From IMG/VR virus record IMGVR_UViG_3300043410_000581, positions 1 to 55,633 of that record: 55,633 bases of DNA, one strand, 5' to 3'. The stretch's first letter is position 1. Every line of letters starts with the position of its first letter. Source of the stretch: a virus. Its lineage: Duplodnaviria > Caudoviricetes. The translations under genes and the position numbers were made by a program. The notes beneath the pieces were generated by a model. It made no database searches and was not told the DNA's origin. It saw only the letters and a list, made by a program, of their open reading frames with translations. Positions 1 to 55,633 of the stretch are shown one piece after another.

Positions 1-218
1 CGTTATTCTCTTTTGCTGTATGTATCTATTATAATGCCTACCACCGACATTTTACAATAGGAAAGGGGGTTTCGTAACATAATCGTAACATAAGTTCAGA
101 TCGAAGGGGGTCGGCACTTTTCCAGGGTATGGAGAAGGAGCCTTTTACCGTCATGCTCAGGACCCCTGCAGGAAAGAAAGGAATTAAGACCTGCAGGTGT
201 CTTATCCAAACATGTTGA

Positions 219-701
219 CTAGTTGTCTTCGGAAGTTACGTCCTCAACGTCATAGTCCAAGTGCCAAAGGTTCTCACCATAGGCAGAGATGTCAAGACCG
301 TCAACGCTAACGTTGTACGAAATGTCATCCAAGTCTTCGAAGATTGAGACCTCAACGCTACCAGAGAAGTTGATAGTTCCCTGAACAGAGATAGACTTAG
401 TCAGTTCAATCTCCATTGCTTCTGCGAGTTCCTTCAAGAAATCCTCGTCCACGTTGTCGTGGTTTTCAAGGATAAGGTTCTTGACGTTGCTCTTCAATGC
501 TTCGATTGCTGCTTTTGCGTTTACCCAGCGGTCTCGCATAATGTTGTGGTCAGTAATCCAACTGTCTCGCTGTCCAGTCAGGGTTTCGATTTGCTCCTTG
601 AGTTGAGCAAGTACAGGGTGATTAGGGATTACTGTTTCACCAAGTACAAGACTAGCAGGGATAGGGTCAGGTACAAGATTTCCGTTTTCGTCATAAGCCA
701 T
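219..701 (-). CDS. Hypothetical early protein, coiled-coil, acidic C-terminus (160 aa)
   Basis: ORF with GAAAGGAAAA RBS and own promoter at 732-754. Confidence 0.8.
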   Translation of the reverse strand: MAYDENGNLVPDPIPASLVLGETVIPNHPVLAQLKEQIETLTGQRDSWITDHNIMRDRWVNAKAAIEALKSNVKNLILENHDNVDEDFLKELAEAMEIELTKSISVQGTINFSGSVEVSIFEDLDDISYNVSVDGLDISAYGENLWHLDYDVEDVTSEDN

Positions 702-754
702 TATTTTTTCCTTTCGATTGGCTGTGTTTCTATTATAAGGGATACCTACGACAT

Positions 755-1018
755 TTATTCGATGTCGTTGGCAATGCTTTCCAGTTCCTCAATGGTCTTC
801 ACCAGTTCAGCCTGAGCGTCTTCGGTGAGGGTAAGGCAAACAGTTCCAGAAACTGCCTGAGCAGAGATAGCCATAGCAAACTGAGCAAGGGCAGAGAGAA
901 ACTCGTCGCTGTCCACCTCGGTTCGCATAGCGTCAAGACCACCAGCCATCATAGCCACAAAGGGGTTGTCGCAAGCCTCGGTAGCAACCTGCTTCATTCC
1001 AAATGCGATGTCCAACAT
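755..1018 (-). CDS. Hypothetical early protein (87 aa, MLDIAFGMKQ...)
   Basis: Start reassigned to ATG at 1018 behind the RBS; the longer ORF-track start lies inside the promoter. Confidence 0.75.
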   Translation of the reverse strand: MLDIAFGMKQVATEACDNPFVAMMAGGLDAMRTEVDSDEFLSALAQFAMAISAQAVSGTVCLTLTEDAQAELVKTIEELESIANDIE

Positions 1019-1129
1019 AATTTTCCTTTCGTTTGTTGATAGTTCTATTATACAGGTGACCACTGACATTATAGGGATTTGTGGAGCGTTTCGTAAGCTT
1101 CGTAACCTGATCGTTACATTTGGGGGTCG

Positions 1130-1145
1130 GCTCCCCGAAGGGAGC
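1130..1145. terminator. GC hairpin GCTCCC-CGAA-GGGAGC abutting node motif; probable terminator or processing stem
   Basis: Directly after the stop of 1149..1640; similar hairpins at 2283-2295, 3126-3138, 3944-3956. Confidence 0.5.
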
Positions 1146-1148
1146 AGG

Positions 1149-1640
1149 TTACCCTACTACCCCTGGGTCTAGTGTGGTTGCCCATTCCGCAAGGTATTCA
1201 TCAGGGCTAGGCAAATCATCTAAATCGTGTTCAAGAGTGTATCCGCCATAAGTAGAGATAAACTTTTTGGTTTGAAAGTTGAGGGTGTAAACTGCTTCAC
1301 AAAACAATTCGTCATTCTCAAAGTCGCTGGCATCAACTAGGAATAAATCGTTACTATAAGCAACATAGCCTAGAATGTCCGCACAGGTATCACGAGATAG
1401 AGTTGGATAAACTTCACTAACAGGCTGTTCACTAGCGGCTAGTAGTGAGTTGATGTTATCAATCTCTTTATCAGTTAGAAAGTATAGTTTAGGCAACTTA
1501 CTCTCAATAAGTCTGTGGTTCTCTGCGTGGTAGAGAGCAGTAACTCCCTGTCCGCTAGGGTATCCGTCCCATTGTCCGTATTGAGCAACCTTGACTACGC
1601 CATCTCGGTCAATTACCTTGGTTAGATTACGAGTTCCCAT
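1149..1640 (-). CDS. Phage protein of unknown function with MGTR...YxxWDGYP motif (163 aa)
   Basis: Motif recognised from phage hypothetical proteins; RBS and promoter present. Confidence 0.75.
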   Translation of the reverse strand: MGTRNLTKVIDRDGVVKVAQYGQWDGYPSGQGVTALYHAENHRLIESKLPKLYFLTDKEIDNINSLLAASEQPVSEVYPTLSRDTCADILGYVAYSNDLFLVDASDFENDELFCEAVYTLNFQTKKFISTYGGYTLEHDLDDLPSPDEYLAEWATTLDPGVVG

Positions 1641-1690
1641 TAGTGTTTCCTTTCGTTGATAGTCTAATTATACTGGTAGGGTCAGACATT

Positions 1691-1861
1691 TTACTCTACC
1701 GAAACTTCTAGCCATTCCCAAACATCACCATTGATAATGTCTTCATTAGCCATTTGTTTAGCATAGTCAATCATTTCATCTTCAGTCATGTCTTCAAACA
1801 ATTCTGCGTGGTCTTCTTCAGGGTAGTATTCAAATCTAAGACTAACAGTAATCTTTTCCAT
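1691..1861 (-). CDS. Highly acidic small protein (56 aa, MEKITVSLRFEYYPEEDHAELFED...)
   Basis: Manual translation; TAATG coupling to upstream gene; stop abuts next promoter. Confidence 0.7.
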   Translation of the reverse strand: MEKITVSLRFEYYPEEDHAELFEDMTEDEMIDYAKQMANEDIINGDVWEWLEVSVE

Positions 1862-2073
1862 TACTCATACTCACTTTCGATTTCGTTTACAAAGTCATCA
1901 TCACCATCAAGGATAGCGATAGCGTATTCCATCTTCATTGAATCTGGCAGGGAATCAAGGATATCCCATTGCTTATTGGTCAGGGCATCAGTATCAAAAG
2001 TAATGGTATCCTCACAGGCAGAGAACGAACCATCACCAGAGATGTAAGCCTTACGGCTGTGGAAATCATACAT
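1861..2073 (-). CDS. Highly acidic small protein (70 aa)
   Basis: ORF track; TAATG overlaps at both ends. Confidence 0.75.
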   Translation of the reverse strand: MYDFHSRKAYISGDGSFSACEDTITFDTDALTNKQWDILDSLPDSMKMEYAIAILDGDDDFVNEIESEYE

Positions 2074-2174
2074 TAGTATCCTGCTTTCTCAAAAATGTCT
2101 AGTAGTTCATCTAGGGTTGATTCTGGTAGGGTGTCCAGAACATCTTGGTCAATGACATCAGCAAAGAGTTTCAT
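2073..2174 (-). CDS. Acidic peptide (33 aa, MKLFADVIDQDVLDTLPESTLDELLDIFEKAGY)
   Basis: Manual translation; RBS and promoter at 2199-2221. Confidence 0.7.
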   Translation of the reverse strand: MKLFADVIDQDVLDTLPESTLDELLDIFEKAGY

Positions 2175-2305
2175 TGTTTTCCTTTCGTTTATAGTTCCAT
2201 TATACATTAGGGGTCTGACATTATAGGGATTTGGGAAAGGTTTTTTAATATCGTAACCTGGTAGGCAGCTGGTGGGGTCGGCACCCCGAAGGGGTAGCCA
2301 AAGGG

Positions 2306-3022
2306 CTACTTTTTACTAGCAGAGAACAGAATGTCATTCCTAGCAAAAACACACTGTGAGCAAGTAACGCAAGCACTACCCTTTTCAGTAATCATAGCAA
2401 TCTTGCGATTGTTTTCAGGGCAAGGGACAGCAGACTTTTCCTGTTGCTCGTTGAAGTCTGCCTTACCAGTAGCAAAATCCTTAGCAAGATAAGCAAGTTT
2501 TACGCCATAGATACGCTTCAATTCCCAAGCAAGAACCTTGTTAGCAGAATCAGCAGAGAAATACAGAGCAAGGTTAGGAATGTTTACCAAGATAGGCACA
2601 GCAAAGTCTGAACGAGTGTATGCCCAGAATTGAACATCAGGGTTTAGACGGATAACAAATGCCCAAGCCCTAGCATAGTCCTCACTAAAGAAGTCGCCAT
2701 CCCAGTGGATACGGAATAACTTTTCCGCATTACGCTTTTCGCAATCTGCCTTGAAGTCTTGAATCATCTCGTCAATCAGAGCAATCATTCCGAGAGTATC
2801 AGTAGCCAGTAGTTGCTCATAGTTGCTAACCAATACTTGACGAACACCCTTGAACACCTTTTCAAGTTTTCCAGCATAGCAGATAGTCTCACAGACAGAG
2901 GTAGCCCCAGGGCAGGAATAAGCCTTACCACTAGGCAAGCCAAAAGTGTTAGCGATAGAGGCTTGAGTGCCAGCCTTGTTTACAGCGTTAGCAACTTTAC
3001 GGTCTTTAGAGCGAGTGAGCAT
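2306..3022 (-). CDS. Gp88-like (radical-SAM-related Fe-S) phage protein (238 aa)
   Basis: CPGATSVCETICYA cysteine triad, RIHWDGDF and YTRS motifs, C-terminal CP...CxxCxxC; start reassigned to ATG 3022 behind RBS. Confidence 0.7.
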   Translation of the reverse strand: MLTRSKDRKVANAVNKAGTQASIANTFGLPSGKAYSCPGATSVCETICYAGKLEKVFKGVRQVLVSNYEQLLATDTLGMIALIDEMIQDFKADCEKRNAEKLFRIHWDGDFFSEDYARAWAFVIRLNPDVQFWAYTRSDFAVPILVNIPNLALYFSADSANKVLAWELKRIYGVKLAYLAKDFATGKADFNEQQEKSAVPCPENNRKIAMITEKGSACVTCSQCVFARNDILFSASKK

Positions 3023-3142
3023 TTGGTTTCCTTTTCTTGATAATACAATTATACACCTGACCACTGACATTTTAGGGAACATCTTAAACGTGTCGTAAGT
3101 CGATCTTGCAGCTAGGGGGTCGGCTCCCCCTGTGGGGGTAGA

Positions 3143-3265
3143 CTAGAGGAAGTCTATGATGTCACCATCAAATCTAGCGTCATCAAGATAGTCTTGCAAC
3201 TCAAGATAACTAATCTCTCCCTTGGCTGCTTGGTCAAACAATTCTTGGATGTATGCTTCGTCCAT
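3143..3265 (-). CDS. Acidic peptide (40 aa, MDEAYIQELFDQAAKGEISYLELQDYLDDARFDGDIIDFL)
   Basis: Manual translation; TGATG coupling. Confidence 0.7.
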   Translation of the reverse strand: MDEAYIQELFDQAAKGEISYLELQDYLDDARFDGDIIDFL

Positions 3266-3636
3266 CAGTCTTCCTCTTCCTCTAGAATTTCAAAGGTGAA
3301 CAACGCACCCATTTCGTCATGTGAACGGCGAACGACATTGAAAGTATTTTCTTCAGGGTCAAAGTCAAACTCAAGGCTGAAGTCACCATTCAAGACTAAC
3401 TTGTCAAGGATAGTTGCTGGAGTTGCCATTGCGTATCCTGAAACATGGTTCCAATTCATGTTGGTTCCGTTTATCTTGATAGGCTGAGTGTCATCAACAT
3501 TGTTCTTGGTCTGCCATTCACCAATTAGCCATGACACATCTTCTTTCTGCCATTCCCAGCAGTCGCCATAGCAGTTGAGTTCAACGCCATCTTCATCTTC
3601 TCCGCAAACACAGTTGCTTTCAATAATTGCTTTCAT
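3265..3636 (-). CDS. Acidic hypothetical protein with N-terminal Cys cluster (123 aa)
   Basis: ORF track; RBS and promoter at 3659-3681. Confidence 0.8.
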   Translation of the reverse strand: MKAIIESNCVCGEDEDGVELNCYGDCWEWQKEDVSWLIGEWQTKNNVDDTQPIKINGTNMNWNHVSGYAMATPATILDKLVLNGDFSLEFDFDPEENTFNVVRRSHDEMGALFTFEILEEEED

Positions 3637-3680
3637 GGTTTTCCTTTCCTAGGGTTCAATTATACAGGCAGGGTATGACA

Positions 3681-3851
3681 TTATAGGGATTCGTTGATAG
3701 CCTTGCGAATGTTGGCAGACCTAGTGCCTTTTCGGTGTTCAGGAACAACGATAGTGTGCTTGGTGAGCAATAGGTTTTTGAACAACTCAGCAGAGTGAGC
3801 CTTGCGAGTAGCCTCAGCAAGTTTGTTTAGTGGTTTCTTTCTTTTCTTCAT
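3681..3851 (-). CDS. Basic small protein (56 aa, MKKRKKPLNK...), probably leaderless
   Basis: ATG 6 nt downstream of the TATAAT of the 3858 promoter. Confidence 0.7.
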   Translation of the reverse strand: MKKRKKPLNKLAEATRKAHSAELFKNLLLTKHTIVVPEHRKGTRSANIRKAINESL

Positions 3852-3960
3852 AGTCCTATTATACATCAACCCTCCGACATTTAACAGGGTTTTGGGAAAT
3901 ATTTTTTAAGGTTTTTAATGTCGATCTTGCCGAGAGCCGCCGACCCCCGAAGGGGGCTGA

Positions 3961-4077
3961 TTAGCCTACTGACTTTGCTACTCGCTCAACCTGTTCTGGT
4001 GTTGCGATAGCAAAGAAAGCCTTAGCAAGAGTTTCGTAGTCAGCGATTTCCTCAAGTTTGCCAAATGAGATTTCCAT
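3961..4077 (-). CDS. Small protein (38 aa, MEISFGKLEEIADYETLAKAFFAIATPEQVERVAKSVG)
   Basis: Manual translation; GAAAGGAAC RBS. Confidence 0.7.
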   Translation of the reverse strand: MEISFGKLEEIADYETLAKAFFAIATPEQVERVAKSVG

Positions 4078-4088
4078 TGTGTTCCTTT

Positions 4089-4271
4089 CTAGGCGAAGCG
4101 TGGGTCAAGCAGGTCTGGGCGGAAGTGGGACAGCAGGGTGGCGTAGTCGCTAATCTGTTTCATACGAGGGTCAACCTCATCATCCTCAGTAGAGGCACGA
4201 CCACCTTTCAGGACAGCCTCCATCTCGTCCATTAGGCGAGAGCATTCAACTGACATTGCTTCGAAGTCCAT
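4089..4271 (-). CDS. Hypothetical protein (60 aa, MDFEAMSVEC...)
   Basis: Start reassigned behind RBS; promoter at 4297-4319. Confidence 0.7.
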   Translation of the reverse strand: MDFEAMSVECSRLMDEMEAVLKGGRASTEDDEVDPRMKQISDYATLLSHFRPDLLDPRFA

Positions 4272-4398
4272 TGGGTTTCCTTTCGTTGATAAGACTATTA
4301 TACAACGAGCCACTGACATTTTACAAGAGGATTTGGGGAAAATCGGGATCTTTTTTAATGCTTTCGTAACTAGATCCAGAGCTGGGCGGTCGGCTCCC

Positions 4399-4429
4399 TG
4401 TGGATAACTTGGGGGGTAGCTGTGGATAA
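4399..4429. promoter_or_regulatory. Pair of perfect DnaA boxes (TGTGGATAA); second lies in the loop of a GGGGGGTAG/CTACCCCCC hairpin
   Basis: Boxes at 4399-4407 and 4421-4429 (reverse complement of TTATCCACA); hairpin 4411-4438. Confidence 0.8.
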
Positions 4430-4451
4430 CTACCCCCCCTCACCATACCTG

Positions 4452-4679
4452 TTAGGCTACTACATACTTAGTAGCAACCTCACTAGGGCGAGCAATGACC
4501 TGCGACCATTCCTCTGGCTTTCCGTCCTCAAGACGAACAGCGTAGCCAACATAGGCTTCGTTAGGCTGGATACCCTGACCAAGACGAGCCTTGATACCAA
4601 CAGGGGCATCAACCTGCTCAACAACCTTGCCAACATACTTGTTGTCGTGGGTCTTGATAGTCATTCCGATAAGGTTCAT
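4452..4679 (-). CDS. Small beta-rich (possibly SH3-like) protein (75 aa)
   Basis: ORF track; fold is a guess from the sequence pattern. Confidence 0.7.
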   Translation of the reverse strand: MNLIGMTIKTHDNKYVGKVVEQVDAPVGIKARLGQGIQPNEAYVGYAVRLEDGKPEEWSQVIARPSEVATKYVVA

Positions 4680-4797
4680 TTATTTCTCTTTTCTTTATTA
4701 GGGGTTGATACTGACTTATTTGCTAGGGGTTTTATTTGCTCTTGCGAGGCTCACACCTGCTAGGCTCATTCAGTATCTCTGTTTTGTTTATATTTAT

Positions 4798-4826
4798 ATT
4801 TTACAGGCTAGTTAGTGATTTGTCAA
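4798..4826 (-). promoter_or_regulatory. Canonical sigma70/SigA promoter TTGACA-17-TAAAAT
   Basis: TGTCAA at 4821-4826 and ATTTTA at 4798-4803 on plus strand; GACACGCCGTA immediately upstream. Confidence 0.75.
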
Positions 4827-4859
4827 GGCGACACGCCGTAGTTTCCAAAACTTTTTTAT

Positions 4860-5003
4860 TTATTTTTGGTGTTCTTCAGTAAAGGTGAAGTATCCCTCAC
4901 GCTTGCTAGGGACTTTGTGAAAACGCTTAAGCTTTCCATACAGATTAGGGGCAAGCACACCAAGACCATTACACTCTGGACAAGGGGTTAGATTATCAAA
5001 CAT
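4860..5003 (-). CDS. Small CxxC protein (47 aa, MFDNLTPCPECNG...)
   Basis: Start reassigned behind RBS; promoter at 5029-5051. Confidence 0.7.
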   Translation of the reverse strand: MFDNLTPCPECNGLGVLAPNLYGKLKRFHKVPSKREGYFTFTEEHQK

Positions 5004-5051
5004 TTCTTTCCTTTTCTTTTCTAAGTCTATTATAGCGTGACCCTCTGACAT

Positions 5052-5174
5052 TTAACCTTTGACTTTTGCGTCTGGGTGGTCTTTGAGAAACTTTGTCAAG
5101 TCAAGAATGTGGATTGCCGAAACAACCTTAGAGCCGTTTTCTAGTGAGTATTCGAATAGGGTGTACTTGCTCAT
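5052..5174 (-). CDS. Small protein, paralog A1 (40 aa, MSKYTLFEYSLENGSKVVSAIHILDLTKFLKDHPDAKVKG)
   Basis: Manual translation; RBS and promoter; paralog at 5765-5884. Confidence 0.85.
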   Translation of the reverse strand: MSKYTLFEYSLENGSKVVSAIHILDLTKFLKDHPDAKVKG

Positions 5175-5288
5175 TTGTGTTTTCCTTTTCTTCTTTATGT
5201 ATTCATTATAGCAAGGGGGTACGACATTTTAGGTACGACACGCCGTAAATCTGGAAAGTTTTTTCTTATCGTAACCAATTTGTTATAA

Positions 5289-5304
5289 TCGAACATTTGT
5301 TCGA
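5289..5304. promoter_or_regulatory. LexA (SOS) box TCGAAC-N4-GTTCGA
   Basis: Perfect match to the actinobacterial/Gram-positive SOS box consensus. Confidence 0.8.
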
Positions 5305-5317
5305 AAACGCCGACCCC

Positions 5318-5347
5318 TGTGGATAACTTTCGATCAGCTGTGGATAA
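5318..5347. promoter_or_regulatory. Pair of perfect DnaA boxes
   Basis: TGTGGATAA at 5318-5326 and 5339-5347. Confidence 0.8.
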
Positions 5348-5473
5348 CTAGAAGGGTATGTTATCTCGCTCTGCCTGGCGGTATCCAATTCCCTTAGCAA
5401 CTTTATAAGTAGTAAAAACAAGAATGATGTCCACAAGCAAGTTGAAGCCATTGTAGAAAATAATTTCGTTCAT
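5348..5473 (-). CDS. Small membrane peptide (41 aa) ending ...ERDNIPF
   Basis: Manual translation MNEIIFYNGFNLLVDIILVFTTYKVAKGIGYRQAERDNIPF; AAGGAG RBS and TAATG coupling. Confidence 0.7.
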   Translation of the reverse strand: MNEIIFYNGFNLLVDIILVFTTYKVAKGIGYRQAERDNIPF

Positions 5474-5625
5474 TAGTTAGTCTCCTTTAGGTATTCCAAA
5501 AAGTCATAGGTTTCACTTGCTTCGGTTAGGGTCATTAGTCCCTTATAGTCCTGGCATTCAGGGCATACCATTACGCTAGGGTTGTAGATGTTTTCACAAA
5601 ATACACAAACTCGTTCTTCGTTCAT
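5473..5625 (-). CDS. Zinc-ribbon protein (50 aa, CVFC-x10-CPEC)
   Basis: Manual translation; TAATG coupling. Confidence 0.75.
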   Translation of the reverse strand: MNEERVCVFCENIYNPSVMVCPECQDYKGLMTLTEASETYDFLEYLKETN

Positions 5626-5714
5626 TATTTACCTTCCTTCTTTTCGGCTTCCAATTTGATGGCGTTCTCACGAACAATTTGAGCCATCATTGCTTTTAGT
5701 TGCTTTTCGTTCAT
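5625..5714 (-). CDS. Small helical peptide (29 aa, MNEKQLKAMMAQIVRENAIKLEAEKKEGK)
   Basis: RBS and promoter at 5741-5763. Confidence 0.65.
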   Translation of the reverse strand: MNEKQLKAMMAQIVRENAIKLEAEKKEGK

Positions 5715-5764
5715 TTGATTTTCCTTTTCTATCTAAGATTAGTTTAGCACTACCCTACGACATT

Positions 5765-5884
5765 TTACTGCTTGACTTTTGCGTCAGGGTGTTCACGAAG
5801 AAACTTGCCAAGGTCAAGAATGTGAATGGCAGAAACAACCTGCTTGCCATTGAAGTCGTATTCGAATAGTGTATATTTGCTCAT
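5765..5884 (-). CDS. Small protein, paralog A2 (39 aa, MSKYTLFEYDFNGKQVVSAIHILDLGKFLREHPDAKVKQ)
   Basis: Manual translation; RBS and promoter. Confidence 0.85.
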   Translation of the reverse strand: MSKYTLFEYDFNGKQVVSAIHILDLGKFLREHPDAKVKQ

Positions 5885-5934
5885 TTGATTTTCCTTTTCT
5901 TTATAAATCTAGTTTAGCATAGGGGTCAGACATT

Positions 5935-6060
5935 TTAGCAAGTGTGAGTTGCTATTGCCTGTTCCAATTCAGCGATAGTTTTGCCCATCTCAAACTTTCC
6001 ACAAGTCTCGCAATCGGTTGACTCATAGAATCTGTCGTTCCAGTGGTTTGTGACTTTCAT
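5935..6060 (-). CDS. Small putative Zn-binding protein (41 aa, CxxC...HxC)
   Basis: Manual translation MKVTNHWNDRFYESTDCETCGK...THTC; RBS present. Confidence 0.7.
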   Translation of the reverse strand: MKVTNHWNDRFYESTDCETCGKFEMGKTIAELEQAIATHTC

Positions 6061-6173
6061 CTTTTTCCTTTCTATCTATAACTATCTAATCATACATTAT
6101 TGGGTTTGTCAATAGCAAAACACCTTTTGTTACCATTTCGTTATAATTGGGGATCGATCTTGTGCTACGTAAA

Positions 6174-6189
6174 TCGAACAAATGTTCGA
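6174..6189. promoter_or_regulatory. LexA (SOS) box TCGAAC-N4-GTTCGA
   Basis: Second perfect copy, again directly before the node motif and DnaA boxes. Confidence 0.8.
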
Positions 6190-6202
6190 AGGGGTCGGCT
6201 CC

Positions 6203-6223
6203 TGTGGATAACTCTGTGGATAA
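6203..6223. promoter_or_regulatory. Pair of perfect DnaA boxes
   Basis: TGTGGATAA at 6203-6211 and 6215-6223. Confidence 0.8.
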
Positions 6224-6247
6224 GTCAGAGTCGATCCGCCAGGGTAG

Positions 6248-6370
6248 TTACTTAGCCAACTTTTTACTAAGGGCAAGCAATTCCTCAAATTCAGTCATAG
6301 ACATAAACTCATCTCCCTTAGCAATTCGCATAAGTTCGTTGTATCGAATTTTCATTTCGTTCTTGCTCAT
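6248..6370 (-). CDS. Small protein, paralog B1 (40 aa, MSKNEMKIRYNELMRIAKGDEFMSMTEFEELLALSKKLAK)
   Basis: Manual translation; paralog at 7433-7555. Confidence 0.85.
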   Translation of the reverse strand: MSKNEMKIRYNELMRIAKGDEFMSMTEFEELLALSKKLAK

Positions 6371-6435
6371 TTTATTTTCCTTTACTGATTAGCCAGAATG
6401 ATTACTAAGATTATGATACCAAAGACCACAGACAT

Positions 6436-6636
6436 TTATTCCTGCTCATTTCCCCAAAGGCGAACAATGAGAACAACGGAAAAGATGATGAAGCCAAATC
6501 CACCAATTAGGAACGGAAACATTCCAAGACCCTCAAGACCAGTCTTGCCAATTTCATCAAGACCAGACTTAGCAATGAAGAAGAAGATGGTGGCGAGGGT
6601 AGTGATGATGATGTTACGCTTGATAGTTACAGACAT
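6436..6636 (-). CDS. Two-TM membrane protein (66 aa, MSVTIKRNIII...)
   Basis: Start reassigned behind RBS; two hydrophobic segments. Confidence 0.75.
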   Translation of the reverse strand: MSVTIKRNIIITTLATIFFFIAKSGLDEIGKTGLEGLGMFPFLIGGFGFIIFSVVLIVRLWGNEQE

Positions 6637-6688
6637 TAGATTTTCCTTTTCTTTTGATAGTTTGATTTTAGCAGATACCACTGACATT

Positions 6689-6898
6689 TTAGGCAGACAT
6701 TCCAAGTTCTGCCCTAGTCTTTTCACCATTCCAAAGTTGAGCAACGAATACGCCAACCTGTTCATCAGTGTATTCAGTCTGGCTAGCAAGCAGGGTAGCG
6801 TAGTATTCTTCATCACGCTTGATAGCAGAAGCGTCATCACTGAATGGGGCAGTCCAAGTGTCTAGTTTTGCTTCGATTAGTTTTGGTAGAATGTTCAT
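6689..6898 (-). CDS. Hypothetical protein (69 aa)
   Basis: ORF track; RBS; dual promoter (TTGACA-18-TATAAT overlapping TGTC-N12-TATAAT) at 6925-6954. Confidence 0.75.
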   Translation of the reverse strand: MNILPKLIEAKLDTWTAPFSDDASAIKRDEEYYATLLASQTEYTDEQVGVFVAQLWNGEKTRAELGMSA

Positions 6899-7040
6899 TT
6901 TGTTTTCCTTTTCTCTATACCTATATTATAAGCACAGCCTAAGACATTTGTCAAGTATATTTAGAAAAATAATTATAACGAATTTGGGGAAAATCGTTAT
7001 CAAACTTAACTTGACAAAAGCTTGAAAAGGTGCCGACCCC

Positions 7041-7061
7041 TGTGGATAAGTCTGTGGATAA
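7041..7061. promoter_or_regulatory. Pair of perfect DnaA boxes
   Basis: TGTGGATAA at 7041-7049 and 7053-7061. Confidence 0.8.
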
Positions 7062-7169
7062 CTACTTACCCCATTCCTTTATCATCTCAACCTGGAGACC
7101 TAGCAATTCTTCTGCAGACATTGTCTCAATATCTTTAGAACCATTAGCCGAAATAATTTGAATTCCCAT
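7062..7169 (-). CDS. Small protein (35 aa, MGIQIISANGSKDIETMSAEELLGLQVEMIKEWGK)
   Basis: Manual translation; RBS and promoter at 7194-7215. Confidence 0.65.
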   Translation of the reverse strand: MGIQIISANGSKDIETMSAEELLGLQVEMIKEWGK

Positions 7170-7294
7170 TTTATTACCTTTCGTTATATAAGTACTTTAG
7201 CATTACCCTCTGACAGTGGAGGGTATCGATCGGGGTAGTTATTGGATAAACATCCAAACAGCCAACAGACAAAACATTACAGCAACAACCTCCA

Positions 7295-7432
7295 TTAGAA
7301 CACCAGTCCCCAACCCATGATTAGACCCTTTTCATAGAGACCTTTGTAGAAATTACGAACAGCGTCTTTATGCTCAGGGTCAAAAGAATAGTCAATTTGC
7401 TTACCGTCTAGAGTGATGATTTCAATAGTCAT
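7295..7432 (-). CDS. Small protein (45 aa, MTIEIITLDGKQIDYSFDPEHK...)
   Basis: Manual translation; follows the B2 stop directly. Confidence 0.7.
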   Translation of the reverse strand: MTIEIITLDGKQIDYSFDPEHKDAVRNFYKGLYEKGLIMGWGLVF

Positions 7433-7555
7433 TTACTTACCCAACTTCTTTGATAGTGCCAATAGTTCTTCGAACTCGGTCATGCTCATGTAGTCATCGC
7501 CCTTAGCGATACGCATTAGTTCGTTATAGCGAGACTTCATTTCTAGAGTAGTCAT
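7433..7555 (-). CDS. Small protein, paralog B2 (40 aa, MTTLEMKSRYNELMRIAKGDDYMSMTEFEELLALSKKLGK)
   Basis: Manual translation; RBS and promoter. Confidence 0.85.
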   Translation of the reverse strand: MTTLEMKSRYNELMRIAKGDDYMSMTEFEELLALSKKLGK

Positions 7556-7606
7556 TGTTTTCCTTTTCTTTATATGATTAGTTTAGCATGGGGGTATGAC
7601 ATTGAA

Positions 7607-7780
7607 CTACATCTTAGCGTAGCCAATGCTGTATCCGTATTTCCATCCTGCTATTGAGGGGTGGCTAACAATAGCCTTTACCTCTGCCTCAGTAGTAGCA
7701 GAGAACTTGTGAACAGAGAACGAAACACCATCCTCACGAGAGCCTCGCTTGGTGATGATTACTGTGTTGAATTCGAACAT
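7607..7780 (-). CDS. Small protein (57 aa, MFEFNTVIITKRGSREDG...)
   Basis: Manual translation; RBS and promoter at 7806-7828. Confidence 0.7.
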   Translation of the reverse strand: MFEFNTVIITKRGSREDGVSFSVHKFSATTEAEVKAIVSHPSIAGWKYGYSIGYAKM

Positions 7781-7831
7781 TTATTTTTCCTTTCTTTATG
7801 TATTTAGTTTAGCACTAGGGGCAGACATTTA

Positions 7832-7924
7832 TTACTTTTTTAGCAACTTAGCAATGTCAGTGCTAAAGTTTGCCCACACTACTACTACTACTGATACTAC
7901 TACAATTACTACTACTTCAAACAT
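7832..7924 (-). CDS. Poly-Val single-TM peptide (30 aa, MFEVVVIVVVSVVVVVWANFSTDIAKLLKK)
   Basis: GTA-repeat-encoded TM segment; RBS and promoter at 7952-7974. Confidence 0.65.
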   Translation of the reverse strand: MFEVVVIVVVSVVVVVWANFSTDIAKLLKK

Positions 7925-8123
7925 TTTCTTTTCCTTTTCCTTTATGTATCTATTATAAGCACAAGGGCAGACATTACGCAAGTCAAGACACGCCGTATTT
8001 GATAACAAATTGATAACGTTAGGGGGTGTGTAGTGTCCGCACTATTTATTTGGTTTTGTTGTTTTAAATGTACGCATCGTACATCTATTCAAAATATTCA
8101 GATTTTGTCAAACTCAAATTTTT

Positions 8124-8459
8124 TCAGATTTTTGCCAGGTACAAAATTAACAAATATGTCAACGCATGAAGAAGCTGATCTGCACCAAAGTAAATCCAAT
8201 ACATACGATCTGCCTGTGTGAGATTCTTTGATAGCTTTGTCTTGATGTAATCCACATTGTGATGAATAGCAAAATCTAAGCAAGCGAGGGTAGCTGCAAG
8301 AGACAAAGGCATAAACCACATAAGAACAGTAAGGGTAAATACCATATGAATAAGAGAATGGTCTAGATAAAGGTATTTTTGCTTATGTTTAGCCATATAG
8401 TTTGTCTGAAATACAAAATCTGCGAGGTAATGCTTAACAAAAAGTAACATTAACATCAT
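8124..8459 (-). CDS. DUF3307-family membrane protein
   Basis: HYLADFVFQT...H..IH...HxxVDYxK...GADQLLH pattern. Confidence 0.8.
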   Translation of the reverse strand: MMLMLLFVKHYLADFVFQTNYMAKHKQKYLYLDHSLIHMVFTLTVLMWFMPLSLAATLACLDFAIHHNVDYIKTKLSKNLTQADRMYWIYFGADQLLHALTYLLILYLAKI

Positions 8460-8893
8460 TTTTCATCCTTACTGTCCATCTGCTCTTTGATCAGCTTCTC
8501 CGTCTGCTTCTTGACCTTAGCTCTAGGATTAGCCATAAGCACACAGCACTTACAAAACTGCTTTTCTAGGTGGGTAACACCAAATTGTTTCATCATTCTC
8601 CTAGTAAATATTTGACGGTAGCCATAAAAATAGCCATAAATGTTGGAATAGCAACAACAGCAAGCAATAAAACAACTATTTTACGGACCATGCTTATGCC
8701 ATTCTTCATCATCTCCACAAATAGCACAGACGCTATCGTTGTATGCATCGAAATCATTTGGTTCACCTACGTCTGAAAACTTGTTAACAGTCCATTTAAT
8801 GACAAAACCAACAGTAACAACAACAATAATTGCTGGGATTACGTAAATTAACGTAAAGAAAAAGATTAAAAGTAAAAAGAATACAAATTCCAT
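8456..8893 (-). CDS. Three small coupled ORFs (8681-8893 70 aa TM; 8593-8691 32 aa TM; 8456-8593 45 aa)
   Basis: Manual translation; overlapping starts and stops leading into the DUF3307 gene. Confidence 0.55.
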
Positions 8894-9120
8894 GTCTCTC
8901 CTATGGTAGGTTTTAAGTATAGCATAAAATTTTGGGGTACACAAGAGCGAAGCTCTCTTGATGAACTTATAAGCAAAACACCCATTAGCCTATAAAGAAA
9001 CTATTTTAGTATAACAAAACCCTATATTTGCTTATATGTTCATTTTAGACCATAGTAGAGTTCGTCGGATATAGTTTAAATCGCTTCTAGGGGCATCTGA
9101 GGGCTTCCTGGAAGGTGTTT

Positions 9121-9354
9121 TGTAACCGATCGTACACATTAGAAAATGTAACCGAACGTACACAAAGTTAAAGCAGAACATATTCGTCATTAAAGCCTGT
9201 AATGGAGGATATCTTATGCATTACACTGCAATGTTTTATATCTGTTTATTGCATTAGACTGCAATATTTATCCATATGGCTACGTTAGTAGCATGTTTGG
9301 ATGTGGGGTTCTCTATATCACGCCGACCTCTTTACCGCCGAGTTTTTACCGCCG
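9121..9354. repeat. Three families of short direct repeats in non-coding DNA
   Basis: TGTAACCGA(T/A)CGTACACA at 9121 and 9147; TGCATTA(C/G)ACTGCAAT at 9217 and 9250; TTTACCGCCG at 9331 and 9345. Confidence 0.75.
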
Positions 9355-9407
9355 TGCTTTATAACAGAAATGTAACAACTTAAAAAATAATGTATAATAG
9401 AAATATT

Positions 9408-9701
9408 ATGGATTTGCAAACCCTAGTCGCTATCATTGTCAGTATTAGTACTGTCCTGTCAACACTGGTTGTTGGTGTACGCTGGCTAGTCAAGCATTAT
9501 TTTGATGACATCAAGCACGAGCTAAAGCCTAATAGTGGTTTATCAATGAAAGATCAGGTAAACAGAATGGAAAAGGATATCCTAGCTATTAAATCAGAAA
9601 ACGTCAGAGGCGAAGAAGCTCATGCAAGACTAGATAATAAAATAGATCATCTAACTCAGATGTTTGTAGAGTATGTAGCACATCAGAATGCAAAGAAGTA
9701 A
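9408..9701 (+). CDS. N-terminal TM plus coiled-coil protein (holin-like or membrane protein)
   Basis: MDLQTLVAIIVSISTVLSTLVVGVRWLVK; start 9 nt after TATAAT. Confidence 0.65.
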   Translation: MDLQTLVAIIVSISTVLSTLVVGVRWLVKHYFDDIKHELKPNSGLSMKDQVNRMEKDILAIKSENVRGEEAHARLDNKIDHLTQMFVEYVAHQNAKK

Positions 9702-9945
9702 GAACCCCTAAATAAAAAAACAATCGTCAAGCATTGACTTGGCGATTATTATTTATTATTATTATATATAAACTATATATCTTATAAGTTATATATCTTA
9801 TATATTTATATATAGTCTTTTGCCCCCTACCCCCATATTTATATATAATAGCACATCTAAAAACTTTGTCAAGACCTTTTTAAGTAAATTTTATATAACG
9901 ATCTTGTAACTTTGATATTTCAGGCTGATATGATATACTATTAGT

Positions 9946-9999
9946 GGCTAGATCTGAATGTCTCTCTCATACCCACCTTTCAGGTCTAGCCTTTCTATT
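9946..9999 (+). ncRNA. Candidate small hairpin RNA with own extended -10 promoter
   Basis: TGATATACT at 9931; 13-bp stem GGCTAGATCTGAA/TTCAGGTCTAGCC; 20-nt pyrimidine-rich loop; T-rich tail. Confidence 0.4.
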
Positions 10000-10028
10000 T
10001 ATATAATCTGTGATATAATTTAAGTACT

Positions 10029-10409
10029 ATGGCAGCTACATATGGTGCAAATCCTACTAACATTCAATGGACAGTCGTCCGTGGTGATACCGCCAAACTT
10101 CGTATTGAGTTTCTTGAAAGCGATGAGACTACAGCACAGGACACATCTACTTGGGTTTATGCTGCCAGCACATTTGATGTGAAAAGCAATACATCTAGCG
10201 AACTCCAAACTGTAGCTGGCGATGGGTATGTAGACATTATTGCTTCTCCAGAATTAACAGCAACATGGGGAGCCACAAGAACTAGCACTACAGTAGCAGA
10301 ACTATCTTTTGACCTACAGGTCACTATTGATGCAGAAACAGTGTGGACTCCGATTATTGGAAAGATTGCGGTACTACCAGATGTTACCGTTAATCCAATA
10401 GTTCCGTAA
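10029..10409 (+). CDS. Virion structural protein (fibre-anchor/BppU-N-like)
   Basis: VVRGDT...FDLQVT...PIIGKI beta-sandwich pattern; precedes fibre genes. Confidence 0.6.
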
Positions 10410-12760
10410 TGTCAATAATCAGAATAACAAATTCGCCAGCAAACACAGACGTAAATGTTATCAATATAGGATCTAGCTCTGATGTCGTAAAGGTTAGCAC
10501 AGTATCTGATGCAAGTCCAGTTATTCGTATTGCATCTACTGCTAATCCTGGGTCTATTAAAATTATTTCAGATTCCCCAGAAAATACAACCTCAATCAAA
10601 CTTACTCCATATCCTGGAACTCAAGGTCCAAAGGGATTAATAGGAGACACTGGACCTACAGGTCCTCAAGGTATTCAGGGTATTGCAGGTCTAGATGGCG
10701 TTGATGGCTCAATAGGTGCAACAGGTCCCACTGGTCCTCAAGGTCTGCAAGGTCCTACTGGAGCCACTGGCTTGCAAGGTATTCAAGGTGTACAAGGGGC
10801 AACAGGACCACAGGGACCAATTGGATATACAGGTATTCAAGGTATTCAGGGTGTACAAGGCATTCAAGGTATAGCAGGTGCTACAGGATCTCAAGGACCA
10901 ACAGGCTCTACTGGACCTCAAGGTGTTCAAGGTATTCAAGGTCTCAGAGGAGAAACTGGCTCTACTGGTCCAAGAGGTCCTATTGGCTATACAGGTCCAC
11001 AAGGTGCAACAGGTCAACAAGGTTCGACTGGACCTACAGGACCTAGAGGTCTTCAGGGAGATCAGGGTATTCAGGGACCAACTGGAGCAGCAAGCACAAT
11101 AGCAGGTCCGACTGGTGCAACAGGACCTAGAGGTTTACAGGGTGAGCAAGGTGTTCAAGGACTAATAGGTCTGACTGGACCTACAGGAGCTAGAGGTGCT
11201 ACTGGATCCACTGGAGCTACAGGAGATCAAGGTATCCAAGGTCCAATAGGACCAACAGGCTCTCAAGGTGCTATTGGTCCACAAGGACCGCAGGGTATTC
11301 AGGGAGATAGAGGTCCAACAGGAAGCACAGGTCCTACAGGAGCAATTGGTGTTACTGGTCCTAGAGGTGCTGCTGGTCCTCAAGGTGTGCAAGGTCCAAT
11401 AGGTTTGCCAGGAGATGACGGACCTACAGGTCCAACTGGTTCTCAAGGTCCTAGAGGATATAAGGGCGATACAGGACCTCAAGGTCCAACTGGTGCTACT
11501 GGTGCACAAGGTTCTACTGGACCGCAAGGTACTTCAATTAATTTTATAGGCTCAGTCGCTACCCCAGAACTATTACCACTATTCTCTGATGTAAACGATG
11601 CATATGTCGTTGATTCAAATGGAGATCTTTATGTTTGGAATGGTTCTACATGGACAAACGTTGGTCAGATAGTTGGACCACAAGGTGAGTCTGGACCAAC
11701 AGGTCCTGCTGGAGAGCAAGGTGTCACTGGACCAACTGGACCACAAGGAGAAATTGGTCCTACTGGTTCTACAGGTTTGCAAGGAATTCAGGGACCTACA
11801 GGTGCACAAGGTATTCAAGGTATAGATGGACCTACTGGTCCTACTGGTTCTCAAGGAAGTGTTGGTACAACTGGTCCACAGGGATTACAGGGACCAACTG
11901 GTTCTCAGGGACCTACAGGAGCACAGGGACCAATCGGTCTGACTGGAAATGATGGACCTACAGGACCTATCGGATCAATTGGTCCTACAGGATCTCAAGG
12001 TATTCAGGGTATTCAAGGAGATATTGGACCTACTGGTCCTCAAGGTACTCAGGGTCCAACAGGACCACAGGGTATTCAAGGCTCACAAGGTCCAACTGGT
12101 CCTCAAGGAATACAAGGGATCATCGGTCCAACAGGACCAACTGGAGCAACAGGTGCTGACTCTACAGTAGCAGGTCCGACTGGTCCACAAGGTTCCCAAG
12201 GTGCAATAGGTCCAACAGGACCACAAGGAGATTTAGGACCTACTGGTCCACAAGGTATTCAAGGAATTCAAGGAGGTGCTGGACCCCAAGGTCCAACAGG
12301 ACCAACTGGTCCACAAGGAGATGTTGGTCTAACAGGTGAACAAGGTATTCAGGGTATTCAGGGTGAGCCAGGTGTAGATGGTCCTACAGGTCCACAGGGA
12401 AGTATTGGTCCTACAGGACCAGAAGGTGCAACAGGACCAACAGGACCTCAAGGCACTCAAGGACCTGCTGGATTAGACGGTGTGAATGGCGTAGATGGAT
12501 CAACAGGTCCGATAGGACCTACAGGACCTGCAGGTGTAAGTGGACTGGATGGTGCAACTGGTGCTATTGGTCCAACAGGACCTACAGGTAGCCAGGGTAT
12601 TCAGGGACCAACAGGACCATCTGGAATCCTAACAGCAACAAGCCCAATAGTGTATAATGGTACTACTAAGGATGTTTCATTAGATGCCTCGGCATTAGAG
12701 ACAATCCTAGACATTGTTTACATCAGGATAGATGGAACAATTGACGGAGGAACACCATAA
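10409..12760 (+). CDS. Collagen-like (Gly-X-Y) fibre protein
   Basis: Two long GPT/GPQ/GIQ runs separated by a small globular domain ([11 protein letters not shown]). Confidence 0.92.
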
Positions 12761-14637
12761 TGACAGTTATTCAGCACAGAAGAGGAACCACTGCTGAGTG
12801 GGCTGCTTCGTCATACATTCTTGAGGCTGGAGAACTTGGTCTTGATACAACCCTAATGAAAATCAAGATTGGTGATGGAACTACCGCTTGGAGTGGGCTA
12901 GATTTTATTGGCGGTGCTGATGGGGGTCTTCTTCCAACTGGAGGAACAGCAGGTCAAATTCTTGCAAAAGATTCTTCAACAGATTACGATGCATCATGGA
13001 TCGACAACTACGCCGTACAAATTAAACATGAGGTAAAGCTCGGTGAGGCAATTGCTAAGGGTCAGGCTGTTTATGTAAGTTCTGCCAATGGAACAAACAT
13101 GATTGTTTCAAAAGCATCAAACGATGCCGAAGCCACATCGTCTAAAACCATGGGTCTACTTGAAACTGGTGGCTCTACAAATGATTTTGTAAAGGTAATC
13201 ACAGAAGGTCTTTTAGCAGGTTTTGACACATCTGCTGCTACTGCTGGAGACCCAGTCTGGCTGGGTACTTCTGGTAACTTAATTTATGGTCTAATAAATA
13301 AGCCACATGCACCAGCACATCTAGTGTTTATTGGTATTGTTACAAGATCACATGCCACACAAGGAGAAATCTTTGTTAGACCACAAAACGGATACGAAGT
13401 AGATGAACTTCACGATGCATTAATTACATCTAAAACAGACAAAGACCTATTTTCATATGAAGCATCAAGCGGTCTTTGGAAAAATAAGTCTTTTGCAACA
13501 CTTGGTCTAGCAACTCTTGCATCACCAACTTTTACTGGGGTACCTGAAGCACCAACTGCATCAGCAGGAACAAATACAACACAATTAGCTACAACAGCTT
13601 TCGTTGGTACTGCAGTAGCAAACCTAGTATCATCTGCCCCAAGCACACTTGACACATTGAATGAGCTTGCAACCGCACTTGGAAATGATGCAAACTTTGC
13701 TACTACAGTAACCAATTCACTTTCTGGAAAGGCTAACCTTACTGGAGGAAACTCTTTAACTGGACTACAAACACTTGCACCATCATCAAACTCAACATCA
13801 GCACTTAGAATTAATTCAGTATCTGGAATGACAGCAAATCCACTTGTCATGTTTGATAGTGGTGCATCACAACGTTTTGCAGTTAGCGAATTCGGAACTA
13901 CCCTGATTGGTAACGGTACAGCACTGGCTGGAAGACTTGGAGTTCATTCTGGAACAGCAACAACTATCGGTGCTGTTATTCGTGGATCAGCATCTCAAAG
14001 TGCATCACTACAAGAATGGCAAAATTCAGCAGGAACTATGTTAGCAAAGGTAGATGCATCTGGAAATACTACAGCAGCATCATTTGTAAAAACTGGAGGA
14101 GCCTCAGATCAATTCTTAAAGGCAGATGGATCAACAGATAGTTCAACATATCTTACTACATCATCAGCATTACTTACATATTTGCCATTGGCTGGTGGAA
14201 CTATGACTGGTGATTTGCTTTTAAATAATGCAAAATCTGCAAACTTCTACGACACAACGGTTTCTGGTGGAGCCAGAGTTGGTAGAGTTATTGGTACTGG
14301 TGGAATATTTTATGTGCAAGCTGGTATTGATGCAACAGATACAGCAGCAAGAATTATTCTTGGTAGAACTGCATCATCATCTAACGTTTCTCAGATTAAT
14401 CTTCGTGGAGATGCAATAACTGCAGAAGGAACGCTTACAGTAACTGGACTTATTACAGCTAACAATGGTATTGCAGGAGCAACAGCTAAAAATATGACAG
14501 TTGTATCTTCATATTCTGGAACTACATTCAATGGAACAAAAGTCGTCATGACAGCGTCTCAGGCTTCAGCAGCAGTGCCAACAACAAGACCAGATACAAC
14601 AGCTTTGTCTGCTGGAGACATTTGGATTAGCTGGTAG
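12760..14637 (+). CDS. Tail fibre protein with Mtd/hyaluronidase-type N-terminal domain
   Basis: IQHRRGTTAEW...GELGLDT...KIKIGDG motif; APSTLDTLNELATALGND fibre repeat. Confidence 0.85.
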   Translation: MTVIQHRRGTTAEWAASSYILEAGELGLDTTLMKIKIGDGTTAWSGLDFIGGADGGLLPTGGTAGQILAKDSSTDYDASWIDNYAVQIKHEVKLGEAIAKGQAVYVSSANGTNMIVSKASNDAEATSSKTMGLLETGGSTNDFVKVITEGLLAGFDTSAATAGDPVWLGTSGNLIYGLINKPHAPAHLVFIGIVTRSHATQGEIFVRPQNGYEVDELHDALITSKTDKDLFSYEASSGLWKNKSFATLGLATLASPTFTGVPEAPTASAGTNTTQLATTAFVGTAVANLVSSAPSTLDTLNELATALGNDANFATTVTNSLSGKANLTGGNSLTGLQTLAPSSNSTSALRINSVSGMTANPLVMFDSGASQRFAVSEFGTTLIGNGTALAGRLGVHSGTATTIGAVIRGSASQSASLQEWQNSAGTMLAKVDASGNTTAASFVKTGGASDQFLKADGSTDSSTYLTTSSALLTYLPLAGGTMTGDLLLNNAKSANFYDTTVSGGARVGRVIGTGGIFYVQAGIDATDTAARIILGRTASSSNVSQINLRGDAITAEGTLTVTGLITANNGIAGATAKNMTVVSSYSGTTFNGTKVVMTASQASAAVPTTRPDTTALSAGDIWISW

Positions 14638-14645
14638 GAGGCTAA

Positions 14646-16610
14646 ATGACAGCACAATCATTCTCTACTGGTGGAACAACAAACAGCCCATTTACCTCTG
14701 GTGCTTCTGGTACTGACGAAGTTTCAAGATATATTCCATTCAATGACCAAAAGTCTCCATTATCTGGAGCATTCCCTGCTACAGGTACCCCAGGATATTC
14801 TACAGGTGCAGGATTACTTGGAACAGAGGTAGTAAGAAGCGATGGTCTTAGATACAGACCAATTATGTTTTATAGCTTGTCTATGCCATTTACAGCATCG
14901 TCAGCATCTATAGACCTCCAGATATCCCCAAATGCTGATGCTTCTGGTGGTACTCAAAGTGCTGGATTTACTGTAGCATCTACAGTAACCTGGGATAGAA
15001 ATGATTTAGCTACAGCAACTTCAGCACTACAGTATGCAGTTTCTCAGTGCACAACAGCAGATGCAGCATCAACATTCTATCTTGGATTTAATAAGAATGA
15101 CTCGGTAACTGTTACGTTTAGACGTGGAGCATCATCAAATACAACGATTGCACCAAACGGTATCTATGAAGATGGTGTACTTGATACAGTTAACTGGGGT
15201 GGTACAGCTCTTAGGGCAACAGTATCATGGGGACATATTCCAAACCACCCAACGTCACTTACTGCAACTACTGGTTCGGCTCCAGGTGAAGTAAATCTCT
15301 CATGGACAGCTCCAACAGACAGTGGTGGTTGGGGTATTTATGGTTACAGAATTGCATATAAGCAGGTTGGTGGAAGCACATGGTCTGTATATGGAACAAA
15401 TACATACCTGTCTCCATCTGCAACAGGTGGAACAACAGAAACTGTTCGTGGTTTAGTTCCTGGACAACAATATCAGTTTGTTGTAGCAGCATTAAATCAG
15501 GTATGCGACAGATATGCTGGACAATCAATTTATCCAGATTCTAGGTTTGCAGACTTCACATCAACTACTGCACACACAGGACAGAACTCAAACATTGTAA
15601 CAGGAACTGCTGCATCCATGCCAACAGTTGCTGCCAAGTTTGGAGTACACAACGGAACATCATTTGTAAAAACAACACCACAGGCTTATAATGGATCATC
15701 ATTCGTTAATGGAGTGCCATATGTATTTGATGGAACATATTGGCAACGATCACTAAGCATTACTGGTGGAACAGTATCCACATATACAAGCGGTGGAGTT
15801 GTTTATACTGTAAGAACTTTTACTGGAGAAGAAGAGCTTGTCATTAATGAATGCCAGGCTGGAATATCTGTTGACTATCTAGTAGTCGCAGGTGGCGGTG
15901 GAGGCGGTGGTCGCTACATGGGCGGCGGAGGCGGAGCTGGAGGAATGAGATCTGGATCCGCAACACTAACGGCAGGAGCTTATCCTATCTTTGTTGGTGC
16001 TGGTGGTGCAGGTGGTGGAACTCAAGATAGAGGACGACCAGGAAAAGATAGTTCATTTAATGGTATCGTCTCCAAAGGTGGAGGCGGTGGTGGTGCACAT
16101 ATCTGGTCTTCTGGTGGATATGCTGCTGGAATGGTTGGTGGGTCTGGAGGAGGAACATCTGGATATGCCCTGATCAACGTGCCAGCCTTTGGTGCAGCAG
16201 CAGGAACTGCAGGTCAGGGAAATGCTGGTGGTGTGGGAGCTACATATGGTGCTGGAGGAGGCGGAGGTGCTGGAGGAGTTGGATCAAACGGAACTGCTGG
16301 TAAGGGTGGAGCTGGAGGAATCGGTGCAACAAGCACAATAACTGGATCGTCTGTATATTATGCTGGCGGAGGCGGTGGAGGTTCCTATACTACTGGATCT
16401 CCTGGTGCTCTTGGTGGTACTGGTGGTGGAGGTAACGGTGCTCCAGGACCAAACACTACAGCTGGTGGAGTATCTACTGCTGGAACAAACGGTCTTGGTG
16501 GCGGTGGTGGTGGAGCCAATGGATACGGTACTGCTACAGGTGCGACAGATGGATCAAATGGCGGTAGCGGAGTTGTGATTATTAGATACGCCTCTGGCTT
16601 TACTGTATAA
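14646..16610 (+). CDS. Fibronectin type III plus glycine-rich domain virion protein
   Basis: LSWTAPTDSGG...GYRIAY FN3 motif; DYLVVAGGGGG...GGSGVVIIRY Gly-rich domain. Confidence 0.85.
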   Translation: MTAQSFSTGGTTNSPFTSGASGTDEVSRYIPFNDQKSPLSGAFPATGTPGYSTGAGLLGTEVVRSDGLRYRPIMFYSLSMPFTASSASIDLQISPNADASGGTQSAGFTVASTVTWDRNDLATATSALQYAVSQCTTADAASTFYLGFNKNDSVTVTFRRGASSNTTIAPNGIYEDGVLDTVNWGGTALRATVSWGHIPNHPTSLTATTGSAPGEVNLSWTAPTDSGGWGIYGYRIAYKQVGGSTWSVYGTNTYLSPSATGGTTETVRGLVPGQQYQFVVAALNQVCDRYAGQSIYPDSRFADFTSTTAHTGQNSNIVTGTAASMPTVAAKFGVHNGTSFVKTTPQAYNGSSFVNGVPYVFDGTYWQRSLSITGGTVSTYTSGGVVYTVRTFTGEEELVINECQAGISVDYLVVAGGGGGGGRYMGGGGGAGGMRSGSATLTAGAYPIFVGAGGAGGGTQDRGRPGKDSSFNGIVSKGGGGGGAHIWSSGGYAAGMVGGSGGGTSGYALINVPAFGAAAGTAGQGNAGGVGATYGAGGGGGAGGVGSNGTAGKGGAGGIGATSTITGSSVYYAGGGGGGSYTTGSPGALGGTGGGGNGAPGPNTTAGGVSTAGTNGLGGGGGGANGYGTATGATDGSNGGSGVVIIRYASGFTV

Positions 16611-16617
16611 TATACAT

Positions 16618-16761
16618 ATGAATACTTATAAAATTTCTATCAATGGGTTGAATGAATCATTCATTATAGATGCAGAGACAGAATCAGATGCAGTAGAGCA
16701 AGTGAAAGTATTGACTCAACTAGAAGTGTTGTCTGGAGATATCGAACTGGTTCAAAATTGA
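16618..16761 (+). CDS. Small hypothetical protein (47 aa, MNTYKISINGLNESF...)
   Basis: Manual translation; ATG 6 nt after TATAAT; overlaps the GT start. Confidence 0.6.
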   Translation: MNTYKISINGLNESFIIDAETESDAVEQVKVLTQLEVLSGDIELVQN

Positions 16762-17807
16762 AAATAGCAGTTTATACTATTGCACTTAATGAGGAACAGT
16801 TTGTAAAAGATTGGCAAGATTCTGCCAAGGAAGCAGACTACCTCCTGATAGCAGATACTGGTTCTACAGATAATACAGTTGCTATTGCAAAAAGTCTTGG
16901 AATCAACGTAATTGAGATTTCGATATCCCCTTGGAGATTTGATGATGCTCGCAATGCATCTCTAGCTTCTTTGCCAAAAGATATAGATATGTGCATATCT
17001 CTTGACATGGATGAAGTTTTGGTTCCAGGATGGCGTGAAAAACTTGAAGGTATTAAAGCAGGAACAACTCGTCCTAGATATAAATATACATGGTCATGGA
17101 CAAAAGATGGAGAGCCTGGACTTCAGTATGGGGGAGACAAGATTCACTCTCGTCATGGATACCGTTGGAAACATCCAGTGCATGAAGTTTTGGTTGCTGA
17201 CAGAATTACTGAAGTGCAAGAATGGATAAGTCTTGAAATTGAGCACTATCCAGATGAGTCAAAAAGTCGTGGACAGTATTTGCCACTACTTGAGTTGGCA
17301 GTAAGCGAGTCACCAACTGATGACAGAAACGTATACTACTTAGCACGTGAATACTTTTTCAATAGAATGTATGACAAAGCAAAGACAATGTTTGAGAATC
17401 ACCTCAGACTTCCGTCTGCAACATGGGGACCAGAAAGAGCTGCATCATATAGATATTTAGCTAAGTGTGATCCAGAGAATGCAGAGGAATGTTTAAGACG
17501 TGCATACCAAGAAGCTCCTGGTAGAAGAGAAGCTCTTGTAGAGCTTTCAGAATATTACTATAAAAAGCAAGACTGGAATAGATGCTTGTTCTATGCCATT
17601 GGTGCCCTAGAAACTAAGGAAAAGCCACTAGACTATCTTTGTGAAGACTTTGCCTGGGGGTCACTACCACACGACCTAGCAGCAATTGCAGCATATAATC
17701 TTGGGGACATTGGAGAAGCAATACGCCAAACAGAACTAGCAATGCTGACAAATAATGACCCAAGGCTAGTTTGGAATCTAAACCACTATCTGTCAATATA
17801 TAAATAG
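16758..17807 (+). CDS. Glycosyltransferase family 2 with TPR repeats
   Basis: IAVYTIALNEE, DTGSTD, FDDARN, LDMDE (DxD), VHE motifs; helical TPR-like C-terminal half. Confidence 0.9.
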   Translation: MKIAVYTIALNEEQFVKDWQDSAKEADYLLIADTGSTDNTVAIAKSLGINVIEISISPWRFDDARNASLASLPKDIDMCISLDMDEVLVPGWREKLEGIKAGTTRPRYKYTWSWTKDGEPGLQYGGDKIHSRHGYRWKHPVHEVLVADRITEVQEWISLEIEHYPDESKSRGQYLPLLELAVSESPTDDRNVYYLAREYFFNRMYDKAKTMFENHLRLPSATWGPERAASYRYLAKCDPENAEECLRRAYQEAPGRREALVELSEYYYKKQDWNRCLFYAIGALETKEKPLDYLCEDFAWGSLPHDLAAIAAYNLGDIGEAIRQTELAMLTNNDPRLVWNLNHYLSIYK

Positions 17808-17828
17808 TTATTGTGATATAATTTAGGT

Positions 17829-19250
17829 ATGCCAGAATCGTATCCTCAGTCAGGAGCAGCAAGCTTCCTGCCAATCACAATACCCTCACTAAGCGATACA
17901 GCTAACGTACAGGATGCATTCAAAAGCTTTTATTACAATGACTTTGATCCAACAGATATTAATAATACGACAGCAGATCTAAAATCTACAACAAATTCTG
18001 TAGCTTCATATTTAAGACAGCTTTTCGATGTAAAGGCTAACTATACAGACAAGCTTAGTGTTTTTGCATCTACATCATCTGCAGAATTTTATGGAGTACT
18101 TTCAGATAAGACTGGAACAGGTCTAGCAGTTTTTCAGACTAGCCCAACTCTGATTACTCCAACACTTGGTGTAGCATTAGCAACAAGCATTAATGGAACT
18201 GTAATTCCAACAAGTAAAACTCTAGTAACAACAGCAGACACTACGACAGTTACAAATACAATGCTTGCTGGATCTATTACAAATGAGAAACTTCTAAACT
18301 CAACCATTTCTGGTGTGGCTTTGGGAGCAACACTTAACGCTCTTTCTGCAGGTACAGGAATCACACTTTCTGGAGGGTACAATGGATCATCTGCAAAAAC
18401 TGTAGCAGTAGATAGTACAGTAATTAGAACAACTACTACAGCATCAAGCGGTCAGGTAATCACCTTTGACGGTGCAAACATTGTATGGAAGGCTGTAAGC
18501 GAACTTCCTGGAACAATTGAAAATGCAACCAATGCTGTTTATGCAACTAGTGCAGGTTCAGCAACAACTGCAACAACTGCAACTAATGCCATCAATACAG
18601 GAATTACAAATGATGCAGCTACATCTTCATCAGTTTATCCTACATGGGTTACAGCAAACACTGGAAACCTTCCAACAAAGACAACCTCAACAAAGCTTTC
18701 TTTCGTACCTTCAACAGGTATTCTAAGTGCTACTGGATTCAGTGGACTATTTGGTGGACTTACACTTACTGCAGTAACTACTGGATTCACGGCAGCTGGT
18801 GGAACATCAGCATCAAAGACCCTGACTGTATCTGAGTCTATTGTTCTTACATCTACAGACTCTGTAAACTCTAGAACACTTAACATTGGTCTTGGTGGAA
18901 CTCTTGGTTCCGCAGCGTTTACACCATCAACTGACTACATTGCATCATCTGTATCAAAGACAGGTACTGGAAACCTGGTATACGCTACTAGCCCTACACT
19001 TGTAACGCCAATCCTTGGAGTAGCGACTGCAACAAGCATCAACCAAACAGTTATTCCTACAAACAAAACTCTAGTAGCGACAGATACATCATCAACAATT
19101 GCAGCAAGCACAACTGGAAATGCTGCTTCAGCAACCGTGGCTACAAAGGGTGCAAGATCTGGAGCCTCGTCATACCAGCAAGTTTTTGTTTCTCAAGCAG
19201 ATCCAGCAACATATGCTACTCCTGCTGCTGGTGACATCTGGATGTGGTAG
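17829..19250 (+). CDS. Ser/Thr-rich tail fibre protein
   Basis: Repeated TGTG..VF.TSPTL.TP.LGVA.ATSIN unit; C-terminal AGDIWMW like the 12760 gene. Confidence 0.8.
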   Translation: MPESYPQSGAASFLPITIPSLSDTANVQDAFKSFYYNDFDPTDINNTTADLKSTTNSVASYLRQLFDVKANYTDKLSVFASTSSAEFYGVLSDKTGTGLAVFQTSPTLITPTLGVALATSINGTVIPTSKTLVTTADTTTVTNTMLAGSITNEKLLNSTISGVALGATLNALSAGTGITLSGGYNGSSAKTVAVDSTVIRTTTTASSGQVITFDGANIVWKAVSELPGTIENATNAVYATSAGSATTATTATNAINTGITNDAATSSSVYPTWVTANTGNLPTKTTSTKLSFVPSTGILSATGFSGLFGGLTLTAVTTGFTAAGGTSASKTLTVSESIVLTSTDSVNSRTLNIGLGGTLGSAAFTPSTDYIASSVSKTGTGNLVYATSPTLVTPILGVATATSINQTVIPTNKTLVATDTSSTIAASTTGNAASATVATKGARSGASSYQQVFVSQADPATYATPAAGDIWMW

Positions 19251-19253
19251 TAC

Positions 19254-20405
19254 ATGGTACAGTATAATGATGCTTTTAGCGGTAGAGCTAATATCAGCTT
19301 AAGGCTTACAGTAACAGAAACACCAAGCTCTAGTACAAATAGGTCCACAATTAGCTGGACACTACAGGCAGTTGAAACAGCAAGCCAGCCATCATATCTG
19401 TATGATCCAGTAGCAACAGCATCACTAACATTTACTTTTGATTCAACTGTATCTGGTCAATCACTTGTTTCTGGATACGACATGACCCCATCAATTCCAA
19501 ATTGGGAGTATGACTTTTCTGCTTCTGGAAATCAAACAAAAACATTGGGTACTGGCTCGTTTATAGTAAACCACAACACACTTGGTCAAGGAAAGATTAA
19601 GGTAACAGCGACTGCAAACGATCCTGCTGGAAACCTTGGATCCGCAACAATTACAACACAAACAATTACACTTACAGATTTTTCTATTCTTGCTGTGGCT
19701 GCTAATCCAAGTCTGGATAGGTCTGGAACAGACATTGTTGTATCAAGACCAACACCTACAACATCTACTGGTGGATCTCAGACATTCGTAACATGGCTAA
19801 GTAAGAACGGTGAGGCAGCTACAAATATTGGAACAACAACTCCAATAACAGTTACGTCATTATCTACTGACTATGCATCAGCATATGTTGTTTCATCATT
19901 TGATGGAAATACAGCTACATCATCAACTGTAAATATTTATGGTGTTCCATTTGCACCAACAGCACCAACAATATCAAATGTTGTTACAACAAGTCTCACC
20001 CTAACATGGACTGCACCTGGAAATAATGGTTCAGCAATTACTGGATATGTTATTGAAGCAAGCACAGATGATGGTGGTACATGGACAGCAATAGATACTA
20101 CAGGAACATCAACTACAAGAAATCTGACAAATCTAACAATTGCAGCAACATACACATTTAGAATTATAGCTGTAAATGGTATTGGTGCTTCAGCACCAAG
20201 TTCTGCATCAGTATCGCAGTTTATTTCTGCATATGGATATAGGTTTACATCTGGAACAACAAAGGTTGCTATAAAAACAGCAGCTAGATATACAGGTATT
20301 TCAACAGATGTCGTAACAGTTGAAGGAACAGACTACACAGGCTGGAAGCTAATGCCGAATGTTCTTAAGTATCAAAATGGTGCCTGGGTTCCGTTAGAGA
20401 CATAA
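19254..20405 (+). CDS. FN3-containing minor virion protein
   Basis: LTWTAPGNNGSAITGYVIE...YTFRIIAVNGIG FN3 motif. Confidence 0.8.
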   Translation: MVQYNDAFSGRANISLRLTVTETPSSSTNRSTISWTLQAVETASQPSYLYDPVATASLTFTFDSTVSGQSLVSGYDMTPSIPNWEYDFSASGNQTKTLGTGSFIVNHNTLGQGKIKVTATANDPAGNLGSATITTQTITLTDFSILAVAANPSLDRSGTDIVVSRPTPTTSTGGSQTFVTWLSKNGEAATNIGTTTPITVTSLSTDYASAYVVSSFDGNTATSSTVNIYGVPFAPTAPTISNVVTTSLTLTWTAPGNNGSAITGYVIEASTDDGGTWTAIDTTGTSTTRNLTNLTIAATYTFRIIAVNGIGASAPSSASVSQFISAYGYRFTSGTTKVAIKTAARYTGISTDVVTVEGTDYTGWKLMPNVLKYQNGAWVPLET

Positions 20406-20407
20406 AA

Positions 20408-20437
20408 AATACCCCCAGATATTTCACTGGGGGTATT
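20408..20437. terminator. Bidirectional intrinsic terminator between convergent genes
   Basis: AATACCCCCAG/CTGGGGGTATT inverted repeat. Confidence 0.8.
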
Positions 20438-20440
20438 CTG

Positions 20441-21067
20441 TTAGTTTGTTTCCACTATTCGTGTATATGATGCCCAAGCATTATTTTCATTAGCTACTTT
20501 ATCAACATCATCAATTACAGTATCTCTGTATGGGTTATATGCATGTAGCACTTTTCCATCTCCAATATAGATACCGATGTGAAACGAGTAATCTATGCTT
20601 CCATAGTGGAATGAAACCAGGTCTCCGATCTTTGGATGCTTAACCCTTTTACCAGATCTTGCTTCAACACTAGCTGAGTGGTATAGTTCAATACCTTGTT
20701 GTAAATAGAACCATCTAACTAGACCAGAGCAATCCCAGTAACCAGGAGTTTCTCCATATCCATATTGTGACCCTACATACTTCCTTAGCTTTTTGATTGC
20801 CTTATCCATAAGCAAGCTATTGTTGTCAAGCTTTTCTTGAAGAACTCTTTGCTTTTCAGCTTCAAGTTCTATCTTAGCTGCCTGTTCAGCAATAATACCT
20901 TCAGGCTCTTGCTTGGAAAGTAAAAGATCCATCAAAGAAACTTTGTCTGGACCTATGGTTTCATTATTTAGTTTTAGTGGTGTTGCACTAGCTGGAGAGC
21001 CAGAGCAAGTCGTAAGTGCAATTGTTAATATAAAAGCACCTACAGCAGCAAATTTTTTATTTTTCAT
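20441..21067 (-). CDS. Secreted NlpC/P60 peptidoglycan endopeptidase
   Basis: Signal peptide, coiled coil, WDCSGLV catalytic Cys, HIGIYIGDGKVLHA. Confidence 0.9.
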   Translation of the reverse strand: MKNKKFAAVGAFILTIALTTCSGSPASATPLKLNNETIGPDKVSLMDLLLSKQEPEGIIAEQAAKIELEAEKQRVLQEKLDNNSLLMDKAIKKLRKYVGSQYGYGETPGYWDCSGLVRWFYLQQGIELYHSASVEARSGKRVKHPKIGDLVSFHYGSIDYSFHIGIYIGDGKVLHAYNPYRDTVIDDVDKVANENNAWASYTRIVETN

Positions 21068-21309
21068 TGCTACCTCCTTATTTTTATGTTGTTACGGTAT
21101 TTAAAAATACCCTGGCAGACAATATTCTTCAGGTAGTAGAATATCTCCTTGAGTATGCCAGTGATGTCACTTTGTTGTTACTCTGTTTGTCACTATGTTC
21201 CTCTTAGAACAAATGACTTCCTTTCGGAAGTCGTTCTACAATTATAGCACTAATTCTTGACTATTTGCAAGTATTTGCTATAATGGTAATATAGATAAAT
21301 GGAGGACGC

Positions 21310-21534
21310 ATGTCAATCAACTTTGCAGAACTGCTAAATGCAGACCAAAAGCTAGCACTAATTGAGGGTAAGATCCAGCAATTAGCACTAGAAGGATACC
21401 AGCTACAGATTAACAAGATTGCTCTTGGCAATATAGATGGTGCACAAGAATCAATAGCAATGCTAGATGCCAATATTGCAACCATTGCAGCAGCAATCTC
21501 AGCATATCAAGAAGAACTAAATAATCTAAAATAA
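21310..21534 (+). CDS. Small coiled-coil protein
   Basis: GGAGG RBS; TGCTATAAT at 21276. Confidence 0.75.
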   Translation: MSINFAELLNADQKLALIEGKIQQLALEGYQLQINKIALGNIDGAQESIAMLDANIATIAAAISAYQEELNNLK

Positions 21535-21573
21535 AAATACTCTTGTGTGCTAAAATGGACTAGGTGATAATAA

Positions 21574-24500
21574 TTGTCTAGTCCATCAAACTTATATGCA
21601 GAAAAAATCTATGCAGAGCAGCCAATCGCACTCTGGGCATTAGATGACAGCTGTGCGTTTGCATCGTATATGCCAGACTCAAGCCTTCATCTAGAATCTT
21701 GGACAAGATCTGGAGGAACCAGCTTTGCTGCAATACCAGAAGATACAGATCCATACCCTAAAATTTCTGGTGCTAGCTACACAGAGCTTATTACCTCTGG
21801 CAACGTAACCCTGACATCTCCAACAACAATATCATCTTCAGTCAATTTTTCGGCTGGTATGTGGGTAAATCCACAGACAGCTATTACTAGTATAAAGTTT
21901 ACAGTTGGCTCACTATCAAAAGAATTTGTACTTACAGGAAGAGAAGATGAATGGATATATCTAAGCCACATCTTTGAAGTATCATCACCAGTAACAGGTC
22001 AAAATTTTGTAATTGACATTACTCACTCTGGAATAGCAGCAACAGTATATCTTAATGGATTTTCTATTGGAATAAACCAGCATCTATATGGTGCTAGTAC
22101 AGTTGGTGTACAGCTAGAGTCAGCCATTGGATCTTTGTACGGAGTAGAGGCATTTGAGTATGGTCTAGGGCAACACTCTGGATGGTACATAGGAAATAAC
22201 TCAACCAAGAAACTTTATGCAACACAATCATCTATGCCATTGGTATATGGGGCAAACCTATCAACTAAAATAATTAAAAACCCAGACGGTCCATCACTTG
22301 TTGTTCCAGGAATGGGATTCTTAAACCAATCAGCAAAAGCACAAACATTAGTCTTTGAAGCATGGATGAGAATAAGAACAGATGGTAGAGTGCAGACTAG
22401 CCCTTCAAGGATTATGGGACCAATCGCCTCAGCTGATGGACTGTATGTAGATGGGCAAAACTTAATTTTAAAAGTTGGAAAATCGTATGCATCACACTAT
22501 GTGGGCGAGTGGTTTAGACCAATGCTGGTAAATATAGAGTATACAGAAGACAATGTAAACTTGTTTATAAATGGTGAGCTTGTGGCTTTTATTGCAATTG
22601 ATGCAGTAGACCTATCTTCTATAGACGATGACTACATTGGCTTCTATGTAAACGGTAACATAGAATATATAGACATTGACTGTATAGCCGTATACCCATA
22701 TAGAATGACACCAGTTCTTGCAAAACGTAGATTTGGTTATGGTCAGGCTGTATCCCTGCCATCAGAAATTGAGACCGCATATTCTGGAAAGCAGATTCAG
22801 ATTGACTACACCTTCGCAGGGTATTCATCAGACTACTCATATCCAAAGATTGAGTCTTGGTCATCATCTACATCTGAGAACATGTCTATAGTAAAAAATA
22901 CAATGGGTTCTCCAAAGCACATAAAGCCAACCATAGTGCTATCTGACACGTTAATGAAGAGTCTTCAAGACACATCAAAGTGGGAGTCTGACCAGGCAAC
23001 AGCAAATGCAGTATCAGACACATATCCATTCATAAAGATGAACCCAACATCCGAATGGGACGGCATTAATGGATATATGTATCTAAGCTCAATGAGACAA
23101 GGAAATCTGCCAATCCCAGCATCATTCTTTGTCGTATGTGAAGCAAACTCATCATACTCTGATAAAGATCAGGTAGTCTTTAGGATTCAGGATAAAGAAA
23201 ATTTGGACAGTGTTTCAGCAGTTCTGTCTGGTACAACCCTAACATATGCATATAACGTTAGAGGGTCTCAAGGTATTTTTGCAACAAAGACAGTATCTTC
23301 TGGAGCCAAGTTTGTAGCTGGAATAGATTTTGTGTCAATTTTATCAAGTAATGACACACCAACATATGTAAAAAGATTCTTGTTATCAAGATCAAGGCTA
23401 TCTCTATTCTTTGGTGGCGATTATGCTGGATCAGATGCATCAATATCAACAACGTTTATGGGCAAGATATACAAAGCTAGCCTATGCTCTGGAATCAATT
23501 ATGTGAAACAGGAAATGTCATCATTATTTGTTTCTGGAATTGCCACGGTAACTAATGTTTCACAATTCATGGCATTAAAGTCAAGCTATGAATTTTCACT
23601 AGTAAAGCAATCATTCGCATCTGAAAATGTATACACTGCAGAAGTATCATCAATGTCATACTGGCAAGACTACATCCCATTATCAAAGTTTGCAAAGCAG
23701 ATTACCTTGGAGAACGGAACAGTTAGCTATGTAACGGATATGATTCAGATATCTCTAGACGTTGCACAATCATCAAAAATAACATCTGGTAAAATAGATT
23801 CATCAAGCATGAATGTAAAGACATATGTGTATTTCTTTAATTCACAAACTGCTAGACTGCTAGCGTCATTCTCTGAAAATGTTGGAATGTCAACAGTTCT
23901 TCTAAACTCAAATAAGGTAATAGATGCACGATCAAGTTGGATGAATAAAAGGTTTGAGGTTGTAGACGGAACGGTGATCCTTCCACCACAAACTGGTCAA
24001 TCAGACATCTACATGGCAACGGTAGTTGAAACATACACTAAGTCAGTAGATAGACTACCAGTTAAAATAAGATCTATTGAATATGCTGCACAAACATTCA
24101 ATAGAAAGACATCACCAAGCTTCAATAAGGTATATGCTAAAAAGATTGGGACAAGGTCTCAAACATCTGACATTTACATGTATGCAGAATCTGCTGGAAC
24201 CTATGACTATTCAGCATATAACCCAGTAGCAATATCTAAGACAATGTCTCCGTACCTATACCTGACTAATAAGACTGGCATCAAAGTTCTTGACTCATAC
24301 TCAACATCAAATGATCGTGGCATCTATATTCCAGTAAACCCAAATGCAGATAAGCAATATGTTGTCTCATTGCTTTCTATGTACCTATTGTTCAATGACC
24401 AGCAATTCTCTAGTGAGATGACAATAGCTGAAGTATACGATGTACGATATTCAAAACTTAGAATTGTAGCAAAAGCAACTAATGATTCAAAGGTTGCAAA

Positions 24501-25011
24501 GATTTCAGTACTTCAGTACGTATCAGGTTCTTGGGTAGAACTTTCAAATATTGAAATGTACGTAAATGGAGTCTACACCGCATCTCCAACAATATCTGCT
24601 GGGGAATGGGCAAACATTGGAATTCTATTTATATCTAATCCACTAGACTTCTCTAACAGCTCAGAGCATAAGATTGAAATTGTTGGAAGCATTTTGGTAA
24701 ACAACATATCGTACTACCAGCTAAGACCAGAAGAGCTTGCACAGCAGCTTCTTCCAAATGAGTGGAATGACTATGATACAGAATATCTTTGGAGTCAAAC
24801 AGATACAGAAAAGACATGGTCACAGATAGCAGCCTCTGAGGCGTTTACAAGACCAGAGCTTTCTCCACAAACTATTTCTAAGATTTACAGTGGAACAAAT
24901 AGAATTTTGGCAACATCAGACACAGATCTGTCTGGTATTTCGTTAACAGGATACAAGTATGATGTCATTAATGATATTGTTTGGCAGAATAGTATTAACA
25001 TAGTCACATAG
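21574..25011 (+). CDS. Large minor tail protein with LamG/ConA-like domain
   Basis: EQPIALWALDD N-terminus; FEAWMR...NLFINGELV LamG-like pattern. Confidence 0.75.
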   Translation: MSSPSNLYAEKIYAEQPIALWALDDSCAFASYMPDSSLHLESWTRSGGTSFAAIPEDTDPYPKISGASYTELITSGNVTLTSPTTISSSVNFSAGMWVNPQTAITSIKFTVGSLSKEFVLTGREDEWIYLSHIFEVSSPVTGQNFVIDITHSGIAATVYLNGFSIGINQHLYGASTVGVQLESAIGSLYGVEAFEYGLGQHSGWYIGNNSTKKLYATQSSMPLVYGANLSTKIIKNPDGPSLVVPGMGFLNQSAKAQTLVFEAWMRIRTDGRVQTSPSRIMGPIASADGLYVDGQNLILKVGKSYASHYVGEWFRPMLVNIEYTEDNVNLFINGELVAFIAIDAVDLSSIDDDYIGFYVNGNIEYIDIDCIAVYPYRMTPVLAKRRFGYGQAVSLPSEIETAYSGKQIQIDYTFAGYSSDYSYPKIESWSSSTSENMSIVKNTMGSPKHIKPTIVLSDTLMKSLQDTSKWESDQATANAVSDTYPFIKMNPTSEWDGINGYMYLSSMRQGNLPIPASFFVVCEANSSYSDKDQVVFRIQDKENLDSVSAVLSGTTLTYAYNVRGSQGIFATKTVSSGAKFVAGIDFVSILSSNDTPTYVKRFLLSRSRLSLFFGGDYAGSDASISTTFMGKIYKASLCSGINYVKQEMSSLFVSGIATVTNVSQFMALKSSYEFSLVKQSFASENVYTAEVSSMSYWQDYIPLSKFAKQITLENGTVSYVTDMIQISLDVAQSSKITSGKIDSSSMNVKTYVYFFNSQTARLLASFSENVGMSTVLLNSNKVIDARSSWMNKRFEVVDGTVILPPQTGQSDIYMATVVETYTKSVDRLPVKIRSIEYAAQTFNRKTSPSFNKVYAKKIGTRSQTSDIYMYAESAGTYDYSAYNPVAISKTMSPYLYLTNKTGIKVLDSYSTSNDRGIYIPVNPNADKQYVVSLLSMYLLFNDQQFSSEMTIAEVYDVRYSKLRIVAKATNDSKVAKISVLQYVSGSWVELSNIEMYVNGVYTASPTISAGEWANIGILFISNPLDFSNSSEHKIEIVGSILVNNISYYQLRPEELAQQLLPNEWNDYDTEYLWSQTDTEKTWSQIAASEAFTRPELSPQTISKIYSGTNRILATSDTDLSGISLTGYKYDVINDIVWQNSINIVT

Positions 25012-25029
25012 TATGGTATACTAGTGGTT

Positions 25030-25401
25030 ATGGATAAAGTAATACAGGGACCACTTGGTAAGACTCGTGTGAGAGTTATAGAGGAGAAGTTCTCCGATGC
25101 AGGTATTTACGTATGGCAGCTGCCTTCAGGTAAGTACTTCACAGACGGCGAAGGTAGTGCATTGAGCATCGAATCAATGATTAACGATACCGCCAAGATT
25201 AAAGAATTGACAGAAGCAGCAGCATACTATGGTCAGCCAGAAGGTAAGCCAGTATTCTTCTCAAACATTCGTAAAATTTCAGATGAAGAATACACAGAGC
25301 AACAGGACAGAATGGCACAGGGATTCATCCCATCTGCAAATGACTTAGGTGCCCTGATCGCTGCAAAGAATACACATGACATGTATGGAAGTGAAGACTA
25401 A
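25030..25401 (+). CDS. Hypothetical protein upstream of portal
   Basis: ORF; ATG 7 nt after TGGTATACT; stop overlaps portal start. Confidence 0.75.
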   Translation: MDKVIQGPLGKTRVRVIEEKFSDAGIYVWQLPSGKYFTDGEGSALSIESMINDTAKIKELTEAAAYYGQPEGKPVFFSNIRKISDEEYTEQQDRMAQGFIPSANDLGALIAAKNTHDMYGSED

Positions 25402-27014
25402 TGAGCGAAATTTCACGTATTCCAATTAAGGACGACTCTTTCCTAAAGGGAGAGATTTTTGACCCATCAGCAGAATTTAAAGCTATGGACCCATTCAATA
25501 AAGACTGGGCAGATGTTCGTAAGTATGCAGGTATTGAGCAAAACTTCAAGCGTCGTGCAGATAGACTAATTGAAAAGCAACAGGTTTCTGATGCGTACAT
25601 GGATTCAGCTCTAGCTATCCAGGGTGGTAGGGAAGATGCTAAGTCAAAAGCTATTAACCCAGGAATAGTCTACAGAAATGCTTACGGTCTATTTGACGTT
25701 ATCACACCACCATACAATCTAAACGAACTTGCAAACTACTATGACACATCATTTGCTAACCACGCTGCTATCGATGCAAAGGTTGAAAACACTGTTGGTC
25801 TAGGCTATGATTTTGCGGTATCTAAGAATACACTGATAAAGCTTGAAGATGTTAATGACAAAGATAAACTAAGCAAGGCTCGTAAAAAGATTGAACGCCT
25901 AAAGATCCAGCTTCGTGACTGGTTAGAAAGCCTCAATGATGACGAAAGTTTTACAAGCATTCTTGAGAAAGTAATGACAGATGTAAATGCAACTGGCAAT
26001 GGATACATTGAAATTGGTCGCACCATTAAGGGTGAGATTGGTTACGTTGGTCACATTCCATCTACTACAATGCGTGTACGTCGTCTACACGATGGCTTTG
26101 TTCAGATGATTGGTAACAAGGTTACATACTTCCGTAACTTTGGTGCTAATAACCCAAACCCAATTACTGGAGACAAGCGTCCAAACGAGATTATTCACAT
26201 CAAGGAATATTCTCCACTAAATACATTCTATGGTGTACCTGACGTTATCGCTGCTATGCCAGCACTAATCGGTGACTCACTTGCAGCACAGTATAATATC
26301 GACTACTTCCAAAATAAGGCTGTACCACGCTACATTGTGACACTTAAGGGAGCACAGCTGTCAGCAGAGGCAGAAGATAAGTTATTCCGCTTCTTGCAGA
26401 CAGGTCTAAAGGGGCAGAACCACCGTACCCTATACATCCCACTTCCTGGAGACTCAGACACAAATAAGGTTGAGTTCAGAATGGACCCAATCGAAAGCGG
26501 TGTACAGGAAGCATCATTTAACGATTACCGTGTACGTAACCGTGACGACATTCTTATTGCTCACCAGGTTCCTCTATCTAAGATTGGTGGTGGAGATGCA
26601 TCTGCTATTGCAGCAGCAATTGCTCAAGACCGTACATTCAAGGAGCAGGTAACTCGTCCAGAACAGACCAAACTTGAGAAGGTACTTAACAAGATCATTC
26701 GTGAAAAGACAGACATTCTTGAAATCAAGTTTAACGAACTTACCCTCACAGACGAAGTGTCACAGTCACAAATTGATGAACGATACATTCGCAATAAGGT
26801 TGTTACTCCTAATGAAATTCGTGAGAAGCTTGGTCTTCCACAGGTTGATGGTGGAGACGACATGGTAGAGCTTACAGCTCGCCAAGCAGCAGATGCTTCA
26901 GCTAATACACGACAAACAAGACAGCGAGATGCAGAACGCACAGCTAACCAGTCAGACGGAGAAGCAACTACTACTGGAAGAAACCCACAGGGAGAGGGAA
27001 GAGCTACACAATAA
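25401..27014 (+). CDS. Portal protein
   Basis: TGNGYIE, NEIIHIK...FYGVP, YFQNKAVP, VTPNEIREKLGLPQVDGGD portal motifs; position before protease and capsid. Confidence 0.92.
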   Translation: MSEISRIPIKDDSFLKGEIFDPSAEFKAMDPFNKDWADVRKYAGIEQNFKRRADRLIEKQQVSDAYMDSALAIQGGREDAKSKAINPGIVYRNAYGLFDVITPPYNLNELANYYDTSFANHAAIDAKVENTVGLGYDFAVSKNTLIKLEDVNDKDKLSKARKKIERLKIQLRDWLESLNDDESFTSILEKVMTDVNATGNGYIEIGRTIKGEIGYVGHIPSTTMRVRRLHDGFVQMIGNKVTYFRNFGANNPNPITGDKRPNEIIHIKEYSPLNTFYGVPDVIAAMPALIGDSLAAQYNIDYFQNKAVPRYIVTLKGAQLSAEAEDKLFRFLQTGLKGQNHRTLYIPLPGDSDTNKVEFRMDPIESGVQEASFNDYRVRNRDDILIAHQVPLSKIGGGDASAIAAAIAQDRTFKEQVTRPEQTKLEKVLNKIIREKTDILEIKFNELTLTDEVSQSQIDERYIRNKVVTPNEIREKLGLPQVDGGDDMVELTARQAADASANTRQTRQRDAERTANQSDGEATTTGRNPQGEGRATQ

Positions 27015-27078
27015 CAAAAATTGTGATATAATAAAACGTAACAATTTTGTTATAAAAAGGCTCTATAATATTATTACC

Positions 27079-28353
27079 ATGACAATTATTTCTAAAGCAC
27101 ACTTCGATGTAGACGGCGACTCAGTCCGCATTTCAATGCCATTCGCTAAGGTGGATGCAGAGCGTCGAATCGTCTCTGGCTTTGCAACATTGGACAATGT
27201 AGATCGTCAGAATGACATCGTAACCCCAGAAGCCTCTCTAAAGGCTTTCTCAAAGTTCAAGGGTAATATCCGTGAGATGCACCAACCATCAGCAGTTGGA
27301 AAGATGGTATCATTCAAAGAAGACAAGTACTTTGATCCAGAGAGCAAGACTTTCTATTCAGGTATCTATGTTTCAGCATATGTTTCTAAGGGTGCACAGG
27401 ATGCATGGGAAAAGGTTCTAGATGGAACCTATTCAGGATTCTCAATTGGTGGCAGAATGAATGACTGTGAGAAGGCTTACGACGAGAAGCTTGACAAGGT
27501 TATTCAGATTATCAAAGACTATGACTTGCTAGAGCTATCACTTGTAGATACCCCAGCAAACCAGTTTGCAAGCATTTTATCAGTTGAAAAAGTAGACGGT
27601 ATTGACAAAGTAAGTGGAGATATTGTAAACTTAGATATTGAGAATGTTTTTTGGGATAAGGACTCTGGACTCGTAACTGTTTCTTCAGACGAGTTAGCAG
27701 TTAGCCCAGTATCAGGTATTCCAATGACCAACATTGGGTTTGTTGAAAAGTCAGACTCTGACAAAGTAGACATGATTAAGTTCTTAGTTGATAGTGCTAA
27801 AGGCATTAACGTCACTAAGATGACACAGGAGGGTAACATGACAGAAGAAAACACTACAGATGCTCCTGCAACTGACGAAGTTGTAGAAGAGGTCGCTGTT
27901 ATTGAAGAAATCGCTCCAGAGGCAGATGCCATTATCGATACCACTGCAGAAGAAGTCGAAAAGGCTGACAAGCCAAAAGACGAAGAAGCTGCAGAGGGTG
28001 AGATGGATGCTACAGAATCTTCTCAAGATGAGGAAGAAGAAGCTGTAAAGAAGTCAGACGAAATCTCTGACATGAAAGAATCTATTACATCAGCCTTTAG
28101 CGAAATTCTAGAGGTAATCAAGGCACAAGCTGCTGAAATTACCGAGCTAAAGAAATCACTCGGACACGTATCAGCCCAGATCGCTGACGCTGAGGGTGAC
28201 TTTAATAATCTTGGAAAGTCTATTGCTGCACTAGAGGCAGACACAGCTTTCCGTAAGTCTGGCGATCTCGGAGAGATCGTACAGGAACCAGCAATGGTTG
28301 AAAAATCAGTATGGGGCGGACGTTTCCTCACAACATCCGATATACTAAAATAG
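27079..28353 (+). CDS. HK97-type prohead protease with acidic scaffold-like C-terminus
   Basis: RIVSGFAT...DRQND, REMH, GFSIGG, ELSLVDTPAN; start reassigned to ATG 27079. Confidence 0.9.
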   Translation: MTIISKAHFDVDGDSVRISMPFAKVDAERRIVSGFATLDNVDRQNDIVTPEASLKAFSKFKGNIREMHQPSAVGKMVSFKEDKYFDPESKTFYSGIYVSAYVSKGAQDAWEKVLDGTYSGFSIGGRMNDCEKAYDEKLDKVIQIIKDYDLLELSLVDTPANQFASILSVEKVDGIDKVSGDIVNLDIENVFWDKDSGLVTVSSDELAVSPVSGIPMTNIGFVEKSDSDKVDMIKFLVDSAKGINVTKMTQEGNMTEENTTDAPATDEVVEEVAVIEEIAPEADAIIDTTAEEVEKADKPKDEEAAEGEMDATESSQDEEEEAVKKSDEISDMKESITSAFSEILEVIKAQAAEITELKKSLGHVSAQIADAEGDFNNLGKSIAALEADTAFRKSGDLGEIVQEPAMVEKSVWGGRFLTTSDILK

Positions 28354-28391
28354 TATCAAAAAATAACAAAAATTTCATGGAGGTGAAAATA

Positions 28392-29483
28392 ATGTCGGAA
28401 GAAATTCAAAAAAATAATCCAGGTGCTACCTACCCTAACGCAGAGGGTGGTTTCGCAGCTGGTGGTATTGGTGGAGTTACTGATCCTGGTTTTGCGTTCG
28501 TTGGGAACACAGCAGATGCAAACTTTGGTCTAACCACAGGTCCTAACGCAGTTAACCCATCAGCTACCGAAAATCCAAACTATCCAGGTGCTGGTATCCT
28601 ACGTCCTGAACAGGCTCGCCGTTTTATCGACTATGTTTGGGATGCAACTACACTTGCTAACGACGGACGCAGAGTAACAATGCGAGCTAACACAATGGAA
28701 CTTGAAAAGGTTAACGTTGGAGAGCGTGTTGTTCGTGCAGCTAACCAGGGTGACGCATCATTCACAAACGCTGGAGCGACATTCTCAAAGGTGGAGCTTA
28801 CTACAAAGAAGCTACGTCTTGACTGGGAAGTTTCAGCAGAAGCACTTGAGGACAATATCGAAGGTGGTGCTCTTGAGGATCACCTAGTACGTCTTATGAC
28901 TACTGCTTTTGGTAACGACATCGAAGATCTCGCTATCAATGGTGCAGCTGGTTCATCAGACGCATTCCTTGGCATCATGCCTGGATTCATCAACACCATT
29001 CAGAACGATGGCTACGCTCACGAAGCCGTTGTTGGTGCTGGTGCAGACTGGACCACAGAGGACATGCAGAAGCTAATCCTAGCTCTCCCACGTCGCTACC
29101 GTGCTCTTCAGAGTGGACTTAAGTTCTACGCAGGAACCGATACCTTTGCAAACATTGTAAAGAACAACGGAACTGTTTGGGACTCAATCGGTTCAACTGA
29201 GGCTGCTCGTGGTTCATACCTAGGAGGAATTGACCAGACCGTTGGTGGTGCTCGTCAGACTCGTGTTCTAGGTGTTCCAGTGCTTGAAGTTCCTTACTAC
29301 CCTGCAGACTATGTAGATCTTACATTCCCTGCAAACCGTATTTGGGGATTCCAGCGTGACATCACCGTCAACCGCTTCTACGTTCCAAAGAAGGACACAA
29401 TTGAATACACCGTATTCGTCCGCTTCGGAATCAACTGGGAAGAGCAAGACGCTGTTGCATTCGCAACCAAGTCAGCTTCCTAA
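28392..29483 (+). CDS. Major capsid protein (HK97 fold)
   Basis: GILRPEQARRFID, VELTTKKLRLDWEVSAEALEDNIEG; biased codon usage; GGAGG RBS. Confidence 0.92.
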   Translation: MSEEIQKNNPGATYPNAEGGFAAGGIGGVTDPGFAFVGNTADANFGLTTGPNAVNPSATENPNYPGAGILRPEQARRFIDYVWDATTLANDGRRVTMRANTMELEKVNVGERVVRAANQGDASFTNAGATFSKVELTTKKLRLDWEVSAEALEDNIEGGALEDHLVRLMTTAFGNDIEDLAINGAAGSSDAFLGIMPGFINTIQNDGYAHEAVVGAGADWTTEDMQKLILALPRRYRALQSGLKFYAGTDTFANIVKNNGTVWDSIGSTEAARGSYLGGIDQTVGGARQTRVLGVPVLEVPYYPADYVDLTFPANRIWGFQRDITVNRFYVPKKDTIEYTVFVRFGINWEEQDAVAFATKSAS

Positions 29484-29504
29484 TAAGTAGATGACACCCA
29501 TTGA

Positions 29505-29539
29505 GGGGGGGTAGGGATAATACCCTACCCCCTTCTTTT
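29505..29539 (+). terminator. Intrinsic terminator after capsid gene
   Basis: GGGGGTAGGG/CCCTACCCCC stem followed by T-run. Confidence 0.8.
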
Positions 29540-29575
29540 AATTTAATGCTATAATTAATAAGACAAGGAGGGATC

Positions 29576-29917
29576 ATGACAGAAATTATCAATGATTCAA
29601 ATGAGGAAGCTGTAGTAGCAGAAGAAGTTACAGAAGCTCCTGTAGATGCAGTAGCAGAAGAAGTAGCAGAGGCTCCAGTTGCCGAACCTGTCGCTGAAGA
29701 GAAGCCAAAGGCTAAAAAGGCTAAGGCTGAAAAGGTTGTAGGTGCAGAAGAAGTTGTTGCACTATTCTCAGAAAGTAACTATTCATGGGATATAGTAGGC
29801 AAGCTAAAGACTGGCTATAACTTTGTAACAAAGTCAGAGGCTGACCAATGGCTATCTGGAACACTTAAGGTTCGTCTAGCAACACCAGAAGAGATTGCTG
29901 CAAAGGCGGCAAATTAA
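29576..29917 (+). CDS. Hypothetical head-associated protein, Glu/Ala/Pro-rich N-terminus
   Basis: ORF with GGAGG RBS. Confidence 0.75.
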   Translation: MTEIINDSNEEAVVAEEVTEAPVDAVAEEVAEAPVAEPVAEEKPKAKKAKAEKVVGAEEVVALFSESNYSWDIVGKLKTGYNFVTKSEADQWLSGTLKVRLATPEEIAAKAAN

Positions 29918-29919
29918 TA

Positions 29920-31074
29920 ATGGAAATTCTTAGAGTCCCACCATATCCAATTGTAACGTCTTGGGATGTACCAGACGCTAATCACGCATACATAATCTAT
30001 GTTGAGGATGTGGTGGACCACTCTATTGAGACCAACTCTGTTACTTCAGATGCCAACGCAAAAGTAACATATACACTGCCACGCTCAAAGGTACAGTTTG
30101 ACCGTGACTTTGTTTTTAGAGTATATGACACAGATCTTAACGGAGAAATTGTTGTAGACTCAAACCTAACTGTCTATAGACCATATGTAGACCCAAACAT
30201 GCTTGGTTCAAATGCAACAGAGGTAGACGATTACAAGCACTGGGAAATAATTGCTCGTGCAATCATGGACTCGTACCTTCAGAATGACTCTGCAAATGGA
30301 GAAGGTTTTTATAACCACAAGCTAATTGTCCAGGGTGTAGGAGAAGGAACAGACTACTATCCAATTTGGCACAATCCAAAGCGTATCCTAAAGGTATATG
30401 AAAACAATATTCTTGTTTACAATGGAGAAGACGTAGCCCTCAATGTTATATCTTCACAACCATCAATGCCAGAAGGACACAACCTCTACGAAACATCATC
30501 TGAAAACAACTTCGCTGTTGGAGACATGGTTACGTTTACAGGCTTTACTCCAGAAGAATATAATGGAACATTCAAGGTTGAAGAGGTATGGTCAAATACA
30601 ACATTCAGAATCAAAAAGGATTTTATTGACAATACAGTAACCCAGTATGGAACAGTTCAAAGATTGTGGAACACAAAATTTGCTATTTCTGCAAATAATT
30701 CAGCTATTATAAAAGTTATTTCTGGAGAGATGAACAGATTTGAAAGTGCCCCTCAGAGGCTCCCACTGGCTGCTGGAGATCTAAACTATTACGGAAGGTC
30801 TGGAACATCGTTCCCTCGTGGATATGACTACACATTCATTCTTGACGTTGGGTACAAGGCTGTTCCACCAGATGTTGAGAAGGCTGCTATCATGCTTATC
30901 AATGACCTTAAGTGTGGAAACAATGAATACTGGAAGCGTTTTGTTACACAGTACAATACCGATCAGTTCAGCATCAAGTACGCACCAGAATTTTTGAAGG
31001 GTACTGGTAACCTGATTGTCGATAAGATTCTAGATGGATATAAGGGTAATGTAATTAAACCAGGGGTGATCTAA
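29920..31074 (+). CDS. Head-to-tail adaptor with inserted domain
   Basis: GYKAVPPDVEKAAIMLI adaptor-type motif; synteny. Confidence 0.7.
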   Translation: MEILRVPPYPIVTSWDVPDANHAYIIYVEDVVDHSIETNSVTSDANAKVTYTLPRSKVQFDRDFVFRVYDTDLNGEIVVDSNLTVYRPYVDPNMLGSNATEVDDYKHWEIIARAIMDSYLQNDSANGEGFYNHKLIVQGVGEGTDYYPIWHNPKRILKVYENNILVYNGEDVALNVISSQPSMPEGHNLYETSSENNFAVGDMVTFTGFTPEEYNGTFKVEEVWSNTTFRIKKDFIDNTVTQYGTVQRLWNTKFAISANNSAIIKVISGEMNRFESAPQRLPLAAGDLNYYGRSGTSFPRGYDYTFILDVGYKAVPPDVEKAAIMLINDLKCGNNEYWKRFVTQYNTDQFSIKYAPEFLKGTGNLIVDKILDGYKGNVIKPGVI

Positions 31075-31526
31075 TGCCTGGTTGCGAAACAACTCCTGAC
31101 TTCATCTTTCCATTATCAGTAGATATCTACTATCCCATAGTTACAACAGGTGGGTACGGAGATATGAAACGCCAATGGGTATTTGACAGAACAATCTCCT
31201 GCTTCTTCTCTAGCCCATCTAGCAAGACAAAAGAGGAAATTCTACCAGAAGCAAAAATTGTAGTAGATACTGCAATCATCGGCAGAGTTAGATCAGACAT
31301 AACACAGTCATCTAGAGGTACCTTTAATTCTACAACTAACATTCTTTTGACAAACATCAGAGATAGAAGTGGAAACATTATCTATAACGAATCGTCTGGT
31401 CCAAGAGTCGGTCTTGCTACTGTTTTTGAAGTAGCCACCTTTTCTCCAGTTGTTGGTCCACTTGGATCAACGGAGTACTATAAGGTAGTATTGAGACGCT
31501 CAGAAAACCAGGCGGTAGATGTATGA
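31074..31526 (+). CDS. Head-to-tail stopper/closure protein
   Basis: Synteny and size; GGYGDMKRQW motif. Confidence 0.6.
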   Translation: MPGCETTPDFIFPLSVDIYYPIVTTGGYGDMKRQWVFDRTISCFFSSPSSKTKEEILPEAKIVVDTAIIGRVRSDITQSSRGTFNSTTNILLTNIRDRSGNIIYNESSGPRVGLATVFEVATFSPVVGPLGSTEYYKVVLRRSENQAVDV

Positions 31527-32200
31527 TAGGTGCTAAGTTTGACGATGCTAAGTTTTTCTCAGAACTAAGCAATATAGTCCAATATGCAGAAGGATACCTA
31601 GACGGTGCACAGCTAGGCAAAACACAAATGCTTTCAAAGATTGGTAAAACAATGAAAGAGATTTTGGAAGAGTTTATAGATGTAAATGCTAGGATAGATC
31701 CATCATCACTACATCACGTATATGAATGGTACCAGTCTGGAAGCCCTGCAGCAAGACTATTCGACATAGATTATTCTGTTACAAAAGGTGGACTATCATT
31801 TGGGTATACCTTTAGCCAGTCACGAAGCATAGCAAATGGCTCACATACCCCATTTTACGATAAAGCATCAATCATGGAAAATGGCATACCAGTAACTATC
31901 AAACCAGTATCAGCTAAGGTTCTAGCGTTTGACAATAATGGAGAAACAATATTCACAAAGGGACCAATCACAATTGACAATCCTGGAGGAGACAACGTTC
32001 AGGGATCTTTTGCAGAAATCTTTGATGATTTCTTTTCAAAATATCTTACACAATCATATCTAGTAGATAGTGGATTCACTAGACATCTATCTACTCCAAT
32101 AGATTTCAAAAATAATCTAGCAAAGGGTAAAACTGGCGGTAGATCAGTAGGTAAACAAATAGGGTATAATTGGATAGTAAAGGCAGGTGACAAACTATAA
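31523..32200 (+). CDS. Neck/tail-completion protein
   Basis: Synteny; LHHVYEW and IMENGIPVTIKP motifs. Confidence 0.55.
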   Translation: MIGAKFDDAKFFSELSNIVQYAEGYLDGAQLGKTQMLSKIGKTMKEILEEFIDVNARIDPSSLHHVYEWYQSGSPAARLFDIDYSVTKGGLSFGYTFSQSRSIANGSHTPFYDKASIMENGIPVTIKPVSAKVLAFDNNGETIFTKGPITIDNPGGDNVQGSFAEIFDDFFSKYLTQSYLVDSGFTRHLSTPIDFKNNLAKGKTGGRSVGKQIGYNWIVKAGDKL

Positions 32201-32727
32201 TGAGTAGAACGTCAATCTTAAACACACCAGCACTATGGGTGAACCATTATTTGCAAGAAAAGCTTGCTGATCTTGGTTTTGAATCCGTACCATTTTTTCC
32301 AACAACACCATCTACGATTAATGACCTAACAGAGTTCTTTCCAGAGGGTGGCGTTATGTGTACATACGACAGACTTATAAGACTTCGTAAGTCACCATTC
32401 CCACACATTAAGTGTGAGCAATTACTTTATTATTTTTACGCTACAGCAGAAAACTCTGTGCCAAACATGGTAAGAATAACAGAGCAATCCCTAAGACTGC
32501 TTGACCGTGAAGATGAGTCAGCAGAAGAAATTAATGAATGGCAAAAGGGTAAGACAATCATAGTTGAGGGTGAGACTCTAGAGCCAAACTTTAGGTTCCA
32601 CAAATTTAAGCTATTCCAATTGCAGGAGTCAAGAGACATCATTAACTTTGCTACAGCAAAAACTTATGGTGGAAATAAACTTATCATCGAATTCGACTAT
32701 CACCTGATAGAAAACCCAAATGCGTAA
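32200..32727 (+). CDS. Tail terminator (putative)
   Basis: Position immediately before the major tail gene. Confidence 0.55.
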   Translation: MSRTSILNTPALWVNHYLQEKLADLGFESVPFFPTTPSTINDLTEFFPEGGVMCTYDRLIRLRKSPFPHIKCEQLLYYFYATAENSVPNMVRITEQSLRLLDREDESAEEINEWQKGKTIIVEGETLEPNFRFHKFKLFQLQESRDIINFATAKTYGGNKLIIEFDYHLIENPNA

Positions 32728-32798
32728 AACGTATGGTATACTTATAACGAGGAAACAAAGCCCCTCTATTCTATAGAAAGAAAAAGAGGTGACTAATT

Positions 32799-33437
32799 AT
32801 GGCATATACACGTGGAGATTCAGCACAGATCATCGTTGGTGCTGCTGCTTTTTTCGTTAGTAAGGTTGCAGAGGCTACTGCCCCTGTATTCGTTGCAGAC
32901 GAAGACTACAAGACAACAGTATCAGATGACACTACAAACTGGAGAAACGTCGGTTATACCAGCAACGGTCTTGAGCTACAGTTCGAACCTGACTTCGGTG
33001 AAGTCAAGGTCGACCAGCTTCTTGACGTTGCAAAGCTCTTCAAGCAGGGTATGAAGGTTTCTATGAAGACTAGCTTCGCAGAAGCAACTCTTGAGAACCT
33101 TCTCCTAGCGATCGCTCAAAAAGATGGCGATCTAACAGGACACACTGAAGGAGCTGCACAAGTAGGTTCAGAACTTGAACTTAAGTCTGGAGAACTTGGA
33201 GAGTATCCTCTAGAGCGTCAGATTATCGCAATCGGTGCTTCAGAGGAAGCAGGTTCGCTTGCTGGAACTGGTACATCATCACAGCGTGTTTACACTGCAT
33301 ACCGTGCCCTTTCAATTGAAAGTGTTACAGTATCAGCTAAACGTGATGAAGCTACTATGTTTGAGGTTAATTTCCGTCTACTACCAGATGAACTTGGTGT
33401 TTACGGTAAGATCGTTGACCGCACTTACACAGCATAA
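32799..33437 (+). CDS. Major tail (tube) protein
   Basis: IIVGAA...VGYTSNGLEL.FEPDFGEVKVDQLLD...AEATLENL; followed by terminator and chaperones. Confidence 0.88.
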   Translation: MAYTRGDSAQIIVGAAAFFVSKVAEATAPVFVADEDYKTTVSDDTTNWRNVGYTSNGLELQFEPDFGEVKVDQLLDVAKLFKQGMKVSMKTSFAEATLENLLLAIAQKDGDLTGHTEGAAQVGSELELKSGELGEYPLERQIIAIGASEEAGSLAGTGTSSQRVYTAYRALSIESVTVSAKRDEATMFEVNFRLLPDELGVYGKIVDRTYTA

Positions 33438-33453
33438 TAACTTAATAACAGAG

Positions 33454-33488
33454 ACTACCCTGGCTTCGGCTGGGGTAGTTTTCTTTTT
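33454..33488 (+). terminator. Intrinsic terminator after major tail gene
   Basis: ACTACCCTGGC-TTCG-GCTGGGGTAGT followed by T-run. Confidence 0.85.
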
Positions 33489-33504
33489 GCGGTATAATTA
33501 AAGA

Positions 33505-34218
33505 ATGCCTACAGAAATATATAAAACTACAACAATCTACACAATAGATGGAGACAAGATTTTTGTCACCCCACTGAAGATAAAATACATGAAGCAGTTC
33601 ATGCAAGAGTTTGATGAAATTAAAAAGTCAACAAGTGACTCAGAATCAATGGAGGTGTTAGCCAAGTGCTGCCTAGTAACTATGCAACAATATTATCCAT
33701 CAATAATGACAATAGAACAACTAGAGGACAGCTTTGACCTGGACACAATTTATACTATTATAGATTTTGGTGCTGGAATAAAAATAAAAAAGAGTGCAGA
33801 AGAGTCTAGTAGTACTACAGAAGAGACAACTATCGTAAAGGACAAGGGAAGTAGCTGGGAAGACCTGGACCTAGTAAAGCTAGAGTCAGAGGCGTTCCTA
33901 CTCGGTATATGGAAAGACTATGACGAACTAGAGTCGTCTCTATGTATGCAAGAACTAACAGCCATCCTTGAAGCAAAGAGAGAGTCAGATTATGAAGAGA
34001 AGAAGTTCCTGGCAGCCATCCAGGGCGTAGACTTAGAGGCAGAAAATAACAAGGGTGGAGAAGACAAGTGGGAAGCCATGAAGGCTCGTGTTGCTGCAAA
34101 GGTTAGTGGCATAGAGAATAGCGGTGGAAACGATATTACATCATTCACTGGTCAAAAGGCAAAGAAGGCTGGATTCGGTATTGGAATGGGTCTAGCTTAC
34201 GAAAAGATAGAATCATAA
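33505..34218 (+). CDS. Tail assembly chaperone, long (GT-like) form
   Basis: Between tail tube and tape measure; N-terminal half is paralogous to the next gene. Confidence 0.7.
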   Translation: MPTEIYKTTTIYTIDGDKIFVTPLKIKYMKQFMQEFDEIKKSTSDSESMEVLAKCCLVTMQQYYPSIMTIEQLEDSFDLDTIYTIIDFGAGIKIKKSAEESSSTTEETTIVKDKGSSWEDLDLVKLESEAFLLGIWKDYDELESSLCMQELTAILEAKRESDYEEKKFLAAIQGVDLEAENNKGGEDKWEAMKARVAAKVSGIENSGGNDITSFTGQKAKKAGFGIGMGLAYEKIES

Positions 34219-34267
34219 AAGTTTATCTTATGATATAATTTAAATAGTCGAAAACAGGAGGAACCAA

Positions 34268-34573
34268 TTGACTACAACAATTAATGAACAAAAAGAGATC
34301 GTACTACTTGATGGTACAAAGATTGTGGCTCGTCCACTAAAGATTTCACTACTTAAAGAGTTTATGAAGACTTTTGATGGTATTGCGGATGTTGCTGAGG
34401 ACAACGAAAAATCCTTGGACGTTCTTCTTAAGTGTGTTGCGATCGCACTGAAGCAGTACGCTCCTGATACTGAAGGAAAGGATCTTGAAGAAATTCTTGA
34501 TCTGCCTACTGTCTACGCAATTGTAGAAGAGGCATCAGGCATCAAGCTAGGCGACAGCCTACTTAGAGCCTAA
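34268..34573 (+). CDS. Tail assembly chaperone, short (G-like) form
   Basis: TTG start with GGAGG RBS and own TGATATAAT. Confidence 0.7.
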   Translation: MTTTINEQKEIVLLDGTKIVARPLKISLLKEFMKTFDGIADVAEDNEKSLDVLLKCVAIALKQYAPDTEGKDLEEILDLPTVYAIVEEASGIKLGDSLLRA

Positions 34574-34594
34574 AAATAAAAGAGGTGTAAATGA

Positions 34595-37500
34595 ATGGCT
34601 GATATCCAATCCAATATTAGTGTCAATATAGACACTAGTGGTGCTTTAGCAAGCCTAAAAGCTCTACAGGGTCAGATATCAGCCTTCCACCAGCAGATGT
34701 CAAAATCTGGTGCTCTAGCAGCATCAGAGATGTCTAAGATGCAGAATAGCCTAATGAATGGCATTAACCGTTCAGGGCAGTTCGATGCAAGACTAAAAAC
34801 AATCAAGACTACAACAGAATCATTCACTGAGGCTCTTGAAAAGAACAAGCTCTCCATGGGAGAATACTTTAGGTATGCTGGAGCAGCTACAAAAGACTTT
34901 GGAAAACTCTTTGGTAAAGAGTTCGACACAATTGAGAAGGTAGCTCGTGAAAGAGTAAAAGACCTTCAGACCCAATACATTAAAATGGGTCGTGATGCAA
35001 ATGGTGCAATGAAGGCTATTTCCATCAGACCACTTACCCTTGACCTAGATGATGCATCTACTAAAATGCAAATTGCTGCACAAAGACAGCAAATCCTAAA
35101 CCAGGTTCTTAAGCAAGGTTCTACACAGATGCTTAACTGGGGCAAGAATACTCAGTGGGCTGGTCGTCAGCTTATGGTTGGTTTTACTGTACCACTAACT
35201 ATGCTTGGACAAATTGCTGGCAAGACATTCATGCAGATGGAAGAGCAAGTAATTAAGTTCCAGCGTGTTTATGGAGACTTCTCAACTACAACTCAGCAAA
35301 CTAAGGAAATGACCACAGAGGTCACAAACCTTGCTAAAGCTTTTACAAAGTATGGCGTATCTGTATCTGACACAATGGGTATGGCTGCAGATGCAGCAGC
35401 AATGGGTAAGGTAGGAGCAGACCTTCTAGCCCAGGTACAATCAGCAACAGAGCTTTCAGTTCTCGGTGGCATTGATCAGAAACAAGCACTTGAAACAACC
35501 ATCTCTCTTACAAATGCTTTTGGTATTGCTACAGACCAGCTAAAGAGCAAGATTAACTTCTTGAACGTTGTAGAAAACCAAACCGTAACATCCATTGAAG
35601 ACTTGACTATTGCTATTCCAAAGGCTGCCCCTGTTATTAAGCAGCTTGGTGGTAACGTAGAAGACCTAGCATTCTTCCTAACAGCAATGAAGGAAGGTGG
35701 AATTGACGCAGCAGAAGGTGCTAACGCACTTAAGTCTGGTATTGCATCTATCATTAACCCAACTAAGAAGGCATCAGACATGCTTTCTGGTTTTGGTATT
35801 AACATTAAGGGTATCGTAGAAGCAAACAAGGGCGATGTCAAGGGCATGGTTATGGGTGTTGCAGAAGCACTCAACACACTTGACCCACTAAAGAGAGCAC
35901 AGGCAATTGAACAGCTATTCGGTAAGTTCCAGTTTGCTCGTATTTCAACTCTATTCAAGAACATCACAGATGTCAACTCTCAGGCAACAAAGGTTGCTGC
36001 ACTAGCTGCACAGGGTCCAGAGGCATCTGCTATCCTGGCTCAACGAGAGCTTAAGAAAATCGAAGAGTCTCCAATGTTCAAATTCAAGAAGGCATTGGAA
36101 GACCTTAAGACAGAACTTGTTCCACTTGGAGAACAGTTCCTAAAGATTGTAACACCAATTGCTGAATTTGTAAAGAAGGCTCTAGAAGGCTTTAATAATC
36201 TTAGTGATGGAGTAAAGGGGGTAGTTGGAAACATTGCTCTATGGCTTGGCGGTATTGGTCCAATCGCAATTATGACAATTGGTCTTATTGCTAACGGTGT
36301 TGCAAATATGATTAAGATTTTCGCAACAATTAAGGGATTCCTAAATGGTGTTGGCAAGGGCACACAAGACCTAGGCTCACAAACATCATACATGACATCA
36401 AAGCAGGTAGAAGCTGCAGCAGTAGCAGCATCACTTGACCAGGTTCACTCAAAGCTACGTCAGACATTTACAGCAGAAGCTGGTGCCGTAGCTAACCTAA
36501 CTACACAGCTTGAAAAGGCTGTAGCAGCACAGAAGCAGTTTGGATGGACTCCTGGTGCAATGCCAGGTGCAGCTGGTAAGGGTCGCAAGAAGTTTGCAGC
36601 TGGTGGTATGGTTGTTGGTCCAGGTGGACCAAAGGATGATCTAGTACCAACAGACCTGTCAAATGGAGAAGCTGTTATTGACGCAGCAACAGTAAAGAAA
36701 AACCCAAGAATTATTGGTGCTTTGTTTGCTGGTAAGAAGATTAACATTCCAGGGTATGCAAGTAACAATAGAGGAGCATTTAGATCTTCTGGACCAGTAA
36801 CAGCAGATACACCAAGCCAATATGAAAATGTATTTGCACACATTGCAGATCCAATCGCTATGACCCTTGAAGACTTTGTTAAGAAGCTCAAGGCTGCTGG
36901 TCAGGCTATTCCAGCAGATATTCAAAGAAAGCTAGATGCAGGATTTGAAAAGGCATCTGTTAGAACATACGGCGGACTAGGCTTTGAAACAAGACAGTCT
37001 TACAATGATGCCATGAAGCCAGGTAGAGCTGGCGTTGTTCCAAAAGACTTTATTAAGGATTTTGAAGACCGTGGACTAGATAAATGGAAGACATCATTAA
37101 AGGTAGCTGGTATAAATCTATCAGACGTTTCTGATGAGTTGGGTCAGCTAGATAAGTCAATTGTAGATCAAATTAAAAATGCTCAAAAACTAGACAAAAA
37201 CTTTGTTGTTACAGATAAAGCAATTGCAGACTTTACAGAAGTAGCTCTCAAACCACTTCGTGAAAAGGGAAGCCAGCTAGCAGCAGGATTTGATAAAGCA
37301 AAGAAGACAGTTACTGAAGTTCGTGGAAACACTACACAGGCTATAGCATCAGCAGCTGGTTACCGAGCAGAGCCAGGTCGTCCAGGATACTACATTAATG
37401 ACAAATATTCAGAAGGTGACAAAGACTATAGAGTTAATACTGGAAGACTAGTTAAGATTGGTGGAGGTGCCAAGGGCAAGACATCTCGTGGTGTTCTAGG

Positions 37501-40462
37501 TGGAGCTACCATGGACGACTTCACAGTTGAAGGAATCAAGGAATCAACAGATCAAAGATCACCATCCAGAAAGGCTAAAAAAGCTGGAGAGATGATTGGT
37601 ATTGGTGCTCTGCAGGGTATTGGCGAAGTAGCCAAAAAAGCAGGAACCCAAGCACAAAAAGATTCTATCGCATTAGCTTCAGCTACAAAGGCTGCATATG
37701 CAAAAGACTCTATTCTTAGAAACCTAACCATTCAGAAAAAGCAAGCAGAGATGATGGGTGCAAACACAGCATCTATCGAACAAGAAATTGCTGCTAGAAG
37801 AAAGGCTATCGCTGCTGAAATAAAGAATGCTGCTGCAGTAGACACTGCAACAAATGCAACAAAGTCTCAAGGATTTACAGGATCTGCTCCACTACCTGCT
37901 GGATACCAAGGACCTATTGGACCAAACGATAAGCGTAAGGGTAATGGACTTGGTTCTAGAATTCTTGGTGGTATCAAGGGCGTTGGTGGCAAGATCATGG
38001 GTGGTGGCGTTGCTTCTGGAATGGGTCTGGGTATGGCTGGTATGGCTGTTGGAATGATCCCTGGTATGGAGGGCGTAGGTTCAGCGATCTCTATGGCTGG
38101 TATGATCCCAAGCCTACTTCCAATGCTTGCAAACCCAATTGGAGCCACTGTGGCTGCCCTGGGACTTCTGACGGTAGGTATTATAGCTCTTAACGCAGCT
38201 AATGAAGAAAACAAGAGAAAGCAAATTGCTCTTGGTAATGCATCTGTAATGTCTGCAGATAAGATGATCAAGGTCTCTAAGGATCTTGGAACAGTTACTG
38301 CAACAGAAGCAAGAAGAAGTAGCCAAACAGCATCTATCGCAGGTATCTCAGAAAAGGATATGGGACAAGCAGCATCATATCTTGAAACAGATTCTGGTAA
38401 GGCAATGCTTGCAGACATTAAAACACAAAAAGAAGGTGGCAAGACAGACTCTGAAATTGCTAACTCAACTGTCAATAATCTAGCAAACCTTGTATCACAG
38501 GGAGCAATGTCAAAGGAAATAGCTTCTGGAATTCTAACTGCAATGGGGCAGAAGACAGGAAACTTTGCACTTACAGCATCTACATCACAACTTCAAAATC
38601 TTACATCTGGAAAGACAACAGATGTAGGTGCATCAACAGTTAAGGGTGTAAAAGAATCTTATGGAAACCTGGAGCCAACAACAGTTTCAACATATCGTGG
38701 AGAGTTCAGCACTCTTCCTACAATGATGCCCAAACTTCGTGAAGGTGCAGTAGCGACATCAAATGCATATGCTCAGATTGTTGGTCAAGCAGATATTCTT
38801 AACCAGAAACTAAAGAGTAATCAGATTACTCAAGAAGAATATAACGTAGAGATTACTGAAAATAAGAAGCAGCAAAAAGAAGTATCTGACCAAATTCTTA
38901 AAATTAAAAACACTATGGGTGCATCTGAATGGAATGATACCTTCACAAAGAATATTAAAGAATCTTTTGGTGAAGATAGCGAAGCAGCAAAGACAGCAGA
39001 TAAGATTAATGCACTTGGAGATAGCGACTTTAAGACAAACATGCAAATCAATCTTGAATCTGGTGCACTCACTCCAGATGTTGTAAACAAATTTATTGAG
39101 ATGCAAACAGCAGACGCAAACTTTGGAAAAATGTATACTGCTTCTGTTGCTGTAAATGGGCAAACAGAAACTGACAATCTGGTCATTGCCATGCTTGTTG
39201 CTGGAAAAGACCAAGCCCAGATCGATGCTGTTCTGAAGGTTGCATCAGACAATCCAGAAGCAATGTCCATTATTAACACTTTTACAAGTCGTGCAGGAAC
39301 ATTGGGAATTAGCCTTGGAGATATAGATCTTACAAATCTAGACAAGCTAAAGCTAATTAATGATGAGTATACCAAAATAGCTGACATGACAAAAAATGGA
39401 CCAATCACTCTTGAGATGGTTACAAAAACAGCAGGTTTCGAAGGATTTAAGGCAAATGCAGAATGGTTCAATGGTCTTCCAAAAGAACAACAGGCATGGG
39501 CAATGCAATACTATATCACTGTAAAAGATACAATCACTGGCGACGACATTAATGCATACATTAAAGCACACAGCCTAGGAGGAAGTGAGGCATTTGCAAA
39601 TTCATCTACTGGACAAATGATTCTTGCAGACCAGGGCACAAGAGATAGTGCTGCAAGTGCGATTGCGTCACAAAGAACAAGGACTGCACTTAACGCTCAG
39701 GTAAGCTCTGGTGCATTCAACACTGGCGGTAGCAGTGGTGGCGGTGGTGGTGGCTCCACAGCACCAACAAAATCAGATAAGATCAGTGCAGCCCTATCAA
39801 TTATTGGTCGCAAAGAAGACAAAATCAATAAGGCATATGATGAAAGACTCAAAGCACTTGATAAAATTCAGGCAGCCAATGATAAGATTAACCAGCAGAA
39901 GAAGGATCAGCTTGACATAGCAGATGCACTTTCAAAGGGTGATATTGGTGCTGCAGCACGAGCACAACAACAGGCTCGTGAAACTGCACAAGCAAATGCT
40001 CTACAAGAACAGCGTGATAGAATGACAGCTGCTCGTGATGCACAGATTAAGGGTCTAAAGGTTAATGGAATGACTAGAGACCAGATGGAAGCTTGGCAGC
40101 GTTCTCAAGAGAATACTGCAGATAACAAAACACTTGGCTCGTTCCACCTCGCAACTGGTGGTATGGTTCCAAATACTCAGTACCTAGCTCTTGGTGGAAA
40201 GCCAAAGGGAACCGACACAATTGCAGCTATGCTTACACCAGGAGAGTTTGTAGTTAAGAAGTCAGCAGTCAACAAGATTGGCTCTGGCAACATGAGCAAA
40301 ATTAATAGAGGAGAACTTCCTACAAACGCTGGCGGTTCAGTGTATAATTATAGTATCAATGTTAGTGTTAAGTCAGATGCAGACCCAGATAAGATTGCAA
40401 ATGTAGTTATGACAAAGATTAAGAATATTGAAAACCAGGGTATGAAGGGGGATAAGGCATAA
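34595..40462 (+). CDS. Tape measure protein (1955 aa)
   Basis: Long helical Ala/Gln-rich ORF; AEGANALKS...QLFGK TMP core; FAAGG/LTPGEFVVKKSAV motifs. Confidence 0.93.
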   Translation: MADIQSNISVNIDTSGALASLKALQGQISAFHQQMSKSGALAASEMSKMQNSLMNGINRSGQFDARLKTIKTTTESFTEALEKNKLSMGEYFRYAGAATKDFGKLFGKEFDTIEKVARERVKDLQTQYIKMGRDANGAMKAISIRPLTLDLDDASTKMQIAAQRQQILNQVLKQGSTQMLNWGKNTQWAGRQLMVGFTVPLTMLGQIAGKTFMQMEEQVIKFQRVYGDFSTTTQQTKEMTTEVTNLAKAFTKYGVSVSDTMGMAADAAAMGKVGADLLAQVQSATELSVLGGIDQKQALETTISLTNAFGIATDQLKSKINFLNVVENQTVTSIEDLTIAIPKAAPVIKQLGGNVEDLAFFLTAMKEGGIDAAEGANALKSGIASIINPTKKASDMLSGFGINIKGIVEANKGDVKGMVMGVAEALNTLDPLKRAQAIEQLFGKFQFARISTLFKNITDVNSQATKVAALAAQGPEASAILAQRELKKIEESPMFKFKKALEDLKTELVPLGEQFLKIVTPIAEFVKKALEGFNNLSDGVKGVVGNIALWLGGIGPIAIMTIGLIANGVANMIKIFATIKGFLNGVGKGTQDLGSQTSYMTSKQVEAAAVAASLDQVHSKLRQTFTAEAGAVANLTTQLEKAVAAQKQFGWTPGAMPGAAGKGRKKFAAGGMVVGPGGPKDDLVPTDLSNGEAVIDAATVKKNPRIIGALFAGKKINIPGYASNNRGAFRSSGPVTADTPSQYENVFAHIADPIAMTLEDFVKKLKAAGQAIPADIQRKLDAGFEKASVRTYGGLGFETRQSYNDAMKPGRAGVVPKDFIKDFEDRGLDKWKTSLKVAGINLSDVSDELGQLDKSIVDQIKNAQKLDKNFVVTDKAIADFTEVALKPLREKGSQLAAGFDKAKKTVTEVRGNTTQAIASAAGYRAEPGRPGYYINDKYSEGDKDYRVNTGRLVKIGGGAKGKTSRGVLGGATMDDFTVEGIKESTDQRSPSRKAKKAGEMIGIGALQGIGEVAKKAGTQAQKDSIALASATKAAYAKDSILRNLTIQKKQAEMMGANTASIEQEIAARRKAIAAEIKNAAAVDTATNATKSQGFTGSAPLPAGYQGPIGPNDKRKGNGLGSRILGGIKGVGGKIMGGGVASGMGLGMAGMAVGMIPGMEGVGSAISMAGMIPSLLPMLANPIGATVAALGLLTVGIIALNAANEENKRKQIALGNASVMSADKMIKVSKDLGTVTATEARRSSQTASIAGISEKDMGQAASYLETDSGKAMLADIKTQKEGGKTDSEIANSTVNNLANLVSQGAMSKEIASGILTAMGQKTGNFALTASTSQLQNLTSGKTTDVGASTVKGVKESYGNLEPTTVSTYRGEFSTLPTMMPKLREGAVATSNAYAQIVGQADILNQKLKSNQITQEEYNVEITENKKQQKEVSDQILKIKNTMGASEWNDTFTKNIKESFGEDSEAAKTADKINALGDSDFKTNMQINLESGALTPDVVNKFIEMQTADANFGKMYTASVAVNGQTETDNLVIAMLVAGKDQAQIDAVLKVASDNPEAMSIINTFTSRAGTLGISLGDIDLTNLDKLKLINDEYTKIADMTKNGPITLEMVTKTAGFEGFKANAEWFNGLPKEQQAWAMQYYITVKDTITGDDINAYIKAHSLGGSEAFANSSTGQMILADQGTRDSAASAIASQRTRTALNAQVSSGAFNTGGSSGGGGGGSTAPTKSDKISAALSIIGRKEDKINKAYDERLKALDKIQAANDKINQQKKDQLDIADALSKGDIGAAARAQQQARETAQANALQEQRDRMTAARDAQIKGLKVNGMTRDQMEAWQRSQENTADNKTLGSFHLATGGMVPNTQYLALGGKPKGTDTIAAMLTPGEFVVKKSAVNKIGSGNMSKINRGELPTNAGGSVYNYSINVSVKSDADPDKIANVVMTKIKNIENQGMKGDKA

Positions 40463-41271
40463 TGGCAACAGCAAACTATATGGACGGAAGAGTCAAGTAC
40501 AAAAGACCGCAAGCCGTTATCTTTGCAGATAACCCAGGCACACTTGACACAGTGTGGACATCATCTGGAAGAACAGCAACTCTAACATCTGGTGGAACAA
40601 CGTTCGTAGCACTTAATGGTATATCTGGCATGTATGTTGGTCAATCATTCCAGGTAACAAGCGGTGCTGGTGCATTCGGAACAAATGCAAAGATTACTGC
40701 TATTAATCAGCAGACATTAGTCGTTACAGTATCAGTCCCACATGCAACTACTGGCTCAGTAGTATTCCGCACAGGAAGTATTTCATATGTTCCAGAAGGA
40801 ACAGAGTTCGTAAACTTTATTGTTCTATCAGACCACAATAGATCACCAATCGATATCTCTACAGACCGTATTGAAAAGCGTGAACGTATGGTGAATGGGC
40901 GTATGCGTTCATACCACGTTGTTGACAAAATTAAGTTTGGTCTATCATGGGACATGCTTCCATCAAGAGCATTCTATACAACACCAACTTTTAATTCAAG
41001 TGGAAAGCCAAACATAGAGCCATACACAGTAGATGGCGGTGCAGGTGGTAATGATCTGCTAAAATGGTATGAGGATCATGTTGGATCTTTTTGGGTGTAC
41101 CTTGCATATGACAAGTACACAGCAATAGGAACAGATGCAGCAGCATATGGGCACATGAACCAATATAACCAGGTAATTGAAATGTACACATCAGATTTCT
41201 CTCACAATGTTAAAACAAGAGGGAGCCTATTCGATATGTGGGATGTTTCAATTTCCCTAGAAGAGGCATAG
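40462..41271 (+). CDS. Distal tail-type minor tail protein
   Basis: Immediately after TMP; RMVNGRMRSY and WDVSISLEEA. Confidence 0.65.
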   Translation: MATANYMDGRVKYKRPQAVIFADNPGTLDTVWTSSGRTATLTSGGTTFVALNGISGMYVGQSFQVTSGAGAFGTNAKITAINQQTLVVTVSVPHATTGSVVFRTGSISYVPEGTEFVNFIVLSDHNRSPIDISTDRIEKRERMVNGRMRSYHVVDKIKFGLSWDMLPSRAFYTTPTFNSSGKPNIEPYTVDGGAGGNDLLKWYEDHVGSFWVYLAYDKYTAIGTDAAAYGHMNQYNQVIEMYTSDFSHNVKTRGSLFDMWDVSISLEEA

Positions 41272-41272
41272 T

Positions 41273-44200
41273 ATGTGGAATAGTATAAATAACGTAGTAG
41301 AAGATTACTTAGAAACTTCATCGACAATCCGTTCACAGTCATTGGTGACTGCTGAGTGGAATTTAAACATGATTGATAATGTTAGCGAAATTGGTAACTA
41401 TAGACATAGACCAAGCAGTGCTGACGGAGACTCTGACTTTATTTATAACATAGTAGCTCCAGCATTTATAAGAGAGACAAGTTCTGCTCATGGAAGCTCT
41501 TTTTACTACGGTGCAACAGATGCAGATATAGTAGTTGACGGAGGGTTTGATGAAAACAATGACCCAATCATCTTTACAACAATAAAGAAAAAGATGAAGG
41601 CTCTATTCTCCCTAGAAGACTGCCTTGGCAGATTCCGACCACGTTCTGGAATTAATAAGGTGATCTACTTTGACGGTAAATACTTAAACCGTGTACACGC
41701 TGATATGGCACGTCAACCAAGATTTTATTTCCCAACACCAGACGACAAGTTTAAGTACTGGACATCCTATAGAACTGAGGGTAGGGCAATACAGCTAGAG
41801 TCAACAGTTACCAAGGTATACGTAACAGAAACAGTTAATGGACAAAAGATAACTAGAATAAAAGCACCACTGAATGGATTCAAGGCTGGAGATTCTGTTT
41901 CATTTACAGATACAGGAATAGCTGCACTAGATGGAAAATCATTTGTAGTTAGTTCATCTAGCTCTAACTACATAAAGATATATGGAGATATTTCTGCAAC
42001 CATTCAAACAGTAGCTAATGGAATTGCCTCATCAACATCTATGCAAAATTCTACAAGAGGATTTTCGTATAGAGAAGGAGAAGACTTCCTAATTGATGAT
42101 GCTGCACCATTCGTAGTTTACAAAGAGACTGTGCCAGCAAACAGGATTACAGTTAAGATGCAGACCAAGGTTGGCGAAATCGATTTGGGACCATATTACG
42201 ATACAGATGGAAATGAATATGATGATCCATTCTTTGACAAAGACGGAAACCGTGTAAAAGAGACACCACTTGACTGGAAGATTCAGACACTAGATTCTGG
42301 GAATCAGTGGGTAGATGCATATGACTTTGCACTAAATCCATATGATATCCCATCACACGGACATGTTGAAATGTCATATGGATTAAACGTTCCAGAGACA
42401 ACAGTAAACATATCAAATCTAAGAGAGATCTTCCTAATAGCTGGAACAATTTCTTCATCATCAGCACTTCCAGATGCAGCACCAGAAGGATACGCATATC
42501 TTGTAACAGAGATTAATGGACCTGGAACAATTTATGTAGCCTACCATGACAATTTGGGGTTCGCAGGATATGACTCATTTGATGCTGTATATGCATGGTA
42601 TCTGTCAAACCAAGAGATTCCAACAAATACATCAAGCTTCGTAACTGACTTTACCAATCCAGCATTCTATATGCAAGATGGTATTAAAAAGTATAGAGAT
42701 ATTCAGTATATCAATGGTATGAGAATTGTAGTAAAGTCAATGACTGCAGAGAATGCGTCATTCGACCTTATTGAGATGTCACCAAGACTGGCTGCAAATA
42801 TCACAGACATGACACAAAAAATTTCTCTGCAAAAACATGCATCAGACCTTGGTTCAAGCGGTATGCCTGTTGGTCAGCTACTAGCTTCTACAGGAACACT
42901 AAGTCTTTTCGACTTTGACCAATCTTTTAACAAGAATAACCCAGACAGCATGGTTGCTAACCTATCTTCAAAGAATCTTCAGATTAAGGTATACGAAAGC
43001 CTATTCCCAGGTAATGGAATAGTCTACAATATTCCAATTAAGACATTATACGCAGACGGATTCCCAGAATCAAATGATGAGTCTAGAGAAGTCACGATAA
43101 AGATTAGAGACCTGTTCTTCTACTTTGAGTCAGTCAAAGCACCAGAACTTCTAATTCCAAACTGCTCACTAAGCATGGCTGTATCATGTCTAATGGATTC
43201 AATTGGATTCTCAAACTATACATTCAAGCGTCCAGATGGCGAAACAAAGGAAGCAGTAATTCCGTACTTCTTTGTTGGACCAGATACCACAGTTGCTCAG
43301 GTACTAGAAGATCTAGCAGTATCTACACAGACAGCGATGTTCTTTGACGAATATAACAATTTAATTCTAATGTCGAAAGAATACATGATGCCAAAGAATG
43401 AAGACGTTAGACCAACAGACTTTACTTTTGTTGGTGACGATACATCTCTTGCAAACATTATGCAAATCCAGTCCATTGATGATGACGTTTATAATGATGG
43501 AAAGATTGTTTATGAAACAAAGTATATTCAAAGATCATATTCATCTCTAGCACAGGCTGGTCACATTGATCAAGACAAGACATGGATATATAAGCCAGTC
43601 CTACTTTGGGAGGTATCTCCAGAAGAGAATACAAAGTCATGGAATGATGAATCTGCCAAGCAGTCTTCATACACACTTTCTGCAATTCCTCTAGACACAA
43701 CACTTACAGCAGATCTTCCACAAGTTGTAAATGGAGTAATAGTAAACAATGTGATGGACCTAGGTGAAGCCGTATATTGGCTATCTCGTTACAATGGATA
43801 CTTCTATGCAAATGGAGAAATCATTCAATTTGATGCAGTTCAATACAATGTTGCCAATGTTGGCAATGTTTGGATTTCAGATGTAGAGGAATACCAGAAG
43901 TATTTTGCTAATATTCCTTTTGGTGGTAAGATTTACCCAACAGGCTTAGTTAGAATTTTTGCAGAACCATTCTACAACAGCACAACTAATACACTAAAGG
44001 AAGGTGCTGTAGCCAAGCATGGTCGTGCACAATTTGGTACAGATGCAGTATTGCACCAGGCAGGTCTAGATTCTACATGGGTAGAAGATAAAAACAAGAA
44101 GACATTCTTGATGAACAGCTCTTTAATGTTTAATGGTGGAACAGTTCCAGATACATATCAAAACGTATCTTCTGGAAATCTCAATTCTGCAACAAGAGTA

Positions 44201-45823
44201 AAGATTGGATACGCTACTGTAAATGGAGTTATAAAGAATTACCTAAGTGCCAACTCTGTTAAAGAAACAGAAGCAAATAACTCTAAAGACTCAACAGTTC
44301 CAGGAACAATCCAAAGCTCCGCACTAGTTCTTGACGGTCCAACATACCCATCTGGATATAACCCACAACAGTTTGTTCAGTATGTATATAAGCCAATGGC
44401 AGACTCATACCAGCACTTTTCAACTAGAATGAGAATTATTGGATCAATGGAAGACGAAAAGGCTAAGTCTCAGTCACCTGTTGGTAGCACACCATACTAT
44501 AAAGTAAATGGAGAAAACGTTGGTGGTTCATCTGGCGGTATTGCAATTTGGGTAGACCCAGCAACTAACTGCGGATACTATTACGAAATCGTAGCATTGA
44601 CAGACACAGAAGTAAATGCATTTACTGGAACTGCAGAAGCAATTAACACAGTATTCTTCTATAAGATTCAGGCAGCTGCAGATGGTACAGCAATTCCAAT
44701 TGTTCTTTGGTCTGGTCTAACTCCAATCATCTGTGATGATGGACGATTCACTGGTCAGGCTAGAATGACTACAGAAAAGAATCCGACGGTATATGATTTG
44801 GGAGTAGAGTTCTCAATTAAAGACAGCGATAACGTTAAGTTTAACCTATACATGAATGACGAAATGATTGCAACGGTTACAGATAAAGATAGACTGCAGC
44901 AAAAGAATGGAATCTCCTTGTTTGTTCGTGGTTCAGCAAGAGCAATGTTTGAAAACGTATTTGCCATTAAGCAAAATTATTCAGATGAAAGATCTGGAAA
45001 ACTTAATGCACCAGTAAGCTCGGCATTTGGATTTACTAATCCATCATCTACTGTAGCATCTAGACGATTCTCTTTAAGCGGTGCCATTAAGAGCACAGTG
45101 CTAGATGGATTGTCAAACGTATATGAGCCACAGTACAACATGTACTTTGAAGAGTTTGGAACTATCATGAGAGAGTGTGCATACTTCAACATTAAGTACG
45201 ATAAGGCGTATCCTGCACTCTACGCAAAAATGTCTCCAACATTCAATAACAATCAGGGATACGCTGTGTCTGGATTTACAGCAAATGCCTTTGGTGCTCA
45301 GTTCTTGCTGTTCAATACAACAGATACAGTTCTTAGCCTAGACAGTGGTAGTGGAAACTATCTAAGAATTCAGGGAGTTACATTTACACAAAACTCTCGC
45401 CACGACCTAACTGTGGACGAATTCTTCTCTGACGCTGGAGATCTTTCTGACCCAGAATACAGAGACGGAAAAGTCTACAATGCTAAGTACGATGAGTCAT
45501 ACGATGATCTCAAAAAGAATAGATTATCATATGGAAAGAAATCTTTCACACTAGATGCACCATACATCCAAACACAAGATGCAGCAAAAGACATGATGAC
45601 ATGGCTTGTTGGAAAGATAATGAAGCCACGCAAGGCAGTAGGTCTTGAAGTGTTCTCAATGCCACATCTTCAGCTTGGGGACATTGTGGAAATCCAGTTT
45701 AATAAAGACGGTATTGGTCAGGTCTCTAAATCATCTTCTGGAAGATACGTAATCTACTCAATAGAGTATAATAGAGATAATAATGGTCCATCAACCATTA
45801 TGCACTTAAGCGAGGTAAAATAA
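41273..45823 (+). CDS. Large tail tip/baseplate hub protein (1516 aa)
   Basis: VAQVLEDLAVSTQTAMFFDEYNNL; C-terminal PHLQLGDIVEI hub-type motif. Confidence 0.75.
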   Translation: MWNSINNVVEDYLETSSTIRSQSLVTAEWNLNMIDNVSEIGNYRHRPSSADGDSDFIYNIVAPAFIRETSSAHGSSFYYGATDADIVVDGGFDENNDPIIFTTIKKKMKALFSLEDCLGRFRPRSGINKVIYFDGKYLNRVHADMARQPRFYFPTPDDKFKYWTSYRTEGRAIQLESTVTKVYVTETVNGQKITRIKAPLNGFKAGDSVSFTDTGIAALDGKSFVVSSSSSNYIKIYGDISATIQTVANGIASSTSMQNSTRGFSYREGEDFLIDDAAPFVVYKETVPANRITVKMQTKVGEIDLGPYYDTDGNEYDDPFFDKDGNRVKETPLDWKIQTLDSGNQWVDAYDFALNPYDIPSHGHVEMSYGLNVPETTVNISNLREIFLIAGTISSSSALPDAAPEGYAYLVTEINGPGTIYVAYHDNLGFAGYDSFDAVYAWYLSNQEIPTNTSSFVTDFTNPAFYMQDGIKKYRDIQYINGMRIVVKSMTAENASFDLIEMSPRLAANITDMTQKISLQKHASDLGSSGMPVGQLLASTGTLSLFDFDQSFNKNNPDSMVANLSSKNLQIKVYESLFPGNGIVYNIPIKTLYADGFPESNDESREVTIKIRDLFFYFESVKAPELLIPNCSLSMAVSCLMDSIGFSNYTFKRPDGETKEAVIPYFFVGPDTTVAQVLEDLAVSTQTAMFFDEYNNLILMSKEYMMPKNEDVRPTDFTFVGDDTSLANIMQIQSIDDDVYNDGKIVYETKYIQRSYSSLAQAGHIDQDKTWIYKPVLLWEVSPEENTKSWNDESAKQSSYTLSAIPLDTTLTADLPQVVNGVIVNNVMDLGEAVYWLSRYNGYFYANGEIIQFDAVQYNVANVGNVWISDVEEYQKYFANIPFGGKIYPTGLVRIFAEPFYNSTTNTLKEGAVAKHGRAQFGTDAVLHQAGLDSTWVEDKNKKTFLMNSSLMFNGGTVPDTYQNVSSGNLNSATRVKIGYATVNGVIKNYLSANSVKETEANNSKDSTVPGTIQSSALVLDGPTYPSGYNPQQFVQYVYKPMADSYQHFSTRMRIIGSMEDEKAKSQSPVGSTPYYKVNGENVGGSSGGIAIWVDPATNCGYYYEIVALTDTEVNAFTGTAEAINTVFFYKIQAAADGTAIPIVLWSGLTPIICDDGRFTGQARMTTEKNPTVYDLGVEFSIKDSDNVKFNLYMNDEMIATVTDKDRLQQKNGISLFVRGSARAMFENVFAIKQNYSDERSGKLNAPVSSAFGFTNPSSTVASRRFSLSGAIKSTVLDGLSNVYEPQYNMYFEEFGTIMRECAYFNIKYDKAYPALYAKMSPTFNNNQGYAVSGFTANAFGAQFLLFNTTDTVLSLDSGSGNYLRIQGVTFTQNSRHDLTVDEFFSDAGDLSDPEYRDGKVYNAKYDESYDDLKKNRLSYGKKSFTLDAPYIQTQDAAKDMMTWLVGKIMKPRKAVGLEVFSMPHLQLGDIVEIQFNKDGIGQVSKSSSGRYVIYSIEYNRDNNGPSTIMHLSEVK

Positions 45824-46338
45824 TGGCAGCAGTCTTAGTAGTTAAACCAGCAGTTCCACCTAAAAAAGATAGGGCTGCCTCTAAGGTGGTTAAGGTTGCA
45901 ACATCGAACCTATTTATTACAGACCAACGTGTAGAGCAGACAGACCTAATGGCAGATGCTATTCTTGAGGATATTGGTGGACAAGAGCTTATTAATATAA
46001 CCAGGAATGACCTTTTGAATGGTCAGAATGTAACCTACAACGTAATAGAGAACCTAGAATCGACTCAAAGAAAGTTTAACCCAGGTGAGCTAATTAAGCT
46101 TCAGAGCACATCTTCAGATTTTTTCGAGTCATTCTCCCTAGACCTAAACGATTTTACTCCAAACTTTGGAACTGGGGTAATAGATGCTGGAGTAAATGCT
46201 GGACAAAACTCTGGAGAGATAGTCTACGTTGACCCAGATACAGGTAATCTCATTATCAATACAATTAATTTATCAGACAATCTTGTTCTGGAGGTGAGCT
46301 TTGTATCATACTCAGATATCTCTTCAACAGAGGTTTAA
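45823..46338 (+). CDS. Minor tail protein (hypothetical)
   Basis: Coupled ORF in tail module. Confidence 0.65.
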   Translation: MAAVLVVKPAVPPKKDRAASKVVKVATSNLFITDQRVEQTDLMADAILEDIGGQELINITRNDLLNGQNVTYNVIENLESTQRKFNPGELIKLQSTSSDFFESFSLDLNDFTPNFGTGVIDAGVNAGQNSGEIVYVDPDTGNLIINTINLSDNLVLEVSFVSYSDISSTEV

Positions 46339-46353
46339 TGATACAATATTAAT

Positions 46354-47463
46354 ATGATAACTAACAAGGGAAAGTCTGTAATCTCCAAATACATGATTGG
46401 TCAAACATCAGCATATGCTTCATATCTTGCAATTGGGTGTGGACCAGCACCACTAAAACCAACAGACACTATTGACGTAGAATCGCTTAAAACAAAGGAA
46501 ACGCTAGATTTTGAAACTCTAAGAGTTCCGATTACTTCTAGAGGATATGTAACGCAGGTAATCGATGGAACCCCAGTTTCTCAGCTAGTTCTTACTGCAC
46601 AGCTTCCTGCAGAAAGCAGTTATGGAATAACAGAGGTGGGCATCTATCCTGCACTGTCAAACCCTGTTGCTGTTGGAAACGACAGTAGAATGCTACTCAC
46701 CTTTGACAACAATGAGGCATGGCTTGTTCGTGACACCATCCCAGCAACACCAACATCAACAATTATCGTAGATGGTCAAATCAATGAAACTACACCAACA
46801 ACAATTTTTGCAAATTTGCTAGATCCAGTTATCACAAACCAAACTAGAATTCTTCACAACGAAGCACCACGTAACGGTTCAACATCATTGGTTACTCCAG
46901 GAAACCTGTCAACATTTTCAGGTACAACACCACAGGCTGGAAAGTATTTAGTCATTACAAATCCTGGCATCAATCTTAGCCAAAGCTCTCCAAAGGACAA
47001 GCTTAAGATTGCATTTTCAGTAATGCCAAAAACAATGCTATCTTCTGTTTCTGGAACTGCGAAGATTGTTGTAGAGTTTGGAAACCAAGAGGGTATTGGT
47101 GTAGGTGGATACGCACGAGCAATATATTCTGTAAACATAACAGATCCTGTTGGAGGAGCGACACCATCAAGATACTTCACAGCATCAATCGACATCAAAG
47201 ACCTAGTGCAATCTGGATTCTCTTGGGCAGATGCAACATACATTAAAGTCTTCGTATATGCTGGTGCAGACAATATCGTAGCTCTAGACGGAATGAGGGT
47301 AGACAATGTCTCATCAGAAAGCCCTGTATACGGTCTAGTCGGATATACAGTCATCAAGAACCTTCTGACAACTTCTGGGGGTACTCCAGGTGCGGTCCCA
47401 ATTGTAAAAGATAAGGACAAGACAAGCCTAATTGAATTTAGGTTCCAAGTGAGTGTAGGATAA
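46354..47463 (+). CDS. Minor tail/baseplate protein
   Basis: MITNKGK...YLAIGCG...ITEVGIY motif typical of tail-fibre-attachment proteins. Confidence 0.7.
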   Translation: MITNKGKSVISKYMIGQTSAYASYLAIGCGPAPLKPTDTIDVESLKTKETLDFETLRVPITSRGYVTQVIDGTPVSQLVLTAQLPAESSYGITEVGIYPALSNPVAVGNDSRMLLTFDNNEAWLVRDTIPATPTSTIIVDGQINETTPTTIFANLLDPVITNQTRILHNEAPRNGSTSLVTPGNLSTFSGTTPQAGKYLVITNPGINLSQSSPKDKLKIAFSVMPKTMLSSVSGTAKIVVEFGNQEGIGVGGYARAIYSVNITDPVGGATPSRYFTASIDIKDLVQSGFSWADATYIKVFVYAGADNIVALDGMRVDNVSSESPVYGLVGYTVIKNLLTTSGGTPGAVPIVKDKDKTSLIEFRFQVSVG

Positions 47464-48239
47464 TGACTACACCAGATATCAATATCCAAAAGATTCCTGT
47501 ACAAAAGGAGAGCCTCCCATATCTTGACTCAGACAATAACTATTTAGTTAGATATAGAATTAGAACAGAAGATGGTAACTCCTCAACTTCATGGTCTCCA
47601 GTATACAAAGCTAAAAAGCAGTCAATTGACAAATTTTTTAATCCTACAACTGGAACACACAATGCAAATGAGCGTGAAATTAAGTCTCACGGAAAGTCCA
47701 TAGATGTTAGCTGGAAAATTAAAAACGGAGACCTAGTCTCAATTCCAGAGCAAATAGACGGACTCCCACTTGATGCCTACGTTAGATGGGGAGGCAAAAT
47801 TGTAGCATATACATCTTCTGGTGACACAAGAACAATTACTGTTAATTATGACCATAATTTTTATGTTGGACAGGTCATTACAGCAGAAGGTGCTACAGAA
47901 GACCAGCAGACTAATTATACTGTTACTTATATTCACCCAACCAATCCACGTCAGTTTCAGGTAGTTACTAGCACACCAACAAATATTGCCGTTGGTAATA
48001 GGCTATGGAGCCGTTGGGAGTTTATTGCGACAATTACAGGAAACAGCTTCTCTGTACCTATCCCAGATTCACACCAATCAAGGGTAGAGTCTGGTGTGCC
48101 AATGGAAAGGTATGCAGAGTTTATGGTACATCTAGCCACATTTAAAAAAGACAGGCAAGAGACTACACCAGAAACCCTCATATTCTATTCAGAGTCAATA
48201 TCAACAAAGGCACAATATGATGCTGGTAGTATCGTATAG
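47463..48239 (+). CDS. Minor tail protein
   Basis: YLVRYRI...SWSP FN3-like start; coupled ORF. Confidence 0.6.
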   Translation: MTTPDINIQKIPVQKESLPYLDSDNNYLVRYRIRTEDGNSSTSWSPVYKAKKQSIDKFFNPTTGTHNANEREIKSHGKSIDVSWKIKNGDLVSIPEQIDGLPLDAYVRWGGKIVAYTSSGDTRTITVNYDHNFYVGQVITAEGATEDQQTNYTVTYIHPTNPRQFQVVTSTPTNIAVGNRLWSRWEFIATITGNSFSVPIPDSHQSRVESGVPMERYAEFMVHLATFKKDRQETTPETLIFYSESISTKAQYDAGSIV

Positions 48240-48258
48240 TTTGTGTTATAATTAACCT

Positions 48259-48687
48259 ATGGCAAATATTCCTATCCCACAACAGGGTCAACCAATCGAC
48301 TATCAGTACATCTATCAGATTGTCGATAACCTAAATGAAATCTCTACTAAGATTAATTCCAAGTTTAGCGAGTCACGATTCGACAATGGAACGATCAAGG
48401 AAAAGCACAGGCTCAATGACCTAGCTGTTGATGCTGGAACTAAGGACTATTCTGCATCAGACTCTAAGGGTGCAATTTGGGGTACTCACAATTTTGGAAT
48501 TACTTTTAAGTATCCACCAGTAGTGACTGCCACAATTACCGATCCAACTGGAAATAAGGCTTGCTGGGTAACTACAATGTCTGGAACAACTTCATCTATT
48601 CAGTATTACGTTTGGTTCAGAGATAAGGGATCATCAGCTGTTGCTGGAAAGATCCACTTCCAGGCTATCGGTATTCCAGAAATCTAG
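48259..48687 (+). CDS. Minor tail/fibre-tip protein
   Basis: FKYPPVVTAT...IHFQAIG C-terminal pattern. Confidence 0.6.
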   Translation: MANIPIPQQGQPIDYQYIYQIVDNLNEISTKINSKFSESRFDNGTIKEKHRLNDLAVDAGTKDYSASDSKGAIWGTHNFGITFKYPPVVTATITDPTGNKACWVTTMSGTTSSIQYYVWFRDKGSSAVAGKIHFQAIGIPEI

Positions 48688-48695
48688 GATATCTG

Positions 48696-49226
48696 ATGGC
48701 GTATAGGACGAGAGACGAATACAACAAGGCACCAGTAATTCCTGGAAATAAGAAGGTCTGGTTTTTGAACGGAGACCTTGTTAGGGTGCATCACCTGAAT
48801 AGATCAAACAACATCATGTCAGTATATAACATTGTTAAAGACCAAATTGAAAGTTGTCTTGTCGGTGATTTTAAAAAGAACCGTGAACGTGCATACACAG
48901 TTGGACAGACTGCAGACCTGGTAAACCGTCATAAGAAATATATGCCACAATTGGTCAAGAGAGGCGTTCTTCCACCTCCTACAGGCTCTCAAAAAGGCGG
49001 AGAGACAGCCTGGCAAGTAAGAAGTTATTACTCAGAGTCGCAAGTTCGTGATCTTCGTGATATACTTGCTTCATACCATATGGGAACTCCTAGAAAGGAT
49101 GGTCTCATAACCAACAATATGACACCTTCAAAACAGGAGTTGACAAGGCGTATGGGAGATGGTATACTTACATATACAAGGACAGAAGATGGGCGTTTTA
49201 TCCCAATCTGGTCTGAAACATTATAA
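48696..49226 (+). CDS. MerR-like HTH DNA-binding protein
   Basis: AYTVGQTADLVNRH...RSYYSESQV winged-HTH pattern. Confidence 0.7.
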   Translation: MAYRTRDEYNKAPVIPGNKKVWFLNGDLVRVHHLNRSNNIMSVYNIVKDQIESCLVGDFKKNRERAYTVGQTADLVNRHKKYMPQLVKRGVLPPPTGSQKGGETAWQVRSYYSESQVRDLRDILASYHMGTPRKDGLITNNMTPSKQELTRRMGDGILTYTRTEDGRFIPIWSETL

Positions 49227-49241
49227 TCCATAAGGAGAGAC

Positions 49242-49448
49242 ATGGAAAACGAAACTAAAGTAACAGTTACTCTTGGCTATACCCTTAACCTTGGTAACTT
49301 CCAATCACTACGCATTGATCTTGGCGTAACTGATTCACGACGTGATGGTGAAAACATCAACGAGGCATTTGAGCGTGTCTATAGCTTTGTAGAAGCCAAG
49401 CTAGGTGAAAAAGTACGAGAGTCGCAGGACGAAGTAGAGGGTAAGTAA
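49242..49448 (+). CDS. Small phage protein (TLNLGNFQSLRIDLG motif)
   Basis: ORF with AAGGAG RBS. Confidence 0.75.
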   Translation: MENETKVTVTLGYTLNLGNFQSLRIDLGVTDSRRDGENINEAFERVYSFVEAKLGEKVRESQDEVEGK

Positions 49449-49756
49449 TGGCTGAACGCAAAGACCGAATGGCTTTGCTCAGTCGCTATGCAAAATTGCA
49501 TACAAAACACTACGAGCAAAGGGTTACGCTTAACCTAAACGTTGAGCAGTGGGCTGCAGATGCTCTTATCGAATCATATGGTATGCCAGAGTGCTACGAC
49601 CTACTTGAGTACTATTTCGGGGTAGCCCAGACACCCACCTGGAAGTACTTCGCAAACTATGCTGACAAGATTATCGATGCTAGAGAGCAATACGAACAAG
49701 ATATTAAGGAGAGAGCCGAACGCCGAGCTAAGGCAAAGGACTGGTTAAATGAGTAA
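49448..49756 (+). CDS. Hypothetical protein, possible helicase accessory
   Basis: Coupled ORF immediately before DnaB. Confidence 0.7.
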   Translation: MAERKDRMALLSRYAKLHTKHYEQRVTLNLNVEQWAADALIESYGMPECYDLLEYYFGVAQTPTWKYFANYADKIIDAREQYEQDIKERAERRAKAKDWLNE

Positions 49757-50969
49757 TACAGAATCAAAACTAATTTCTGCTGTACTGCAGGACAAGCAAG
49801 TTCACGTACTGCTACAGGCAAACGTGGACAACATCCTACGTACCCATAATGATATTTGGCAATTCATTCGTAACTATTCTGAGATGAATGGAACTGTACC
49901 ACCTGTATCGCTTGTTGTAGACAAGTTCCGTGATTTCTCTCCTATCGATGGTGTTGGTGCTACCAAGTATCACCTAGAAGAATTGCAGTCAGAGTTCCTT
50001 ACAGATAGTCTAAAAGATATTCTTCGCACCACAGCTGGTGAAGTACAGTCTGGTCAGGGAGTGAAGGCTCTTGAAGAACTAATTACTCAGACATCTGCAC
50101 TCAAAAAGAATACATCTGTAATTCGTGACATTGACGTTATTGACATTGAGGATGCAGTTGCGTATTACGAAAATGTAAAGAAGCAGAATGAAATCGGTTC
50201 TATTGGTATCAAGACTGGTCTTGCTGGATTCGATAACTATCTACCTGCTGGTATTACTCCAGGTCAGCTAGGCGTATTTCTGGCATATCCAGGTATCGGT
50301 AAGTCGTGGATGGCTCTCTACTTTGCTGTACAGGCTTGGAAGCAGGGTAAATCACCACTAATCATCTCCCTTGAAATGAGTGAGACTGAAGTCCGTAACC
50401 GTGTATTTACAATCATGGGTGAAGGTCTTTGGTCACACCGTAAGCTTTCTGCTGGTCTCGTAGAGACAGAAGATCTTCGTCGTTGGCACGGTAAGGAGCT
50501 TGCTGGTAAGCCAGAGTTCCACATCATCTCAAACGATGGCGGTGGAGAAGTAACTCCATCAGTTATCCGTGGTAAGATTGACCAGTATAAGCCAGACCTT
50601 ATTATCGTGGACTACTTGCAGCTTATGTCTCCAAACCAGAAGTCAGACAATGAGACTGTTCGTATGAAGAACCTTTCTCGTGAGCTAAAGCTTATGGCTA
50701 TCTCTGAGGAAATGCCAATCATTGCCATCTCGTCAGCAACACCAGACGATGTTAACAAGCTTGATACTGTTCCTACACTTGGGCAGACTGCTTGGTCACG
50801 CCAGATTGCCTACGATGCTGACTGGGTTCTTGCTCTAGGTCGTGCCACTAACTCTGACATTATCGAATGCGTGTTCCGCAAGAACCGTAACGGATTTATG
50901 GGTGAGTTCATTGTACAGGCTGACTTCGACAAGGGTTGGTACAAGTACAAAGACTACGAGGATAATTAA
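49749..50969 (+). CDS. dnaB: DnaB-like replicative helicase
   Basis: Walker A AYPGIGKS, SLEMS, IIVDYLQLM, IAYDAD, KNRNG. Confidence 0.93.
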   Translation: MSNTESKLISAVLQDKQVHVLLQANVDNILRTHNDIWQFIRNYSEMNGTVPPVSLVVDKFRDFSPIDGVGATKYHLEELQSEFLTDSLKDILRTTAGEVQSGQGVKALEELITQTSALKKNTSVIRDIDVIDIEDAVAYYENVKKQNEIGSIGIKTGLAGFDNYLPAGITPGQLGVFLAYPGIGKSWMALYFAVQAWKQGKSPLIISLEMSETEVRNRVFTIMGEGLWSHRKLSAGLVETEDLRRWHGKELAGKPEFHIISNDGGGEVTPSVIRGKIDQYKPDLIIVDYLQLMSPNQKSDNETVRMKNLSRELKLMAISEEMPIIAISSATPDDVNKLDTVPTLGQTAWSRQIAYDADWVLALGRATNSDIIECVFRKNRNGFMGEFIVQADFDKGWYKYKDYEDN

Positions 50970-50988
50970 AATATGTTATACTTGGATT

Positions 50989-51429
50989 ATGAAAACATGC
51001 AAAAGATGCAACATAGAGAAATCTCTAGAAGATTTTTTCTCTAATAAGAAACGAAAAGATGGTGTGTCAACATATTGCAAGGTATGCCAGCTAGAGTATC
51101 AAAGACAGAGATATAACGATCCAGAGAGTCACAAGCAACACAAAATGGATAGAAATATCTATCTAAAAAACAGAAAAGATTCTGTTAGGAAATGGTATCT
51201 TAAAACTACATATGGGTTAACACCAGAAGAATACGAATTGCTATATTCTAAAAATGATGGCAAATGCTATATATGTTTAGAGAAAAAGGACTACTACCTG
51301 CATGTTGACCATGACCATGATACTGGAGCTATCCGTGGATTGCTATGCAATAATTGCAATCGTGGATTAGGTCTTTTCAAAGACAACAAAGAGTCTTTGC
51401 TTAGAGCAGTACAGTATCTAGAAAACTAG
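50989..51429 (+). CDS. Endonuclease VII-type HNH nuclease (probable homing endonuclease)
   Basis: CKRC/CKVC Zn sites, YGLTPEEY, CYIC...LHVDHDHDTGAIRGLLCNNCNRGLG; own leaderless promoter. Confidence 0.88.
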   Translation: MKTCKRCNIEKSLEDFFSNKKRKDGVSTYCKVCQLEYQRQRYNDPESHKQHKMDRNIYLKNRKDSVRKWYLKTTYGLTPEEYELLYSKNDGKCYICLEKKDYYLHVDHDHDTGAIRGLLCNNCNRGLGLFKDNKESLLRAVQYLEN

Positions 51430-51443
51430 GTATAATAGTATGT

Positions 51444-51788
51444 ATGGATCACAGTCACCACAAGTCAATAAAGAGGTTCTCTCTGGATGGTATCATCAAG
51501 GATGATATCTCCATTGGGAGACTTCGCATTGAGTATGTCAAACTTCTTAATACAGAAATGCGACTAAATGGATATGCACCAAGACTTGACATAGACCCAA
51601 ACTTTACGATATACTATAACCACGACAAAGATTATTACGAATTTATATTATCAGTATATGGAACATATTTAGGAAGAAAACAGGTAGAATGGATAGAGGG
51701 AATAGACGGCACAGCTCTAGTGCCTACACAGAAGAGCAAATCAAAAGAGTTATCGCAGGATCAGGAATCAACATCGAATCAGAAGTAG
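51444..51788 (+). CDS. Hypothetical protein
   Basis: ORF track; ATG 7 nt after TATAAT. Confidence 0.7.
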   Translation: MDHSHHKSIKRFSLDGIIKDDISIGRLRIEYVKLLNTEMRLNGYAPRLDIDPNFTIYYNHDKDYYEFILSVYGTYLGRKQVEWIEGIDGTALVPTQKSKSKELSQDQESTSNQK

Positions 51789-52633
51789 ATTCTGACTATA
51801 TCATCTTTTGCCCTTTCCACAACAACTATCGTTCACCTGCTGGTGAAGTTGACAAGCGTTCTGGCTTCTTCTTTTGTTTCTCATGTCAGCATGTATCTGA
51901 CCTAACTGAACTCGTAATGCACACATCTGGTCGCACCTACTTTGAGGCGGTACGCTTCATTAAGTCTAAAGAGACTGAGTCTAATCTTGAACTACAGATT
52001 AATAAAGCACTAGTAGAGAAACAAGATTACTTACCATTTGACGAACTTGTTATCAAGCGTCTTAATAACCAAGCACTTGAGTCACCTCGTGCTATGCGAT
52101 ACTTTCAAGGCAGACTAATTACAGAAGACTCTGTAAAGCGTTTTGGTCTTGGATACTCTGAAAAGCAGGACATGGTAACTATTCCTGTAGCCTCACCAGA
52201 CGGAATGGACATCGGGTTTGTTGGTCGTTCCGTTGAGGGTAAAGAGTTTAAGAATACACCTGGACTACCAAAGTCAAAGGTATTATTCAATCTACATAGG
52301 GTAAAGACTGCTGGGAAGGTGTACGTTGTCGAATCATCATTCGATGCCATCCGTCTTGACCAGTGCGGTTTTCCTGCTGTAGCAACCTTGGGTGCAAACG
52401 TATCCAAAATTCAAACAGACCTACTTCAGAAGTATTTCAATAACATCATTGTTGTTGCTGATAACGATGAAGCTGGCGGTAATATGAAAGACAAGCTCAT
52501 TGAAAAGCTTGGTAATCGTGTAACTGTTATAACACTAGATAAGAAGTATAAAGATATTGGCGACATGTCAGATGAAGATATCAAGAATTTGGACGAAACA
52601 TTTGACAAAACCATTATCGGTATGCTACAATAA
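51689..52633 (+). CDS. dnaG: DNA primase (CHC2 zinc finger plus TOPRIM)
   Basis: CPFH...CFSC; VVESSFDA; DNDEAG; KDIGD. Confidence 0.9.
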   Translation: MDRGNRRHSSSAYTEEQIKRVIAGSGINIESEVDSDYIIFCPFHNNYRSPAGEVDKRSGFFFCFSCQHVSDLTELVMHTSGRTYFEAVRFIKSKETESNLELQINKALVEKQDYLPFDELVIKRLNNQALESPRAMRYFQGRLITEDSVKRFGLGYSEKQDMVTIPVASPDGMDIGFVGRSVEGKEFKNTPGLPKSKVLFNLHRVKTAGKVYVVESSFDAIRLDQCGFPAVATLGANVSKIQTDLLQKYFNNIIVVADNDEAGGNMKDKLIEKLGNRVTVITLDKKYKDIGDMSDEDIKNLDETFDKTIIGMLQ

Positions 52634-52660
52634 TAATCCAACCAAATTAGGAGAAACAAT

Positions 52661-53314
52661 ATGAGTATCATTAGAGGGCTTAAAGACATCAACGCTATTG
52701 TTGACAAGCCAAAATTCGAAGGCACAGGACAGAAGGTCCGTTGGGTCAAGCTTGCAGATGGACAGTCTGCCAAGATCCGTTTCGTTGAGGAGCTAGATGC
52801 TGACTCAGCAAACTATTCGGAAGACCGTGGTCTTTCAGTAGTAATCGCAGAACACACAAATCCAAAGGATTACAAGCGTAAGGCTGCTTGTACAATCGAT
52901 TCAGAGGGTCGTTGCTACGGTTGTGAGATGGCTCGCAAGGAGCCTAAGTCTGGATGGCGTTCACGCCTTCGCTTCTACTGCAACGTTATCATTGATGACG
53001 GAACTGAAGACCCTTATGTAGCCGTATGGTCACAGGGCATCAGCAAGCAGTCAGCGTTCAACACAATTCGTGAGTATGCTCTTGAAACTGGTTCAGTATC
53101 GAACCTTGAGTGGAAGATTAAGCGTAATGGTCAGGGAACTGAAACCAGCTACACCTTGCTTCCTACCAAGCCAGATGCAGAGCCTTACACATGGGGTAGC
53201 ATCGAAGCATTCGATCTTGAGAAGGTCGTTCGTGAAGTTGCTTATGCAGAGCAGGAGAACTTCTACTTCGGCTTCGACGCTCCGTCACTCACCTCCAGTA
53301 ATTCAGACTGGTAA
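52661..53314 (+). CDS. Single-stranded DNA-binding protein (gp32-like)
   Basis: WVKLADGQSAKIRF, H/C-C-C Zn ligands, KIKRNGQGTETSY; position in replication cluster. Confidence 0.7.
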   Translation: MSIIRGLKDINAIVDKPKFEGTGQKVRWVKLADGQSAKIRFVEELDADSANYSEDRGLSVVIAEHTNPKDYKRKAACTIDSEGRCYGCEMARKEPKSGWRSRLRFYCNVIIDDGTEDPYVAVWSQGISKQSAFNTIREYALETGSVSNLEWKIKRNGQGTETSYTLLPTKPDAEPYTWGSIEAFDLEKVVREVAYAEQENFYFGFDAPSLTSSNSDW

Positions 53315-53382
53315 AAACTATGAGCTGGGCATCTCTATAAACTGCCCACTTTCAAACTTTTAAAAATTAACGTAAGGATATA

Positions 53383-55633
53383 ATGAGTTACGCTGGACTT
53401 CACGTTCACACCCACTTCTCGCTTTTCGATGGAATTGCCACCCCACAGGAATATGTGGATCGTGCTGTAGAGATTGGGATGCCAGCCATCGCTATCACTG
53501 ACCATGGTTCGCTATCTGGACACCGTGAGATGTACCGAGTTGCTAAGGAAAAAGGTATCAAGCCTATTCTTGGAATTGAGGGGTACATTACCAAAGACCG
53601 CTTCGATCACGAAGACAAGAAAGACAAGAATGACCCCCTAGACCTAAACTATAACCACTTGGTTATCCTTGCAAAGAATGCAAAGGGTCTTGAGAACCTT
53701 AACAAACTAAACGAACTTGCCTGGACTGAGGGATTCTTCAAGAAGCCTCGCATGGACTGGAAGATTCTAGAAGAGTACAAGGAAGGTCTTGTAATTACCT
53801 CTGGCTGTCTATCTGGATACCTTGCAAAGGCAATTGAAGCAGACAACCTAGCTGCTGCTAAAATGCACCTCCAATGGGCTAAGGATACGTTTGGAGACGA
53901 TTACTACATTGAGGTTATGCCACATAACCCCCCAGAAGTAAACAAGCTCATTTTGGAGCTGGCGGATGAATTCAACCTAAAGCCAGTCGTCACTCCTGAC
54001 TGCCACCACTCTGACCCAGAGCAACGTGAAATCCAGGAACTCAAGCTTATCCTCAACTCTTATGCTAATAAGACTGTTAAGGATGTCAGCTATGCAGAGT
54101 CTGCAGAGATGGATAACCTTATGGACCGTCTAGACTACCTATATGGTGCAGACCGCCAAATGACATTCCGTGACTTCCAGATTCACTTGCTTTCAGATGC
54201 AGAGATGCACGAGGCTATGGAAGCCCAGGGTATCGTTCGTCAGGACATGTACGATAATACCATTGAGATCATGAACAAGGTAGAAGACTACGACATTCAG
54301 GACCACCTAGACTTGCTTCCTGCACAGTACCAGGATCCAGACAAGGAACTTCTGGACCTTGCTATGGAAGGTCTAAAAGAAAAAGGTCTAGACACCAAGG
54401 AAGATTATATTGCTCGTCTCCAAGAAGAGCTAGAGGTCATTAAGGATAAGAAGTTTGGTCCTTACTTCCTAGTTGTTCGAAACATGATTAACTGGGCTAA
54501 GAAAGAAGATATCATGGTAGGACCAGGTCGTGGTTCTGCTGCTGGTTCGCTACTCTGCTATGCCCTAGGCATTACAGACATTGACCCAATTGTTCACGGT
54601 CTTCTGTTCTTCCGATTCATCAACCCAGAGCGTAATGACTTCCCAGATATCGATACCGATATTCAGGATAGCCGTCGTGAAGACGTTAAGGACTACCTTG
54701 TACGTCAGTACCGTCACGTTGCATCTATCGCCACATTCCTTGAGTTCAAGGGTAAGGGTATTGTTCGTGACATTGCTCGTGTGTTGATGGTCCCACTTGC
54801 AGACGTTAACAAGGTACTTAAGGTTGTTGATGACTGGGATGACTACTGCACATCTAAGCAGACTGAATGGTTCCGTGAGAAGTATCCAGAGATTGAGGTC
54901 TATGGGGAGAAGCTTCGTGGTCGCATCCGTGGAACTGGTATTCACGCAGCTGGTGTTGTTACATCTAAGCTACCTATCTTTAAGTTTGCTCCATTGGAGA
55001 CTCGTACCAGCCCTGGAAACAAGGAACGTATCCCTGTTGTGGCGGTAGACATGGAAGAAGCAGAGCGTATTGGTCTAATCAAGATCGATGCTCTGGGTCT
55101 AAAGACTCTATCTGTTATTCAGGACACTCTCAAGATTATTGAGGAACGTACTGGTGACAATATTGACCTACATAAGATTGACATGGAAGACAAGAAGGTT
55201 TATGCCATGCTATCTGACGGTCTTACAAAGGGTGTCTTCCAGTGTGAAGCTACACCTTACACCAACCTACTCGTAAAGATGGGTATTAAAAGCTTTGCAG
55301 AGCTTGCTGCTTCGAACGCTCTAGTTCGCCCAGGTGCCATGAACACCATTGGTAAGGACTACATCGCTCGTAAGCACGGTAAGCAAAACCTTGATTACAA
55401 GCACACCAAGATGAAAGCATTCACGGAAGAGACATACGGATGTATCCTTTATCAGGAACAGGTTATGCTCGCATGTACTGAACTTGGTGGCATGACAATG
55501 GCAGAAGCGGACAAGGTCCGTAAGATCATTGGTAAGAAAAAGGATGCAAAAGAGTTCAAGCAGTTCCAGGACAAGTTCGTAGAGGGTGCTTCTCGCTACC
55601 TGTCTCCAAACATTGCAGAAGAACTATGGCACG
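53383..55633 (+). CDS. dnaE: DNA polymerase III alpha subunit (truncated by window end)
   Basis: LHVHTHFSLFDG and ITDHG PHP motifs; GPGRGSAAGS; FPDIDTD; IHAAGVV; KIDALGL; absent from ORF track because it has no stop in the window. Confidence 0.95.
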   Translation, partial: MSYAGLHVHTHFSLFDGIATPQEYVDRAVEIGMPAIAITDHGSLSGHREMYRVAKEKGIKPILGIEGYITKDRFDHEDKKDKNDPLDLNYNHLVILAKNAKGLENLNKLNELAWTEGFFKKPRMDWKILEEYKEGLVITSGCLSGYLAKAIEADNLAAAKMHLQWAKDTFGDDYYIEVMPHNPPEVNKLILELADEFNLKPVVTPDCHHSDPEQREIQELKLILNSYANKTVKDVSYAESAEMDNLMDRLDYLYGADRQMTFRDFQIHLLSDAEMHEAMEAQGIVRQDMYDNTIEIMNKVEDYDIQDHLDLLPAQYQDPDKELLDLAMEGLKEKGLDTKEDYIARLQEELEVIKDKKFGPYFLVVRNMINWAKKEDIMVGPGRGSAAGSLLCYALGITDIDPIVHGLLFFRFINPERNDFPDIDTDIQDSRREDVKDYLVRQYRHVASIATFLEFKGKGIVRDIARVLMVPLADVNKVLKVVDDWDDYCTSKQTEWFREKYPEIEVYGEKLRGRIRGTGIHAAGVVTSKLPIFKFAPLETRTSPGNKERIPVVAVDMEEAERIGLIKIDALGLKTLSVIQDTLKIIEERTGDNIDLHKIDMEDKKVYAMLSDGLTKGVFQCEATPYTNLLVKMGIKSFAELAASNALVRPGAMNTIGKDYIARKHGKQNLDYKHTKMKAFTEETYGCILYQEQVMLACTELGGMTMAEADKVRKIIGKKKDAKEFKQFQDKFVEGASRYLSPNIAEELWH

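Follow-up and report, generated by a model that had tools for sequence, protein, structure and literature searches.

The window analysed here, a stretch of 55,633 nucleotides of phage DNA, contains an array of small minus-strand genes in which TGTC-N12-TANNNT recurs. Are these sites promoters and, if so, which protein reads the TGTC box? The first-pass annotation had proposed that they are promoters of the kind activated by the DNA-damage regulator PafBC. The question is answered below from the sites themselves, their counterparts in related phages and host-like genomes, and the weighing of other readers.

The phage and its array

The window is about half (52%) of a siphovirus genome of around 110 kb. 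In sequence comparisons the nearest isolates are Streptomyces phages, placing the phage as a distant relation of the Streptomyces Stanwilliamsviridae; for phage Coruscant (MT711976.1), the major capsid protein is 43% and DnaE 55–56% identical to that of this phage. WhiB is encoded in all four relatives examined and, together with the nearest isolates, the types of LexA and DnaA boxes and the leaderless starts described below, indicates an actinobacterial setting. Neither a tyrosine nor a serine integrase was found in the relatives searched, making a role in prophage induction unlikely. Most proteins of the array belong to no known family. Its gene of the Pfam GP88 family is found in both terminal stretches of two relatives of 131–134 kb, a homology from which the array is probably early and located in a terminal repeat.

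Twenty sites with fixed spacing

In the whole window, TGTC-N12-TANNNT has 35 matches over both strands; 100 shuffles gave a mean of 11.63 (standard deviation 3.38, largest 22), and none reached 35. Of these matches, 20 are minus-strand sites within 28–7973, where about 0.8 would be expected by proportion for one strand of 8 kb, reproducing the earlier count and every coordinate exactly (Table 1). The longer form AATGTC-N12-TANNNT has 19 reverse matches and one forward match, with 0 and 1 for the reversed control. The spacing, described as invariant, is so: on the minus strand of positions 1–8200, N12 yields 20 matches and any other spacing from N8 to N17 between 0 and 5. A sequence scan also bore out the TGTC(A/G)GTG form at 28, 1047, 3048, 4297 and 6665, only 5/20 sites having TGTCRGTG in full, and the statement that the copy at 6925 alone has a canonical −35 (TTGACA-N18-TATAAT, 12/12, with other sites flagged by the −35/−10 scan at 9–10/12).

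Table 1. Promoters and other sequence elements of the array (window positions; −, minus strand).
Position	Strand	Element	Downstream gene or context
28..49	−	Promoter, TGTCGGTGGT class (full RecA-NDp form), −10 TATAAT	Gene truncated at contig end
732..753	−	Promoter TGTCGTAGGT, TATAAT	ORF 219–701 (160 aa)
1047..1068	−	Promoter TGTCAGTGGT, TG-TATAAT	ORF 755–1018 (87 aa)
1667..1688	−	Promoter, ACCC variant TGTCTGACCC	ORF 1149–1640 (163 aa)
2199..2220	−	Promoter, ACCC variant TGTCAGACCC	ORFs 2073–2174, 1861–2073
3048..3069	−	Promoter TGTCAGTGGT	ORF 2306–3022 (238 aa, Pfam GP88 family); relatives' orthologous promoter used for footprint
3659..3680	−	Promoter, ACCC variant TGTCATACCC	ORFs 3265–3636, 3143–3265
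3858..3879	−	Promoter TGTCGGAGGG	Leaderless gene, ATG at 3851, ORF 3681–3851
4297..4318	−	Promoter TGTCAGTGGC	ORFs 4089–4271, 3961–4077
4399..4429	−	Pair of perfect TTATCCACA(G) 9-mers, DnaA-box type	Intergenic
4798..4826	−	Canonical promoter TTGACA-N17-TAAAAT, without TGTC box	GGCGTGTC just upstream
5029..5050	−	Promoter TGTCAGAGGG, TGC-TATAAT	ORF 4860–5003
5205..5226	−	Promoter, ACCC variant TGTCGTACCC	ORF 5052–5174; GGCGTGTC upstream
5289..5304		Perfect palindrome TCGAAC-N4-GTTCGA, LexA/SOS-box type	Just downstream of DnaA-box pair
5318..5347	−	Pair of perfect TTATCCACA(G) 9-mers	
5741..5762	−	Promoter TGTCGTAGGG, TGC-TAAACT	ORFs 5625–5714, 5473–5625, 5348–5473
5911..5932	−	Promoter, ACCC variant TGTCTGACCC	ORF 5765–5884 (paralogue of 5052–5174)
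6089..6118	−	Canonical-type promoter TTGCTA-N18-TATGAT, without TGTC box	Before ORF 5935–6060
6174..6189		Second perfect TCGAAC-N4-GTTCGA	Downstream of DnaA-box pair, upstream of canonical promoter 6118–6089
6203..6223	−	Pair of perfect TTATCCACA(G) 9-mers	
6413..6434	−	Promoter TGTCTGTGGT, TATCAT	ORF 6248–6370; longest leader, 42 nt
6665..6686	−	Promoter TGTCAGTGGT, TGC-TAAAAT	ORF 6436–6636
6925..6954	−	Hybrid promoter, TTGACA + one base + TGTCTTAGGC + TATAAT; only site with full −35	ORF 6689–6898
7041..7061	−	Pair of perfect TTATCCACA(G) 9-mers	Abutting stop codon of ORF 7062–7169
7194..7215	−	Promoter cTGTCAGAGGG, TGC-TAAAGT; only site without A directly before TGTC	ORF 7062–7169
7580..7601	−	Promoter, ACCC variant TGTCATACCC	ORFs 7433–7555 (paralogue of 6248–6370), 7295–7432
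7806..7827	−	Promoter, CCC variant TGTCTGCCCC	ORF 7607–7780
7952..7973	−	Promoter, CCC variant TGTCTGCCCT	ORF 7832–7924; GGCGTGTC upstream

Promoter architecture

The 20 sites are genuine promoters, each driving between one and three small, functionally uncharacterised genes in an array of the host-takeover type. All lie on the coding strand, 22–42 nt upstream of the start codon of small minus-strand ORFs (typically about 25 nt; the sites at 28 and 3858 are exceptions), and most of these ORFs have a AAAGGAAA-type ribosome-binding site (Shine-Dalgarno) before the ATG. In a position matrix of 19 of the 20 sites, leaving out site 28 with its incomplete flank, the information content is highest at AATGTC, the −10, an A seven nucleotides past the −10 (18/19) and the ribosome-binding site, with almost none at the classical −35 position. 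TGTC is invariant, its information content equalling that of the −10, and AATGTC occupies −30 to −25, where a −35 box is absent. The −10 is TATAAT in 13/20 sites; in the matrix, the two positions that precede the spacer base have T and G, respectively, in 9/19 sites each, and other sites have a TG abutting the −10. In the leaderless gene at 3851, the A of the ATG is the seventh base after the −10, which is the predicted +1. Leaderless genes starting at the predicted +1 are also present in relatives (at 81237 and 81948 of G005 and in loci L171–L176).

The array contains further elements. Its two perfect LexA-type palindromes include one about 63–78 nt upstream of the TGTC at 5226, and boxes of this TCGAAC-N4-GTTCGA type also lie beside PafBC-type promoters of host-like genomes. 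Eight perfect copies of TTATCCACA form four pairs; in host-like genomes this 9-mer clusters beside dnaA. Repeats of GGCGTGTC and TTACG are also found in the array.

The motif across related phages

A scan of related phages found the motif clade-wide, with 322 non-redundant sites in 20 related arrays and the consensus aATGTC-R-G-T-G-G. TGTCRGTG is present in 163/322 sites, and TGTC is most often followed by GGTGGT (66), AGTGGT (30) or GGTGGG (27). Promoter type varies with lineage: low-GC relatives have 6–33 sites on the gene strand (two in L170) versus 0–5 on the opposite strand, and 13 higher-GC relatives have 0–2 sites each.

At the orthologous promoter of the GP88-family gene, the TGTC box is present in 16/20 related loci; in the remaining four (L167 and L177–L179), TTGACT or TTGATA at N17 replaces it, with flanks otherwise unalignable. 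The TGTC box is therefore exchangeable with a −35, which speaks for a positive function of the box and not for a repressor site. Some promoters are hybrids that combine TTGACA with TGTC: the one at 6925 in the window, those in L168 and L170, and 5/12 in Coruscant. Their existence is easier to reconcile with additive use than with the −35 contact being strictly replaced.

Comparison with the PafBC motif and host-like genomes

The PafBC motif is given as tGTCgg(N10)tA(N3)T, its 5' part at −23 to −28 and without a −35, with Arg46 and Arg50 of PafB reading the GTC triplet (PMC8635444). The phage motif is identical to it: the matrix of 19 sites and the 322 clade sites both agree with the regulon motif in box, distance to the −10 and distance to the start, and the likeness that the first-pass annotation had noticed extends in the clade consensus to TGTC-R-G-T-G-G. 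The M. smegmatis motif is described as not conserved in S. venezuelae (PMC9380542).

Of 301 genomes in a sample of one actinobacterial class, 275 contain TGTCRGTG-N8-TANNNT, with counts of up to 33+30 and 0–2 for the reversed control. Five actinobacterial genomes of 1.4–1.5 Mb, taken as host-like, have 7–9 sites each, versus 0–1 in the control. These precede recA, a LysM gene, DUF6504 and carD, often with LexA boxes near, and several stand before leaderless genes. All five genomes contain tandem WYL genes, and the pair of G114 was typed as PafB-like (WYL+WCX) and PafC (HTH_PafC+WYL).

When phage and host sites are both restricted to TGTCRGTG, they share G as the next base, avoidance of A one position further, and Y-A-T at the start. 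They differ upstream of the box: in these restricted sets, A is found two bases before TGTC in 150/162 phage versus 2/32 host sites, and one base before it in 142/162 versus 11/32. This phage-specific A suggests a different reader or an extra constraint. The −10 elements of the phage are also far nearer consensus than those of host PafBC sites, with TGn in about half. In eight of the 20 window sites, (A/C)CCC takes the place of the GTGG of the host motif, and the five host-like genomes contain no match to TGTCNKACCC-N6-TANNNT.

Which factor reads the box

For the reading that we prefer, we judge the chances to be about even: the host's housekeeping RNA polymerase uses the 20 genuine promoters, and host PafBC loaded with single-stranded DNA most likely turns on or boosts the array. 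A phage-encoded or virion-delivered protein might read AATGTC instead, as a MotA/AsiA-like activator or as a later repressor, the likeness to PafBC then reflecting convergence on the same polymerase face. We regard this as possible but rather unlikely. It would account for the A at −30, found in 291/322 phage sites and rare in host sites, and for the ACCC variant missing from the host-like genomes; such a DNA-binding protein could hide among the early proteins of no known family, and only about half of the genome lies in the window. However, agreement with the host regulon motif over nine positions makes convergence hard to credit, and a factor made by the phage could not start the first genes unless injected. 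The WYL domain was found in none of five records (the window and four relatives, including two with a completeness rating of 100%), and sigma-70 region 4 had no match above cut-off in the phage records searched, which include the two relatives rated complete. A repressor, moreover, would not be expected to have its box stand in for the −35 at orthologous promoters. Of the two switches that the first-pass annotation had offered, an activator encoded by the phage is made less likely by the failure to find a WYL gene in these five records.

It is unlikely, in our estimation, that the promoters are independent of PafBC altogether, firing from a strong −10 and TG with help from RbpA and CarD while the TGTC block tunes strength or is read by another host sigma-adaptation protein. 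Sigma adaptation may be more general, AfsR being cited as another case (PMC11804915), and −10 elements so close to consensus, with their TG, might fire without an activator. But TGTC is as constrained as the −10, its spacing is fixed to the base, and a good TTGAC −35 takes its place where it is lost. Our literature search found no other actinobacterial factor with a TGTC box, and we know of no report of one. That the sites are not promoters at all, but repeat copies or sites bound in packaging, replication or partition, is very improbable. The array does hold DnaA-box pairs and the GGCGTGTC and TTACG repeats, but at every site the −10, conserved start base, ribosome-binding site and ORF follow the box at fixed distances, leaderless ATGs fall on the predicted start and all sites share the coding strand. 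Spacers and flanks differ from site to site, conservation being confined to functional positions, so they do not represent a single repeat copied many times.

Proposed mechanism

In the PafBC-dependent reading, the housekeeping polymerase would recognise a near-consensus −10 (TATAAT or TAAACT, often preceded by TG) and start at the A seven bases past it, so that the leader is short and contains a strong ribosome-binding site. AATGTC at −30 to −25 equals the −26 element of actinobacterial PafBC-dependent (RecA-NDp) promoters in sequence, −10 distance and start distance. Host PafBC with single-stranded DNA would slot between sigma region 4 and the box ("sigma adaptation"), turning the array on or boosting it, and the phage would turn the host's alarm for broken or single-stranded DNA into its own expression signal. 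Resection of the incoming linear genome might supply the single-stranded DNA, as might replication of the phage. Each genome copy has 20–33 boxes, versus 7–9 strict sites in the small host-like genomes, and could thereby also titrate PafBC; the LexA and DnaA boxes of the array could likewise drain LexA and DnaA. We infer PafBC as reader, single-stranded DNA as trigger and this titration of regulators.

PafBC is reported to be inactive before binding single-stranded DNA (PMC11804915), a requirement that is awkward for the very first genes of an infection.

The earlier interpretation is partly supported, every computational test able to refute it having come out favourable. Promoters with a PafBC-type box suggest a phage wired into the DNA-damage alarm of its host, a presumed PafBC-encoding actinobacterium. 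The first-pass annotation knew of no phage with such wiring, and our literature search likewise found no description of phage promoters of this PafBC-like type.

Comparison with known systems

The closest systems are the PafBC-dependent (RecA-NDp) promoters of mycobacteria and other actinobacteria, described as activated by sigma adaptation (PMC8635444, PMC11804915, PMC6789036). The phage promoters share with them a GTC box (−28 to −23) separated by exactly 12 bases from a TANNNT −10, the absence of a −35, the extended consensus TGTC-R-G-T-G-G, a start seven nucleotides after the −10 and LexA boxes nearby. Unlike PafBC promoters, they lie on a virulent-type genome, 20–33 per genome, before small genes of unknown function and not repair genes; they have a near-invariant AA before TGTC, a much stronger −10 and the variant TGTC-N-K-A-CCC, with no occurrence in the five host-like genomes.

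Middle promoters of phage T4 have a MotA box near −30 and, with AsiA, use "sigma appropriation" by phage-encoded adaptors. As in T4, the −35 gives way to a box some 12 bases ahead of the −10 (TAnnnT), and a protein adaptor is proposed here to bridge this box to sigma region 4. The T4 adaptors are phage-encoded and serve the middle class, whereas the box in the window is that of a host regulator, with no WYL or sigma region 4 adaptor found in the phage records searched. PafBC is itself compared with MotA/AsiA in PMC8635444.

In gene arrangement, the array resembles other host-takeover arrays of large phages: dense, tiny genes of unknown function on one strand at a genome end, with a strong promoter and ribosome-binding site for each gene or short group. 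Such arrays, the terminal redundancy module of SPO1 and the pre-early region of T5, lie in terminal repeats and use ordinary −35/−10 host promoters, in contrast to the TGTC boxes found here. The early array of Coruscant and other Stanwilliamsviridae has the same layout as that of the window: roughly 11 kb at the left end is taken up by small minus-strand genes, beyond which the structural genes run rightward. In both, a TG directly precedes the −10. The promoters of Coruscant differ in having the form TTGnnn-N17-TAAGCT with an upstream palindrome, and TGTC at N12 in only 5/12.

Promoter motif and site architecture

Across both strands of the window, TGTC-N12-TANNNT occurs 35 times, compared with 11.6 ± 3.4 in shuffled sequences, none of 100 of which reaches 35. 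The minus strand from 28 to 7973 contains twenty of these matches; the expectation for a single 8-kb strand is about 0.8. The longer form AATGTC-N12-TANNNT has 19 reverse matches and one forward match, and its reversed control has 0 and 1. On the array strand, the spacing N12 gives 20 matches and each of the spacings N8–N11 and N13–N17 gives 0–5. The 20 minus-strand copies with invariant spacing described in the first-pass annotation are thus borne out by the motif scan, the shuffles and the spacing scan from N8 to N17.

TGTC is present in all 20 sites, spanning −28 to −25 if the A at the seventh base after the −10 (18 of the 19 sites with full flanks, preceded by a pyrimidine) is taken as +1. 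The bases following TGTC are RGTG in five sites, TGTG in one, other GG types in six and CCC types in eight; the RGTG sites are those at 28, 1047, 3048, 4297 and 6665, all five correctly listed at first pass. The −10 hexamer is TATAAT in 13 sites, TAAACT in four, and TATCAT, TAAAAT and TAAAGT in one each. A full TTGACA is found in one site of the 20, at 6925 (TTGACA-N18-TATAAT), the same site that had been singled out before as having the only complete −35. At the two positions of a TGn extended −10, T and G are each present in 9 of 19 sites, and in some sites TG directly abuts the −10 hexamer, e.g. TGTATAAT.

The blocks common to the flanks are AATGTC, the −10, the A seven bases after it, a AAAGGAAA-type ribosome-binding site and ATG. 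High information in the position matrix is confined to these blocks, and the classical −35 position carries hardly any. When ORFs were called with a ribosome-binding-site filter, 17 of the 20 sites had a small ORF 22–42 nt downstream; of the other three, 7194 and 3858 were missed by the filter and 28 is cut by the contig end. Site 7194 is followed by an ORF at 7062–7169. At site 3858 an ATG lies exactly on the predicted +1, making the gene at 3681–3851 leaderless; leaderless starts at the same distance also occur in relatives and at PafBC-type promoters of actinobacterial genomes. As spacers and flanks are unrelated, we rejected the possibility that the sites are copies of one repeat, with the exception of two pairs of paralogous genes. 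We are nearly certain that the 20 sites are real promoters.

Further upstream, GGCGTGTC, which itself contains a second TGTC, is found at a fixed position 17–20 bases before the main TGTC in 31 of 322 non-redundant promoters of the clade. In the 45 bases upstream, TTACG is also overrepresented: 63 of 322 clade sites have it, compared with 6 of 322 in a control taken downstream.

Coordinates of promoters, boxes and other elements in the window
Feature	Position	Strand	Remark
GGCGTGTC	~4829–4836		ahead of canonical promoter at 4826
GGCGTGTC	~5236–5243
GGCGTGTC	~7990–7997
Canonical promoter TTGACA-N17-TAAAAT	4826–4798	minus	within array
Canonical promoter	6118–6089	minus	within array
Canonical-looking divergent promoter	9872–9845	minus	switch region
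Canonical-looking divergent promoter	9734–9762	plus	switch region
Canonical-looking divergent promoter	9820–9849	plus	switch region
Canonical-looking divergent promoter	9912–9939	plus	switch region
Hairpin with T-run	9722–9747		switch region
TTATCCACA(G) 9-mer pair, perfect	4399–4429	minus
TTATCCACA(G) 9-mer pair, perfect	5318–5347	minus
TTATCCACA(G) 9-mer pair, perfect	6203–6223	minus
TTATCCACA(G) 9-mer pair, perfect	7041–7061	minus
Perfect LexA/SOS-box-type palindrome	5289–5304		array
Perfect LexA/SOS-box-type palindrome	6174–6189		array

Genes of the array and the switch region

In Pfam and PHROGs scans of 10 early ORFs, most proteins had no family match; ORF 2306–3022 belongs to the Pfam GP88 family and 8124–8459 encodes a DUF3307 membrane protein. 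Two paralogous pairs of mini-genes of 39–40 amino acids, each with its own promoter, are located at 5052–5174 and 5765–5884, and at 6248–6370 and 7433–7555; the array seems to have grown by duplication of promoter-gene cassettes. Intrinsic terminators are not enriched in window 1–10500 (8 found, 7.2 expected). After the canonical promoter at 4826, about 100 nt (4690–4797, minus strand) contain only a 17-codon ORF before the next gene, a stretch that could correspond to a small RNA or to a long leader. The region 8000–10400, which separates the leftward early array from the rightward structural genes, is a switch region of low GC content (34%); it has several canonical-looking promoters, such as those in the table, and no TGTC-type promoters.

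Comparison with PafBC-dependent promoters

An extended form of the PafBC box is tTGTCRgtg. Two tandem WYL genes are present in all five small host-like actinobacterial genomes analyzed here (1.4–1.5 Mb, GC 0.44–0.51), and in one of them, G114, the pair was typed as WYL+WCX (PafB-like) and HTH_PafC+WYL (PafC). According to excerpts of PMC8635444, the PafBC consensus is tGTCgg(N10)tA(N3)T, with its 5' part at −23 to −28 and no −35; the GTC triplet is read by two PafB arginines, and PafBC itself sits between sigma region 4 and the DNA. This geometry equals TGTC-N12-TANNNT and is identical to that of the phage sites, which likewise have no −35 consensus. The information blocks of the matrix built from the window sites agree with it, none of them being at −35. 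The match to the PafBC motif claimed at first pass therefore holds for geometry, the GTC and the missing −35; the extended form does not hold throughout, TGTCRGTG being present in only 5 of 20 window sites and 163 of 322 clade sites.

Of 301 genomes sampled from a single actinobacterial class (a tally that includes seven unpublished genomes used in no other comparison), 275 have TGTCRGTG-N8-TANNNT, with counts of up to 33+30 and 0–2 for the reversed control. Each of the five host-like genomes has 7–9 such sites, with 0–1 in the control. They precede recA, a LysM gene flanked by LexA boxes, DUF6504, carD and a C5 methylase, several of these genes being leaderless. When only TGTCRGTG sites are compared, the host and phage sets both have G at the next base, avoid A at the following one and have Y-A-T at the start. 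Most strict PafBC-type promoters of these genomes fall within a single stretch of about 60 kb (G134:C1:441000-468000; corresponding regions in G114, G067, G154 and G172), where they drive leaderless genes of unannotated function along with TPR proteins and a C5 DNA methylase; the stretch may be a damage-inducible island.

Distribution among related phages

The same arrays are present in the related records G002, G005 and G001 and in a MAG-binned phage contig (G008:C1). The scan of related genomes, at loci found through the GP88-family gene, places the motif in the arrays of 19 of 20 low-GC relatives, with 6–33 sites on the gene strand and 0–5 on the other; the remaining one (locus L170) has 2 and 3, respectively. 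Thirteen higher-GC relatives have 0–2 sites. The consensus of the 322 sites is a-A-TGTC-R-G-T-G-G-(T/C/G) ... TAtAaT, with A at the seventh base, and the commonest hexamers after TGTC are GGTGGT (66), AGTGGT (30) and GGTGGG (27). At least 119 IMG/VR stretches contain one exact variant, AATGTCGGTGGT-N6-TANNNT, in as many as 8 copies per stretch.

At the orthologous promoter of the GP88-family gene, TGTC and −10 are kept in 16 of 20 loci though the flanks are unalignable, and at L167 and L177–L179 TTGACT or TTGATA at N17 takes the place of TGTC. The box thus sits where a −35 is otherwise needed. Six loci are leaderless at this promoter. Among 334 promoter candidates, defined solely by −10, start and ribosome-binding site, TGTC at N12 is present in 200; a 2×2 test of TGTC against TTG-type −35 elements gave a Fisher p of 0.6, with 117 candidates having neither, mostly false positives inside genes. 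Judged by its distribution and conservation, the motif is clade-wide and under selection.

In the cultured phage Coruscant, 5 of 12 promoters have both TTGACA and TGTC. Its 12 TGTAAGCT promoters (2892–10415, minus strand) share a near-palindrome, catagatgca...ctacatcta, just before TTGnnn, which looks like the operator of some regulator.

LexA- and DnaA-type boxes in the array

The array contains two perfect copies of the 16-bp palindrome TCGAAC-N4-GTTCGA, which is presumably the LexA (SOS) box consensus. Allowing up to two mismatches, there are five LexA-type boxes where 0.9 would be expected, and none of 100 shuffles reaches five. In the host-like genomes, boxes of this type flank the promoters of recA and of the LysM gene, and the closest relatives (L162, L163 and L192) have one each. 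A DnaA-box pair and a GGGGTCGGC or GGAGCCGAC stretch lie immediately upstream of each perfect palindrome. The palindromes themselves are over 60 nt upstream of the TGTC promoters, too far away to block them.

All eight perfect copies of TTATCCACA, which we take to be the DnaA box consensus, are on the array strand, the window outside the array having none; they form four pairs, and each pair immediately follows an early gene. In G114, G134 and G172 this 9-mer is clustered at the chromosome start and end, in G114 directly after a gene with DnaA domains, and for this reason the phage pairs look like DnaA boxes. These putative boxes might serve as a decoy, as a regulator site or as an origin. DnaA-box clusters, in one orientation or the other, also occur in several relatives.

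Genome, clade and host

The IMG/VR record is rated 52% complete and encodes collagen-like tail fibres, portal, protease, capsid, a 1955-residue tape measure, a DnaB-type helicase, a primase, a DnaE-type polymerase, an NlpC/P60 protein and endonuclease VII; no tRNA genes were found in the window. A nucleotide search of 1–8200 against cultured phages gave no match. The closest cultured phages are Streptomyces Stanwilliamsviridae such as Coruscant and BillNye (43% identity for the capsid, 55–56% for DnaE), which have the same layout, a left end with about 11 kb of small genes on the minus strand and, after it, rightward structural genes. The GP88-family gene is present in both terminal stretches of two relatives of 131–134 kb, and by homology the array is probably located in a terminal repeat. 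Related capsid proteins were found in at least 597 IMG/VR stretches.

A WhiB-family protein is encoded by all four long relatives; among 14 control genomes, only Corynebacterium gave a match. With no tyrosine or serine recombinase in five records (two of them rated complete), this suggests that the clade probably consists of virulent actinophages. The missing recombinases also make a role of the promoters in prophage induction less likely. In a protein atlas search, the NlpC/P60 protein matched only viral and Bacillota or Actinomycetota clusters. A scan with the WhiB profile over genome contigs found 11 loci (L115–L125), all on phage-like contigs in MAGs with mutually inconsistent labels, four of them actinobacterial. 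Clade contigs are binned in MAGs labelled Methylococcus, Polynucleobacter, Chitinophagaceae, Saccharibacteria and others; their presence in these unrelated public MAGs is probably binning contamination.

Recognition of the box

The best single explanation is that the box is a PafBC −26 element read by the PafBC of the host, to which, on sequence comparison, we would give an even chance. A reader other than PafBC, phage-encoded or not, is a less likely alternative that would fit two features of the sites: the CCC-type variant, in which (A/C)CCC replaces GTGG in 8 of 20 window sites and which has no match in the five host-like genomes, and the A two bases before TGTC, which 150 of 162 phage sites have but no more than 2 of 32 host sites. 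Against a phage-encoded reader, neither a WYL domain nor a sigma-70 region 4 match above the cut-off was found in the window or four relatives (two rated complete), which speaks against the activator encoded by the phage itself that the first-pass annotation had offered as an option. Pfam and PHROGs scans of the 10 early and 10 further window ORFs, two of the latter being small ORFs in or beside the array, revealed nothing suggestive of a reader.

The promoters may instead be factor-independent: the phage −10 is far stronger than that of the host sites and about half of the sites have TGn, so firing without an activator is possible. Hybrid promoters with both TTGACA and TGTC (window site 6925 and the relatives' loci L168 and L170) do not sit easily with recognition by PafBC. 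Its requirement for ssDNA is awkward in the case of the very first genes, for which the canonical promoters at 4826–4798 and 6118–6089 could serve instead; an excerpt of PMC11804915 states that ssDNA as short as 6 nt suffices for activation.

If host PafBC is the reader, ssDNA from entry, resection or replication of the linear phage genome would be the signal, and 20–33 phage promoters would be fired at once. Acting as a decoy, the boxes of the array would draw away from the chromosome three master regulators of DNA repair and replication in the host. The complete scenario, in which a widespread, uncultured clade of virulent actinophages swapped the −35 elements of its takeover promoters for the host PafBC −26 element, with ssDNA firing the promoters and the array with its LexA and DnaA boxes titrating the three regulators, we consider rather doubtful. 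The presence of both box types in the array suggests a possible broader strategy of mimicking or draining regulators of host DNA metabolism.

To our knowledge, PafBC-type promoters have been described only as part of the bacterial response to DNA damage. The literature searched, on PafBC and phages and on this phage family, held no description of phage promoters of the TGTC/PafBC type, in agreement with the initial claim of novelty. If PafBC does read the box, this would be the first case found of a phage early programme built on a host ssDNA-sensing WYL activator, and PafBC would gain a role in infection; one 2025 study, cited in an excerpt of PMC12848934, has linked PafBC to mycobacteriophage resistance. 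The hypothesis is directly testable with reporters in laboratory actinobacteria, for which the sites could provide strong, compact and possibly damage-inducible promoters. If PafBC is the reader, the arrangement would mirror the MotA/AsiA system of phage T4, except that the T4 adaptors are encoded by the phage and the adaptor here would be borrowed from the host.

Follow-up and report, generated by a model that had tools for sequence, protein, structure and literature searches.

The locus examined here raises the question of what a set of short non-coding nodes, each built around a GC-rich word, does between the small genes at the left end of a viral contig of 55,633 nucleotides (the window, meaning the whole stretch analyzed). 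Nine intergenic nodes with a core motif had been proposed in a first-pass annotation, and this was borne out: the word GGGGTCGGC was found at 8 exact matches in the 55.6-kb window, against 0.07 expected by chance and with 0 of 100 shuffles giving 8, while the ninth node, at 4386, carries the variant GCGGTCGGC instead. Copies of GGGGTCGGC lie on the plus strand at 107, 1123, 2274, 3116, and 6191 and on the minus strand at 3939, 5309, and 7032. The orientation of the core word thus switches between nodes, 6 one way and 3 the other, a flip that had been missed. The array had also been called periodic, which is only loosely true. The nodes recur, but since their spacing ranges from 447 to 1,151 bp here and from 269 to 2,811 bp in relatives, it is set by cassette size and has no fixed period. 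Every node was placed after a stop codon and ahead of the promoter that follows, in the order, on the coding strand, of stop codon, UUCG-tetraloop RNA hairpin or tandem DnaA-box pair, word, optional LexA box, 11-bp-phased RTAAC repeats and/or GATC, and next promoter. The nodes were also found to be dense in host-regulator-type sites, as claimed, with motif matches to DnaA, LexA, MtrA-like direct repeats, and PafBC-type promoter elements. They are genuine control cassettes that separate small early genes in an uncultured actinobacterial phage, and no published description of their architecture was found in the literature.

The early array consists of about 25 small genes of 29 to 238 amino acids (219-7924, minus strand), including a GP88-family gene at 2306-3082. 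All genes in 1-8000 run leftward, and each is served by a promoter and ribosome-binding site of its own. On the minus strand within 28-7973, twenty early promoters fit the form TGTC-N12-TAnnnT, with TGTC starts at 49, 753, 1068, 1688, 2220, 3069, 3680, 3879, 4318, 5050, 5226, 5762, 5932, 6434, 6686, 6946, 7215, 7601, 7827, and 7973. The spacer was exactly 12 nt in 20/20 (shuffles averaged 2.3 and never exceeded 9), and a ribosome-binding site and start codon followed 25 to 45 nt after the promoter in 18/20. This geometry is that of the PafBC-type −26 element, described as GTC at −27 to −25 (PMC8635444). Of the 20 promoters, about half are without an upstream node, and a node is therefore not needed at every unit. 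Four-bp palindromes were depleted in the early ORFs (107 observed versus 321 expected) and numbered 2,276 against 2,960 expected in the rest of the window; the depletion in the early ORFs suggests that the array is probably injected first. All 11 GATC sites in 1-7300 were intergenic, nodes 3 and 9 having none. An ORF at 6130-6276 that would make three of these sites coding overlaps node 8 and was regarded as spurious.

All nodes are read on the minus strand. Node 1 (60-218) contains CGTAAC-N5-CGTAAC repeats at 73-89, GATC at 99, and the word at 107-115 (plus strand). It also contains a non-coding element of about 100 nt (116-218), 3′ of gene 219-701, that is kept in relatives (fold z of −1.9) and gave zero matches in an Rfam search. 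Node 2 (1091-1148) has GTAAC/GTTAC repeats at 1091-1117, GATC at 1109, and the word at 1123-1131 (plus); on the mRNA strand, the hairpin GCUCCC-UUCG-GGGAGC (1130-1145; −16.8 kcal/mol, z of −0.74) lies directly 3′ of the stop of gene 1149-1640. In node 3 (2252-2309), the word at 2274-2282 (plus) adjoins two hairpins, CCCC-UUCG-GGGG and GUAGCC-CUUU-GGCUAC (2283-2309), which overlap the stop of the GP88-family gene. Node 4 (3093-3142) has GATC at 3102, the word at 3116-3124 (plus), and a thermodynamically weak hairpin, CCCCC-ACA-GGGGG or GGGGG-AGCCGA-CCCCC (3115-3138; z of +0.35), 3′ of the stop of gene 3143-3265. Node 5 (3923-3960) combines GATC at 3923, a minus-strand word at 3939-3947, and CCCCC-UUCG-GGGGG (3944-3956) 3′ of gene 3961-4077.

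From node 6 onward, DnaA-box pairs were observed. Node 6 (4347-4451), 3′ of gene 4452-4679, has GATC at 4347 and 4373, the variant word at 4386-4394, and boxes at 4399-4407 and 4421-4429 with a 13-bp spacer. One box sits inside the loop of a 9-bp stem, GGGGGGUAG/CUACCCCCC (4411-4438; −28.6 kcal/mol, z of −1.84), and a counterpart of this node is present in a relative (locus L011). Node 7 (5266-5350) comprises a GTAACC-N5-GTTATA repeat at 5270-5289, a perfect SOS box at 5289-5304, a minus-strand word at 5309-5317, and boxes at 5318-5326 and 5339-5347; their 12-bp spacer includes GATC at 5332, and a box abuts the TAG stop of gene 5348-5473. Node 8 (6123-6247), 3′ of gene 6248-6370, has an RTAAC repeat at 6129, GATC at 6152, 6156, and 6233, a perfect SOS box at 6174-6189, the word at 6191-6199 (plus), and boxes at 6203-6211 and 6215-6223 with a 3-bp spacer; the promoter next downstream is a canonical TTGACA-N17-TTAGAT. 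Node 9 (6947-7064) has a TGTCAA/TTGACA dyad (an inverted repeat, 6947-7018), a minus-strand word at 7032-7040, and boxes at 7041-7049 and 7053-7061, again 3 bp apart, with a box abutting the TAG stop of gene 7062-7169.

The GC hairpins reported for nodes 2 to 5 are present, but as RNA elements, which does not support a sponge as the main role. Their folding energies were not beyond those of shuffles (z of −1.0 to +0.35), so the case for them rests on loop type. Across 17 loci, GC-rich hairpins with 4-nt loops on the coding strand had TTCG 13 times, GAAA 13, GTAA 12, and GCAA 3, whereas the complementary loop forms occurred 0, 0, 3, and 0 times (41 versus 3 in total). This strand bias indicates that the hairpins act as RNA, apparently as tetraloop hairpins on the mRNA strand. 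They lack U-tracts.

The consensus DnaA box TGTGGATAA had 8 matches in the window (0.53 expected), and all 8 fell in nodes 6 to 9 as four same-strand pairs. In eight pairs (window, L010, L011, L013, and L037) the first box comes straight after the TAG that ends the upstream ORF, which indicates that the pairs replace hairpins in position; they seem to occupy the site that hairpins hold at other boundaries. Over 16 loci, 31/48 DnaA-box clusters lay within 8 bp of the lineage word, where chance would cover 2 to 7% of positions. In L015-L024, the unit of word plus DnaA pair points the other way with respect to transcription, and its place is behind a TTGACA element instead of at a stop codon; the orientation that a polar roadblock would call for is therefore not conserved. 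The motif TCGAAC-N4-GTTCGA gave five hits in the window. The only two perfect ones (5289 and 6174) are in nodes 7 and 8, and the remaining three have 2 mismatches each and lie outside nodes. The claim of LexA boxes in two nodes and DnaA pairs in nodes 6 to 9 was thus confirmed. Both LexA boxes lie about 75 to 110 nt upstream of the next sense promoter, a placement that differs from the classical operator position.

The nodes were compared with 17 related contigs, and words were counted in the relatives G001, G002, G004, and G005. The DnaA pairs are kept across the 17 contigs, and the GC-rich word at the same places differs by lineage (GGTACC, GGCGCC, CCGGCC, and others); even the orthologous node after the GP88 gene has a different word in each lineage. 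Within the window, 10/10 copies of GGTCGGC fell in 109-9322; G002 had 14/14 copies of this sequence in a 13.5-kb arc of 94.7 kb, G001 had 14/15 copies of GGTACC in a 16-kb region, and the early arrays of G004 and G005 held 17/17 copies of GGCGCC and CCGGCC, respectively. The earlier prediction that relatives would keep both the core motif and its spacing was not upheld, as only the place persists. The same layout of hairpin plus word was newly recognized in the cultured Streptomyces phages Jay2Jay and Coruscant, where the word directly follows UUCG hairpins and occurs only in the direct terminal repeats: CCCGGACA has 26 copies in Jay2Jay, 13 per repeat and none across the intervening 112 kb, and GCGCCSGGCGCC stands at 15 places per repeat in Coruscant and 0 between. 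The 12-kb repeat of Coruscant is reported as experimentally established (PMC7650747), and the early array of the window is homologous to the terminal repeats of these cultured relatives. By sequence comparison, the word is lineage-specific, and its occurrence is limited to the early array or terminal repeat. The Jay2Jay and Coruscant repeats lack consensus boxes for DnaA and LexA, and the DnaA part accordingly does not generalize to the family.

An actinobacterial host, as first proposed, agrees with the Streptomyces and Mycobacterium phage kin, with WhiB genes in 4/4 fuller relatives, and with SOS boxes that fit the published tCGAAC-N4-GNNCGa motif. The window is best explained as part of a roughly 95-kb, lytic-type phage, related to Stanwilliamsviridae, of low-GC freshwater actinobacteria, which, given the freshwater metagenome sources, probably have small genomes.

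The explanation that we favor, with about an even chance of being correct, is that the nodes act in cis as boundary and regulatory cassettes, within an early array that is probably injected first. They most likely punctuate and tune early transcription and do not mainly soak up host proteins; among the readings offered earlier, protein-bound roadblocks between transcription units fit best. Reading leftward, a node would close the upstream unit, either by a UUCG- or GNRA-tetraloop RNA hairpin serving as terminator or 3′-end stabilizer or by tandem high-affinity DnaA boxes, on which we infer that bound host DnaA would form a roadblock or boundary complex. The single lineage-specific word would then be read as double-stranded DNA by some sequence-specific factor, optional operator-like sites (the LexA box and MtrA-like 11-bp-phased repeats) would follow, and the node would give way to the following promoter, in most cases a PafBC-type one with no −35 element. 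Together, the nodes may insulate cassettes from each other and couple early phage transcription to the host DNA-status regulators DnaA, LexA, and PafBC. The 6:3 strand flip of the word in the window, unlike orientation-dependent stoperators, counts against this explanation, and the search for a protein that reads the word gave no candidate.

The main idea of the first-pass annotation, a sponge for several regulators, did not hold up well and now seems unlikely. Phage DNA that enters first and is later amplified would titrate DnaA, with LexA, blocking host initiation and triggering or blunting SOS. Eight perfect boxes of high-affinity type, arranged as pairs that are the preferred DnaA targets in E. 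coli (PMC11317965), would suit such a decoy, as would their conservation in 17/17 low-GC relatives, the probably small host genomes, and an array present twice per genome if it is a terminal repeat. A pure sponge, however, would not need one pair per boundary, fixed relative to word, stop codon, and promoter. LexA boxes number only 2 here and 0 to 2 in relatives, close relatives differ by gain and loss of DnaA boxes at orthologous boundaries, the cultured relatives have none, and the hairpins are RNA. Absence from the cultured terminal repeats also counts against T5-like entry control, a rather doubtful alternative in which DnaA pairs would hold incoming terminal-repeat DNA, e.g., on membrane-bound DnaA, and stage transfer until early proteins are made. 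The 25 T5-like phages are described as having DnaA-box pairs with 3-bp spacers in iss, the left terminal repeat of first-step transfer (Davison, bioRxiv 10.1101/866236). Nodes 8 and 9 share that spacing among 8 boxes in four pairs, the array is purged of palindromes like first-injected DNA and homologous to terminal repeats, and G001 has additional pairs at both array borders. Yet the T5 mechanism is itself only a proposal, the pairs here are spread over 2.7 kb at gene boundaries and not gathered in one untranslated inverted-repeat block, and the terminal repeat of the window phage is putative, G002 assembling as a circle.

An improbable reading takes the words as sites of programmed nicks or breaks, or as places where a nuclease or recombinase docks, present only in the terminal repeat. 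On this view, breakage between cassettes that are each self-sufficient would produce single-stranded DNA, which is reported to activate PafBC (PMC11804915), and so would switch on the early promoters; it could also drive repeat-repeat recombination or cassette shuffling. The words do resemble restriction sites, several of them being perfect palindromes (GGTACC, GGCGCC, GGGCCC, and GGCGCC(S)GGCGCC), and are absent outside the array or terminal repeats. Those of G004 and G005 contain tetramers otherwise nearly purged from the genome (GCGC, 20 in the array and 8 outside, 114 expected; CCGG, 20 inside and 1 outside, 108 expected). Site-specific nicks are known in T5-type phages (PMC10644984), and at node boundaries co-occurring strains have contigs that link different cassettes. 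The word of the window is not palindromic, however, the nicks are putative, and the joints in the assembled contigs may be assembly-graph effects at repeats; no candidate nuclease or methylase was found, searches of 5 genomes giving no match to C5-methylase or ParB_N. Replication origins are very improbable. The tandem boxes with their GC-rich spacer would imitate the oriC basal unwinding system, described as boxes ≤3 bp apart with a GC-rich stretch behind them (PMC8287927), and could start DnaA-dependent phage replication. Against this, four or more separate pairs stand at gene boundaries, the unit is found in either orientation, what comes after the word is a LexA box or T-rich spacer with no DnaA-trio run seen by eye, and T5 boxes of this kind are described as not being the origin (10.1101/866236).

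Boundary cassettes, the preferred reading, have partial counterparts in known systems. The T5 parallel drawn earlier was apt: as described for iss (10.1101/866236), TTATCCACA boxes are paired, 8 per array, with the 3-bp spacers of nodes 8 and 9, within a stretch of small early genes repeated at the termini and entering the cell first, as would be the case in the window. In T5 the pairs lie in two large inverted-repeat modules within one untranslated region, whereas the window has single pairs at gene boundaries, each joined to a lineage-specific word, with 12- to 13-bp spacers in 2/4 pairs, and an actinobacterial host. The likeness is one of convergence, and no homology is implied. The promoters match those described as PafBC dependent (RecA-NDp) in mycobacteria and other actinobacteria (PMC8635444, PMC6789036) in having a canonical −10, no −35, and GTC at −27 to −25 in 20/20; they differ in being on a phage, where a phage-encoded factor could read the same element, and their PafBC dependence is putative. 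PeSLs (promoter-early stem-loops) of T4-type phages, described as composite terminator/promoter cassettes (PMC4122927; PMC2839356), similarly place short repeated stem-loops and early promoters between small variable early ORFs (PMC4122927). In both systems cassette exchange at the repeats appears likely; for the window, recombination is suggested by the contig joints only, and genes are gained or lost at orthologous nodes in relatives. The nodes are longer than PeSLs, with host-regulator boxes, a lineage-specific word, and PafBC-type rather than sigma-70 early promoters. The stoperators of Cluster A mycobacteriophages (PMC6550527, PMC9283540) are likewise short, exact, lineage-specific intergenic words of actinobacteriophages, with a consensus that varies between related phages, and a transcription stop by a bound protein is plausible for the 10 to 17 repeats seen here too. 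Stoperators are described as 13-bp, asymmetric, genome-wide, mostly in one orientation relative to transcription, and read by the lysogeny repressor (PMC6550527), whereas the present words are 6 to 13 bp, often palindromic, in both orientations, and restricted, in phages that appear to be lytic, to the terminal repeat or early array.

The window represents a complete IMG/VR record of 55,633 bp that is estimated to be ~52% complete, lacks end repeats, and has a GC content of 41%. Its tape-measure region matched Streptomyces phages of the 127- to 135-kb group, and the early gene at 2306-3082 was assigned to the Pfam family GP88, with similar genes in Streptomyces and Mycobacterium phages. When the first 8 kb were compared with the phage collection for near-identical sequences, nothing matched. 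A search with the GP88 protein yielded 30 loci, 17 of which were close relatives of low GC content (0.38 to 0.44). Fuller related genomes (G001 to G005) were also compared, including G002, a circularly closed assembly of 94,680 bp. WhiB genes were found in all four of the more complete relatives, and in a control search Corynebacterium alone was positive among 14 genomes. The host is thus an actinobacterium, as the first-pass annotation had assumed, although a low-GC one; the metagenome runs holding this sequence came from freshwater and wastewater.

All genes in 1-8000 lie on the minus strand, and the nine nodes, which are putative intergenic control sites between the small early genes at ~60-7065, must therefore be read leftward. 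The first-pass annotation had recognized the components of the nodes but missed this direction of reading. On the coding strand, the order was stop codon, hairpin or DnaA pair, word (a short GC-rich motif, one per node), LexA box, GATC/RTAAC, and then promoter, ribosome binding site, and start codon. The closing element was a hairpin in nodes 2 to 5 and, in nodes 6 to 9, two DnaA boxes in tandem (TTATCCACA on this strand), with both present in node 6. LexA boxes occurred in nodes 7 and 8, after the word on the coding strand. The GATC sites in 1-7300 were intergenic in 11 of 11 cases. RTAAC repeats with an 11-bp period were present as five strict copies, all within 1-9900 (0.9 expected), and were not universal. 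The resemblance of RTAAC to GTTRRRY prompted the idea of integron attC-like sites, which was set aside. They also resemble the MtrA half-site layout, given in the available part of PMC5650626 as two direct repeats of 5 to 6 bp placed 5 bp apart. The spacer at 7216-7294 was node-like: it has a GATC site at 7228 and one degenerate box, TTATTGGATAAAC, but contained no word. A divergent control region at 8900-9400 separates the early array, which runs leftward, from the late genes, which run rightward; in it lie TGTAACCGANCGTACACA in duplicate (9123-9165), the tenth copy of GCCGACC at 9322, and RTAAC-N6-RTAAC at 9361.

The folding energies of the node hairpins were not better than those of shuffled sequences, and the case for the hairpins was therefore built on the strand bias of their loop types. 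Over 17 loci, the sense-strand loops were TTCG (13), GAAA (13), GTAA (12), and GCAA (3), against 0, 0, 3, and 0 for the respective complementary forms. UUCG and GNRA tetraloops on the sense strand indicate that the hairpins work at the RNA level, in transcripts that run leftward. Judged from sequence, the node hairpins function as RNA, and the earlier description of them as “GC hairpin” DNA elements was set aside. No family was matched in an Rfam search of 1-10000 at E ≤ 1. A noncoding element of ~100 nt at 116-218, following the gene at 219-701 and with a core of CCTGAGCATG..AAAAGGCTC, was kept in at least 10 relatives, immediately before each one's own word. Its folding z was -1.9 and it had no Rfam match; a small RNA and a structured 3′ end are both conceivable. 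In addition, the minus strand at 4680-4800 held a long 5′ leader behind a canonical promoter, with two to four copies of a GAGCCTAGCAAATAA-like repeat. Similar long leaders with this repeat were conserved across relatives (L021 at 3740-3800 and 4640-4720; L013, L037, and L039), and the repeat may be an RNA operator.

The word of the window, GGGGTCGGC, gave eight matches between 107 and 7032 against 0.07 expected, with a ninth, one-mismatch copy at 4386. This bore out the observation made in the first-pass annotation, which had overlooked the occurrence of the motif on both strands: the orientations divided 6:3 in the window, 5:6 in L011, and 7:5 in L037. Alignment across relatives, which had been proposed as a check, revealed that the accessory sites come and go and that the exact core GGGGTCGGC was not kept. 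Each lineage had its own overrepresented GC-rich word at the equivalent place: GGGTACC in L010, GGTCGGC in L011, TGCGCCC in L013, GGGCGCCCC in L015, GGTCGGGC in L016, GTGCGCCC in L017, GCGGCGCC in L021 and L022, GGCCGGG in L024, and TTTT-TTGGGCAA-AAAA in L037. The word differed by lineage at the orthologous node after the GP88 stop codon, and in contigs of co-occurring strains the further words GGGGCGCA and GGGCCC stood within flanking sequence that shares at least 85% identity with the window. In the fuller genomes, all 14 copies of GGTCGGC in G002 fell in a 13.5-kb arc, with none in the other 81 kb, and 14 of the 15 copies of GGTACC in G001 fell in a 16-kb region, whereas composition predicts ~15 spread genome-wide. 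GGCGCC in G004 and CCGGCC in G005 were each confined to the array (17/17).

The same punctuation was found in two cultured relatives, the Streptomyces phages Jay2Jay and Coruscant. In the intergenic regions of the Jay2Jay terminal repeat, the coding strand reads UUCG hairpin, CCCGGACA, promoter, and CCCGGACA was present in 26 copies, 13 per repeat, with none in the intervening 112 kb. In Coruscant, it is the 13-bp palindrome GGCGCC(S)GGCGCC that comes after the UUCG hairpins, with 15 sites in each repeat copy and none between; its 12-kb repeat was established from read termini and 2-fold coverage, according to the available text of PMC7650747. A TAGATG-N6-CATCTA dyad was also seen after the word in Coruscant. 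Neither the Jay2Jay repeat nor the Coruscant repeat contained consensus DnaA or LexA boxes. With hairpin and word confined to these repeats and the host boxes missing from them, the hairpin-and-word punctuation is a trait of the family that goes with the terminal repeat, to which the low-GC freshwater lineage has added the host-regulator boxes. The GP88 gene of Jay2Jay and its kin lies at two places per record, ~5 kb from the end, and hence inside the terminal repeat.

The tetramers CCGG, GGCC, GCGC, and CGCG were entirely absent from the 55.6 kb of the window, where ~100 of each were expected. They were nearly absent from all six genomes (the window and G001 to G005), with 0 against 85 to 172 expected each, save for the words of G004 (GCGC, 20 inside and 8 outside) and G005 (CCGG, 20 inside and 1 outside). 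In the early open reading frames of the window, most other 4-bp palindromes were scarce as well (107 observed versus 321 expected), unlike in the late region. Such depletion is a known pattern of first-injected phage DNA, which serves here as background rather than as proof. Together with homology to the Jay2Jay and Coruscant terminal repeats, the purge indirectly supports the view that the early array may be a long direct terminal repeat that is transferred first.

Accessory sites were gained and lost at the orthologous boundaries of relatives. After the gene at 6248-6370, the window has a DnaA pair, word, and LexA box; in L011, the word is accompanied by RTAAC repeats alone, and L010 has nothing. 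In contigs of co-occurring strains from four metagenome runs, nonadjacent cassettes were joined, or cassettes were replaced, at promoter or node repeats (for example, 5934 to 6917, 4895 to 6125, and 1641 to 7784); these joints arise either from mosaicism within the population or from the way in which repeats are assembled. Paralogous pairs of mini-genes of 39 to 41 aa were also present in different cassettes (5052-5174 and 5765-5884, with a DNA identity of ~80%; 6248-6370 and 7433-7555), which suggests cassette duplication.

Consistent with recognition as double-stranded DNA, the word was exact in each genome, switched between relatives, occurred in either orientation, was often palindromic, and was kept despite the purged tetramers. 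It therefore behaves like the target of a putative precise double-stranded-DNA reader. Candidates were sought by an all-versus-all comparison of open reading frames from the window and G001 to G005, as proteins common to G002 and G003, which share a word, and divergent or absent in G001. Among ten candidates searched against Pfam, only DUF932 and dCMP deaminase were matched and no DNA-binding family, and ParB_N and C5 DNA methylase were each matched in none of five genomes; no reader was found by these searches of the window and its relatives. A Chi-like role was rejected for the word, several forms of which are palindromic and which holds a fixed place beside hairpins or boxes and is absent elsewhere, and an RNA-level nut- or boxB-like element was rejected because the word flips strand. 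Strict node periodicity was likewise discarded, and with it the persistent spacing anticipated by the first-pass annotation, as the spacing among relatives ranged from 269 to 2,811 bp.

The DnaA box TGTGGATAA occurred eight times in the window, and all eight copies lay in nodes 6 to 9 on one strand, as four pairs. The spacers within the pairs were 3 bp in nodes 8 and 9 and 12 to 13 bp in nodes 6 and 7. Consensus DnaA boxes, mostly paired, were present in 17/17 low-GC relatives, strict LexA boxes in 3/17. DnaA clusters adjoined the word in 31 of 48 cases, and the unit of pair and word was inverted relative to transcription in L015 to L024. Perfect TCGAAC-N4-GTTCGA was found at only two places in the window, 5289-5304 (node 7) and 6174-6189 (node 8). 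Compared with the S. venezuelae LexA motif in the available part of PMC9380542, tCGAAC-N4-GNNCGa, these are perfect versions of the 16-bp actinobacterial SOS palindrome. The next promoter in the sense direction lies ~75 to 110 nt downstream of them. In LexA-repressed SOS operators, the box lies over the regulated promoter or shortly behind it; by eye, an antisense TGnTATAAT immediately precedes the LexA box of node 7.

Promoters of the form TGTC-N12-TAnnnT numbered 20 on the minus strand of 1-8000 (28-7973), with a spacer of exactly 12 nt in all 20; shuffled sequences contained 2.3 such promoters on average. GTC thus falls at -27 to -25, and a -35 element is missing. In the accessible text of PMC8635444, the PafBC “sigma adaptation” (RecA-NDp) promoters are described as having a canonical -10, no -35, and a -26 element with GTC at approximately -27 to -25, and all 20 early promoters share this PafBC-type geometry. 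A few canonical TTGACA-N17-TAnnnT promoters stood alongside, for example downstream of node 8 (near 6080) and near 4800.

The constant order of elements with respect to stop codon and promoter, the RNA hairpins, the replacement of hairpins by DnaA pairs, and the presence of one node per boundary argue for the nodes being cis-acting boundary and control cassettes. This reading corresponds to the second idea of the first-pass annotation, protein-bound roadblocks between transcription units, rather than to the decoy sponge for host regulators that it had preferred. DnaA titration by the nodes would suit the recurrence of paired boxes in the relatives. At the known locus datA, DnaA boxes lie close together with an IHF site and titrate or inactivate DnaA; the boxes of the window are dispersed in four pairs. 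Titration is considered unlikely. An entry stop like that of phage T5 was rated slightly lower again. The 3-bp-spaced DnaA pairs of the T5 injection-stop module are shared by nodes 8 and 9, but nodes 6 and 7 differ, and the T5 pairs are contained within large inverted repeats (IRC/IRD and IRD′/IRC′) of a single untranslated region, whereas the pairs of the window occupy four separate gene boundaries (4399-7061) with no large inverted repeat bracketing them.

Two further proposals join the words to the PafBC-type promoters, given that PafBC senses single-stranded DNA (PMC11804915, in the part available). As a long shot, the words would be docking or cutting sites in the terminal repeat for a putative phage factor and, together with adjoining DnaA, would stage entry, the exposed single-stranded DNA deliberately tripping PafBC and firing the ~20 early promoters. 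Programmed nicks at the words that would feed single-strand-sensing PafBC seem even more doubtful; the ORF and domain searches yielded no candidate protein to act at the word. If the docking and cutting proposal were true, the host DNA damage and replication sensors would be the phage's infection ignition switch. Should the cassette reading hold, paired DnaA boxes and a LexA site in an early, probably first-injected array would now be placed in an actinophage lineage unrelated to T5, the recurrence of DnaA pairs outside T5 would suggest a recurrent design and bear on the role of the T5 boxes, and the word, exact per genome, switched among close relatives, and absent elsewhere, would point to a precise, fast-evolving recognition system. 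The hairpin-and-word part is open to tests at the bench, as this layout is present, strictly within the direct terminal repeats, in the cultured phages Jay2Jay and Coruscant. Contributed here are the sense-strand tetraloop evidence, the count of DnaA-word adjacency, and a connection with terminal repeats in phages that have been cultured.

In the literature searched, no paper described these features in actinophages, DnaA boxes included, and the text of the Coruscant paper (PMC7650747) does not use “motif,” “promoter,” or “terminator.” Among the closest published systems, PeSL cassettes combine a stem-loop and an early promoter in a repeated unit between small early open reading frames, as in nodes 2 to 5, and the window contains the repeat families D1 to D5. 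PeSL cassettes also mediate exchange by recombination; the joints between distant cassettes in co-occurring strains (5934 to 6917, 4895 to 6125) may be a counterpart or may be assembly artifacts. Cluster A stoperators are, like the words, lineage-specific, exact, intergenic repeated sites, but they are mostly in one orientation and genome-wide, whereas the words occur in both orientations and only in the early array or terminal repeat. Stoperators are bound by a cognate phage repressor, which blocks elongation; the searches for a reader of the words identified none. By the definition in PMC8287927, the oriC basal unwinding system joins tandem boxes to three or more DnaA-trios through a short GC-rich spacer; the nodes of the window have boxes and a GC-rich stretch, but no run of trios was seen by eye after the word. 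The nodes match the T5 DnaA pairs, PeSL cassettes, stoperators, and PafBC promoters each in part and none of them fully.
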